From: Cetorhinus maximus
Lineage: Eukaryota
Reading direction: 5' to 3'
Assembly: GCF_964194155.1 (NCBI RefSeq)
Contig: NC_135901.1
Span: 60,760,001-60,824,000 of the forward strand
DNA length: 64,000 nt
Part shown: positions 1 through 64,000 of the stretch, in pieces
How positions within the stretch are numbered: position 1 is the stretch's first letter
Layout: each line of letters starts with the position of its first letter
Notes under the pieces: model-generated
Told to the model about the DNA's origin: nothing
Seen by the model: only the letters and a program-made list of their open reading frames with translations
The model's database searches: none
Program-made: the position numbers and the translations under genes

Positions 1-154
1 GATGCCTTGACCGTCTCTGGTCAGTCGGGCATTTCATCCTTCATTTTCCTCTGATTCCATTCCTCAAAGTGATTTTCTTTTTCTTCTTCAGTTCCCTGAC
101 TACACCTGGCAGCATATTTGGATTGAGAGGCAAAATTAACAGTTCGGATGCAGT

Positions 155-292
155 GCAGTTCTGATGAAAGGTTACAGTCCTGAAATGAAAAGTATGTTTA
201 TCTCTCCACAGACGCTACCAGATTTGCTGAGAATTCCAGTATTTTCTGTTTTTATTTGAGATAGCCAGCATCTGCAGTATTTTGCCTTGCTT
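155..292 (+). mobile_element. Penelope-like element terminal repeat fragment with hammerhead-like core
   Basis: CTGATGA-AAGG-TTACAGT-CCT-GAAA at 161-186, followed by the ctctccacaga..tttctgtttttat tail that also follows the GIY-YIG ORF (12630-12730). Confidence 0.6.
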
Positions 293-299
293 TAACTCC

Positions 300-672
300 T
301 TAGTGAAACATATAAGATCCTGAGGGGACTTGACAGGATTAATGTGGAGAGGATGTTGCCTCTTGTGGGAGAATTTAGAACTAGGGATTGCTGTTTAAAA
401 ATAAAGGGTCACCGATTTAAAATGGAGCTGAAGCAAAGTTTTTTTTCTCTCTCAGAGGGCCGTGAGGCTTTGGAACTCCCTTCCTGAAAACATTGTGGAA
501 GCAAAGTCTTTGAATATTTTTAAAACGGAGCTGGATATATTCTTGGTAAGCAAGGGGGTGATAGATTATCGGGGGTAGGCACGATACAGATTTCGGGTTA
601 CTTTCAGATCAGCCATGGTCTTATTTAATGGCGGAGCAGGCTTGAGGGGCCGGATGGCCTCCTCCTGCTCCT
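300..672 (+). mobile_element. CR1-type LINE 3' fragment
   Basis: ORF2 C-terminus-like (YKILRGLDR..VERML..) and tail ggagcaggcttgaggggccggatggcctcctcctgctcc, shared with the CR1 at 21049-21680. Confidence 0.75.
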
Positions 673-724
673 TGTTGTTATGGAAGAACCTATTACCAAT
701 AGATTTCGAGATCCATCTCTGAGC

Positions 725-905
725 TGAAAACATATAGGTAAACTCAAACTGTAAACAGACCATTCACCAGCTGGAAATGGAAAGGGATTCACTCATCATC
801 TCTTTTATCAACACAGAAACACAGTCTCACTGGTGCGAGGCCATTCAGATACTTCATGAGTGCAAAGGGCTTTATTCAGTTTGCCCACATGTTAACACTC
901 CAACT
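725..905 (+). pseudogene. Highly decayed C2H2 zinc-finger relic upstream of the promoter
   Basis: agaccattcacc..aagggattcactca..cactggtgcgaggccattc resemble TGERPF/KGFT codons; paralogous relics near 24700-24880 and 45800-46030. Confidence 0.5.
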
Positions 906-1205
906 TGAAACGTTCAAAGAGTTTGATCCACAGTCAGGGCATTGCTACTAGCAAGAGGCATTTAATGTTCCATGTTTGGGAGCGAAAAAAAGGCCCCAGC
1001 TCACCCCAACTGCTGGGACTCCACTGAGTTGAGGTCTAGCTGTCGGGCTTTGTTCTGCTGTTCATTATATCCAGGAGAGAATTATGGTGGAGACCAGACC
1101 AATTTGGTCACTGCATCGATTGATTCAAGAATTTTATATCTTGCCCCCTTGGCATCGTATTCTGCTTACAGGGCATATGTTATTGTTGCACATTATCACC
1201 TTTGA

Positions 1206-1289
1206 ATGACGGGATGGTCACCCAGCATTCGCTGCGGGGCAGAATGTGCCCTATCCGCATTAAAGCAGCTCTTACACATGCGCATTGCG

Positions 1290-1325
<36 letters not shown>

Positions 1326-1660
1326 AGAGCATGCGCATTGCGTCAGCTTCATGAGCATGCGCAGTGCTGGTCTGTGACTGAAACTGCTCAGAGTAGGGGA
1401 AAGAATGTCGAGTGGAGCAAACTAACAGAGTTAGTGGGTGTGTGAGGAGGAATGGAACCAGCGGAGTGGGCAGGGAGGCTTCATGAAGATACAGTGCAAG
1501 CCGCAGACCCCAAATAACAAGGTTCCGGTCTTGTGTTTGCAGAAAATGGGCCGAAGAAGTCTGGATTTCTCCCTTCGCCAGGCAAGGGGTAACGGCCGCC
1601 ATCTTTATAGGGGGCAATGTGCAGCAGGGCGCATGCGCGATCATCCTGGTTCAGGTAGCA
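1206..1660 (+). promoter_or_regulatory. CpG-rich promoter/first exon of ZNF gene A
   Basis: GCGCATGCGC (NRF1-type) at 1629-1638 plus several TGCGCA half-sites; GCCGCCATCTT (YY1-type) at 1595-1605; (GT)n at ~1290-1324; close inverted copy at 10130-10540. Confidence 0.65.
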
Positions 1661-1944
1661 GGAGGAGACAATGTTGTGAATTTCTATCCTGGACTGACAG
1701 GGATGGATTTTGGAAACTCCTTTTACAGGGGATTAGAAGGGGAGGATTTACACACAGCAAACTCAAACCAAGAGAATCCTTTCAGAATTTCTGTCCTGGA
1801 CTGACAGTGATGGATCATGTGAACTCTATTTACAGGATGTTAGAAGAGGAGGGAAACGAGAAACTCAAACCAAACAACACATCAACATCTGAAAGTCACT
1901 TGATTCCTCAGCACCTTAATATCACCAGCCTTTGAATGTAAGCA

Positions 1945-2260
1945 TTGAGTTCCAGGTCACTACCAGTCACCGGGTAAAAAATCTCTTCCTCACATCCTGC
2001 TTGTGGATCTTGCCTAAAATCTTAAATCTCTATCCCTTAATCCTTTCATGATCAGCTAATGGGAAAAGATTTTATTTAACTACCCCATACATACCTTTCA
2101 TAATCTTGTACACTTCTATCAAATCTCCCCTCAATCTCCTTTACACCAAGGGGGAAAACCCCAGTTTCTCGAACCTAACCTAACAATTAAAATCCCCCAC
2201 CCCTAAAACTATTCTGGCAAATCTACTCTGCACTCCCTCAAGGACCCTCACATCCTTCAT
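1945..2260 (-). mobile_element. CR1 LINE 3' fragment
   Basis: Reverse complement of the ORF2 C-terminus (..gagattgaggggagatttgatagaagtgtacaagattatgaaagg). Confidence 0.65.
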
Positions 2261-2899
2261 ATTGTGTGGTGATCACTGGTTTGCACAGACCCAGATGTGT
2301 GTGACATCATCACACATCGACAATGACACGGTAACATCATCCCGCTCCCCGGGTATTTCCTCAACTGGGAAATTTTTCTCTGACTCCAGTGCTTCTGATA
2401 TCTTTCCCGTTGCAGGCTCCAGCAGGAGAGTTAAAAGTTGGAATGAGTGAAATAGTTTCAGTGGTTAATATTTTTGAATATTCATCTACAATTGAGACCT
2501 TTAGCGTTGTGCTCTGTTATCTGAGAGATTTCAATGGCTCTGGGGCTGGTGTGACTCCTTTACTGTGGATCTGAATCCATGTCCACCTATTGCTCTGTTT
2601 TACCTGTGCCCTTCCTGATCACCTCTCTGCCATTGTCTAACTTATCCTGCCTCTACTACCGGGTGTGTTTTAACTATGTTTAGTATTCTACTGTAACTTC
2701 TGCCAACTCTGTCTAAATGAGGTTTCCACTGCTGCCCACTCCCTCAGCATGTGCTGCTGGCTTCCCAGCTTTATCTTCCCATAGTATCTTTCAGAGTCAG
2801 GAATTGTTTTTCCTGTGCTTCAGTCAATTTCTCTTCCGTTCTGAGCTTATATTGACCATCACATACTGCCCACCCTGAAACATTAATTAATTAATTCTG

Positions 2900-3680
2900 T
2901 TGTGTGATAGAACGCTCTAAGATGTTTCATAGGAGTGTTAGAAAGCAATATCTGACACCAAGCCACATGAAGAGATATCAGGGCAGATGAACAAAGGTCT
3001 ACTAAAAGAGGTAGGTTTTAAGGAGTATCTTAAAGGAGGAAAGAGAAGTGGAGAGGTTTAGGGGGGAAATTCCAGAGCTTGTGGCCTTGGCAGCTGAAGG
3101 GGGAGACACCAAAGGTGGAGCAGTTAAAATCAGGAATGCTGATGAGGTCGGAATTAGAGAAGTGTAGATACCTTGGAGGATTGTGAGCCTGGAGGAGATT
3201 ACAGAGATAGGGAAGGAAAGACCTTGCACAAGTTTAAACTAAGGATGAGAAATTTAAAATCTAGGTTCTCCTTAACCCAGAGCCTTTGTAAGTCAGTGAG
3301 TTCAGGGGTGATGGGTTAACAAGGCTTGGTGCGAGTAAGCAGAGTTCTGGATTACAGGGGTGCTGAATGTGGGAGGCCGGCCAGGTGTTGAGTCTAGAGG
3401 GAACAAAGGAATGGATGACAGGCTTAACAATTACATAAAGGGATTTGGGGACAATGTGGGGAAAAAGACATTGATCGGATTGAACGGTGGAGCAGGTTTG
3501 ATGGGCTGAATGGCCTACTCCTATGAACAGTCTAGTTCAGTCTCAGTTCCCAGGGAGAGGGATGGAGTCGGTGTCTAGGGAGTGAAGGTTTTAGCTGGGA
3601 CTGAAGACAATGGCTTCAGTCTTCCCAGTAATTAAATGGAGGAACTTTCTGCTCATTTAGTACTGGATGTCAGACAAGTC
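2900..3680 (-). mobile_element. L2-type LINE 3' part with nested CR1 tail
   Basis: Minus-strand ORF ending ..SLSSFKILLKTYLF, typical of the L2 ORF2 C-terminus; same family at 14690-15300, 35530-36190, 53530-54060. Confidence 0.65.
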
Positions 3681-4192
3681 AGGACGGTGTGTGACTTGCA
3701 GGGGAACTTGGTGGTGATGGTGTGTCACATATATCTACCCTGGTCCTTCCAGGGGGTGGAGGTTGATGTTTCTGGAAACTTTGTCAAAGTTTTTGTTGTG
3801 TTGTAGGTATCCCTTCACCCCCTGCCCCTCCCACCTCTCTCCCTCTCCTCCCTTGTGGGCCAGAGTCTTGTGTAGGCCCAGACTGGGTGGCAGGTTCCCT
3901 TCCCTGAAGGACATTAGTGAACCAGTTGGGTTTTGATGACAATCCAGCAGTTTTCATGGTCACTTTTTCCTCGTGCTGGCCCCACAAATTCCCAGATTCA
4001 TTCAGCTCAATTTCACAACCTGCCTTTGTGTTTTTGTGGGTTCTCTCTCACTCCCTTTTTTCTGTTTTAAATCAATTTCACAGGGTATTAGAAGGGGAGG
4101 ATTTATAGTCAGGAAACTGAAACCAAACATCACTTCAGAATTTGATGGAGTCGGCCATTCTATTGTAACCTGAATATCATTGGATTTTGAAC

Positions 4193-4894
4193 ATGGAAGG
4201 AAAAAACACCATTCTCCGTGGGGAGAAACCGTACACGTGTTCTGTGTGTGGACGAGGCTTCAGCCGATCATCTGACCTGTCAAAACATAAATACAGTCAC
4301 AACGGGGAGAAACCGTGGAAATGTGGGGACTGTGGGAAGGGATTCAATTACCCTTCCCTGCTGGAAATTCATCGGCGCAGTCACACTGGAGAGAGGCCAT
4401 TCTCCTGCTCCGAGTGTTGGAAGGGATTCACTCGGTTGTCCCACCTGTTGACTCACAAGCGAGTTCACACTGGGGAGAGACCTTTCGCCTGCTCTGAGTG
4501 TGGGAAGGGATTTACGGATTCATCCAACCTGCTGACACACCAGCGAGTTCACACTGAGGAGAGACCTTTTAAATGTCCAGACTGTGGGAAGTGCTACATA
4601 AGTTCTGGGAATCTGATGTCCCATCAACGTGTTCACACTGACGAGAGACTGTTCAGGTGCTCTCAGTGCGGGACTGGGTTCAGGTGGTCATCCCATCTCA
4701 CTGAACACCAGCGCAATCACACTGGGGAGAGGCCATTCACCTGCTCAGAATGTGGGAAGAAATTCACTCTGATATCCCACCTGCTGACACACCAGCGAGT
4801 TCACACTGGGGAGAGACCATTCACCTGCTCTGAGTGTGGGAAGAGATTCACTCAGTTATCCCACCTGCTGAGACACCAGCGGGTTCACAAGTAA
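4193..4894 (+). CDS. C2H2 zinc-finger protein, 8 fingers, no effector domain (gene A)
   Basis: [16 protein letters not shown]...HQRVHK*; 8 CX2CX12HX3H fingers with TGERPF linkers; acceptor tttcacag at 4083; AATAAA at 4971 and 4991. Confidence 0.9.
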
Positions 4895-5299
4895 CTACAG
4901 TGATTGGATGTTGTTGTGAAATTCCATCCAGGACAAACCATGTTCATTTGGGGCTGTTTCTGCTGATGTTAATAAACTACAGCCCAGTTAAATAAAAGTC
5001 AAATAAATCAGCTTTGTGTTCAACTCACCGTGTGTCAAGTCTTTTTAATATCTCTAACACAAGTTAGTTCCTTTGGAAGGGCTCTCCCTCTCCCCTGTCT
5101 CCTCCACCCTCACCTCCAACAATAAGTGTGAGGAGTTCATGGAGCTTCTTTGTCACTAAGATTGGGACAATCCGATCATCTGCCTCTGCTGCTTCCCTCC
5201 CTTCCACTATCCCACCGGGACAAACTGTCTCTAAAGTTTCCTCTTGTCTGAGCCCTGAACCCACAGCTTTCTCCAGTTTCTCTCCCATCTCCCCTCATT

Positions 5300-6950
5300 C
5301 TTCCTAAGCAAAAGATAGAGACCTATTCCTATAATATTCAATGCATTTCTGAAGGTTTTATAAGGCTATTAGACAATGATTTCTTACAGATCTCCCCACC
5401 TTGAAAAGGGAAAATCCTTATTGACTTCTCACACCTGATTTCTGACTAACCTCACTATTTCTAAGCTCTGAGCTTGTTTTCCTAATTTCTTGATGACAAA
5501 CCGTAGATAACATACTAAAGCTACTAGAATGATCAGAATCAGCAACACAAACCATTGAGCTGCCACCAAGAATAAATGTCAAAACTTTTCGACTAAAATG
5601 TGATAACTATCGACTGAGATTCATCCTCCCCACCTGCCGATCATCTCACACAATTCTAAATTATAGACATGTTGTAAATACATCTGGTTCAAACAAAAGT
5701 TCATGCACAGACTTTAAAGATTCTCCATCTCTCTGTACACCCGCCTCCACCTTGTGGATATTTTGTAAATCCAGATTCTATTTCCCTCTTCACTTAAACT
5801 TTACTCCCTCTGATAGATACGAGTGTGTTTAATTCAATGCTGATTGTTTTATAGTTAGTTTCACTATAGAGTGTGTGTTAATGTCTTGATGATTTAAAAT
5901 GTCTCATTCAATTTTCCACAATAATCACTTCATGTTCTGTTGTCAAGTAGCTTAGCATGTCTGGGACCTGTTCTTCAGTGCAGGGTCACCATGCACTTCC
6001 ACATGTTAATTACACCACATGTAAGATATCACATCTGCACACACGCTGTATGCCAATACCAAGCTGCATGTGCGAACCTATGCAAGTTGCTCTTGGTCTT
6101 TCAGGTGATCTTATCAAAATATCAATGGGGCGTCTGTCTTTGCTGATCTACCCCTGCCTGGTTCTGATGCCTTGGATAGTGGCCAGACTATCAAATTCAG
6201 TTTCTTTTAAATACAGAGGCAAGGACACAAACATCACCAAGAGAAATCTGTTTACTGGTCTCATCTACACTTCCCTAACTTTCACTAGAATGTACATGTA
6301 TATCAATTTGAACTATTCTATTGAATTATACCCAAGTGAATTATTCCATTTCCCAATTGGTGGTGTGATTTTCTCTATCTTTTATTCTAAATATGTCATT
6401 CCATGAATTACCATTCGATCTCATTCAGGAGCACTCGAGGAACTTTACTGTCCTATTTAATACTCTCATATTAGGGTGTTTGTAGATCAGAGACAGAAGT
6501 ACATGTACTTGCAATCAGATTGTAGATCACTCCCATTTCTCCCATTCTCAGACACTTTGTCTTGAATGATAACAAATGGGATGAAGTCAAATCTCTAAAA
6601 AGCAAAGCCTTTTGTTTAAGTTGTCACCAGGCTGTCAGTGGAAAGGGTTAACTTCTCAGCTTGTTAGCAAAGGGGCTGAAGAAACATTCTCAAATGTGCA
6701 CACTTGTGTCAACTTTATGTAACTTCATTTTCAGATCAAGGATGAACCAAACCCCATTTCAATCTTTGTTTTTCCAATTCTCTTGATATTTTTCTCAGCT
6801 TTTCCAAAATGTTATTTTCTTCTTTCTTCAGGCACCTTTCCAAATGACTGTAATAATAATGAAGAAAAGTAAAACTGAAAGTTCACTTTCACAGGCAAAA
6901 GGAGCTTCAACCTTCTGAGACTGAAAAGAGTTAAAGAGGGTGGAGTTTCC
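5300..6950 (-). mobile_element. LTR element/ERV remnant: decayed env-like ORF, PPT and start of 3' LTR (copy 1)
   Basis: Stop-interrupted minus-strand reading ..LLLPVKVNF..CLKKEENNILEKL..QRLKW..VMFVSLPLY..C..C.., a TM segment near 5480-5560, then aaggtggggagatc-TGTAAGAAATC identical in type to the LTR start at 38801. Confidence 0.6.
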
Positions 6951-7119
6951 CACAGCTTGTGAGCTCCGGAACAGAACCTCAAGGCTGAAGCTTATCTTTA
7001 GGGAATCCAACTTTTCGATGCCTTTTACAATTGTACAAGTTCATTGTGATTCATACTTAAAGGTTTACTTTCACTCAGTAATTATAACCTTTCACTTTTC
7101 TCAGCACAGAAGCTGGCAG

Positions 7120-8080
7120 CATTTTAGATTCAATCCCAATTGTACATTTCTCTTGTAGCTGGCGTATGGAGAAGATCATGTCCACTGTAGATCTGCCAGC
7201 ACAAGAAACCGCACTGTGCTTCTGGATACACTCGGTCTGCAAGTAGATGGAGTCTTTTAAGCCTGACCCTAGTGAAGGACGTCCCTGTGATGCTGAGGAG
7301 TGAGATGTCCCTGTAGTTGTTGCAATCTCCTCTGTCACCTTTCTTTTTGTATATTGTGATCATTCTTCAATCACACACGTGTCCTGTCGAATGGATCCTA
7401 CCTTCCAATAGAGAAGGAGGAGGTCATGAAGGTGTGACAGTAGATGGGACTTTCTGGGCTTGAGCAGTTCAGCTGGAATTCCATCCTTGCCGGGTGTCTT
7501 TCTGCTTGCTAAAAAATCAATGGCCTTTTCGAGCTCAAGTGGTGAGGGTTCCTCATCCAATTCAACCATGACAGGAAGCTGCAAGAGAGAGTCAAACAGA
7601 GACTGGGAGATGTCCTTCTCACAGGAGTACAGCTCACAGCAGTTTCAACCCAGTGGGACATCTGTTTTCTTCTGTGGGTGAGAACTTCAACATCCATTTG
7701 GTGATGGTCGGACCAAGCGCCCTCCTGATCCCATCATACACAGCACGTAGATTTCCATTGTCACAGGCAGTTTGGATTTCATGATCTGGGCTGAACCAGT
7801 GTTTATTTACACAGTCTCTCCCTGTTTTTTACACGACTGTCTCAGCTACTTGCAAGTTACACAGTGTTCTAGCTGTTGGGTTTATGTTGTAATCAGGTAG
7901 GCTTTGCTTTTTGCTTCAATGACAGATTCATCTCTGCTGAGTAGGTCTCAAGCCAGTCTTTGTTGTGGGTTCCACTTTTCCCAAATGCTGTTGCTGCTGT
8001 GTCAGAAATGATTGAACTCAGCGACTTCCAAGATTCAGCAATATCAGTGTTGACTGATGAAGCTTTTACTGATGTGCCTG
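7120..8080 (-). mobile_element. RTE-clade LINE fragment (RT region)
   Basis: ITIYKKKGDRGDCNNYRDISLLS..RVYPEAQCGF..DMIFSIRQLQEKC and KTPGKDGIPAELLK motifs. Confidence 0.85.
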
Positions 8081-8516
8081 TAAAATATTTTACTGTTTTA
8101 TGTTCCTTGATAAATTAATTTCATCATGGAGGTGTCTCTGTGTGGAATGTACAAGTCAGTAAGAATTGTCAGCAAGGATTAATCAGTACTCTCTAATTGG
8201 AGATGTTAATCAATGGAACCTGTCAGACACTGAATTGTAGACTTTGCTCCAAAGATTAATTTAGGATTGAAGTAAAAATTCATAATTTTATTGTAATCGA
8301 GTTCCTGTTGAGAGTTCTGAAATTAAGAGGAAAGTTCACAGATGGTGCTTTTAAAAAGGGACACTGCAGCTCAGATAATCAGTGACAGATCCAGAAAATT
8401 AAACTCCAGCCAGTTATAGGGGTGTTAATATCAGCAGAATCAAAGCTAATACTATCTGACTATCAGTCCTGGATGTGACTAACAGCAGCAGAAATAGCAA
8501 AATCCAATCCCTGCAA

Positions 8517-9275
8517 TCACTTGTGAATTCGCTGGTGTGACAGCAGGTTGGCTGACTGAGTGAATCCCTTCCCACACACAGTGCAGGTGAATGGCCTCTC
8601 TCCAGTGTGAACTCGCTTGTGTACTTTAAGATTAGATAAAGACCTGAACCTCTTTCCACAGGAAGTGCAGCTGAATGGCTTCTCTCCAGAGTGAACTTGT
8701 TGGTGTGACTTAAGGCTGGCTGACTGAGTGAATCCCTTCGCACACACAGAGCAGGTGAATGGCTTCTCCCCAGTGTGAATTCGCTGGTGTGACTGAAGGC
8801 TGGCTGACTGAGTGAATCCCTTTGCACACACAGAGCAGGTGAATGGTTTCTCCCCAGTGTGAACTCGCTGGTGTGCAGTGAGGTCAGAGGAATGCCTGAA
8901 CCTCTTTCCGCAGGAATTGCAGCTGAACGGCCTCTCCTCAGTGTGAATTTGCTGGTGTTTTAGTAGGTTGGAGGACACAGTGAATCCCTTTCCACACACG
9001 GAGCAGGTGAATGGCCTCTCCCCAGTGTGAAATCGCTGGTGTCCACTCAGGTGGGATGAAGACCTGAACCTCTTACCACAGTAAGTTCAACTGAAGGGCC
9101 TCTCCCCAGTGTGACCTCACTGATGTGTCAGCAGAGTGGATGACTGAGTAAATCCCTTGCCACACACGGAGCAGGTAAATGGCTTCTCTCCAGTTTGAAT
9201 ACGTCGATGGCTTCTCAGCAGAGATGGATAATTGAATCCTTTCCCACAGTCCCCACATTTCCACGGTTTCACCAT
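8517..9275 (-). pseudogene. C2H2 ZNF gene B, 9 finger units, two in-frame TGA
   Basis: [10 protein letters not shown].. in frame to ..HQRIHK*; TGA at 9117-9119 (Arg position) and 9087-9089 (Cys position); first finger has H->Q. Confidence 0.8.
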
Positions 9276-10009
9276 GGTGCTGGCCCCAATGTGAGTGTGT
9301 CAATGAATTTCCAGCTGGGATGGATAACTGAATAGCTTCACACCATTCTCACATTTTCTCATCCACACACTCAACACGTGTACAGTTTCTCCCCACTGTG
9401 AATGGTGCGATGATTTTAACTGGTTAAAGCTCTTTCCGCAGTGAGTTCACTGGAACACTCTCACTCGGGTGTGTGTGTCTCAGTGCTTTTCCAGTCACAC
9501 TGATGTTTGAAATTTTTTCCCACAGAAAGAACAGTCAAACATTTCTCCTTCCAAATTCAAAGGTCGATTATATTCAGTTCCTGATGAATCGAGTGACTCA
9601 ATCAGATGTTGATGTGATGTTTGGTTTGCGAATCCAATCTACAAATCTTAATATTTGATGATGTTTGGCATCTGAAAATCCTTCCCTCCTAAGGCCCTGT
9701 AAAAGGAGTTAACAAAAGTCATCACTGTCAGTCCAGCATGGAAATTAATAATTGACAATTCCGCTTGCTAGGGAATATTTCTTCCTCTCGTCTCCCCTCC
9801 CCCACCCCAAGCTGTAAATCACAGTCCCAAACACACGCTCCTTCCTGTGGTGAGAAATCCAGACCCATCATGCAATCTCCACCATTTCTTTCCTCTCCCA
9901 GTTTTCTATCCCTCTCTGCTCTGGCTGGGTTCAGTTCTACAGCCCTGCTGTAAAAGGAATTTAAAATCCACTACTGTAAGTCCAAGATTAGAAACTGAGA
10001 AGCGAAAAA

Positions 10010-10540
10010 CATTTCCCTTGGTTTGAGTTTGCTGTGTGTAAATTCTCCCCTTCTAACCCGCTGTAACAGGAGTTTCCAAAATCCATCCCTGTCAGTCCAG
10101 GATAAAAAGGTCACAATATTCTCTCCTCCTGCTACCTGAACCAGGATGGCCGCGCATGCGCCTTACTGCATAATTGTCCCTATAAAGATGGCGGCCGTTA
10201 ACCCGGGCCTGGCGAAGGGAGAAATCCAGGATTTTTCGGCCCGTTTTCTGCAAACACAAGCCCGGTACCTTGTTATTTGGGGTCTGCGGCCTGCACTGTG
10301 TCTTTATGAAGCCTCCCCGCCCACACCGCTGGCTCCATTCCTCCTCACACACCCACTAACTCTGTTACTTTGCTCCACTTGACATTCTCTCCCCGCGCTC
10401 TGAGCTGCTTCAGTCACAGACCAGCATTGCGCATGCTCATGAAACAGACCGTAATGCGCATGTGCAGGGAGCTGTTGTTTTGAGGATAGGGCACATTCTT
10501 CTCCCCTTTGAATGCTGGGTCGTCCCGCCGCCATTGAAAG
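10010..10540 (-). promoter_or_regulatory. CpG-rich promoter/first exon of ZNF gene B
   Basis: GCGCATGCGC near 10152 and AAGATGGCGGC near 10185; inverted paralog of 1206-1780. Confidence 0.65.
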
Positions 10541-10819
10541 CCCTTTTCTTTTGCACAGCAAATTATGGTTTGTGATCCGATGACGACTGGATGCCAGAGT
10601 CAAGATATAACATTATTTATCGATTGATATAACAAACAAAGTGCATGGGTCCTCTGCTATAGTTCTGTCCTGGGTGTAAATAGCAGAACAATCCTCTACA
10701 GTTCGGTGTGAACTCCCTGGAGTCTCAGTCGGCGGTGCGAACAAAATTTTTCTTCCCATAAATAGAACTTTTAAACTCAGTTTTTGTTAGTAAAAGACAA
10801 ATATATGAACGTACGAACA

Positions 10820-11092
10820 AGGAGTAGGGGTATATGCCCCCTTGAGCCTGTTCTACCTTTTAATAAGATCATGGCTGATCTGACAGTCACCTCAAATCTG
10901 CATCCCTCCTCCCGCCAATAACCTATCACCCCCTTGCTCATCAAGAATCTATCCACCTCTGCCTTAAAAATATTCAAAGATTCTGCTTCCACCACACTTT
11001 CAGGAAGAGAGTTCCAAAGAATCACGATCCTCTGAGAGAAAAAAATTCACCTCTTCTCCATTTTAAAGAGGTGATCTCTTATTTTTCAACAG
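10820..11092 (-). mobile_element. CR1 LINE 3' fragment
   Basis: LWNSLPESVVEAESLNIFKAEVDRFL (ORF 10777-11025) and CR1-type tail. Confidence 0.75.
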
Positions 11093-11419
11093 TCAGAGAA
11101 TGACCAGATTTTAGCTCGGGGCCAGTGGAAAGTTCAGTTAATATGATTATCAAGCAGTGATGAAGTGAATTTTCAATTCATGTGCACCTTGTTTGTGCAT
11201 TTGCCAGATTAAAACTTGAATTGAATCCATCGTTCTCCATCATAAGAGCATTCAAGGTGGAAAGCCATAAATACTTGGACACTCAGGGAATCAATGGATA
11301 TGGGGGTAGGGTGAAAGTAGAGTGGAGCTGGAAGCTCATTCAATGGTGGAGCAGGTTCAATCATTGGTCTATCAATCAATGGTCTATCCCTCCTCCAATT
11401 TCTTGTGTTCTTTTGAACA

Positions 11420-12735
11420 TCACTATGAATCACTATGATCCTTTAAAAGCGGAGGCTGGTGGGGTGAAAAGTGAGGGGAAGAGCAACCCTATCATGGTTC
11501 TGGGAGTGATAAATAAATGAAACTGGCGATAAGGAGAGCTTTGAGATCGGATGAGTCAGTGCTGCTGGAGGGAGAGATCGAGTGTGTCCATACGGCGGCG
11601 CATGGCACTGAGTGTAGATCTCAGGGTGAGGTGAGAACAGCAGTGCGAGGAGCATTCTATGTCCCGGAGATACCTGTCTTCCTGGGTGGATTCAAAACAT
11701 GAGGGATGGAACTTTAGTTGAATCCACATGGGGTAAGTCAGAGACGGAGACAGTCACTGAGGAAGGAACCATGATAGGGTCCCCCTTGTCTTCACTTATC
11801 ACCCCACCAGCCTCCACATTCAAAGGATCATCCTCCACCATTTCTGCCAACTCCAGCATGATGCCACCACCAAACACATCTTCCCCTCACCACCCCCATC
11901 AGCATTCCATAGGGACTACTCTGGGACACCCTGGTCAATGCCTCCATCACCCCTAACACCTCATCCCCTTTCCAAGGCACCTTCCCTTGCAATCATGAAA
12001 GGTGCAACACCAGCCCCTTTACCACCTCCTTTCTCACTGTCCAAGGGGCCAAATACTCCTCTCCGGAGAAGCAGCACTTCACTTACACTTCCCTCAATTT
12101 AGTCTACTGCATTCGCTGCTCCCAATTCGGTTTCCTCTACATTGGAGAGACCAAATGCAGACTGGGTGACTGCTTTGAGGAACACCTTCGGTCTGTCCGC
12201 AATCATGATACAGACCTTCCTGTCGCTTGCCAATTCAACACACCACCCTGCTCTCATGCCCACATGTCCGTCCTTGGCCTGCTGCAATGTTCCATTGAAA
12301 CTCAACGCAAACTGGAGGAACAGCACCTCATCTTCCGATTAGGCACTTTCCAGCCTTCTGGACTTAATATTGAGTTCAACAACTTCATGGCATGTACTCT
12401 CTCCTCTATCCTCCTCCCTTTTTCACCCATTTAAAAGATTTCATTTTATTTTTTCATTTATTCATGTTTTATTCCCTTTTACATCGTCTTTCATTTTGAC
12501 CATGACATCTTTGTCAATCTCTCCTTAGCCCCACCTATCACTGGCCCTCGATCCAGCTTCACCTGCTCCACCCCCGGCAACCAGCACCTTAAAACAGTAT
12601 ACATTTTGTCACATTTCTACTTCTCTTTAGCTCTGAAGAAGGGTCATACAGACTCAAAGCATTAACTTTGTTTCTCACTCCACAGATGATGTCAGACCAG
12701 CTGAGATTTTCCAGCATTTTCTGTTTTTATCTCTG
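11420..12735 (+). mobile_element. Penelope-like retroelement with GIY-YIG endonuclease and an inverted 5' segment
   Basis: 12088-12387 reads NLVYCIRCSQFGFLYIGETKCRLGDCFEEHLRSV..RKLEEQHLIFRLGTFQPSGLNIEF; 11435-11500 is an inverted copy of 11765-11835; hammerhead-like core at 12633. Confidence 0.85.
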
Positions 12736-12989
12736 AATTACTAGTCTAGTAACAATATCACTATTGCATTGTCTCCCCCTCTTGTGGTAAACTAATTTCT
12801 AATGAGAGTTGCTGAATTATGGGGAAGGTTCAGAGACAGCAGTTCTTAAAGGGACACAGCAGCCCCGAGGACACAACCAGCTATAGATCCAGAATATTAA
12901 ACTCCAGCCCAGTTACAGGGATTATTAACATCAGCAGAAACAAACCCCAACTGTCAGAATGAACATGGTTCAATCCTGGATGTGATTAA

Positions 12990-13195
12990 CAAAGAACAAA
13001 GAAAAGTACAGCACAGGAACAGGCCCTTCGGCCCTCCAAGCCTGCGCTGATCATATTGCCCGTCAACTAAAACATTTTGCACTTCTGGGGTCCGTATCCC
13101 TCTATTCCCATCCTATTCATGTATTTGTCAAGCTGCCTCTTAAACACCACTATTGTACCTGCTTCCACCACCTCCTCTGGCAGCGAATTCCAGAC
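12990..13195 (-). mobile_element. CR1 3' tail inserted in the 3'UTR of gene C
   Basis: VWNSLPEEVVEAGTIVVFKRQLDKYM; interrupts the 3'UTR shared with paralogs. Confidence 0.75.
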
Positions 13196-13230
13196 ACAGC
13201 AGCGATAACAGCAGAGTCTGACTTCTGCAG

Positions 13231-13821
13231 TCACTTGTGAACTCGCTGGTGTCTCAGCAAGTTGGATGACTGAGTGAATTCCTTCCCACACTTGGAGCAG
13301 GTGAATGGCCGCTCTCCAGTGTGAAGTCGCTGGTGTACAATGAGGCTGAATGAAGACCTGAATCTCCTTCCACAAGAAGTACAGCTGAACGGCCTCTCCC
13401 CAGTGTGAATTCGCTGGTGCGTTAGCAGGTCAGATGACTGAGTGAAACCCTTCCCACACTCAAAGCAGGTGAACGGCCTCTCCCCAGTGTGAACTCGCTG
13501 GTGTTTCAGGAGGTTGGATAACTGAGTGAATCCCTTCCCACACTTGGAGCAGGTGAATGGCTTTTCCCCAGTGTGAACTCGCTGATGTTTCAGGAGATTG
13601 GATAACTGAGTGAATCCCTTCCCACACTCGGAGCAGGTGAATGGCCTCTCTCCAGTATGAACTCTCTGATGTGCCAGCAGGCTGGATGACCAAATAAATC
13701 CCTTCCCACACTTGGAGCAGATAAACGGTCTCTCCCCTGTGTGGGTGCGTTGGTGGTTTTCAAGCCAGGATGGGTAATTGAATCCCTTCCCACATTCCTC
13801 ACATTTCCATGGTTTCTCCAT
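13231..13821 (-). CDS. C2H2 zinc-finger protein, 7 fingers (gene C)
   Basis: ACCATGG start; [20 protein letters not shown]; intact fingers and linkers; acceptor ttttacag at 14188. Confidence 0.9.
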
Positions 13822-14187
13822 GGTGCGGGCGTCCCTGTGTCTCTCCAGGTTTGATGATCAGTTGAATCCTTGTCCACACATAGAACACGTGTACAATTTC
13901 CCCCTGCTATGAATGGTGTGATGTTATTTCAGGCTGTGTAACTGGTTAAAGCTCTTTCCACAGTCAGTTCACTGGAACACTCTCACTCGGGTGTGTGTGT
14001 GTCTCGGTGCTTTTCCAGTCTCACTGATGTTTGAAATCTTTTCCCACAGGCAGAACAGACAAACATTTCTCCTTCCACATTTAAAGATCGATGACGTTCA
14101 GTTCCTGTTGAATCGAGTGACAGTGTCAAATCTTGATGTGATGTTTGGTTTGAGTTTCCCGTCCGCAAATCCTCCCCTTCTAATTCT
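13822..14187 (-). other. 5' leader made of a linker and three degenerate zinc fingers, containing a uORF
   Basis: MFVCSACGKRFQTSVRLEKHRDTH / FQ*TDCGKSFNQLHSL / YTCSMCGQGFN*SSNLERH; same layout at 9276-9650 and 36644-37012. Confidence 0.75.
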
Positions 14188-15334
14188 CTGTAAAAGGAGT
14201 TTACAAAAGTCATCACTGTAAGAACAGGATAGAAATATAGAACAGACAATTCTTGTTTCTCTGGAACATTTTTTCCTCTCTCGTTTCCCCAAAGCTGCAA
14301 ATCCCCGTCCCACACACTCTCCCTCCTCCCGTGTGCTGAAATCCAAATAGAGATTTGCACAATTTTTTCTCTATCTGCTCAACCAAATTTGTACAACTGG
14401 AGATAACAATATGTTTCATCATTCACTTCAGTCATTACTCGTGACAAAACATTAATCTGAAACCCGCTAACCGACCATACAGAATAGCAGACATTAACCT
14501 TGTGCCCAAAACTTACTGCGTGGTGATTTAGTGAGTGATTGTGAAGGTGGTTTCTCCAAACCTCCCAGGGTTTCCTTCCTTCCTTCTCTCCCTCTCTAAC
14601 TAAGTTAAACCTGGGATCAGTCTCATGGTCTATTCTGGTTCCTGCTTCTCTTCCTGATGACTAATTAACTCCAATTAAACACTGAGAAGACTGAAGATAC
14701 TGTTTTCGGTCCCTGCTCCAATCTCCAGATACCAACTCCATCCCTCTCCCTGGGAACAGTCTGAGATTAAGCCACAACATTGGCATTAAAATTGATCTCG
14801 AGATGAGTTTCTGACCTCATATCTGTATCTGTGTCATCACTAAGGTCTACTGTTTCCACCTCCGTAACATCACCCGACCTCACTTTGTCTCAGTGCATCT
14901 GCTGCTGAAACCCTCATCGCTGCCGTTTTTACCTCCAGACTCGACTATTCCAACACACTCTTGGCTGGTTACCATCCAAAAGTCTTCTGTCCATGTCTTC
15001 ACTTGCAATGTTCCCCTAACACCCCTCTGCTTCCTCACCTGCCTTGGCTCCCGGTCAAGCAGCAAATTGAGTTTTAAATTCTCATCCTTGTTTCCAAATC
15101 CCTCCATGACCTCCTCTCTGCCTATCTCTGTAATCTCCTCCAGCCCCACAAACCTCTGAGATATTTACACTGCTCTAATTCTGGCCTTGTACATTCCCTA
15201 TTTTAATCACTCCACCATTAGTGACCGTGCCTTCAGTTCCCTTGTCCCCAAGCTCTGAGATTCTCTCCCTACACCTCTCCCTCTGTCTATCACACTTTCA
15301 CCCTTTAATGCACTTGAGTATTGTAAAAAAAAAG

Positions 15335-15650
15335 AAACATTCTGTCAAAACATTTAATCTTGTACTCATCAGGACAGACACAAGAACATCAAATTTCAAA
15401 GATTATCAGTCGGGCTCGTAATGTGTCTCACTTACCCTTGCTAGAAGCTACATATATTCATACACAGGGGCCCGTCCTCTGCAGGCATAAGAAACAAGTC
15501 CAGGCAGGGCACCTTTTGTTGAATTAAACAAAAGCACATGATTAATGCTCCCTGGTACATTCTCCATAGCAATGATCAATCAGAACTGACTGGCCAATCA
15601 ATCAGCACCCTTTTCTCATGCAGTATGAACTGTTGTTCCCTATGAAATTT
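15335..15650 (+). mobile_element. Non-autonomous Penelope-like fragment (GIY-YIG C-terminus) with minimal hammerhead end
   Basis: FKIISRARNVSHLPLLEATYIHTQGPVLCRHK; minus-strand TCTGTC-CTGATGA..GACAGA at 15341-15378; paralog at 35110-35480. Confidence 0.6.
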
Positions 15651-15654
15651 GGTT

Positions 15655-16755
15655 TATTTTCAGCCCTGCAATCTCTCTATTTCCTTTTTGAATGACTCCC
15701 ACTGCTCGAACGTAGATTTTCCTTCAAGTAGCTGCTCCCAGTCCACTTTGTCCAGATCCTGTCTTATCATATTAAAATCGACCTTCACCCAATTCGGAAC
15801 CTTTATTTCTGGACCATCTTTGGCCTTTTCCATAACTACCTTAAATCTTACTGAGTTATGGTCACTATTGCCAAAATTCTCCCCCATCGACACTTCTACC
15901 GCCTGCTCGGCTTCGCACCACTGCCTCTCTTGTAGAACTTCCTATGTGTTGGGTTAAAAAGCTCTCCTGGATACATTTTAAGAATTCAGCCCCCTCTAAG
16001 CCTTTCACACTTTGTCTATCCCAGTTAATATTGGGGAAGTTGAAATCCCCTACTATTATTACCCTATTATTTTTACACTTTTGTGAGATTTGCCTATATA
16101 TCTGCCCTTCTATCTCTCACTGACTGTTTGGGGGTTTATAGTACACTCCCAGCAATGCGATTTCCCCCTTTTTGTTTTTAAGTTCTACCTATATCACCTC
16201 ATTTGAGGAGCCTTCTAAGATATCACCCCTCCTTACTGCAGTAATTGACTCCCTGATAATATTGCGACCCCACCTCCTCTTTTACAGTCCCCACCCCTTT
16301 CTTGCCTGAAGATTCCATACCCTGGAATATTGAGCTGCCAGTCCTGTCCCTGCCTCAACCATGTCTCAGTTATAGCAATGACATCATATCCCCATGTGTT
16401 AATCAGCATCCTCAACTCACCTGCCTTACTCGTAAGGTTTGTTGCATTAAAATAAATGCCATTCAGCCTTGCTATGCTCCTTTGTGCCTTAACTTGACTA
16501 TATACATTCCAGACCGACATGTTTTTTCTTCTATACTTGTCTGTGCATCACGCCTACTATACCTCCACTCCTTAACCCACCCCCCTGCCAAATTAGTTTA
16601 AACCCCCACCCATAGCATGAGCAACCACCTCGCAAGGATGTTGGTCCCGTTCCAGTTCAGGTGCAACTCGTCAAATTTGTACAAGTCCCACCTTCCCCAG
16701 AAGTGAGCCCATTGATCCAGAAATCTCAGGCGCTCCCACCTGCACCAACTCTTGG
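15655..16755 (-). mobile_element. CR1 LINE (ORF1 end and endonuclease region)
   Basis: YDVIAITETWL..KRGGGVAIL and GNSDHNSVRF APE motifs. Confidence 0.85.
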
Positions 16756-17339
16756 ACAGTGATGGAGTTTTTTATAATCTCTTTTTTACAGCTTTTTAAA
16801 AACTTGTTCATGGGATGTGAACATCACTAGCTCAGCCAGCATTTATCGTTGATATCTCTTTGCCCTTGGAAAGGTGGTGGTGAGCTGCCTTCTTGAACCA
16901 CTGCAGTCCATGTGCCATTAAGAAGGGAGTTCCAGGATTTTGACCCAGTGACAGTGAAGGAACGGTAAGATATTTCCAATTCAGGATGGTGAGTGACTTG
17001 AAGGGGAACTTCAATATGGTGGTGTTCCCATCTATCTGCTGTCCTTGTCCTTCTAGATGGTGGTGTGTTTGGAAGGTGCTGTCGAAGGAGCCTTGGTGAG
17101 GATTCGCAGGCGGGAAACTCAAACCAAGCATCACATCAAGATTGGACAGGGTCACACGGTTTATCAAGACCTGAATATAATCGTTCCACTTGCTCCACCC
17201 CTCTTAAACAGTATGAAGTCCATGATATTTCAACTTCTCTTTAGCTCTGAAGAAGAGTCATACGGACTCTAGACGTTAACTCTGTCTCTTTTTCCACAGT
17301 TGCTGTCAGACCTGCAAAGTTTTTCCAGCATCTTGTTTT

Positions 17340-17780
17340 TTTGCCCCCTATAAAGATGGCTGCGGCGCATGCGCCCTGATGCACATTGCCCCCAATAAAG
17401 ATGGCGACCGTTACCCCCGTGTCTGTAACTGGGAGAAAGCTGCGGCCTCGCTCGGTGCAAACAGGGAGACGGACCCCGGGAAGTTCTTTTTCCGGGTTTA
17501 CGGATTACGCAACATGTTTACGAAGCCTCCGCGCCCAACCGCCGGATCTATCGCTCCCTCCGCCCCGCCATTAACCCACTCACCGAACGCGGATCCAAGA
17601 AAGAAACTTCTCTCCATCGCCAAAACTCATACTGCGCATGCTTCACTCCCAGCTCGGCCCCGCCCCTCGTTCATTGCGATTGGTTGGAGGACCAGCCGCT
17701 GCCGCTCGGTCCTCCAGGCCCGCCCCCTCTTCCTATTGGCCCGGAGCTGCCGTCAATCAACCGGGCATTGTGACGGTTTC
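17340..17780 (-). promoter_or_regulatory. CpG island promoter, probably of gene C
   Basis: AAGATGGC twice, GCGCATGCGC, GC boxes and ATTGG (CCAAT) boxes; paralogous to 34440-34690. Confidence 0.6.
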
Positions 17781-17901
17781 AGATGGTGAGGGCGGCCACA
17801 GACTCAGCCTGACTTGCTGATTCTTGGCAGCATTTTCTGTTTGGGAATTAGAGCTAGAGATGGATGGTCAGTTCCCCTCTGTCCGGGGGGGATTCACACT
17901 C

Positions 17902-17972
17902 ATTTCCCTAGTGCACTGATTATCACTTTTACTTTACATGAGAAAGTCCCCGGTTCAATCCCGGCTGGAAGC
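17902..17972 (+). pseudogene. tRNA-Val(TAC)-derived pseudogene
   Basis: atttccctagtgcactgattatcac..ttaca..aaagtccccggttcaatcccgg aligns to vertebrate tRNA-Val; more decayed paralog near 23445-23515. Confidence 0.55.
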
Positions 17973-18124
17973 TTTGTGTTTACAATTGTTACTGAGGAGG
18001 AAATTAACAGTGAGTTTAGTTTCATGTCGAACAGGGGGACAGTTATTGTCTCATTCTTTAAAATCCCCTTCTTCACCTTTAAACAGGGAACGATAATCCA
18101 GAGAAAACTGATCCGCTGTGAATC

Positions 18125-18940
18125 CAAAAATAAGATACTGCAGATGCTGGAAATCCGAGCTCAAAACAGAAAATGTTGGAAACACTCAGCAAGTCAAACA
18201 GCTTCTGTGGAGATAGAAACAGAGTGAATGTTTCAGATTGGTGACCTTTTATCCAAACTGGAAGAATTTAAAGATTTAATAGTTTACAAATAAGTACAGG
18301 GTCAGGGAAAGGAGAGGAGGAAAGAACAAGCAGACTTGTGATAGGATGGAAGGCTGGAGTGATTAAATGACAAAGGGATGATGGTGCGAGGCAACATCGG
18401 GTGATCATGAGACAAGGAAATAAACTAATGGGACAAGAGGAGAAACAAAATACAGGTCCAGAGGAGGGATAAATGGTAACAGCAAAATCATCACCAGCAC
18501 CGACTTTCTGAAAAAAATGGGAGTGGTGGTTTTCATCTGAAATTGTTGATCTGAATGTTGAGTCTGGAAGGTTGTAAACTGTCTAATCAAAGATGAGTTG
18601 CTGTTCCTCGAGCTTCCATTGAGTTTCATTGGAACAGTGCAGGAGGCCGAGGACAGAGAAGTCGGAGTGGGAGTGGGGCAGAGGAAAATTAAACTGTAAA
18701 TGATCAGATCCTCAGGACCACACTCACAGACTGAATGGTGATGTTCCACAAAGCAGTCGCCCAATCAGGAGTTATTCTCCTCAGTGTAGAGGAGACTGCA
18801 TTGTGAGCAGTGAATAGACAATACTAAAATGCAGGAAGTACAAGTAAATCACTGTGTTCTGGAAAGTGTGTTTGAGGAACTGGAATGTGGGAAGGGAGGA
18901 GGTGAAAGGGCGGGTGCTGCATCTGCTGTGCTTACATGTA
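18125..18940 (-). mobile_element. Penelope-like element 3' part (decayed GIY-YIG and terminal repeat)
   Basis: GDCFVEH.. and KLEEQQLIF homologous to 12088-12387; terminal repeat at 18125-18260. Confidence 0.7.
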
Positions 18941-19569
18941 AATCATTCACAGTGATGTTCATAAGACACAAGGTATGGGACCAAGGGTAGCTTATAAGGC
19001 CCCTTGAGCCTGCTCCGTGTTTAAATGATCTTCCACCTTAACTCCTCCTTCCCGCCCTATCCCCATATCCATTGATTTCTTTTGAAGCCAAATATTCATG
19101 GATTTCCATATTGAATATACTCAAGATGGAGAAAAATAGATTCAATGCAAGTTTTAATCCAGAAAATTTCCAAACAAGGTGCGCAGAAATTATAAATTCA
19201 CCTCCTCACTGCTTGGCAATCACGTTAACTGAACTTTATACTGGCCCCGTGCTAAAATCTAGTCATTCTCTGACAGATATTCATAATGCCATGAATGGTA
19301 GATTTAGAATAAAAATCGTGCTCCGTTGTGCTGTAAAGGTGAGAGACAACTGTGTAGATGATTCTTAATGTAACAGACTGGCTCATTGGATCTTCTTATT
19401 TCATTCCATCTTATTTTCAGCTCATGGGAGAATTCCTGAAATAGAGGATGATGAATAACAGCTCAAAACCACAGACCACTCTCCCACTGTAATACTGATC
19501 CTTCCACCGTACAGGAATTTGGGACAAGAGTGGATTTGATGCTCAGACTAGCTCTGTCTCTGATTGAGA

Positions 19570-22015
19570 ACATTGATTGAGAAGCACCAGAGAAGGTGCA
19601 AAAAGATTTACTGGAATGATGCCAGAACAGGAAAATGATATCAGCTCTCAAAGATTGAACATATTGGAAAGGCTTCCTCTGGTATAGAAAGTGAGGGGTG
19701 ACCTTATCAAGGTCTTTAAGATAATGAAAGGGTTTCACAGGGTAGACAAATGGAAGATGTCGCAATTGTGGATGGTTGAGGATAAATATAAATTAGTCAC
19801 TAATAAATCTAATATGCAATTCAGAAGCAACTTCTTTAGCCAGAGGTAAAGCGGACTGTAAAAGCTTTTGTAAGTATGTAAAAAAAGTCTAGTGAAGACA
19901 AATGTATGTCCCTTATGGTTTGAAACAGGAGAATTTATAATAGAGAACAAGGAAATGGCAGAGGAATTAAACAACTACTTTAGTTCTGTCTTCATGCAGG
20001 GAGACACAAATAACTTCCCAGAAATACGAGGGAACCAATGGGTCAAGTGAGAGGGAGGATTTGACGGAAATTAGTATTACTAAAACAAGAGTTCTGGAGA
20101 AATTAATGGGTCTGAAAGCCGATAAATCCACCGGGCTCGATAATCTACATCCCAGTGTACTAAAGGAGGTGGCCATGGAAATAGTGGATGTGCTGGTTCT
20201 CTTCTTCCAAAATTCTGTATATTCTGGAACAGTCCGGCAGATTGGAGGGTGGCACATGTAACCCCACTATTTTAAAAAGGAGGGAGTGAGAAAACAGTGA
20301 ATTAAAGATCAGTTAGTCTAACATCAGTAGCAGGGAAAATGTAAGAGTATTATAAAGGATATGATAACAGGATATTTAGAAAATATTAACGGGATTAGAA
20401 AAAGTCAACATGGATTTATGAAAGGGAAATCATGTTTGACAACCCTACTGGAGTTTTTCTGAGGACGTAACTAGCAGAATAGATAGAGGAGAAGCAGTGG
20501 ATGTCGTGTATTTGGATTTTCAGAATGCTTTTGATAAAGTCCCACATCAGAGGTTAGTGTGTAAAATTACAGCACATGGGATTAGGATAATATATTGGCA
20601 TGGAATACGAATTGGTTAGTAGACACGAAACAGAGAGTAGGAATAAATAGTTCTTTTTCAGAGTGGTGATTCGTGAGTTACCACAGGGATCAATGCTTTG
20701 GCCACAACTGTTCACAATATATATCAATGATTTGAATGGGGGAACCAATGTAATATTTCCAAGTTTGCTGATGACACGAAACTTGGTGGGAATGCGAGTG
20801 TTGAGGAGAGTGTTAAGAGGCTTCAAGGCGATTTAGACAGGTTGAGTGAATTGGCAAATACATGGTAGATGCAGTATAACTGGATACGTGTCAAGTTATC
20901 CATTTTGGTCAGAAAAACACTGGCAGAGTATTGTTTAAATGGTGAATGATTGGGAAATGTTGATGTTCAAAGGGACCTGGGTGTCCCTGTACACCAATCA
21001 CTGAAAGCAAACATGCAGGTGCAACAAACAGCTTAGAAGGCAAATGGTATGTTGGTCTTCGTTGAGAGAGGACTTGAGTACAGGAGCAAGGATATCTTAC
21101 TGCAGCTGTACAGGGCCTTGGTGGAATACTGCGCACAGTTTTGGTCTCCTTACCTAAGAAAGGATATACTCGCCATAGAGGGAGCGAAGCGAAGGTTCAC
21201 CAGACTGATTCCTGGGATGGCAGGATTGTTGTATGAGGAGAGATTGGGCCAACTAGGCCTGTATTCACTGGTCTTTAGAAGAATGAGAGGAGATCTCATT
21301 GAAACATATATAATTCTGACAGGGATGACCAGACTGGATGAAGGGATGATATTTCTCCTGGCTGGTGGGTCTAGAACATGGGGTCACAGTCTCAGAATAC
21401 GGGGTAGGCCATTTAGGATTGAGTTGAGGAGAAACTTCTTGACTCAGAGGGTAGTGAACTTGTGGAATTCTCTACCACAGAGGGATGTGGAGGCCAATTC
21501 AGTGAATATATTTAAGAGGGAAAAAGAGAGCTTTCTGAACTCTAAAAGCTTCAAGGGGCATGGGGAGAGAGCTGGAGTATGACGTTGAGAGAGAGCATCA
21601 GCCATGATCATATTGAAAAGCGGAGTAGACTCGAAGGACCGAATGGCCTATACTCCTGCTCCAATCTTCTAAGTTTCTATATGTTCAAAATCATGAAGGG
21701 GCTGGATAGAGTAGATAGGTCGAAACTATTCCGGCTCGTAACGGGATCGAGAATGGGAGGGCACAGATTTAAAATGATTTGCAAAGGAAGCAAATGTGAT
21801 GTGAAGAAAGACCTTTTCACACAGCAAGTGGTTCTAGACTGGAGGCAGGTTCCATCGAGGCATCCAAGAGGAAAATAGATGATTATTTGAATAGAAACAA
21901 TGTACAGGGCTATAGGGAAAAGGCAGGAGAATGGCACTACGTCATGATGCTCATTTGAAGAGCTGGTGTGGACAAAATGGGCCGAATAGCCTCCTTCTGC
22001 ACCATAACAGTTCTC
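19570..22015 (+). mobile_element. CR1 LINE RT region with 3' tail (nested fragments)
   Basis: QHGFMKGKSCLT, VDVVYLDFQNAFDKVPH, SKFADDTKLGG and ORF 21049-21582 (YCAQFWSPYLRKDI..LWNSLP). Confidence 0.9.
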
Positions 22016-22219
22016 TGAAAATTTCAATTATCCTCCGCCTTGAAACATACAGGCACTTGGTAGCTGAACAGTCTCCACTAAAATAAATAAATAACGAAAT
22101 AAATCTCCTCTTGCATATTTTGAAGCTGTTTTGTTTTCTCTGTATGACCTTAATATGAAGCTACATGACTAATGTTATTAACGTTTAGGTTGGTAAAAAT
22201 GAGGAACTGAAGCACAATA

Positions 22220-22435
22220 ACACACACAGACACACACCCGAGACTGACAGACGAAGTGGGTCTCTCAGGAGAGACACACACAGACACATGCCCGAGACTG
22301 ACAGACGGAGTGGGTCTCTCAGGAGAGACACACACAGACACACGCTCGAGACTGACAGACGGAGTGGGTCTCTGAGGAGAGACACACACAGACACATACA
22401 CCGAGACTGACAGACGGAGTGGGTCTCTCAGGAGG
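22220..22435. repeat. Minisatellite, 4 x 54 bp
   Basis: Unit acacacacagacacaYRcccgagactgacagacggagtgggtctctcaggagag starting at 22220, 22274, 22328, 22382. Confidence 0.9.
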
Positions 22436-22623
22436 GACAAACTCCCTGAAAGCAAGGATGTCATCAACTTGGCTCAGTTTTTGCTCCATTTTCGGCTGGA
22501 AATTTGGTGAATGATTGTAAATGAACGGAAATAAGAAAACAAAGAGTTTTGGGATGGTTTTTGTTCCAATTACCCGATAATTAATTCGGTGGGCACCTGG
22601 TTAATATTGGAAATGATGAAGAG

Positions 22624-22705
22624 CGCAGTTAGGAGAATTCATACCTGTGCATGGAGACCACAATAAATTTGAAAACCATCACCTTCGCCACTCAGCCATT
22701 AATAT
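22624..22705 (-). pseudogene. tRNA-Ser-derived pseudogene with TCA at the anticodon position
   Basis: 82 nt colinear with tRNA-Ser; loop reads TTTCAAA; broken stems and T-loop; followed by the same 3' flank as the Ser copies at 49-62 kb. Confidence 0.65.
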
Positions 22706-23626
22706 GTGCCTTGCAATCTGTGCTGTTGGTTGAGACAGAAATCTCAATAAAATTAACAAAAGGAACACTTAGGGAAAATTTTGAGGTGTTGTAGCCCACA
22801 AGAGATACAGAACAAGAACTAGAATGTGGGATTAGGCTGGTTTGTTCTTATCCTGCCAACATGGACATGATGGATCGAATGGCCTCCTTCAGGGCCGTAA
22901 AGATTTTTAGTTTTCAATGTTTCAATGCTTCAGAATAATCATGCCCACCCGCTTCCCCTGTCTTATGAGTGTTTGCTCAATTAAATGTTTGTAAAAGGTA
23001 ACGGTGGGGAAGGATTGAGAGTTTTCAGTGTGGGACAGAAGTGACATGGATCAACAGAGAAGCAACACTTTTCCAATTAGAGCAGAAATAGATGACAGAT
23101 ACAGAATCCCTCTCCCACCTTTGGAATCTTTACTAATTCCATCACCATCACTTTTGCCTTTCATCCTTATCCCTTTTGTTATTTATTCTCTCCTGCCTTC
23201 CGCCCGATCACAAACCTTCCCTTCTGTTCTTTCCCTCTCCCCCTCCCCCGTCTGTGAACTTTCTGAAAATCTGTAACATCTCTTGCTTCTTTCCATTTCT
23301 GATGAAAGTTCAGCGGCCTGAATTGTTAACTGTTTCTCTTTCCACAGGCTCGGCCCAACTGCTAAATATTTTGAGCATTTTCTGGTTGGGAATGAGAGCG
23401 ATCAATGTATGGCCATTTCCCCTCTGTCCGGGATGTGTGACACTGATTTCCTGAGTGCAGTGGTCATAATGTTTGCTTGAAATGTGAAATTAGCCGGTGA
23501 GATCTCACCTCGAAGATTTGCCATTCAATTGTTTCAGAATGGAGTTGGCACAGTGATAAAATCAGCGAGGATTAATCCAGAGGCCCAGGCACAAGGCTTC
23601 AGATTCCAACAAAGCTTGAGATTTAG

Positions 23627-24240
23627 CTTTTTTTTATTCTTTCATGGGGTGTCGTTGTCGCTGCCTCGGCCAAAATATATTTTCCATCCCTAATTGCCTT
23701 GAGAAGGTGGTGGTGAGCTGCTTTCTTGAACTGCTGAAGGCCATATGTTGTGGGTACACATACAGTGCTGCTCGGGAGGGAGTTCCAGGACTTTGACCCA
23801 GTGACAGTGAGGGAACAGCGATATAGTTCCAAGTCAGGATGGCGTTTGGCTTGGAGGGGAATTTGCAGGTGGTTGTGTTCCCATGCATCCTCTTCCCTTG
23901 TCCTTCGAGGTGGTAGAGGTCACGGATTTGGATGGTGCTGTTGAATGAGCGTTGGTGAGTTGGGAATTGAATTAATAAATCTGGAATTGAAAGCTAGTCT
24001 CAGGAATGGTGAAGTAAAGCTTTCTTCAATTGTCATGAAAACCCATCTGGTTCACTAATATCCTTTAAGGAAAGAAATGTGACGTCCTTACACAATCTGA
24101 ACTACATGTGATTCCAGACCCACAGCAATGAGGTTGACTCTTAACTGCCCCAAGAAATAGCCTAGCAACTCCGTTCATGGGTTATTAGGGATGGACAACA
24201 AATGCTGGACTTGATAGTGACACCAACATCCCATGAAATA
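23627..24240. mobile_element. LINE 3' fragments (family ending cacatcccatgaatgaa) in inverted arrangement
   Basis: WNSLPSSTV..LQQFKKAAHHHLLK, same family as 47245-48029 and 62460-63832. Confidence 0.65.
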
Positions 24241-24387
24241 ATATATTGAAAGATGAGCAATTGGCACTTTGTTTAATTTCATGTCGAACAGGGTGACAGT
24301 AACTGCGGTCTCATTATTTAAAACCTCGATATTTTACCTATTTAACCAGGTAAAGTTAAGTGAGAGAAAACTGATTCACAGTGACCC

Positions 24388-24640
24388 AAAATACTGAAGC
24401 TGCTGGAAATCCAAACTGAAAAGAACATTTTGGAAGCACCCAGCAGTATCTATGGAAACGGAAACAGAGTGAATGTTTCAGGTCATTGAACTTAAATCCA
24501 GTTATACAGTTCTGATGAAAGGTCACAGACCTGAAATGTAAACTATGATTCTATCTCCACATACATTACCAGATGTGATGAGATTTTCTGAATGTTCTGT
24601 TTTAATTTCAGATTTACAGTATCTGCAGTATTTTGCTTTT
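24388..24640. mobile_element. Palindromic pair of Penelope-like terminal repeats
   Basis: Two inverted copies; CTGATGA-A-AGGTC-ACA-GACCT-GAAA at 24512-24536. Confidence 0.6.
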
Positions 24641-25194
24641 CTTCCAATGTAGAGTGTTGAGAATCTGGAATTCCTTACCAGAATGGTTTGAGATCCACGT
24701 CTGACCTGGAAATCCATGGGTAAATTCACACTGAGAAAAGGCAGTTCACCTGCTGATAGTTGGAAAGCATTTACTTGGCCATTCCATTTACTGATACAGC
24801 AGCACAGTCACAATGGAGAGCAACCATACGGCTTCTTCATATGTGCAAAGTGATTTACTCATTTTCCCCACCTGTTAGCATTGCGGCTTTAAAGGTTATA
24901 AGGATTTGAACCACAATTGGTGCATTCTGACAAGAAACGGTTTTAATGTTTCTTTTTTTGGGGGGTGGAGGGGAATCATTTGTTCACCTCAGTTGTTGAG
25001 ACACCAGTGAGTTCAAGTCTAACTGTAGGGATTTGTTCTGCTGTTAATTACACTCAGGACAGGACTGTGTTGAAGGACTTGTGCACTTTGGTTGCTGGAT
25101 CAATTGCTTTGCTAATTTTATATCTTGGCCCTATGGCTACAAACGAAACCGAATCATTTAACATAGATAGTTTCTCAACAATATTTTCTTGCAA

Positions 25195-25620
25195 TGGCAG
25201 GGCACTTACCCAGCATTCGCGGCGAGTCAGAATGTGCCCAATTCTCACTACAGGAACATCGTGCGCAGGCGCAATGGCGAGTTAGGAATGGAGCATGCGC
25301 ACTGTGTGGTTTCCGGCTGGTGCAGGCGCAGTGTGGGTGCTGCAGCTGCGGGGAGGTGGTCATCCGGACTCCGCAAACGGAGAGAAATGGCCGATTGTCG
25401 GAGGGTAATGGAGGCGACAGAGTGGGTGGGGAAGCTTCATGAACACCCAGTGGAGGCCTCAAACCCCGAATGAGAACCTATCGGGCCCGCGTTAGCGTCG
25501 AACGAAGCCGGCAACAGCTTCAGGGCCGCGTCTAGAGGTTGGAAGCACGAGATCATGCAGCAGGGCGCATGCGCCGTCACCCTGATCCAGGTAGCAGGAG
25601 GAGAGAATGTTGTGAATTTT
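25195..25620 (+). promoter_or_regulatory. CpG-rich promoter/first exon of ZNF gene E
   Basis: GCATGCGCA and GCGCATGCGC sites; homologous to 1206-1680. Confidence 0.6.
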
Positions 25621-27134
25621 TATCACAGAATCACAGTGCAGAAGAGGCCCTTCGGCCCATCGCCTCTGCACCGACACGTGAGAAACACCTGACCTACCTC
25701 CCTAATCCCATTTACCAGCACTTGGCCCATAGCCTTGAATGTTATGACGTGCCAAGTGCTCATCCAGGTACTTTTTAAAGGATGCGAGGCAACCCGCCTC
25801 CACCACCCTCCCAGGGAGTGCATTCCAGACTGTAACCACCCTCTGGGCTATCCTGGACCGTACTTATCCTGGACTGACAGGGATGGATTTTGGAAACTCC
25901 TTTTACAGGGGGCTAGAAGGGGAGGATTTACACACAGCAAACTCAAACCAAGAGAAATGTTTGTCTCTTCTCAATTTCTATTCTGGATTTTTTTTAATGC
26001 AGTATATTTGAAGAACAGAATTTGAAGACGGGAAACTCAAACCAAATGACAGATCAAAACCTGACAGAGTCACTCGATTCATCAGAGCCTGACAGTATGT
26101 TTGTCTGTGGAAAAAATATTGAAACATCTGTCTGACTGGAAATACGAAAGGTCATTGTCACGGAGGGATTGGAAAAAAAAGGATAAGAATTTTAAATTTA
26201 GTTATTGTTTAAGCGGGAACCTGTGTAGGTCAGTGAGTACAGGGTGATGGGTGAGTGAATGGTACTAACTGCAGAGGACAGAGGCAGCAGAAGATTGGAT
26301 AAACTGCAGGTTATCAGGGCTGAAAGTGGGAGGCCAGCCAGGTGTGCGTTCGAATAGTCAAGGCCAGAGGTAATAAAGGAATGCATGAGTTTCAAGAGCA
26401 AATGAGCAGAGACAGGGCCAAGTCAGTGATGTGACTGAGATGGGAATGTGCACTCTTGTAGATGGTACAGACAAGTGGTCAGAAGCTCAGCTAGTGATTT
26501 AATATTAGCCCCTGGTTGTGACCAGTCTGGTTCAGCCCTGAATAGTTACCAGGGAGAGGGATGGAGTCGGTGGCTAGGGAACCAACGACAATGGCTTCAG
26601 TCTTCCCAATATTTAAACAGAGGGAATTTCTGTTCATCCAGTACTGGATGCCAGACAAATCAGGACAGTGTGTGACATGGAGGGGAACTTGGAGGTGATG
26701 GTGTTCACATACACCTGCTACCCTAGTCCTTCTAGGTGGTGAAGTTTGAGGGTTTGGTGCTTTTGACAATGTTCTGGTTTATTATTACATATATAAAATC
26801 CCTCACCTTCGCAACTTTGTTTTCCCTCGTCACATAGAGCTCAGAGTCTTGTGTAGACCCAGACCAGATGGCAAGTTCCCTTCCCTGAAGGACATTAGTT
26901 GTTTTTTCATGACAGTCCAGCTGTTTTCATGGCCACTTTTTCCTAGTGCCGGTGCCACAAATGACCAGATTCATTCAGCTAATTTCAGCCTTTGTGTTTA
27001 TATGGGTTCTCTCTCATTCACTTTTTTCTGTTTTAAATCAATGTCACAGGGCATAAGAATGGGAGGATTTCCAATCTGGAATCTGAAACCAACCATCACA
27101 TCAGGATCTGACAGAGTTGCCTAATTTATCCTAA

Positions 27135-27944
<810 letters not shown>

Positions 27945-28129
27945 TGACAATGATTGGATTTTTCTGTTAATCCCATCCAGGACTGAACTTTGTTCATTAG
28001 GGTCTGTTTCTGCTCATGTTATTGAACTCCAGCCCAGTTATATCCATTAATATTGTGGATAAAAGTCAAATAAATCAGCTTTGTGTTGAACGCAGACTGT
28101 GTTGAGTCTTTTTAATATCTCTAAAACTA

Positions 28130-28880
28130 TTTAGTTCCTTTTGAAGGGGTCTCCCTCTCCCCTATCTCCTCCATCCCACCTCCAACCACAAGTGTGAGGA
28201 GCTCATGGAGATTCTTTGTCACTAAGATTGGGACAATCCAATCAGCTGCCTCTGCTGCTTCCCTCCCTTCCACTAGCCCACCGGGACAAACTGTCTCTAA
28301 AGTTCCCCCTTGTCTGAGCCCTGAATCCACATCTTACTCCAGTTTCTCTCCCATCTCCCCTCGTGCCCTCTCAGTGTTCATCTTGTCCATAAGACCCACC
28401 TCCTGCTCCATCCGCTCTATTCCCACTAAACTGTTGATCACCCAACTTCCCCATGTTCCCTGGTGTTGATAATGGCTACATCTCTTCAACTCCTGTCCCT
28501 CTGTCCTTAAAATCCAGCATCATCACCAACTCCTCAATAAAACTAACCCTTGACCCCACTGTCACTGCCTGAACTCCAACTTCCTTTTCCTCTTCGAAGT
28601 CCTGAAATGTGTTAAAACTCCGAAATTTCTGTCCCTCTTTGCTGGGACCCTGTTTGAATCCTTCCAATAAGATTTCCACTCCTGGTCTCATCAAAGTTAC
28701 AAATGACACCCTATCCTGAATCGGCAAACTATCTCATCATTCCTTTTGAACGTTCTTCAGTCTTCAACCGGTTAACCAATCCATCATCCCCCAATGCCTC
28801 TCCACTGTTCTCCAGCTGATTGCAACGTCACACTCTGGTTCCTTCCTTATATATATCATTGTAGCCAGAGAATCACCTGC
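28130..28880 (+). mobile_element. L2-type LINE fragment directly downstream of the ZNF 3'UTR
   Basis: FFVTKIGTIQS..PTSCSI..LIKVTND; homologous copies at 5070-5300, 32720-33400, 40140-40790. Confidence 0.7.
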
Positions 28881-29129
28881 AGGAGCTGTGAATATTTGAT
28901 TTATATTTTTATATACTCACTGGATAACTAATTGGGTCTCATTAAACGATACAAGAAAGCATCGTTATCACTGTGATATTACCTTGCAGGACAAATCCTT
29001 CTAACTAGAGCAGCTCTTTTGGATAAGGTCATCAGGCAAGAGTGAAGACGTTGCTGTCCATGACCGAAGCCCAGAGTGGTCCAAGCATCTTGTAATTACT
29101 ATTAAAATGCAATATTCAGCAGAACAAAT

Positions 29130-30960
29130 AAGGTCACAGTGGGAAAATATTAAAATTAATGGCACTTCACTTAAATGTATGCAGAATTTGTAGCAAGATG
29201 GATGAATTCATAACAATTAGAAAAAATGACTATGATATGATAGTAATAGAGTGTGAAAGTGGCCACAGCTAAGGAATGAAAGATCAAGGCCAGTTTGACA
29301 CTTTGGAAGGAAAGAAAAGGAGGTGGGGTAGCTCTGTTAAAAAAAGATGAGACCAGGACATTGGTGAGAAATGATCTTGGTCTCAATGAACAAAATGTAA
29401 CATCAGCTTGGATGGAGCCAAGAAATTGCAAATAAGACGCTGGTAGGAGTGGTTATAGGCCCCTGATGGTATCTGCAATGTAGGACAGTGTATAAAACAA
29501 TAAATAATGGGGGCTTGTTATAAAGGTGCTGCAATAATCATGGGACATTTTAATTTTAATTTGAATTGGGCCAATAACATTGGATGAATTCATAGAGTGT
29601 ATTCGGGATTGCTTCTTAGAATAATATGTACTGAACCAACTTGGGAACAGGCTGTTTTAGACCTGATAATGTGTGATAGGACAAGATTAATTCATGCCAC
29701 CATAGTACGGGATCCCCTAGATCAGAGTGATCATAACATAATGGAATTTCACAATCACTTCGAGGGTAAGATATGTGGGTCTTAAACTTGTGGGCAATTA
29801 CAAGGGTAGGAAGACACAGTTGGCTCAAGTGGACCGGTAAAATGCATTAGAAGGTAAGACAGTAGAGAAATAGTGGCAAACATTTAAGAAGCTATTTCAT
29901 AACCAGCAAAAGATATATTCCATTGAGAAAGAAAGACTATCTGTCATGAAGGGATATCAATGCATATAATGTTATTGGAAATTATTTAAAATTGGACTTG
30001 TAGCAAGGTCTTTGTGAGAGTGTGTGTGTGTCCTAATTGGATTAAAGTCCGATAGTTTGTGTGCTTTGATGTATAGTAGTTTTGAGATGTTAATTGGGTG
30101 AACAATACGTTAAAAGGTAAAGAGTGCATTCGCATTTTGTTGAATAAACCATTCAAAGACTGGGGGTGAAATCTTGCACCTGACTAGGAGACACCAAGCA
30201 ATATGTTTATATTACTAATAAAATTGGTACTATGAAAGGAGTTTTATTGTTTGGAGAGGTGGAGTTCAAAGGGCCTGGAGATACGATGAGAATATGCATT
30301 CAAAGAGAAGGCTAGGTATATACAGAAGAGTTTTGTGTGAGGAAGTCAGGCATGGAAGATCTAATCCTGTAAGCCTACCATTGTGTTTGCGAAGGACCAA
30401 ATTGAAAGGAACCACATCTTTAATTCATAAGGTAAAATGTGCTTTGCCCAGTGTCTGTTTAAGTCTATGGGTTATTGTTGCCTTGGGGAAGATTACCTGG
30501 GAGTGATTAATTTGAGGATTTGTTTAAAAGTTATTACGGTGGTAATTTGTAGATGTGTTTAATTTCTTATTAAAATTAATAAATGTTTAATTTATATAAA
30601 AAGCCTCTGGAGGCTTGGTGGTTTCATTTCTGAATTCAGAGCTGTATCTCAAACATACCAATTGAAAATATAGGTTATGAAAGTTGTTTAAAGTTCCCTC
30701 TGGGATTTTAAATAACTCAGCCTTTACCAACTGCTATGCCATAACAATCTACAAGAAGGATGCACCACCCATGGCTAACTAAAGAAGTTAAAGGTTGTAC
30801 CATATTGAAAGAAAAGATCCTCAATGCTGTAAATATTAGGGGTAGCCCAGAGGATTAGGAAAATTTTTGAAACCAGCAAAGGGTGACTAGGAAAATGATA
30901 AAGAAGGAGAAATTGGATTACCAGAGAAAAACTAGTAATAAAAATAAGCACAGGCAGTAA
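29130..30960 (+). mobile_element. CR1 endonuclease-region fragment interrupted by a solo LTR
   Basis: GGGVALL, LVGVVIGP, EPTWEQAVLDLI, SDHNIMEF; resumes with HPWLTKEV after 30746. Confidence 0.75.
29942..30746. mobile_element. Solo LTR (Gypsy-like termini)
   Basis: 805-bp insert beginning TGTCATG and ending CATAACA (imperfect inverted termini) that splits a contiguous CR1 sequence; no clean TSD. Confidence 0.65.
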
Positions 30961-31129
30961 AAGGTTCCAAAAGAAGAGTCATACAGACTCGAGATGTTGA
31001 CTCTGTTTATCACGCCACAGATACTGCCAGACCTGCTGAGTTTTAACAGCATTTTATGTTTTTATTTCAGATTTTCAGCATCCGCAATATTTTGCGTTCA
31101 ACTTTTTTAGTTTTATTCTTCTTCAGTTT

Positions 31130-32710
31130 GAAGAAGGAACAAAAAGAATTCAGGTAAAACTGAGTGAAATATGAAAGGAATTGAAAGAACAAAGATTGAA
31201 ATGGGATCACATTCATCCTTGATCTGAAAATGAAGTTACAAAAAGTTGACACAATTGTTCACATTTGAAAATGTTTCTTCAGCCCCTTTTCAAGCAAGCA
31301 GAGAAGTTAACCCTTTCCAATCACAGCATGGTGACAATTTGAAGAAAATGCTTTGCTTTTAAAATATTTGGCTTCATCCCATTTGTTATATTTCAAGACA
31401 AACTGCCTGAGAACAGGAGATGTGGGAGTTATCTCCAAACTGATTGCAAGCACCTGTACTCCTGCCTCTGACCTGTAAACAACATATTATGTGAGTACTC
31501 AATGGAATATAAAGGTCGTCCAGTGCTCCTGAATGAGATAGAATAGTAATTAATGGAATGACGTATTTAGAATAAAAGATAGAGAAAATCACACCACCAA
31601 TTGGGAAATTGAATAATTCACCTGGGTATAGTTCAAGGGAATAGTTCAGTCTGATATACATGCACATTCCAGTCAAAGTCAGGAAAATATAGATGAGGCC
31701 AGTAAATTGATAGATTGAACTTGGTGATGTTTGTGTCCTTGCCTCTGCATATAAAAACTTAATTTGATATCCTGTCCACTATCTGAGGCATCAGAACCAT
31801 GCAGGGGCAGATAAGCAAAGATCTTAAAGCAGAAACCCCTGTGACATTTTGACGAGATCGCCTGAAAGGCTAAGAGTGGCTTGCATAAGTTGGCACATGC
31901 AGCATGCTATTGGGATACGGCATGAGTGTGCAGATGTGATTTGTTATGAGAGGTGTAATTAACATGTGGAAATGCATGGTGACCCTGCATTGAAGAACAG
32001 TTCCCAGACATGCTCAGCTACTTGACAACAGAACAACATGAAGTGACTATTGTGGAAAATTGAATGAGGCAACATTTTAAATCATCAAGACATTGACACA
32101 TACCCCATAGAGAAACTGACTTTCAAACATTCAGGATAGAATTAAACACACTGGTATATAGCAGAGGGAGTAAAATTAATGTGAAGAAGGAAATAGAATC
32201 TGGATGTAGGAAATATCCACAAGGTGGATGCAGGTGAACAGAGAGCTGGAGAATCTTTAAAGTCTGTGCATGAACTTTTAATTGAATCAGATATATTTGC
32301 AACATGCCAATAATTTAGAATTGTGTGAGATGATCGGCAGGTGGGAAAGGTGAATCTAAGTCGATAGTTATCATATTTTAGTGGAAAAGTTTTGACATTT
32401 ATCCTTGGTGGCAGCTCAAGGGTTTGTGTTGCTGAATCTGATCATTCTAGTAGCTTTAGTATGTTATCTACAGTTTGTCATCAAGAAATTAAGGAAAACA
32501 AGCTCGTAGCTTAGAAATAGTGAGGTTTGAAAGAAGTCAGCTCTGAGGAGTCAATATTTCCTTCTCAAGATTGGACAGTGATTTCTCACAGATCTCCCAA
32601 TCTTGTATTGAATGTATTGAATATTATAGGAATAGCGCTCTCTCTCTCTCTCTCTGTGTCTCGCTTAGGAACAAAGATTCCTGGCTTGACAAACATCGGA
32701 CAACATATCC
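31130..32710 (+). mobile_element. LTR element/ERV env-like remnant (copy 2)
   Basis: Colinear with 5300-6830 in reverse; TM segment FVLLNLIILVALVCYLQFVIKKLRK at ~32424-32500. Confidence 0.6.
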
Positions 32711-33601
32711 CAATGTTACCTCATCGGGATGGATTCGGTAGTTAAGGAACCAAATTTGTGTGGTGACCGAAGACAATAGCTTTGATCTTGCCAATTTTAA
32801 AAAGGAGCAAATGTCTGCTCATCCAGTACTGGATGTCAGGTAAGTAGTTTGATAATTTAGTAACAGTGGAGGACTGGAGAGGGATGGTGGTGAGGTACAG
32901 CAGGGCATTGTAAATGTACATGTGAAAATTAACACTGTGCTTTTGGAAGATGCTGCCTAGTGGCAGCATGTAGATGAGAAATAGTAAGGGCCAAGGATAG
33001 ATCCTGTTTTTAGGATGGGTCAGGACAGTGGATTTAAAGGTGAGAGCAACAGTACCAGAAGAGAGAGAAAACCGTGAACAATATCAGCTAACATGGAGAA
33101 GCTGGATGGTCAGCAGTTAGTGGGAACAGGGTCAATGGAGCAGAAGGCAAGACCCATGGACAAGATGAGCACTGAGTGGGCATGAGAGGAAATTGGAGAG
33201 AAACTGGAGAGACAAGTGAGTTCAGGGCTCAGACATGGGGCACCTTTACAGAATGTTGGCCCAGTGGGCTACTGGAAGGGAGAGAAGCAGCAGAGGCAGC
33301 TGATTGGATTGTCTCAATCTTAGTGACAAAGAAGCTCCATGAGATCCTTGTATTTGCTGTTGGAGGTGAGGACAGAGGAGACTGGAGAGGGAGAGCATTT
33401 CAAAAGAAACTAACTACTTTAGGGATATTAAAAAGACTCAACACACTGTGTGTTTTATACAAAGCTGATTTATTTGTATAAATTTATCCACAATATTAAC
33501 CTCTATAACTGGGCTGGAGTTTATCAACATCAGCAGAAACTGACCCTAATGAACATGGTTCAGTCATAAATATGATAAACAGAAAAATCCAAATACTGTT
33601 G

Positions 33602-34320
33602 TTACTTGTGAACTCAAATTACTGCTTCAGGTTCGCGTGACTCTTTTGAAGAGGAAGAGCCACACGGACTCAAAACGTTAACTGAATTTCTCTCTCCACA
33701 GATGCTGCCAGACCTGCTGAATCTTTCCAGCACTTTCTGTTTTTATTTCTGTTTTCCAGGATGTTCAGTATTTTGCCTTTATAGTTGTGAACTCATTGGT
33801 GTCTCTGCAGTGTGGATGAACAACAAAATCCCTTCCCACGCTGGGAGCAGGTGAACAGCCTCTCCCCACTGTGACTTCACTGGTGTACAGTAAGGTCAGA
33901 GGATTACCTGAACCCAGACGCACAATGAGAGCACCTCAATGGTCTTTCATCATTGTGAACATATTAATAAGGCATCAGTTCCCTGAAACATTTCTAGCAC
34001 TTCCCACAGCCTGGGCATTTAAAAGGCCTCATCAGTGTGAACTCACTAGTGTGTCTGCAGATGGGACAACTGAGTGAATCCCTTTCCACAGTTGGAGCAG
34101 TTAAACGGTCTCTCGTCAGTGTGAACATGTTGATGGGACATCAGTTCCCCAAACCTTTTAAAGCACTTCACACACTCTGGGCATTAAAAAGGTTTCTTGC
34201 CAGTGTGAAAGCACTGGTGTCTCAGCAGGTGGGATGATATCCTGAACATCTACCACACTGTGAGCAACTGAACAGCCTCTCGCCAGTGTTAATTCAATGT
34301 GTTTCAGCAGGTCAGTCCAA
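33602..34320 (-). pseudogene. Heavily degraded C2H2 ZNF gene F
   Basis: Frameshifted finger remnants ([17 protein letters not shown]); Penelope-like fragment inserted at ~33620-33783; shared 3'UTR at 33440-33600. Confidence 0.75.
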
Positions 34321-34429
34321 AGAGACAAACATTTCTCTGGGTTGGAGTTTGCTGTGTGTAAATCCTCCCCTTCTAACCCCCTGTAAAAGGAGTTTCCAAA
34401 CACTGGGTGTAAACTGGGCTCCGGGAGTT

Positions 34430-34990
34430 TGTAATCTGGGTGTGGAGTCCTACACCGGGTGTTTGTGAATCCTCCCAGTCCACCCTCCGGCTCCATTCCT
34501 CTCCTGCACTCGGCCCTTTCTCACCCGCTGAGTTTTCAATCTGACAGCCTTCATCCCGGTCCCGCACCCATACTGCGCATGCTTCACTCCCAGCTCGACC
34601 CCGCCTCCATTCACTTCGATTGGCTGGAAGACCAACCCCGCCCCCTCTTCCTATTGGTCCGGAGCTGCCTTCAATCATTTTGAGTTGGAGCATGCGCAGT
34701 CCGTGGAGACAGACAGGAGGAGAGCTCGAGCGAACGGATTTAAAATGCGGGTTTAAAAAGACCGAGTGCGGATTCAGAGCTGAAAATAAACCCGTGAACG
34801 TAGATGGGGCCGGCGGGCGAGTTGTTTGGCTTCAGAAAGTCACGGTTTCGGCCCCAAACCCTCAATGAGGAGACATCGCCGCGTTTGCTCGGCTCTGGAG
34901 TAAAGTCCGAGTGAACGGCCGCCATCTTTATCCGGGCAACAGAGCGAGGCGCGCATGCGCGACCCCATCCGCACCGGGACACTGAGCAAC
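34430..34990. promoter_or_regulatory. Bidirectional CpG island promoter between genes F (-) and G (+)
   Basis: TGCGCATGC near 34574 and GCATGCGCA near 34690, ATTGG boxes, GCCGCCATCTT near 34918, GCGCATGCGC near 34951. Confidence 0.6.
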
Positions 34991-35109
34991 AGCCCGAGGG
35001 AGACATTCATCAAATGTGTGTTCACCAGGAGTTTTATATCAGCAGCAAGAGAATTGTAAACCGACAGTCACTCAGTAGTACAGAATTTAAACATTGCTGA
35101 AAAGAGACA

Positions 35110-35480
35110 CACTGTTGAAGCTTTTCCTGTTGCACTCATCCGGACAGATGCAAGAAAATCAAAGTTCAAACAACAATTTATACTGCATGAGGAAAGGGTG
35201 ATGACTGGTTGGCCAGTCGGCTCTGATAGGTCAAGGCGTCGGCATGGGGAATTCACCAGGGAGCCATCATCGCCCCCCCCCCGCCATGCTTTTGTTTATT
35301 TCGATAAATGGTGCCATGCCTAGACATTATCCTTCTGTCTGCAGAGGACAGGTCCCTGTGTTTGAATATATGTAGCTTCTAACAAGCGTAAGTGGGACAC
35401 ACTACGAGCCCGACTGATAATCTTTGAAATTGGTATTCTTGCGCCTGTCCTGATGATTACAAGATAAAAAGTTTTGATGG
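35110..35480 (-). mobile_element. Non-autonomous Penelope-like element with inverted hammerhead-bearing ends
   Basis: Inverted ends 35112-35148 and 35444-35480 fit CTGTC-CTGATGA-GT-N5-AC-GAAA-AGCT-TC-GACAG; interior is the reverse of 15380-15650. Confidence 0.6.
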
Positions 35481-37012
35481 AATGCCACATTTATCACCAA
35501 AACTCAAGTATCTTCAAGGAGAAAATTGTGTTAGACAGAGGGAGAGGTGTAGGGGGAGAATTTCAGAGCTTGGGGATGAGGGAACTGAAGGCACGGTCGC
35601 TAATGGTGGAGCGATTAAAACAGGGAATACACAAGACCAGAATTAGGGCAGTGCAGATATCTCAGAGGGTTGTGGGGCTGCAGGAGATTACAGAGATAGG
35701 CAGGGGTGAGGCCATGGAGGGAATTGAAAACAAGGATGAGAATTTTCACATCAAGTTGTTGCTAGACTGGGAGTCAAGGTAGGTCAGGAAGCAGATGGGT
35801 GACAGGAACAGGACTTGCTACGAGTGAAGACACAGATAGCAGATCTTTGGATGGCTTCAAGTTTACAGAGGGTAGAATATGGGAGACCAGCAAGGAATGT
35901 GTTGAAATAGTCGAGTCTGGAGGTAACCACGACAAGGATGAAGGTTTCAACAGCAGAAGCACTGAGACAGGGTGAGGCTGGGTGATGTTATGAAGGTGAA
36001 AACAGGCCACTTAGTGATGGTACAGATATGCGGTCAGAAGCTCATCTCAAGATGAAATGTAACACCAAGATTGTGAAAAGACTGGCTTAATCTCAGACTG
36101 TTCCCAGGGAGAGGGATGGAGTTGGTATCTGGGAAATGGAGATTGGAGCAGGGACTGAAAACAGTGTCTTCAGTCTTCTCAGTGTTTAATTGGAGTTAAT
36201 TAGTCATCAGGAAGAGAAGCAGGAACCAGAATGGGCCATGAGACTGATCCTAGATTTATCTTAGTTAGAGAGGGAGAGAAGGAAGGAAGGAAACCCTGGG
36301 AGGTTTGGAGAAACCACCCTCACAATCACTCATTAAACCTCCACACAGTAAGTTTTGGACACAAAGTTATCCTGTATGGTCGGTCAGGGGGTTTCAGATT
36401 AATGTTTTCTCACGAATAATGACTGAAGTGAATGATCAAAAAAATTGTTATCTCTGGTTGTACAAATTTGTTAAAAAGATACAGAAATAATCGTCCAAAG
36501 CTGTATTTGGAGCGTGTGTGGGATGGGGATTTGCAGCTTTGGGGGAACAAGAGAGGAAAAAATGTTCCATAGAAACTAGAATTGTCTGTTCTGAATTTCT
36601 ATCCTGTTCTTACAGTGATGACTTTTGTAAACTCCTTTTACAGAGAATTAGAAGAGGAGGATTTGCAGACGGGAAACTCAAACCAAACATCACATCAAGA
36701 TTTGACACAGTCGTTCGATTCATCAGGACCTGAGTACAGTCGATCATTGAATGTGGAAGGAGAAATGTTTGTCTGTTCTGTCTGTGGGAAAAGATTTCAA
36801 ACATCAGTGTGACTGGAAAAGCACCGAGACACACACGGACACCCGAGTGAGAGTGTCCCAGTGAACTGACTGTGGAAAGAGCTTTAACCAGTTACACAGC
36901 CTGAGAAAAAACATCACACCATTCACAGCGGGGAGGAACAGTACACTTGTTCTGCTGTGGACAAGGCTTCAACTGATCATCAAACCTGGAGAGAGAGAGG
37001 GACACAGGCGCC

Positions 37013-38269
37013 ATGGAGAAACTGTGGAAATGTGGGGACTGTGGGAAAGAATTCAATTACCCATCCCAACTGGAAATTCATCAATGAAGTCACACTGGAG
37101 TGAGACCATTCACCTGCATTGAGTGTGGGCAGGGATTCACTCAGTCAGCCTACCTACTGAGACACCAGCGGGTTCACACTGGAGAGAGGCCATTCACATG
37201 CCCTGAATGTGGGAAAGAATTCACTGGGTCCTCTGAGCTGCTGAAGCACCAGCGAATTCACACTGAGGCTGTTCAGCTGTACTTCCTGTGGAAAGAGGTT
37301 CAGGTCTTCCTTCCACCTCAAAGTACACCAGCGAGTTCACACTGGGGAAAGGCCATTTACTTGCTCCGAATGTGGGAAGGGATTCATTCAGTCAGCCTAC
37401 CTGTTGAGACATCAGCGAGTTCACACTGGGGAGAGGCCGTTCTCCTGCTCTGACTGTGGTAAGGGATTCACTGGGTCCTCTGACCTCCTGAAACACCAGC
37501 GAATTCACACTGGGGAGAGGCCGTTCACCTGCTCCAAGTGTGGGAAGGGATTCACTCAATATCCAACCTGCAGACACACCAGCGAGTTCACACTGGGGAG
37601 GGGCCTTTCACCTGCTCCGAGTGTGGGAAGGAATTCACTCAGTTATCTCAGCTACTGACGCACCAGTGTGTTCACACTGGAGAGAAACCATTCACCTGCT
37701 CCGAATGTAGGCAAGGATTCACTCATTCAGCTTACCTGCTGAGACACCAGCGAATTCACACTAGGGAGAGGCCATTCACCTGCCCTGAATGTGGGAAGGG
37801 ATTCACTGGGTCCTCTATCCTGCTGAAGCACCAGCGAATTCACACTGAGGAGAGACCGTTCAGCTGTACTTCCTGTGGAAAGAGATTCAGGTCTTCATTC
37901 CACCTCAAAGTACACCAGCGAGTTCACACTGGGGAAAGGCCATTCACCTGCTTCGAGTGTGGGAAGGGATTCATTCAGTCAGCCTACCTGTTGAGACACC
38001 AGCGAGTTCACACTGGGGAGAGACCGTACACTTGCCCTGAATGTGGGAAAAGATTCACTGGATCTTCCGACCTGCGGAAGCATCAGCGAATTCACACAGG
38101 AGAGAGACCATTCACCTGCTCTGACTGCGGGAAGAAATTCACTCAGTTATCTCACCGACTGACACACCAGCTAATTCACACTGGGGAGAGGCCATTCACC
38201 TGCTCCGAGTGTGGGAAGTGATTCACTCAGTCATCCCACTTGCTGGCACACCGGCGAGTTCATAAGTGA
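37013..38269 (+). pseudogene. C2H2 ZNF gene G, ~15 fingers, disrupted
   Basis: GCCATGG start MEKLWKCGDC; TGA at 37085 and 38219; frameshifts near 37268 and 37560; ends HRRVHK*. Confidence 0.85.
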
Positions 38270-38800
38270 CTGCGGGAGTTGGATTCTGCTGTTATTGCTG
38301 CTGTTAATCACATCCAGGACTGAACCATGTTCATTCTGACAATTGGGATTTGTTTCTGCTGATGTTAACAATCCCTGTAACTGGGCTGGAGTTTAATATC
38401 CTGGATCTATGGCTGATTGTGTTCTCGGGGCTGCAGTGTCCCTTTAAGAATCGCTGTCTCTGATCTTTCCCCATAATTCAGGAACTCTCATCAGAAATTA
38501 GTTTACAACTAGATTCTGAACTTTTACTTCAATCTCAAATTGATCTTTTGTACAAACTCTACAATTCAGTGTCTGAGAGGTTCCACTGATTAACATCTCC
38601 AATTAGAAAGTGCTGATTAATCTTTGCTGCCAATTCTTACTGACTTGCACATTACTCACAGTGACACCTCCATTATCCATCAGGAAGAAGGGGAATGGGA
38701 CTTGGTGGAAAATCGAGAGTTCCCAAATGTTACCCCTCCCGCCGGATACAGAAATCCCCTCGGCACAGGAATGGAGACAAGTTCAATCCAAGTAATGGAC

Positions 38801-40130
38801 TGTAAGAAATCACTGTCTAATAACTTATTAAAATCTTCAGAAGTGTTTGGAATATTACAAAACAGCTCTCTCTCTCTTATGAAGAAAGCTTCCATAGCAG
38901 CTTGCTGGCTGACAAACACATAACAGGCCTGTTATCTCTGCCAAGGACATGTCTCTAGCACGGGCCCTGAAATGAGACATTTCTAACCCTGATACGATTG
39001 GATCTCATGACCCAAACGTAAACCAACTGTCTGTGTAAAGGTTAAAACAGGCTCTCGAGAGCACAGAGATATTGACGTGATCCACACTGGCTTCAGCCCA
39101 ATACCCACACTCTGGCTCACACCAGTTAACCGTTCAGAGGAGACTGTCACCACCAGCTACAGAGACCAGCATTCACTCTGTGTCATCCATCCGTTTGTCC
39201 TCCGGGACCAGTAAACCGTTCTCACCTGTCACGGGTCGTGTGTTTTCCTGTCTATTTAGCTTATGCATCATATTTAAACTGTTGCTTCTCAATAAACTAC
39301 TTTAAAATCACTTCTGAGCTCGATCCCCTTTTCAAGTAATCTGTGATTCCCGAACCTAAATCGTACAAGTGGTGTTAGGAGTGGGATCACAGTGCTCGAG
39401 ATCATAGGATTGAGAGGCAACAGTCTTAGTTAAACGTGAATGGAGAAGTTCCTAAGTGAAGCCAGGAGAAGACAATGGCATTAACACATTACAGGGAGCG
39501 ACTGATAGATAGTCTGACAGTAAAAACAGGGGGGCTGGGGGTGAGAGATATCCTGGGGATTGGAGAAGAGTGTGACCGGGATTACGAGTATATCCGCATT
39601 AGGATTTCTAAAGAGGGTCAGAAAGGACAAATTAAGTTGAAGAAGGTCTATAATCAGTTAGAAAATATCCACAAGGAGAATGCAGGTGAACAGAGAGCTG
39701 GAGAATCTTGAAAGTCCGTGCATGAACTTCTGTTTGAACCAGATGTATTTACCACGTCAATAATTTAGAATTGTGTGAGATGATCGGCAGGTGGGGAGGA
39801 TAAATCTAAGTTGATAGTTATCACATTTTAGTGGAAAAGTTTTGACATTTACTCTTGGTGGCAGCTCAAAGGTTTGTGTTGCTGATTCTGATAATTCTAG
39901 TAGCTTTAGTATGTTATCTACAGTTTGTCATCAAGAAATTAGGAAAACAAGCACGTGGCTTAGAAATAGTGAGGTTAGTCAGAAATCAGTTGTGAGAAGT
40001 CAATAAGGATATTCCCTTCTCAAGCTGGGGAGATCTGTAAGAAATCACTGTCTAATAACCTTATAAAGTCTTCAGAAATGTACTAAATATTATAGGAAAA
40101 GATCTTGGCCTGACAAATGTAGGACAACAT
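38801..40130 (+). mobile_element. Internally deleted provirus: 5' LTR, PBS(Leu), gag-like start, env C-terminus, PPT, truncated 3' LTR (copy 3)
   Basis: LTR TGTAAG..CGTACA 38801-39367 with AATAAA at 39291; TGGTGTTAGGAGTGGGAT at 39370-39387; ORF from 39475; LTR start repeated at 40036 after a purine-rich tract. Confidence 0.8.
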
Positions 40131-40981
40131 ATCGCAATGTTACCTCATAGGGACGGACTCGGTAGTCAGGGAACAGAATTTATAGTGGTGACCGAAGACA
40201 ATGGCTTTGATTTTCCCAATTTTTAATTGAGGAAATTTCAGCTCATCCAGTACTGGGTGTGGGATAAGCAGTTTGATAATTTAGTAACAGTGGAGGAATG
40301 GAGAGGGATGGTGGTGAGGTAGAGCTGGGTGTTGTCTGTGTACATGTGAAAACTAACACGGTGCTTTTGGATGATGTCACCGAGTGGCAGCATGTAGATG
40401 AGAAATAGGAGGGATCAAGGATAGATCCCTTTTTTAGGATGGGTCAGGATGGGGGATTTAAAGGTGAGAGGATCAGTAGCAGAAGAGAGAGAGAAGTGTT
40501 AACAATATCAGCTAACATGGAGAAGTTGGGTGATCAGTAGTTCAGTGAGAGTGGGGTCAGTACAGCAGAAAGTGGGTCTCATGGACAAGATGAGCACTGA
40601 GAGGACACGAGGGGAGGTGGGAGAGAAACTGGAGAAAGATGTGGGTTCAGGGCTCAGACAAGGAGGAACTTTAGAGACAGTTTGCCCCGGTGGGTTAGTG
40701 GAAGGGAGGGAAGCAGCAGAGGCAGCTGGTCGGATTGTCTCAATCTTAGTGACAAAGAAGCTCCATGAGCTCCTCACACTTGTTGTTGAGAGATACCGTG
40801 TCAAGATATTGAAAAGACTTGACACATTGTGTTTAACACAAAGCTAATTTATTTGATTTTTATCCAGAACATAAACCCCGATAACTGACCGGGAGTTTAT
40901 TAACAGAAAAGCAGAAAAGAGACTTCAATGAACATGGTTCAATCCTGGAAGTTATTTCACAACAGCATCCAATCACTGTAG

Positions 40982-41428
40982 TTACTTGTGAACTCGCTGG
41001 TGTCTCAACAGGTGGGATAACTGAGTGAATCACTTTCCACTCTCGGAGCAGGTGACCGGTCTCTCCGCATTGTGACTGTGCTGGCGTTCAGTGAGCTGAG
41101 ATGACCAACTGGACCCAGTCCTGCACTGAGACCTGAGCGGTCTCTCGGCAGTTTGAACACGCTAGTGTGTCAGCAGGTTGGATGAGGTAGTGAATCCCTT
41201 CCCACATTTGGAGCAGGTGAATGGCCTCTCCCCAGTGTGACTGTGCCGATGAATTTCCAGCTGGGATGGGTAATCAAAGCCCTTCCCACAGTCCCCACAC
41301 TTGCACAGCTTCTCCCTGTTGTGAGTGCTCTTATATTTTGACAGGTCAGATGATTGGCAGAAGCCTCGTCCACACACCGAACACGTGTACGGTTTCTCCC
41401 CACTGTGAACGGTGCTTTTTCCTTCCAT
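40982..41428 (-). pseudogene. C2H2 ZNF tandem copy H2, disrupted
   Basis: [16 protein letters not shown]..; TAG at 41162-41164; downstream fingers are frameshifted and end HQRVHK*. Confidence 0.8.
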
Positions 41429-41478
41429 GTTCAAAATCCAATGATATTCCAGCTTATTAACAGATTATTGTATTAACA

Positions 41479-41871
41479 TCAGCAGAAACAGGTGAACGGC
41501 CTCTCCTCAGTGTGAGTTCGCTGGTGTACAGTGAGATGAGATGATTGCCTGAACCCAGTCCCACAGTGAGAGCACCTGAACGGTGTCTCGTCAGTGTGAA
41601 CACGCTGATGGGACATCATTGCACCAGAACTTATAAAACATTTGCCACAGTCTGAGCATTTAAAAGGTCTTTTATCAGTGTGAACTCGCTGGTGTTTCAG
41701 CAGGGTGGATGAATCAGTGAATCCCTTCCCACACTTGGAGCAGGTGAACGGTCTCTCCCCAGTGTGACTGTGTCGATGAGTTTCCAGCTCAGACGGGAAT
41801 CTGAATCCCTTCCCACAATCCCCACATTTCCACAGTGTCTCCCCACTGTGAACGGTGCCTTTTCCTTCCAT
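41479..41871 (-). CDS. C2H2 ZNF gene H1, 4 fingers, C-terminally truncated
   Basis: [26 protein letters not shown]; open frame, but the fifth finger runs into the 3'UTR motif tgtttctgctgatgttaata, implying a deletion; acceptor near 41978. Confidence 0.6.
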
Positions 41872-42777
41872 GTTCAAAATCCGATGATATTCAGGTCACA
41901 AATTAGGCGACTCCGTCAGATCCAGATGTGATGTTTGCTTTGAGTTTCCTGACTGCAAATCCTCTCCTTCTAATACCCTGTGAAATTGATTTAAAACAGA
42001 AAAAGGTGAGTGAGAGAGAACCCACAATAACAGGTTGTAAAATTGAGCTGAATGAATCTGGGAATTTGTGGTGCTGCCACTAGCTATAAGTGACCATGAA
42101 AGCTGCCAGATTGGAATAAAAATTCAACTGCTTCACTAATGTCCTTCAGGGAAGGGAACCTGCCAACTGGTCTAAGCCTACACAGGACTCTGGCCCACAA
42201 GGGAGCAGAGGGAGAGAGAGGTGGGAGATGTAGGAGGTGAAGGGATATCTACAACATAACAAGAACTTTGACAGAATCTCCAGAAACCTCAACCAACTAG
42301 AAGGACCAGGGTGGCAGGTGTGTGTGAACACCATCACCTCCAAGGTCCCCTCCCTGTCACACACTGTCCTGACTTGTCTGGATGAACAGAAATTTCCTCC
42401 ATTTAAATATTGGGAAGATTGAAGCCATTGTCTTCAGTCCCCGCTACAAACTCCACTCCCTGACCACTGGCTCCATCCCTCTCCCTGACAACTGTCTGAG
42501 GCTGAACCAGACATTCATAGGGACATAGGAGTAGGCGTAGGCCATTCAGCCCATTGAACCTGCTCCACCATTCAATCTGATCAAAGTCTTTTTCCCACAC
42601 TATCCACATATCCCTTTAAGTAATTGCTCAACCTGTCATCCATTCCTTTGTTCTTCTAGTGTAACTATCCTAACACTCACCCGGCAGGCCTCCCACATTC
42701 AGCCTCCCTGTAATCCAGAACTCTGATTACTCACACCAAGTTTTGTTCACCCCTGTACTCACTGACTTACAAAGGCT

Positions 42778-43330
42778 CTGGGAATATTGTGAGCAATTTT
42801 GGGCATCGTATCTCAGGAAGGATGTGCTGGCCCTGGAGAGGGTCCAGAGGAGGTTCACGAGAATGATCCCAGGAATGAAAGGCTTAACATATGAGGAACG
42901 TTTGAGGACTCTGGGTCTATACTCAATGGAGTTTAGAAGGATGAGGGGGGATCTGATTGAAACTTACAGAATACTGAAAGGCCTGGATAGAGTAGACGTG
43001 GGGAAGATGTTTCCATTAGTAGGAGAGACATGGACTCGATGGCACAGCCTCAGAGTAAAGGGAAGACCTTTTAGAACAGAGATGAGGAGAAACTTCTTTA
43101 GCCAGAGTGGTGAATCTATGGAAGTCATTGCCACAGAAGGCTGTGGAGGCCAGGTCATTGAGTGTATTTAAGACCGAGATAGATAGGTTCTTGATTGGTA
43201 AGGGGATCAAAGGTTACAGGGAGAAGGCGGGAGAATGGAGTTGAGAAACTTATCAGCCATGATTGAACGGCGGAGCAGACACGATGGGCCGAATGGCCCA
43301 ATTTCTGCTCCTATGTCTTATGGTCTTATG
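42778..43330 (+). mobile_element. CR1 3' fragment inserted into an L2 copy
   Basis: EYCEQFWASYLRKDVLALERVQRRFTRMIPG; tail ends tatgtcttatggtcttatgg; absent from the paralogous L2 at 2900-3680. Confidence 0.85.
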
Positions 43331-45019
43331 GGTTAAGGAGAACCTCAATTTTAAATTTCTCATCCATGTTTTCAAATCCCTTCATGGTCTCTCCCTCCCT
43401 ACCTCTGTAATCTCCTCCAGCCTCACAATCCTCCGAGATATCTACACTTCTCTAATTCCCACCTCCTCAGCATTTAACTGCTCCACCTTTGGTGTCTCCC
43501 CCAGCAACTGCCAAGGCCACAAACTCTGGAATTTCCTCCCTAATCCTCTCCACCTCACTTTCCACCTTTAAGATACTCCTTAAAATCTAACTCTTTTTGT
43601 AAACCTTTGTTCATCTGCCCTGATATCTCTTCATGTGGCTTGGTGTCAAATGTTGCTTTCCTACGATCCTGTGAAATGCCTTGGAATCTCCGATTACACA
43701 AAGTGGAAGAGAAATGGACAATAGTGCAGGAAAAACAATTCCTGACTATGAAAGATACTGTGGGAAGATAAAGCTGGTGAGCCAGCAGCACATGGTCAGG
43801 GGATGGGCATTGGTGGAAACCTCATTTAGACATGGTCAGCAGAAGTAACAATAAAATACAAAACATAACTCAAATAAATCCATTATTAGAGACAGAGGAA
43901 GGTGGACTATGGCAGAGAGGTGATCAGGGAGGGCAGAGATGAAACAGAGCAATGGAGGGACATGGAATTAGATCCACAGTAAAAGAGCCACACTAGGCCC
44001 AGAGCTAAGAAACCTCTCACAAATAACAGAGCACAGCACTAAAAGCTCTAAATTGTAGGTGAATGGTCAAAAATACTAAACTCTGAAACAGTTTCAGTAT
44101 TCAATTTTAAAATCTCCTGCTGGAGCCTGCAACTGGAAAGATATCAGAAGCACTGGAATCAGTGAATCTCCCAGTTGAGGAAATACCTGGGAAGTGGGGT
44201 GATGTCACCATGTAATTGTCGATGTGTGATGAGGTCAAAGACACAAACACAGAACATCTGGGTCTGTGCAAACCAGTGATCACCACACATAATGAAGGAT
44301 GTGAGAGGTTGCGGAGGAAATTTACCAAAATGGTTCGAGGGATGAGGAACGTTAGCTGTCTGGTTAGGTTGGTGAAACTGGGGTTGTTCCCCTTGGAACA
44401 AAGTAGATTGAGGGGAGATTTGATAGAGGGCTACAAGATTGGCTTAGATAAGGTCATTAAAGAAAAGTTGTTCACATTATCTGATTGTAAAATGATTACA
44501 GGACACAGATTTAAGATTTGGGGTAAAATCGACAGGGGTGATGTGAGGAAGAAATTTTACACAGCGAGTGGTAATGACCTGGAACTCAATACTTAAGTTC
44601 AAAGGCCGATAATATCCCGGCTCCAATGAATAGAGTGACTCTGTCAGATCTTGATGTGATGTTTTGTTTCAGGTTCTTTGTCTGCAAATCCTTCCCATTT
44701 AAGATCTGGTAAATCGATTATAAAAAAATCTTCACTGTCAGTCCAGCAACCTTTCACCGCACTGAAACCTTCAATTTGAAGATGAATACTCAATAATACT
44801 CACTGTTTTCGAATTTAAAATCCCCTGTGAGAGCCTGCAGCTGGAAAGGTATCAGAAGCACTGGAAGCAGCTGTAAAAAGAGATCATAAAGTGGTCAGTG
44901 TCAGTCCAGGTTAGAAAATGAGAAGAGAAACATTTCTCTTGGTTTGAGTTTGCTGTGTGTAAATTCTCCCCTTCTAACTCCCTGTAAAAGTGGTTTCGAA
45001 AATCCATCCGTCAGTCCAG

Positions 45020-45450
45020 GATAGAAATGCACAATATTGTCTCCTCCTGTCACCTGGACCAGGATGACCGCGCATGCGCCCTGCTGCCCGCTCCCCCGGG
45101 CTGAGCAGAGGGAGAGATCCAGCCATTGCCGGTCTGTTCGCTGCAAACGTATGACCGGTAGTTAGATATTAAGGGTCCGCGGCCTGCACTGAATGTTAAT
45201 GAACCCTTCCTGCCCACTCCGCTGGCTCCATTCCTCCCGCCCACCCACTAACTCTGTTATTCTGCTGGAGACGCTATTTTTTTACCCACCCTTTGCGACT
45301 CCGGTCACAGGACAGCACTGCGCATGCTCAGGAAGGAGACAGCAATGTGCAGGTGCCAATTACATTCTGAAGTGCGCATGCGCAGGTCCCTGGCTCTCTG
45401 GAAAGGGCACATTCTCTCCCGCTCTGAATGCTGGGTGACAGATCCGCCAT
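45020..45450 (-). promoter_or_regulatory. CpG-rich promoter/first exon of ZNF gene H
   Basis: GCGCATGCGC near 45070 and TGCGCATGCGCA near 45373; homologous to 1206-1700. Confidence 0.6.
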
Positions 45451-47244
45451 TGGGTGTCTGTATTTTTGTATATAAACTTATTTTTTATGATCCGATGATG
45501 ACTGTAGAATTGGGGTCAAGATGTAAAATTACTAAATCAATTGATACAACTAAGTGCATGCGCCACCACCATACTTCTGCCCTGTGTGTAATTAACAACA
45601 GAACAAGCTCCTACAGTTAGATAAAAGCAAAATACTGTGGATGCTGGAAATCTGAAACAAAAACAAAAATTACCTACGGTTAGATGTCAATTCACTGGAT
45701 TCTTAGCAGGTGAGGTGAAGAATTGATTTTTCCTAACATGCACTGAACATTTAAACTCTGTATTGTCAGTAAGAATGTGCCTAATGTGGATTAAACCTTT
45801 TGAACTTTTAAAGCTGGTTTGTTAACTAGTGGCCAAACTTTGCACGCATGAAGTGCCTAAATTTTCTCCATCAGAGATGACTGCTGCTGTGTCAACTAAG
45901 TAGATAATCGAGTGAATCCATTTTCACATTCGGCTGGTGAATGATGTTTTCATCGTGTCACTTTACCCAGGAGTGTCCAGCTGAGACTTGGATCTCGAAT
46001 CCTTCTGGAAATGAGTTCTACATTCTCATCCAAGGAAAAGGGAAAAGCGATGCTGTAAATCTATAATAGAAACAGAACATTTTGGAGTTCGACACAGGTC
46101 TGGTAGCGTCTGTGGAGAGAGAGACACATTTTTCATTTCATGTCTATGACTTTTCAGTAGAACTGTCCAGAATCAGTGCACAGACCTAAAAACATAACTC
46201 TGATCCCCAATCCACCGACATTCCCAAATATTCTGAGTATTTCCATCACTTTATGCTTTTATCTCTGGTTAAAGACGTTGCTTATGAATTTTGACATTGG
46301 ATTTATTGGTGATTCACTTATATTGATTCCTGTGTATCCGCCAGTGGAAGCATCTTCCAAACCCTTTCCTGATATTAGCAGCTTCGATCAGGTCCTCTCT
46401 TACCCTATTTTCTAGAGAAAAGCTGTTTAACCTGTTCAATCGTTTTTGAATGTTATAACTTTCCAGTAAACCTTTCTTGAACTTCTCTAGTGCTTTTAGA
46501 TCCATCTAATAATATGAAGGCAGTGCGAATTGGAGTATCAAACTCATCATTGCCCCGCAAATGCCTGTATAATGGATGGATCAGTATTGCAGTGGGAGAG
46601 ACAACATTGTTCCAAGTTGTTATTCGTCAAGCTGTATTTCAGCCATTTTCCCATCAGCAGAACTTAAGATGAAATGAACACATCCAGTGGAAAAAATTTC
46701 GAAAGTTGGTGTTACTTTTGTTTGTGTCTTGCTCACTCCCGTGTCCTGTAAATGCTGCTCGAAGGCTTAGTGACCAGGATATAAGCTCCCTGCGTTTTCC
46801 TGAGCCTGTGCTCGGTGTATTAGGGGATTTGGCCCGGGTTGGAGTATCTTGCGTCCCAGGGATGGGCAGTAACCCGCTGATTGAAGCTTTAGTCGCCGCT
46901 TTCTGCTGGCAGCAGGTGATTGGAGAGCGTGGGGTGGAATATTGCTGCTTTTCTGCTTTTCCCGATCTCACTCACTGTGGAGCTGAGGAACAGCGAATCA
47001 GTGATGGCTTTGTTTGGGTCCAATAACTTCATAGATTTCTAAAAGGCTCAATGTAGGTACATGGTAGTTCCAAAAGTTCTTTCATTATATTGCGGATTAA
47101 TCTTTGTAAAAATTGCTGTTTTGTGGGAACTGGCTGGATAACTGCAGAGCTGGCAATGTTTGGGGGATATTTTCTTGCAGCCAATATACCCAATAACAAT
47201 CCGGAATTGAGTGATATTGAATGCGGATGGGAGCAAATTGTGAC

Positions 47245-48029
47245 AATATCCAGGCTTGGGCTGACAAGCGGCAAGTAACATTTGCACAACGCAAGCATCA
47301 GGCAATGACCATCTTCAACAAGAGAGAATCTAACCATCGCCCCTTGATGTTCAATGGAATTACCATCCCTGAATCCCTCACTAATAACATCCTGGGACTT
47401 ATCATTGACCAGAAACTGAACTGGACTGACCAAATAAATACTGTGGCTACAAGAGCAGTTCAGAAGCTAGGAATCCAGCGAATAGTAAATCACCTCCTGA
47501 TTCCCCAAAGCCTATCCACAAGGCACAAGTCAGGAGAGTGGTGGAATTCTCTCCACTTTCCTGGATGAGTGCAGCTCCCACAACACTCAAGAAGCTTGAC
47601 ACCATCCAGGATAAAGCAGCTCGCTTGATTGGCACCCCATCCACAAACATTCACTCCCTCCACCACGGACTCACAATAGCAGCAGTGTGTACCATATACA
47701 ATGTGCACTGTAGGAATTCACCAAGGCTCGTTAGACACCATCTTCCAAACTCATGACCACTACCACTTGGAAGGACAAGGGCAGCAATACAGGGGAACAC
47801 CACCATCTGGAAGTTCCCCTTCAAGTCACCCACCATCCTGACTTGGAAATATATCGCCATTCCTTCACTGGAACTCCCTTCCTATCAGCACTGTGAGTGT
47901 ACCTACACCACAGGGACTGCAGCGGTTCAAGAAGGCAGCTCACCACCACCTTCTCAAAGGCAACTAAGGCTGGGCAATAGCTGCTGGCCCTGCCAGCGAA
48001 CCCCACATCCCATGAATGATTTTAAAAAA
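47245..48029 (+). mobile_element. 5'-truncated LINE (same family as 62460-63832)
   Basis: NIQAWADKRQVTFA..ILGLIIDQKLNWT..LDTIQDKAARLI; tail cacatcccatgaatg. Confidence 0.8.
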
Positions 48030-48204
48030 CGTGGATGATTTCGAACCACAAGCCCTTTAGTTAGCAGCTGACTAGAGAGATCACTCTTCATTCCCCTTTG
48101 ATTCTGGTTCAGGAAGAGTTTGATATAGTAGATAGGGAGAAACTGTTTCCACTGACGAGGGTCAGTGACCAGAGGACTGGGATTTAAGATAATTCAAGAA
48201 AGAC

Positions 48205-48400
48205 AGACTTCATTTATATAACCCTGTTCCCGATCAGCGGATGTCTCAAAACGCTTTCTGGCCAATGAATGACTTTTTGAAGTGTTGTCATTGTTGTGAT
48301 GTAGGAAGCACGGCAGCCAATCACCAGTCAGCAAACTCCCACAAACAGCAATGTCATTGTGAGCGGATGATGTGTTTGTGTGACGTTGACTGAGGGACAC
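48205..48400 (-). mobile_element. Deu-domain SINE fragment (SacSINE1/AmnSINE-like)
   Basis: Reverse complement reads cattgctgtttgtgggagtttgctg..ttggctgccgtgcttcctacat..aaagcgttttgagacatcc..tatataaatgaagt. Confidence 0.55.
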
Positions 48401-48933
48401 ATGGCTATGAGATCAAGTACCTCCTCATTTTTCTCAGTCGATATATACAATCTAATTCCTCTTGCTGTACAACCTGTTACAGAGATTGTTACAGAAAAGA
48501 GGGAAAGGCTTGCTACAGCTATACAAAGCCCTGGTTAGATCACACCTGAAGGACTGTGTATAATTCTGAGAATGACACCTTATAAAGAATCAATATTTGC
48601 CTTGAAAGTGTCAGAGGTGCCGCATTGATGAGGTTGGTGGGTTTTGGAAATTGAAAGTTGTACATCTGCAGCTTGTGGCACTATTTCACCTTACTGTTCA
48701 CTTCATCTTCATGTCTAACACACTCGATGCTGTTATTGGCTGAACGAGTCATCTGTGTTTGAACTAAACATGCTATTATTTTGGAAGGAAGAACGGGGAG
48801 AGACAGTAAAAATTGCAGGGTTCCGGAGAAAATGTCGGGTAATGGCAGGGACAGGACGGGCAGAAGGCCCACTTTCTCTGTTGTAACCATTCTTTGATTT
48901 GATACAAATAATATTTCCCAAACAGCGCGTGCT

Positions 48934-49015
48934 CTAGCTGTGGATGAGTTGTTAATATGATGGATTTGAAATCCAGTTGTGTTTCCTCACGGAGGTTCGA
49001 ATCTTGCCAGCTGTG
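48934..49015 (+). pseudogene. tRNA-Ser(TGA) pseudogene
   Basis: 82 nt colinear with Ser; atgga-tttgaaa-tccag and ggttcgaatc; decayed D arm. Confidence 0.7.
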
Positions 49016-49755
49016 CTTCTCATTATTTCTGATCTTAAACGGTTGCCTTCAGAATTCAATCTCATTCAAATGGAGAAAAAAACATCCAAACACATCTGTG
49101 TTCTCTTATTTCCGTTCATTTATCAGCCTTCTGAAAATCTCCAGCTGTAAATGGAACAAAAACTGGGCCAAGTTGGTGACATCCTTGCTTTCTGGGTGTT
49201 TGTCTCTCCTGAGGCCTCTGTCACTCTCAGTTTATATGTATGTCCGTGTTTCTCTGTTTGTGTCAATGTGTTTCATTTTCCCGAGGGGATGAACACACTT
49301 TACCAGCAAAAACTTTATTTAATTTAGTTGTGCAACTTCATATTGAAATGTTACTGAGAGAAATATCAGGGTGAAAGATGCAACAGGAAATTGTCTCTTT
49401 CTATGTGTGGACTACAACAACAACTTATATTTATAAAGCACCTTTAACCTGTTGAAACGTCACAAGGCGTTCCCCATGGACATTATATAACAAAGTGTGA
49501 CACTGAGCCACATATTCGGTCAGGTGACTAAAACCTCGGTCAAAGGGGGAGGCTTTAAGAACTGTCTTAAAGGAGGAAATTATCAATTTCACATTCCAGC
49601 GAACAGCAATGGTTCTTCTCATTGGTGAAGAAGTCACTTGTGTTCAACCTGAACAGACCATTTAGCCGGAGAAAGTTGACTGGTGGAAGAGATTGGGAAT
49701 GAAAAAATTCCAAAAGTAGCCTCCATGAGCCACATTTCCAGCCCGGGTAGCAGCT

Positions 49756-49827
49756 TCCCTGATGGCCGACTGGTTAGGGCTCAGCACTTTCATTGCCGCT
49801 CCCCTGGTTTGATTCCCTATCAAGGAA
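49756..49827 (+). pseudogene. tRNA-Glu(TTC) pseudogene
   Basis: tccctgatggccgactggttagg..ctttca..ggtttgattccc..aggaa, 72 nt. Confidence 0.7.
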
Positions 49828-51391
49828 TTGAGATTTGTTGCACTTGGGCGAACTGCTAAAGCCAACATTATTGTCTTCCTGGCTGAAAACAACACAGAAC
49901 AACTCTGTCAGTATCAGGGGAATGAGAGTTGAAGTTTCACATCAGAACTGAAATGTTACACGTGCAACAAGTCGAGAATAAATCCAGAGTCGGATTGAGG
50001 AAGTGAAAATAAAAGAGATGGGCTGTGATAGGTTACAAAGCACTGACTTTAGAGCTGGTGGTGCGAGGCAGAATATTATTCCTGTATTACGCATGTTACT
50101 TTCAATTCTAATTTCCTGATTTATTCCATGCCCAACATTACCACAACAGTTTGGTGGCCTATAAACAACTCCCACCAATGTTTGTTGCCTCTTACTATTT
50201 ATTAGCTCCACCCAAACTGGTTCTACATCTTGACGCTTCAATCTAAGATCCTCACCCACTAATATACCGATCTCGCCCCTTATTAACAGCGCTACCCCAC
50301 CTCCTTTTCCTTTTTGCTCATCGTTCCTAAATGATGATTGCGCTTGAATATTTAGATCAACCAATCACACTGCTCTGTCAAATCAGCACACAGGGCCGAA
50401 TGACCTATTTCTTTGCTGTAACTTTCTGTCATTTTGTGTTTCCCAACACCCCAGTTGTATCTCTCTAAGTTTTACTGCCATTTCATAACTCAATCTAGCG
50501 AGTTGTAACCCCTGCCCTTCTATCCGACGCTTTGAATTCAAGACAATGAGCAAATTCAGCGGGTTTTCTTGTCATTTCTCGCACTGAATTTGAAACCGGA
50601 CTCGTTCAACGGCAATTAAATAGTCTCAACCGTTCGCCCCTTCAAAATGAACCTGTTGTGTTGCTTCTTGCAGTGCATCTGCTAAACAGCATAAGCTCCA
50701 CTCTCTTCATAGTGAAATCCAGTGTGAAAATATGAACAATTTCAAAGCTCAACAACGTGCACAAGACTGGAAGGAGCATGTGGCTGTGGATAATTGATAC
50801 TGTGCACATTCCTGTAATCAGTATCTCGGACAATCAGGAAAATGAGATCCTGGAAACCCATCCCTTCTCAAAGCCTCGTGTCTTACATTCCCTGTCCCTG
50901 ATTCGCAGGGAAATATTGAATTCATGAACTTTCTGTGTCTGGCTCAAGCAACTAATTGACCTGGGAGCCGGAGGCGAGGCAGAGACAGAAGCAGGAAGAG
51001 ATGCAACATGAAAGTGTTTAGAATTTGATGTGTGTCAGTTACTTTCAGTGATGAATTTCTGCCGTGTGTTCCCTTGTCAGTTTCACAGGAGCCGCAGTGA
51101 TGAGGTTGGTGGGTTTTGGAAATTGAAAGTTGTACATGAGCAGCTTGAACAGCAGGTCGAACAATTGCCAGCTCAGATTGAATGTATGGGCTTGTGTGCG
51201 GTGCTTCATATTAACAGGAAGGGTGAGGAGAGACAGCATCAATATAAATTGCAGTGGGGAACAGGCGAATTTTTGGAACAGGTTAAATGGCTCTTCCAGA
51301 GAAATGGTATGGACATGATGGGCTGAATGTACTCCTCTACTGTAACCATCTATGATTTTATACCGACCATATTAACTTGTGCATAGGGCCG

Positions 51392-51445
51392 GTCGCCATA
51401 GCCGAATGGTTAAGGCGATGGAGTCCAAATCCATTGGGGTTTCCC
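51392..51445 (+). pseudogene. tRNA-Ser 5' fragment (T arm deleted)
   Basis: gccgaatggttaaggcgatgga..aaatccattggggtttccc joined directly to the Ser 3' flank. Confidence 0.65.
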
Positions 51446-52943
51446 ACTTCTCATTATTCCTGGTTTTAACAGTATGTCTCCAGAGTTCAGTATCGGTAAA
51501 ATTGAATCAAATCCATCCAGAAACTCGGGATGCTTCCTATTTCTGTTCATTCATGAAAACATTCATGAAATTTGCAGTCTGAAATGGAACAAAAACGGAG
51601 CCAGGTTGGTATCATGTTTGCTTTCTGGGTGTTTGCCTCTCCCTAGAGACAAACCCTTTCCCTCTGTCACTCTCGGTGTCTATGTCTGTGTGTGTTCCTC
51701 TGTTTGTGTGTCAATGTGGTTCAGTTCCTCATTTTTACCATCCAAACATTATTCACCTTAGTCCTGCGGCTTCATATTAAGATGGTCCAGAGAAAACAAA
51801 AGCGCTGTTTTAAAAGATGCAAGAGGACATTTATTTCTGTTTCTCTTTGAGTGGAGAGTGTTCAGCTACTACATGCCCGGATGTTACAAAGCGGAGGATG
51901 ATTGAAGTTTTCACATGATTTTATGAAGTAGCTGAGAATGCTTGAGGGGCCGAATGGCCTATTGCTGATCATGGATTTGTATATTCTAATTCAGTGCCAA
52001 TGCCGGTCAAGGTGATGGTTGTTTCTGCTTTGACAGTGATAGTGAGTGGCAGAATGGACTGAGGTGCTGGTCGAGGTTCCTGTGATTTGGGCTCCACTCC
52101 TGCGGTTGTTAAACTTTCCGGTGGTTTGTTTTTGAGGCGCTACCAAAAAATCCTCCGTACGGCCAGGGGACAGCTGATCTGTGCAGTGTTGCATTTTGGT
52201 TGGGAGAATGGGGAGAGGCAGTCTAAGTTGGGTTCATGGCAGGGACTGAAAGTATTTTTTCTCTCTTACTCCCTGTACCCATTCTATTATTTTGTACAAA
52301 CAACAGTTCGACTTCACTAAGTAGTTGTGACCTAGTGATTTTAGCTGACGGTCTGCAGAATTAATTATCGGTTAATTGGAATAAAAACCATCCAAATACC
52401 CGTGATTCTTATTTCTGTTCATCTGCAAACATTCACTAAATTCGCAGTGGGAAATGGAAGAGCAATTGACCACTCCTGATCAACCAATCACAACTGATGT
52501 TTGACAGCAGCACACCAGGGCCGAATGGCCTCTTTCTTTCCTGTAACTTTCTATAACTTTATGTTTCCCAACACCACGGAATCTCTTTCCCATTCATTAT
52601 GCCATTTTATAACCCATTTTATCGAAATGTACTTTGTGGCCTTGTGTCCTGTCCTTCTGAAGTCAAGACCCGGAGTGAATTCAGTGAGAAGTTTCCCTGT
52701 CATTTCTAGCAGGAGATTTGGAACCAGAGCAGTTGAATTACAGTTTAAATGGTGCCAACCCTTCACTGCAGCTCATTGTGTTTTTGAATGGAGATGATTT
52801 CTGTTTGTTACAAAGTGCAGGATGATCTGATTAACTGACGGAGCTGGCTCCAGATTCCGAATGGTCAATTCCTACTCTGTTGCTTTTGTTCTATTTCAGT
52901 GGCCATACCTGTGAAGGAGATGATTAATAGCGCCTCTCGCTGT

Positions 52944-53025
52944 GGTAGCGTGGCCGAGCGGTCTAAGGTGCTGGATTTAGGCTCCAGTCTCTATGGAGGC
53001 GTGGGTTCGAATCCCCCTGCTGCCA
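52944..53025 (+). tRNA. tRNA-Leu(TAG), near-intact
   Basis: GGTAGCGTGGCCGAGCGGTCTAAGGTGCTGGATTTAGGCTCCAG..GGGTTCGAATCCC..GCTGCCA; A and B boxes intact; one T-stem mismatch. Confidence 0.85.
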
Positions 53026-53224
53026 AACCTTTAGCAGCCCCATTTGGATAGATACCACCTCAAATTGAGTGCGCAGTGCTGTATTCTTACAGGAAGAACG
53101 AGGAGACGATATAAATGTGGGTAAAGGCGGGATATGGAATTTTAGTTGTTGAGTTCCAGAGAGTCGGTGTGTGAGTAACAGTCGATGATTTTATACAAAC
53201 AGCAGTGACGTCAGTGTCAGTCCT

Positions 53225-53298
53225 GTGTTCATGGCGGAGTGGATAAGGGTTCGAATCCTTTGGGGTCTCCTCACAGAGGTACAAATCCTACCGGCTCC
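53225..53298 (+). pseudogene. tRNA-Ser pseudogene with internal deletion
   Basis: tggcggagtggataagg..tggggtctcc..aggtacaaatcct followed by the Ser flank. Confidence 0.5.
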
Positions 53299-54794
53299 AG
53301 TTCTCATCATTCCTGATTTTGATAAGGTGCCCATGGAATTAATTAATGGATAAACGGAATCAAAACCACGCAAACACTCCCGTGATTTCTTCCTTCCTTC
53401 GTGTGTGTGAGTGTCAATGTGGTTCAGTTCCCCAAGGGATTAGACACATTGTTAACAGAACGATCTTAATTCACATTAGTTGTGCAAATTCACATCAAAA
53501 AATAGCAGGGTGAAAGCAGGTTGTCTCCTTCTCTGTGTGCCCCATTACAACAACAGGTTACATTTAGATAGTGCCTTTAATGAAACCTCCAAAGATGGTT
53601 CACAGGGTCATTATAAAAGAGAGTCTGACACTGACACGCATAAGGAGATGTTAGGCCAGATGACCAAAAGCTTGGTCGGAGAGGTAGGTTTTCAGAAAAG
53701 TCTGAAGGGTGGAAAGTGAGATAGAGGCGGAGAGGTTTAGGGAGGGGATTCCAGAATTTGGGGCCTCAGTAACTGAAACCACGATCACCAATGGTGGAGC
53801 TATTCTGATTGGGAATGTACAAGATGCCAGAATTAGAGAAGCACAGATATCTCAGAGGCTTGTGGGTTTAGAGCAGATCACAGAAATAGGGGAGGGGGAG
53901 GGAATTGAAAACAAGGATAAGGAATTTTGAAGTAGATACATTTTTTGACTGGGAGCCAATGCAGGTCAGCGAACAGAGGGGTGAGGGGGGAATGAGACTT
54001 GCTGTGAATGAAGACACGGGCAGCAGTTTTGGATGACATCAATTTGCAGAGGGGGGAATGTCCACTTACATTCCAGAACTGACATTCTGCTGGATCAGCA
54101 TTGCCCTGTTTCGAAGACCAATATTGATCCTTTATAAAGTGCGGTTACCAGAACAATACACAGTCCTCCAGGTGTGTTGTAACCAGGGCTTTGTATAGCT
54201 GTAGCAAAACTTTCCTTCATTTCTATAACAGCCTCTGGAACAGGTTGTACAGCAAGGGGAGTTAGATTTTATATATCGACTGAGCAAAATGAGGAGATGT
54301 TGATCAGAATGAACTTCTTTCAAGTATTCAATAGGAAATCAATTGCACAAATAAATATTTCTTTTTATTCCGAAGACAACATATGAATCCCCAGTTCAAC
54401 TCTCCGTGTAATTGGGTCAGGGAAACTTTGTTAATGTTCACACACTGAGCATGGACACTGCAGAAGCTCCTGCACCTCTTCCAATATTGTTTTTCTTAAA
54501 TCAGAGTTTTCAAAAAGGAGTTGACAACTATTTGAAATGGAAGAAAAAACTACAGGGTTATGAAGGAAGAGAATGATATTGGAGCTAAGTAATTAGGTAT
54601 TTCAAGAAAGCACACACACAATGGGTCGAATGGCCTCCTAATGAGCTGTGTGAATTTACAATGAGATCAATTTCTCTGCAGCATTCCAAAATGTCCCACC
54701 CCAATTGTATTCCTGTGAAATAGGATCTTGCAGTGCAGCATGTCTACACAGTTTGAAATTCTATACAAGTCCCTTTGGCTTTTTCTCGTAAATT

Positions 54795-54918
54795 GTTTCT
54801 GTGGTATAGCAGCCAAGCCAGCGATGCCCACATCCCATAAATAAATTAAGAAACAAATAGTGATTATCACATTCACTTCACATGCGCAAGGTCGCTGGTT
54901 TGAAAGCTGACAGCAACA
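54795..54918 (+). pseudogene. tRNA-Val(CAC) pseudogene split by a ~47-bp LINE tail
   Basis: gtttctgtggtatag [insert] tgattatcacattcacttcacatgcgcaaggtcgctggtttgaaa. Confidence 0.6.
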
Positions 54919-55293
54919 TTATCAAAACTGAATCATCTAATTGTGAGAAGCTGCACAATTCCCAATTGTTGCTAAACGACAGCTGAATATATTACCTCAC
55001 AGCCATGTGACATTGGCACTTCCCCAGGCTTTGAATGATTTTCTCCAAAAGGCACGGTATTGAGAAAGAGACAATAAATGAGACGATTTTCAGCAAGATA
55101 GTTCACACATGTGTGAAGTGTTGAATGACCTGCTGATGTGCTCTGTTATTTTATGATTCTAATGTCAGATCAATTTCTCTGCCACATGGCTATGTTTTTC
55201 AGCCGAATTGTACTACCACAAGACAGGGTTTGGAAGTGCAGTAAGACTGCACGGTTTGACATTCTTAAGTCACTCCCTGTGGTTCTGCATATT

Positions 55294-55359
55294 GTTTCTG
55301 TGGTGTAGTGGTGATCACGTACACGCAAAAGGTCCCCTGTCTGGAAATGGGTGGAGACA
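55294..55359 (+). pseudogene. tRNA-Val pseudogene (anticodon arm partly deleted)
   Basis: gtttctgtggtgtagtggtgatcacgt..acacgcaaaaggtcccc..gggtggagaca. Confidence 0.65.
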
Positions 55360-56996
55360 TTATCGATATTCACACATCTAAGTGTGAGGGAAATGTCTAT
55401 AATTCACATTTGTTGTTGGAAAGTAACTGAATATAATATCTCCCGCCACATTAAATTTGCCCTTCACCAAGCCGCAAAAAGCATGCTCAAATCAGGAGGA
55501 TGAAACTGACTCAGCACAAAAACTAGCAGCTTCTTTAGTCAACAACAGAAATTAATGAGTTTACAAATGCAAATTCACAGTTACTTACTGACTGAAAGAT
55601 GACTACCAGTGTGATCCAAAGACTAGCGTCACCCGAAAAACAGAAGCAAGTGATAATGTGATTGAACACGAGGGAATGGGAGAGATGGTGCAAAATCACT
55701 TTGTATCGCGCTTCATCACGGATCTTCATTCTTTCTTGGGCATCGCTGGCCAGCATTTGTTATCCATCCCCAATTGCCCTTCAGCTGTGTAATTTGTTAA
55801 ACCATTTCAGAGGGTAGTTGAGAATCAATCACATCACTGTGAGTCTGGAGTCACATGCAGGTCAGACGAGGCAAGGACGACCGATTGAATTCCCTAAATG
55901 ACTGGTGAACCACATGGGTTTGTACGGCAATCAATGATAGTTTCACAGTCATCATGACTGAGAAAATACTGAGGACATGTCAGATCAGAATAAACATCTT
56001 TTGTAAGTTCACCATGAAATGAATTGCATAAATAACTTATGTTTATGTCGAAAACTGCAGAAACAATCCTAGACAAACTCTTAATTTCATTGGGTAAGGG
56101 AAATATCCATTAAAGCAAACTGCATGGATTCTGCAGAAACTCCTTCCTCAAGAAGGAATTTGGCAATGGTTGAAATGGGGAAAATTCTGATTCATGGAAT
56201 GAGAGAAGGAAATTGGGACTAATTGGCAAGATCTTTGTAAAAAAAATAAACTGATATAAATAGAATGGGTGGAAGGTCCTCTTACTGCGCTGTGCCATTT
56301 GATGATGACATTGTTGATCAGTCTGTCTCCAGCATTCCTAATGAGAACAGCCAAATTCCATTTCTTCAAAACAAAGACACAAAGTGCTGCTGCATGACGT
56401 CACAGTTTAACATTCCAGACAGCTCCATTGGGATCCAAGCAGGGAAATGTTCCTGTAGCATTGTGGTTACCCTGCTAATTGCGCGTGTGCAAGTTACTCC
56501 ATTCGATGCTGGGGAAACATTATCACCCAACTGTGTGGAAAAGTTGCATCGCTCCCATTCCTGTTTGTAATTGAATGTGAACTGAATGCTGGATCTTGCA
56601 GCTACATTAGATTCGCTCTTCACCATTTCTGAAGATGACATTCAGCAAAATAAGAAGATGTTTCCGCTGGCAGCGGGTGATTGGAGATTGCAGGGCTGGA
56701 ATATTGCTACTTGTTCCTGTCTCACTCACTGTGGAGCTGAGGGAGTGCGACTAATTGGTTGGTTTGTTTAAATCCAATAGCCTCATAGATATCCATTGAT
56801 TTAGATGGGGGTTCACGATCGCTCATATTCTTTGTTATGTCTGAAATGAATATGCATAAACAGAGCTTGGTGTGGGAACTCAGTGGGTGACAGCCAAGAT
56901 TTCAACGTGGGGGTGAGCGATTTTCTTGTAGTTTCAGAGCCCTGAAACAAATCAGAGCGTTAATGAGTAATGATGGGGAGAAAAAAGTGCCAGCTT

Positions 56997-57013
56997 CGTC
57001 CCTGGATGGTCTC

Positions 57014-57044
<31 letters not shown>

Positions 57045-57070
57045 ACACTGACCAATTGCGCCACAAAGAC
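56997..57070 (-). tRNA. tRNA-Asn(GTT), near-intact
   Basis: GTCTTTGTGGCGCAATTGGTCAGTGTGTTCGGCTGTTAACCGAAAGGTTGGTGGTTCGAGACCATCCAGGGACG, with a T-run terminator just downstream; several G-U pairs and a T-loop change. Confidence 0.85.
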
Positions 57071-58230
57071 TTGATGTAAGAGTTTGCACTCTATAAGATA
57101 TCCTAAACCAATGGCTCAACGAGAGAAAACTTCAGATTGCTGAACTGCAATGACAATTATTCCCTATCAGTTTTACTCTTCCCAAATAAAGGGTGAGACA
57201 TTCATTGCGGGCACATGGAAAAAGTCTGATCCAACCCACTGCAGACACATCCATGTCACCGGGAACGAGCTCCCCTGCAACCGGTGCCGTTTCCCTTCGA
57301 GCCTTTCAGTGTTTTGTCTTTTACTGAGTATTCTGGTTGTCCCGAAGCCGATAATTCTGAAGGGGTTTTTCTGTTACACAGCGAGTGGTTAGGATCTGGA
57401 ATGCACCACCTAAGATTGTGGGGGAGGCAGATTCAATCGCGGATTTCAAAAATGAATTAGACAGAAAATGGAGGTCTCCAGGGACAAACGCGGAGGAGTG
57501 GGACCAGGTCAGTTAGTTTCCAGAAGAGTAAGAGGTCTCCCTTTTCAGACAGAGTTAAGGAGATTTTTTTCCTCTCAGAGGGTCATTAGCCTGTGGAATT
57601 ATTTTCATCATGGGTTTGGTCATTGAATTTACACAAGGCAGAATTAGACAGATTTTTGAGAGGCAAGGGGGTCAAAGGTTATGGGGGGCAGGCAGGAGTT
57701 GAGACCACAACCAGATTTGCCGTGACCTTAATGAATGGTGAAGCAGGGTCAAAGGGCTGAATGGCCTTTTTCTGCCCCTGAGTCTTTTGTTCCTACAACC
57801 CGGGCTGAACGGCCGCCATCTGTGTGTAGCCTTATCTCTGATTCTCTGACACTATGAGGCGCTGGAGAGGCAAATGGTCAATTCCTGCTTCTATTTGTAA
57901 TGTTCTATTTTGGAGCCGTTACCACCCAAGGCAATGGTTAGTTTACCTTTGATAGTGGGAGCGTGGTTGGCTGGGTTAAGGTGTTTTGTTTGGGCTCTTT
58001 CTCTTCCTGGGATCAAATCAAAGTTTCAGTTGATTTGTTCTTTCAGTCACTTCACCTGAGCATTGGCTCATGGTCGTTGATGTATTAAGATCTTCATCTT
58101 GGCAGGAAGAACAAGGAGACGCGATATGAATTCCAGGCTGACTAGGGATATGTGGGGCCAAATTCCCTCTTTCTCTGTTATAACCTTTTTGAGATTTCAT
58201 ATGAACAATATTGAAATTGATGTGAGATCT

Positions 58231-58310
58231 GTAATTGTGGATGAGTGGTTAAGACAATGGGTTTGAAGTCTATTGGGCTCTCCCCATGTAGGTTTGAATC
58301 CTCGCTGTCT
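58231..58310 (+). pseudogene. tRNA-Ser(TGA) pseudogene
   Basis: gtaattgtggatgagtggttaagacaatgggtttgaagtctattggg..aggtttgaatcct followed by the Ser flank. Confidence 0.65.
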
Positions 58311-58952
58311 GCTGCTCCTTACTTTAGGTGAATCTAGAATTAAATTAATTGTTGGTGAAATGGAATAAAAACTTTCCAAACACTCCCGTGTGTTTCTCCT
58401 GCTTCTGTTCTTCGTTTCTTCCTTTCCGTTCATCTGCATGCATTCGCCAAATCTGCCGTCTGAAATGGAACAATAATTGGAGAAGCTGGTGACATTCTAA
58501 CTTTCTGGGTGTTTGTGGATCCTGAGGCCTCTGTCACTCTCGGTGTATGTGTCTGTGTGTGTCAATGTGGCTCAGTTCCCTGAGGGGATGAACACTTTTT
58601 TACCATCACAAACTTCATTCACATTATTCGTGCAACTTCATGTTAGAATGTTATGGTCCCCCGTCTTTTCCCCGGAGACCTGCATTTTCTGTCCAATTCT
58701 CTTTTGAAATCCGTGATTGAATCTGTCTCCCTCACATTCTCAGGCCGTGCATTCCAGATCCTAACCACTCGCTCTGTAACACAGAAGCCCCTTCAGAATG
58801 GTACACTTTATGTGATATTGCTTCTCCTCATTCTTCCGACCAACATGAATCACTTCACACTTCCCTACATTAAATTCCAGGTTCGCTTTAACAGTTTACA
58901 CGAGGAATTCCTGTGCATTGTGACAGTTCACACAGCGGTAAGAAAAAAGTTA

Positions 58953-59003
58953 GCTCCTGATCAGGAGTTGAACCTGGGCTGCGGCGGTGAAACTATTAAA
59001 TCC
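58953..59003 (-). pseudogene. tRNA-Glu(TTC) 3' fragment
   Basis: Reverse complement tttcaccgccgcagcccaggttcaactcctgatcagga. Confidence 0.5.
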
Positions 59004-59172
59004 GAAGCACAAAGCTCTCTGACTTCCAGTGAAGCTCAGGCTGTTTTCACTCAGAAGCCAGCGGCTGTGATATTAACAAAGTGGGATGGAGAGAGACTCA
59101 GTTTGAGCGGTGACACTGCTGGAGGGATGGGGAGTTGGGGATCACCCATGAAAGCTTTAAAAAAAACGGCGG

Positions 59173-59245
59173 CGCCCAGCGTGGGGCTCGAGCCCACGAT
59201 GCTGAGATTAAGAGTCTCACGCTTTACCAGGAACGCTAGCCGGGA
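59173..59245 (-). tRNA. tRNA-Lys(CTT), divergent (possibly pseudogene)
   Basis: CCCGGCTAGC..GTAAAGCGTGAGACTCTTAATCTCAG..GTGGGCTCGAGCCCCACGCTGGGCG followed by a T-run; altered D loop, T54 and base 1. Confidence 0.7.
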
Positions 59246-59821
59246 ATAGATAGTCAGTGTTCCCTATGCAAAAATTCAGGGAGATCAATGTTCCTTCCTC
59301 CCTGGAGCCTCAGCTTGTTCTGAATTTCAAAGTGTGGGAGATAATCGACCGACAAAAGGCTCAAGGTTGCAATGCATTCCTCTCAATCATCAATAATATC
59401 ATTCACATCTTCCACTTCTTCGCTGCACCTCCTTCCAAACATTGCAAACTCCACTTGCATCGTTCATCCTGATATTTTTCTCTTTGACATTTTAATATGA
59501 AGCTGCACAATTAATGTGAGTCAAGTTTGTGATGGTGATTATGTGTCCATCCCCTCGGAGAGCTGAACCACATTGACACACACAGATGAACACACACAGG
59601 CACATACACCGAGAGTGACAGAGGCCAAAGGAGAGACAAACACCCAGAAAACAAAGATGTCACCAACTTGGCCAATTATTATTCCATTTCAGGCTTCAAA
59701 TGTAGTGAATGTTTGCAGATGAACAGAAGCAAGAAACACGGGGGTGTTCGGGTCGTTTTCGTTTTCATTTGACGGATAATTTATTCTGCAGACAGTTTAT
59801 GTCAATCAGGAATGAGAAGAA

Positions 59822-59880
59822 GGGAGTTGGCAGGATTCGAACCACGTGGAAAAACGTCTGAACCACTCGGCCAGAACAAC
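59822..59880 (-). pseudogene. tRNA-Ser pseudogene with anticodon arm deleted
   Basis: Reverse complement tggccgagtggttcag..ggttcgaatcctgcc followed by the Ser flank. Confidence 0.6.
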
Positions 59881-60112
59881 TGGGTAAAGGCTGCGTGTTG
59901 TTTGTTTAAAATAATAAAATGAATACAGCGAGTTCCAGTGAAAGAAGGTCTTCCAGTCTGTGCCATTGCCCCACCTTTTCCCAGTCACCCTGGGATTTAC
60001 ACTGTCTCTCCTCATTCTTCCAACTGAAATACAACACTGCACAGCTCAGCTGCTCCTTCACCGCACGGAGAATTTTTGGGAAGCACCGCAAATAACAAAG
60101 CACCAGAAAGTT

Positions 60113-60193
60113 TGGCAGCGGTGAGAGTGAAGCCTAAATCACCAGAGAGATCGAAACCTGAACCAACGGCTGAGCCCGCTCGGCCTCACTACC
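60113..60193 (-). pseudogene. tRNA-Leu pseudogene
   Basis: Reverse complement ggtagtgaggccgagcgg..caccgctgcca; decayed paralogs near 52040 and 57956. Confidence 0.55.
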
Positions 60194-61447
60194 ACATTCA
60201 GATTAGACACAAACATTGTCCTCACCAACATTGACACTGAATTAGAATATAAAAAAATATGATCATGAATTGACCATTCGGCCCCTCGAGCATTCTCAGC
60301 TACTTAATTAGATCATGTGAAAACTTCAATCATCACCCAGTTTATAGCATCCGGACATTTAGTTGCCGAACAGTCGCCACTAAAAGGAAAGGGAGAAATG
60401 TCCTCTTCCATCTTTTAAAACTTTTTTTTTTGCTGTTATGATGCCAGGGAACTAAAATAGATCATGTTTGGGTGGTAAAAATGGGAAACTGAACCACATT
60501 GACACACACAGAAAATCACAAATACGCACGTTGTTAAGATTTTAAGTTGTTCATGTTTTCACGCTGTCTTTCAATGTGCAGAAAGCGGAGCTGTGATCAG
60601 CTTGTTGCTCAGAATATGTACAGCAAGAATGTACATAGCAGGCTGATGGTAACAGTGCCTGTTTGGACTCGGGGAGATGCATCTGACGATGTAACCATTT
60701 CAATGCCGTTCAATGAGACCGGTTCCAAATTCTGTGCTATAAATGAAAGTAAACTCGCTGAATTTGATCAGCGTCTTGCATTCGAAGCATCACATGGGAG
60801 ATAAGAAAGTTCATCTTAATCGGGGTGTTTGGAAAAATCAAATTACAGAAAGTTACAGCAAAGAAAGAGGCCATTGAGCCCTGTGTGCTGCTTTCAAAGA
60901 ACAGTGTGATTGGTTGATCTGAACACTCAAAGATGTTTGTCATTTTAGATGAATGGACAAAAAGGGAAAGGAGGTGGGGTCGCGCTGTTAATAAGGAACG
61001 AGGTCAGTACATTGGTGAGAGAGGACCGTAGATTGAAGGATCAAGATGTAGAATCAGTTTGGGTGGAGCTAAGAAACAGCAAGAGGCAGCAAACATTGGT
61101 GGGAGTTATTTATAAACCACCAAACTGTAGTGGGAATGTTGGGCATGGGATAAATCAGGAAATTAGAGCTGCATGTGACATGAGTAATACAGGAATAATA
61201 TTCCGCCTCTCAGCACCAGCTCTATAGTCAGTGCTTTGTAACCTATCACAGCCCTTCTCTTTTATTTTCACCCTCTCACTCCGACTCTGGATTTGTTCCC
61301 AAGTTTTGCCCTTGTGACATTTCCAGCTCTGATGTGAAACTTCCACTCTCACTCCACCAATTCTAGCAGAGCTTTACCGTGTTATTGTCAACCAGCAAAT
61401 CAATCACATTAATTTGAACAGCTCGCCCAGGAGGAATAAGTTTCAAA

Positions 61448-61520
61448 TCCTTAACCAGGAATCGAAAGCAGGCTGCACTGATAAAATTGCCGCATTTTAA
61501 CCACTAACCCAGCAGTTTGA
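61448..61520 (-). pseudogene. tRNA-Glu pseudogene
   Basis: Positional paralog of 49756-49827; reverse complement tagtggttaa..ttcgattcctggttaagga. Confidence 0.5.
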
Positions 61521-62227
61521 CACATGCAGGTTGCTTATGGCATTTTTTCATTCCAGATCTCTTTCACCAGAGACAACTTTCTTTGGCCAAATTGTCTGTG
61601 TCGGATGAACACAAGTGACATCTTCAGCCAATGAGAAGAACCATTGCTGTTAGCTGGAACGTGAAATCGATACTTTCCTCCTTTACGGCACTTCATAAAG
61701 CTTCCCCTTTGACCGAGCTTTTAGTCATTTGACCGAATATGAGGCTCAGTGTCACACTTTGTTATATAATGCTCCTGGGGAACGCCTTGTGACGTTTCAT
61801 TAGGTAAAAGGAGCTTTATAAATATAAGTTGTTGTTGTAGTCCATACATAGAAAGAGACAAACTCCTGATGTCTCTTTCATCCTGATACTTTTCACTGTA
61901 ACATTGTAATGCACAACTAATGTGAATACAGTTTGTGCTCGTAAAAATGTGTTCTCCTCCTCAGGGAACTGAACCACATTGACCCACACAGAAGAACAAA
62001 CAGAGATATACGCCGAGAGTGACAGAGGCCAAAGGAGAGGCAAATGCCAGAATGAAATCATGTCACCAAATTGGCTCCGTTTTTTTTTCCATTTCCGATT
62101 GGAGATTTGCAGAAGGCTGACATATGAATGGAAATAAAAGATCAGGGATGTGTTTGGAGCACCTTTCCTCGATTCAAATGATAATTAGTTCTGTCTGCGT
62201 GCGGTTAAAATCAGATATAAAGTGAAG

Positions 62228-62309
62228 CATAGTCGGCAGGATTGGAACCTGCGTGGGGTAACCCCAGTCGATTTCTAATCCATCGCCTTAACCACTCGAC
62301 CACGACTAC
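62228..62309 (-). tRNA. tRNA-Ser(AGA), mildly degenerate
   Basis: GTAGTCGTGGTCGAGTGGTTAAGGCGATGGATTAGAAATCGACTGGGGTTACCCCACGCAGGTTCCAATCCTGCCGACTATG; anticodon-stem mismatches and G->C in the B box. Confidence 0.7.
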
Positions 62310-62459
62310 AGAAGTTGCGCCTGCACTGCTATTATTTGTATGAAATCATAAAAGTTACAGCAGAGAATGCGGTCTTTCTGCCCGTCTTGTCATGGCCATC
62401 ACCTGGCCTTATCCCTGGAAACCTACAATTTATACTGTCTCTCCCCATTCTTCCAACCA

Positions 62460-63832
62460 AACTGGGAAGGAAAAAGTGAGAATAATCCAATTACCGCCCC
62501 ATTAGTCTACTCTCCATCATCAGTAAAGTAATGGAAGGGGTCATCAACAGTGCTTTCAAGTGGCATTGACTTAGAAATAACCTGCTCACTGATGTCCAGT
62601 TTGGGTTCCGCAAGGGCCACTCAGTTCCCGACCTCATTATAGCCTTGGTTCAAACATAGACAAAGAAGCTGAACTCCCGAGGTGAGGTGGAAGTGACTGC
62701 CCTTGACATCAAGGCAGCATTTGACCGAGTGTGGCATCTAGGAGCCCTAGTAAAGCTGGAGTCAATGGGAATCAGGGTGAAACTCTCCGCTTGTTGGATT
62801 CATACCTAGCACAAAGGGAAATGTTTGTGGTTGTTGGAGGTCAGTCATCACTGCAGGAGTTCCTCAGGGTAGTATCCTCGACCCAACCATCTTTAGCTGC
62901 TTCATCAATGACCTTTTTTCCATCATAATATCAGAAGTGGGGATGTTGGCTGATGATTGCACGATGTTTAGCGCCATATCCAACTCTTCAGATACTCAAG
63001 CAGTTCATGTCCAAATGCAGCCACCCTGGATAATGTGCAGACTTGGGCTAACAAGTAGCAAGTAACATTCACAGCACACACGTGTCAGGTAATGACCATC
63101 TCCAACACGAGAGAATCCAACCATCGCCATTTGATGTTCAATGGCATTACCATCACAAATCCCTCACTATCAATACCCTGGGGGTTAACATTGACCAGGA
63201 ACTTAACTGGACTAGCCGTACAAACACTGTGGCTACAAGAGCAGGTCAGAGGCTAGGAGTCGTGCAACGAGTAGCTCACCTCCTGACTCCCCAAAGCCTG
63301 TCCACCATCTACAAGGCACAAGTTTAGAGTCTGATGGAATATTCCCTACTTGCCTGGATGAGTGCATCTCCCACAACACTGAAGAAAATGGACACCATCC
63401 AGGGCAAAGCAGTCTGCTTGACTGGCACCACATCCACATTCACTCTGTTCACCACTGATGCGCAGTAGCAGCAGTGTGTACCATCTACAAGATGCACTGC
63501 AGGAATTCACCAAGGCTCCTGAGACAGCAGTGTCCAAACCTACGACCATTACCAGCTAGAAGGACAAGGGCAGCAGATAGATAGGAACACCACCACCTGG
63601 AAGTTCCCCTCCAAGTCACTCACCATCCTGAGTAGGAAATATATCGTCATTCCTTCATTGTCACTGGGTCAAAATCCTGGAACTCCCTTCCTAACAGCAC
63701 TGTGGGTATACCTACACCGCATGGACTGCAGCGGTTCAAGAAGGCAGGCCGCCTTCCCAAGGGCAATTAGGAATGGGCAATAAATTCTGGTCCAGACAGC
63801 AAAGCCGACATCCCGTGAATGAATAAAAAAAA
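62460..63832 (+). mobile_element. 5'-truncated non-LTR LINE with RT domain (CR1/Jockey superclade)
   Basis: NYRPISLLSIISKVME, QFGFRKGHS, ALDIKAAFDRVWH, ADDC; 3' end atcccgtgaatgaataaaaaaaa. Confidence 0.85.
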
Positions 63833-64000
63833 GATCCAGGTTAGCCTGCAAGTTATATAGCCTTGTTCCTCTGACCAAATTAAAGGACTGCAAACGTCAG
63901 TCCCCGGAGCAAGTCTGACGTATTTGCTCAACTTTCAATATTGGTTACCTTAACACCGAGTTTCCAAATGGGAATTGTGCAATGGCTTGAAAGCGAAAAA

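What the first reader, a model, noticed from the sequence alone, without database searches (positions are those of the whole stretch)
5300..6950. Decayed env with a paramyxovirus-F-like layout in an LTR element: candidate lokiretrovirus-like ERV in a cartilaginous fish
Seen: the minus strand, read through stops and frameshifts over ~500 codons, gives in order LLLPVKVNF..C..helical EENNILEKL..ELEKQRLK(W), then LVMFVSLPLY..FDSLATIQGI..ILIRS..TC..RVC..CGVINMWKC..GPRHAKLL..C, then a hydrophobic TM segment with a basic tail, then PPT and LTR. Inference: RLK(TGG) could be a CpG-decayed RLKR furin site, and the V-S-L-P strand plus Cys ladder recall Mononegavirales class I F proteins rather than gamma-type TM (no ISD/CX6CC visible). 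Established, from memory: lokiretroviruses carry F-like env and were reported from lampreys, bony fishes, amphibians and reptiles; I do not recall a chondrichthyan report. No pol is present, so the lineage cannot be fixed from this window.
Basis: partly seen in the sequence, partly recalled or inferred. Interest (0 to 1): 0.72.

Follow-up and report, generated by a model that had tools for sequence, protein, structure and literature searches.

The report
Shark retrovirus fossil, F-type envelope family
This is a long-dead, rearranged scrap of an endogenous retrovirus, likely in a shark, whose relatives carry a snakehead-virus-type polymerase rather than a lokiretrovirus one and an envelope predicted to fold like measles/RSV fusion proteins; one intact envelope gene elsewhere in the genome was likely adopted by the host.

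Summary
The LTR element is real, but the '500-codon env' is a mosaic: an AT-rich stretch X1 (5660-7140), an integrase scrap (5578-5656, weak), an env membrane-anchor stub (5390-5530), PPT and LTR stub. Window copies A, B and C are probably duplicates of one old insertion in a zinc-finger cluster. The family is dispersed genome-wide. Relatives with pol have an RT closest to snakehead retrovirus (48% identity; foamy, epsilon, gamma and delta 28-38%) and lack the loki RT motif, so this is not a lokiretrovirus. The family's env is predicted to have a paramyxovirus-F fold (Foldseek E 5e-6, partial model), so 'F-like' holds for the family. Whether X1 itself is F-like is only weakly supported (p 0.02-0.08; no Pfam hit, no ORF signal). 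SnRV-like ERVs in chondrichthyans are published. This scan noted the same RT/env combination in four earlier notes on other DNA. Best lead: an intact 754-codon env with no LTR pair or pol nearby, conserved in other species with a third-position bias, a candidate domesticated gene.

The parts
5298..5388 (-). 3' LTR stub of copy A
   Evidence: 77% to the start of the LTR at 38801
5391..5402 (-). polypurine tract
   Evidence: sequence; same motif before the 3' LTR of dispersed copies
5390..5530 (-). env membrane-anchor and basic-tail stub of the SnRV-clade family
   Evidence: nhmmer E 6e-21 to env of pol-bearing copies; 10.7 bits vs 0.8 best shuffle with the env profile
5578..5656 (-). integrase-core scrap (weak to moderate support)
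   Evidence: nhmmer E 0.0035; blastn E 0.002 and 6.5e-4 to integrase regions of L279 and L292; clear integrase peptide at the same place in copy L291
5660..7140 (-). X1: AT-rich stretch shared by the pol-less subfamilies, beginning at the junction after the RT start; 3' part possibly a decayed F-type env
   Evidence: best profile match ends at 5991, p 0.02-0.08
31129..32645 (+). copy B, paralogue of A
   Evidence: 83.5% identity, shares the downstream flank with C
38801..39367 (+). 5' LTR of copy C
39370..39387 (+). primer-binding site (tRNA-Leu assignment recalled, not tested)
39475..39657 (+). start of gag, cut by an internal deletion
   Evidence: same peptide starts gag in L182, L178 and L234
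39658..40105 (+). X1 end, integrase scrap, env stub, PPT and 3' LTR stub of copy C
   Evidence: 91% to A

Best explanation
The segment is a dead, internally deleted copy of an LTR retrovirus family whose pol-bearing members have an SnRV-type RT and an envelope predicted to have the paramyxovirus-F fold; this copy likely belongs to a non-autonomous lineage that was moved by helper viruses and later multiplied with a zinc-finger gene cluster. Shown: LTRs, PBS, PPT, gag with coiled coil and zinc knuckle, protease, RT, tether, RNase H and integrase in relatives; shared 3' anchor stub. Inferred: a template-switch deletion replaced most of pol with X1 and left only scraps of integrase and env. The stops were already shared before the lineages spread, so the element spread in trans without a working env. 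X1's 3' part is likely (about 55%) a fragment of a second, older F-type env. In the parent virus, entry would have worked as for class I F proteins: furin cleavage, fusion peptide, heptad-repeat refolding (established knowledge applied to a predicted fold).
For: Dispersed copies on 22 contigs among 40 scored; paired LTRs at 76-88% identity; 4-bp target duplications, perfect in 2 and near-perfect in 1 of 9 copies. Pol domains in L234: RVT_1 E 4.8e-13, RT_RNaseH 1.8e-4, RNase_H 2.1e-10, zf-CCHC 0.0016. RT of L233: 48% and 113 bits to SnRV against 28-38% and 56-78 bits to 39 foamy, epsilon, gamma, delta and other references. Tree: the shark rows fall on the SnRV side of a 97/95 split, and grouping with foamy is rejected at p-AU 0.005. 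Intact family env: all listed PDB matches at E<=1e-3 are paramyxo- or pneumovirus F, apart from foamy Env at 1e-3. All 30 of 30 A-like loci share the upstream flank and 24 of 30 the downstream flank. X1-bearing copies end in different env remnants, which fits recombination with different helpers.
Against: No lokiretrovirus row could be put in the tree; the loki comparison is by eye. In one search the two Gypsy-like outgroup rows fall inside the SnRV-side group (long branches), so the tree is not clean. The env model has pLDDT 55, pTM 0.35 and TM-scores of 0.15-0.21. Neither the intact env nor SnRV env hits PF00523 or PDB by sequence. The X1 match vanishes under the loosest of three gap settings, and its references share copies. 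The shared-stop test missed real pol (p 0.43) and rang on the antisense strand in 3 of 9 cases. The link between pol and copy A runs through other copies (shared LTR, gag start, anchor stub), not through A itself.
Confidence: 0.8

Rival explanations
1. A lokiretrovirus in a cartilaginous fish, with 5300-6950 as its env.
For: F-type fold in the family; dual RNase H; coiled-coil gag; nearest proteins are named NYNRIN-like; by eye some X1 motifs resemble the Loki-Xtr env printed in the supplement.
Against: RT motif and identity: by eye about 58 of 118 residues identical to SnRV against 43 of 118 to Loki-Lch; 24 of 24 loki rows have PFG where this family has PQG. An integrase scrap lies between X1 and the anchor.
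Confidence: 0.05
2. The family assignment is right, but X1 is not env at all: it is captured non-coding or unrelated DNA, and the F-like motifs are chance.
For: 62-64% AT against 52-55% for gag, pol and env. No shared-ORF signal in 4 of 4 references and no third-position bias between lineages. No Pfam hit in any frame tested. No intact version among 150 scored hits.
Against: The best match to the family env profile ends at the same Cys-cluster column in 4 of 4 X1 references, p 0.016-0.08 under two of three settings; gag control p 0.6-0.75. The test has little power: true env against SnRV env reaches only p 0.05.
Confidence: 0.4
3. X1 plus the anchor are one diverged F-type env of an SnRV-clade virus, and the integrase similarity is spurious.
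For: In L395 an env C-terminal remnant (profile columns 615-737) starts right after X1, roughly collinear with the X1 match.
Against: Integrase similarity appears with independent loci, and L291 shows a clear integrase peptide at that place.
Confidence: 0.15

Closest known systems
Snakehead retrovirus (SnRV) clade / clade Huo, including CmiERV lineage I of the elephant shark (PMC4422223)
   Same: RT 48% identical with the same motifs. Env has a Cys-Pro motif, a basic site followed by GL(G/A)E and a long heptad region like SnRV env (weak sequence match).
   Different: Env is 754 aa against about 1130; no 3' accessory ORFs seen; different PBS; most copies lack pol; insertion X1.
Lokiretroviruses (PMC7947760)
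   Same: F-type env, tether plus RNase H, coiled-coil gag
   Different: RT motif and identity; 0 of 6 chondrichthyan genomes positive in that paper's table
Foamy and epsilonretrovirus envelopes
   Same: Foamy Env (PDB 8rm1, E 1e-3) and the WDSV and WEHV-1 predicted env (E 2e-7, 9e-6) match the model
   Different: RT 28-36%; grouping with foamy rejected; zinc knuckle present here
Non-autonomous LTR elements such as zebrafish Bhikhari (bioRxiv 2024.03.25.586437)
   Same: pol-less, mobilised in trans, coiled-coil gag
   Different: Bhikhari is described as loki-derived and recently active; this family is old and decayed

Membership tests
Lokiretrovirus | RT groups with the loki clade | tested here: not met
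   Motif and by-eye identity against 24 supplement rows; SnRV much closer; no loki row in the tree
Lokiretrovirus | Env with F-glycoprotein similarity | tested here: met
   Family env by fold; not by PF00523; window X1 inconclusive
Lokiretrovirus | RXKR site followed by a fusion peptide in the window segment | tested here: not met
   Trp in 28 of 28 readable copies; the site is present in the intact family env
Lokiretrovirus | Tether plus RNase H | tested here: met
   shared with all retroviruses, so not diagnostic
Lokiretrovirus | Integrase sister to CGIN1/NYNRIN | not tested
   No integrase tree built; nearest proteins are only named NYNRIN-like
SnRV clade (Huo) | RT groups with SnRV | tested here: met
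   with the long-branch caveat
SnRV clade (Huo) | Env homologous to SnRV env | tested here: inconclusive
   tblastn E 0.014, frameshift-aware p 0.05, shared motifs
Gamma-type env | ISD and CX6CC in TM | tested here: not met
   No Pfam hit and no such motif in the intact env; fold matches F
Foamy viruses | RT in the spumavirus clade, no Cys-His box (the second feature recalled) | tested here: not met
   p-AU 0.005; CCHC knuckle present
Domesticated env (C7:31.58 Mb) | Intact ORF, no provirus around it, orthologues, purifying selection, expression | tested here: inconclusive
   ORF intact; no gag, pol or LTR pair in 19.5 kb; orthologue-like contigs and third-position bias; synteny and expression not shown

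The most novel reading that the evidence does not exclude
SnRV-clade retroviruses use a paramyxovirus-F-fold envelope, as do foamy viruses, lokiretroviruses and apparently epsilonretroviruses, so F-type is the widespread envelope of aquatic retroviruses. Sharks domesticated one such env as a conserved host gene (G000 C7:31.58 Mb), a possible fusogen or antiviral factor. The window's X1 is a second, older F-type env captured into the same family.
Probability: 0.5. Interest if true: 0.75.

Novelty: new variant of a known kind. Interest (0 to 1): 0.5.

Why it matters
The window fossil itself is ordinary decay. Two things around it matter. First, an F fold is not diagnostic of lokiretroviruses: it occurs with an SnRV-type polymerase, which bears on whether F-type or gamma-type env is ancestral in retroviruses. 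Second, an intact env conserved across several species would be a testable candidate for a syncytin-like or restriction gene in cartilaginous fishes. My searches listed no paper calling SnRV-clade env F-like or reporting a domesticated shark env. Most subscription papers are not held, and the cartilaginous-fish foamy paper PMC9972966 could not be read.

Tried and rejected
Pfam on single frames of A, B, C and relatives: no relevant hit. PF00523 search of the genome was blank but insensitive. Word-based protein searches with frame P0002 and with L182 gag were blank. Single-sequence fold of SnRV env failed (pLDDT 34) and its search found only itself. Sequence searches of PDB with env were blank. 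The idea that X1 is hypermutated pol was rejected by nhmmer. X1 against SnRV env and the L391 env: no signal, p 0.17-0.9. The protein atlas gave no answer. No RNA holder is on record for the intact env; this is no evidence either way. The exact C7 protein is not in the protein collection. The metagenome scan gave one short hit. LTR dating: K2P 0.11-0.16, or 0.08-0.13 without CpG, in 9 pairs. That is roughly 190-300 My at the 2.2e-10 rate assumed in PMC4422223, or 40-65 My at 1e-9, so only 'old' is safe.

Full report
Observation. Copies B (31129-32645, 83.5%) and C (38801-40105, 91% over its 3' part) are homologous. C keeps a 5' LTR, a PBS and the start of gag, then jumps to the 3' end. Pfam finds nothing relevant in the nine sense frames of A, B and C.

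Local copies are duplicates. A DNA search scored 40 of 1160 candidates, nearly all on C24. All 30 fetched loci share A's upstream flank and 24 share the downstream flank. Most C-like loci also share their flank. About 50 stops per frame recur across 18 clustered copies in all three frames, so the sequence was broken before the zinc-finger cluster duplicated it. The proposed furin site reads Trp in all 28 readable copies of 30.

The family. A PBS pattern led to independent insertions and then to copies on 22 contigs. These are about 5 kb long, with paired LTRs and 4-bp target duplications where readable (3 of 9). Less deleted copies show gag with a coiled coil, a capsid-like region and a CCHC knuckle, then protease and the first residues of RT, after which X1 begins. 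That gag hits a Xenopus protein at E 1.4e-5. Searching with the capsid region found pol-bearing copies. L234 has RT, tether, RNase H and integrase and ends in the same anchor stub as A (73%).

Lineage. The RT's nearest proteins are frog 'NYNRIN-like' (52-56%) and coelacanth (47%) entries. A viral-contig scan returned one genome, L298, 10,688 nt long. I identify it as SnRV from the length given in PMC12193657 and from the RT row in the Wang and Han supplement. L233 RT scores 113 bits (48%) to it against 56-78 bits to 39 other retroviral references. The tree separates the shark, SnRV, frog and coelacanth rows from foamy, epsilon, gamma and delta at 97/95, and rejects a foamy grouping at p-AU 0.005. 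However, two Gypsy-like rows fall inside that group, three shark rows are single-frame fragments, and no loki row was available. All 24 loki RT rows read in the supplement have PFG where these copies and SnRV have PQG. SnRV-like ERVs are already reported from the elephant shark (PMC4422223).

The family's env. Six pol-bearing copies share a 2.1-kb env with a clear ORF signal (p 0.003 in 2 of 2 references). A protein search found an intact 754-codon relative on C7. Folded with 32 natural rows, it gave a partial model (pLDDT 55, pTM 0.35). Its PDB matches are RSV, NDV, hPIV3, henipavirus, mumps and hMPV F (best E 5.5e-6; 38 at E<=1e-3), with foamy Env at 1e-3. Viral models add WDSV and WEHV-1 env and baculovirus F. 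TM-scores are low, and no sequence method detects the link.

What the window segment is. DNA profiles of pol and env hit A only at an integrase-core scrap (5578-5656, E 0.0035) and the anchor stub (E 6e-21). The scrap is backed by blastn hits to two pol-bearing loci and by a clearer integrase peptide in L291. X1 is AT-rich and has no shared-ORF signal (p 0.24-0.61 in 4 references; 0.08 after 18 more loci were added). That test also missed real pol (p 0.43). A frameshift-tolerant comparison with a 119-row env profile puts X1's best match at the Cys cluster (column 543, window 5991): p 0.03-0.06, 0.02, and 0.016-0.08 in four overlapping references under two settings, but not significant under a third. 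By eye the order S-L-P, I-G, V-C-R-C-D, C-G, C-x-V and G-x-x-H-A agrees with the family env. I put X1 as decayed F-type env at about 55%. No intact X1 was found among 150 of 487 candidates.

Mechanism. Inferred history: an SnRV-clade virus with an F-type env entered the germ line; template switches produced pol-less lineages carrying X1; helpers copied them in trans, leaving different env remnants at their 3' ends; one insertion near a zinc-finger gene was then multiplied by segmental duplication. Nothing at 5300-6950 can code today.

Side finding. The C7 env has no gag, pol or LTR pair within 19.5 kb. Runs of other coded organisms hold it. Three of four laid runs show no gap, and one contig of the fourth has a 4-nt insertion. 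Of the 40 differences listed, out of 368, 25 are at third positions (p 1.5e-4). Synteny, stops in the orthologues and expression were not shown.

Papers seen. PMC7947760: main text parts 1-2 of 4, a term search, supplement parts 67-68 and table rows; the supplement is held cut. PMC4422223: part 1 of 2. Passages only: PMC12440569, 10.1101/2023.10.26.564294, PMC11089739, 10.1101/2024.03.25.586437, 10.1101/2021.11.23.469661, PMC11468914, PMC12193657, 10.1101/2024.03.17.585361, PMC6001957, PMC12386078. PMC6669660 (co-opted foamy env in geckos): search listing only; it means the C7 gene would not be the first co-opted F-fold env. bioRxiv supplements were not seen. Four earlier notes of this scan report the same RT and env combination on other DNA; I had reached the SnRV reading before seeing them and tested the fold afterwards. 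The host, tRNA-Leu, HE1 and RTE labels are recalled.

Verdict. Not a lokiretrovirus; a decayed mosaic of an SnRV-clade ERV family with an F-type envelope. New variant of a known kind; interest 0.5, carried mostly by the F fold and the candidate domesticated env.

Noticed in passing
L329:901-3198 (-), G000 C7:31.58 Mb: Intact 754-codon F-type env (signal peptide, RKRR, fusion peptide, anchor) with no gag, pol or LTR pair in 19.5 kb. Matching contigs in four other coded organisms; one 4,782-nt contig spans it with 214 differences and no gap. 25 of the 40 listed differences (of 368) fall at third positions, p 1.5e-4. One contig of organism C has a 4-nt insertion. Candidate domesticated gene.
   Followed up: partly
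G000 C24, dozens of places from 36 to 65 Mb (e.g. L374, L377): A second env relic, about 30% identical to the family env, amplified many times in the same cluster.
   Followed up: no
BFVD matches of the env model: WDSV and WEHV-1 envelope models match at E 2e-7 and 9e-6, suggesting that epsilonretrovirus env also has the F fold.
   Followed up: no
window 4169-4894, 8517-9086, 13231-13857, 27285-27944, 37088-38221, 41162-41895: Dense cluster of C2H2 zinc-finger exons; the ERV scraps sit between convergent zinc-finger 3' ends and were copied with them.
   Followed up: partly
window 7141-8120 (-): LINE RT fragment (RTE type by recalled motifs) abutting copy A where the 5' part of the element is missing.
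   Followed up: partly
window 30973-31098, 12638-12763, 17252-17377, 33654-33779: Repeat whose tail resembles the elasmobranch HE1 SINE / HER1 LINE (recalled); with the 4.0-Gb genome, this is the only basis here for calling the host a shark or ray.
   Followed up: no
L182 (G000 C7:38.82-38.83 Mb): One element carries a nearly open gag, part of X1, a family env ectodomain and more X1: a recombinant.
   Followed up: partly
L370, L371 (G000 C1:176.47 Mb, C14:56.28 Mb): Divergent env lineage (26-29% to the intact env) with long open frames.
   Followed up: no
window 29955-30750 (+): Unrelated solo-LTR-like insert (TGTTA...TAACA) inside a CR1-like fragment.
   Followed up: no
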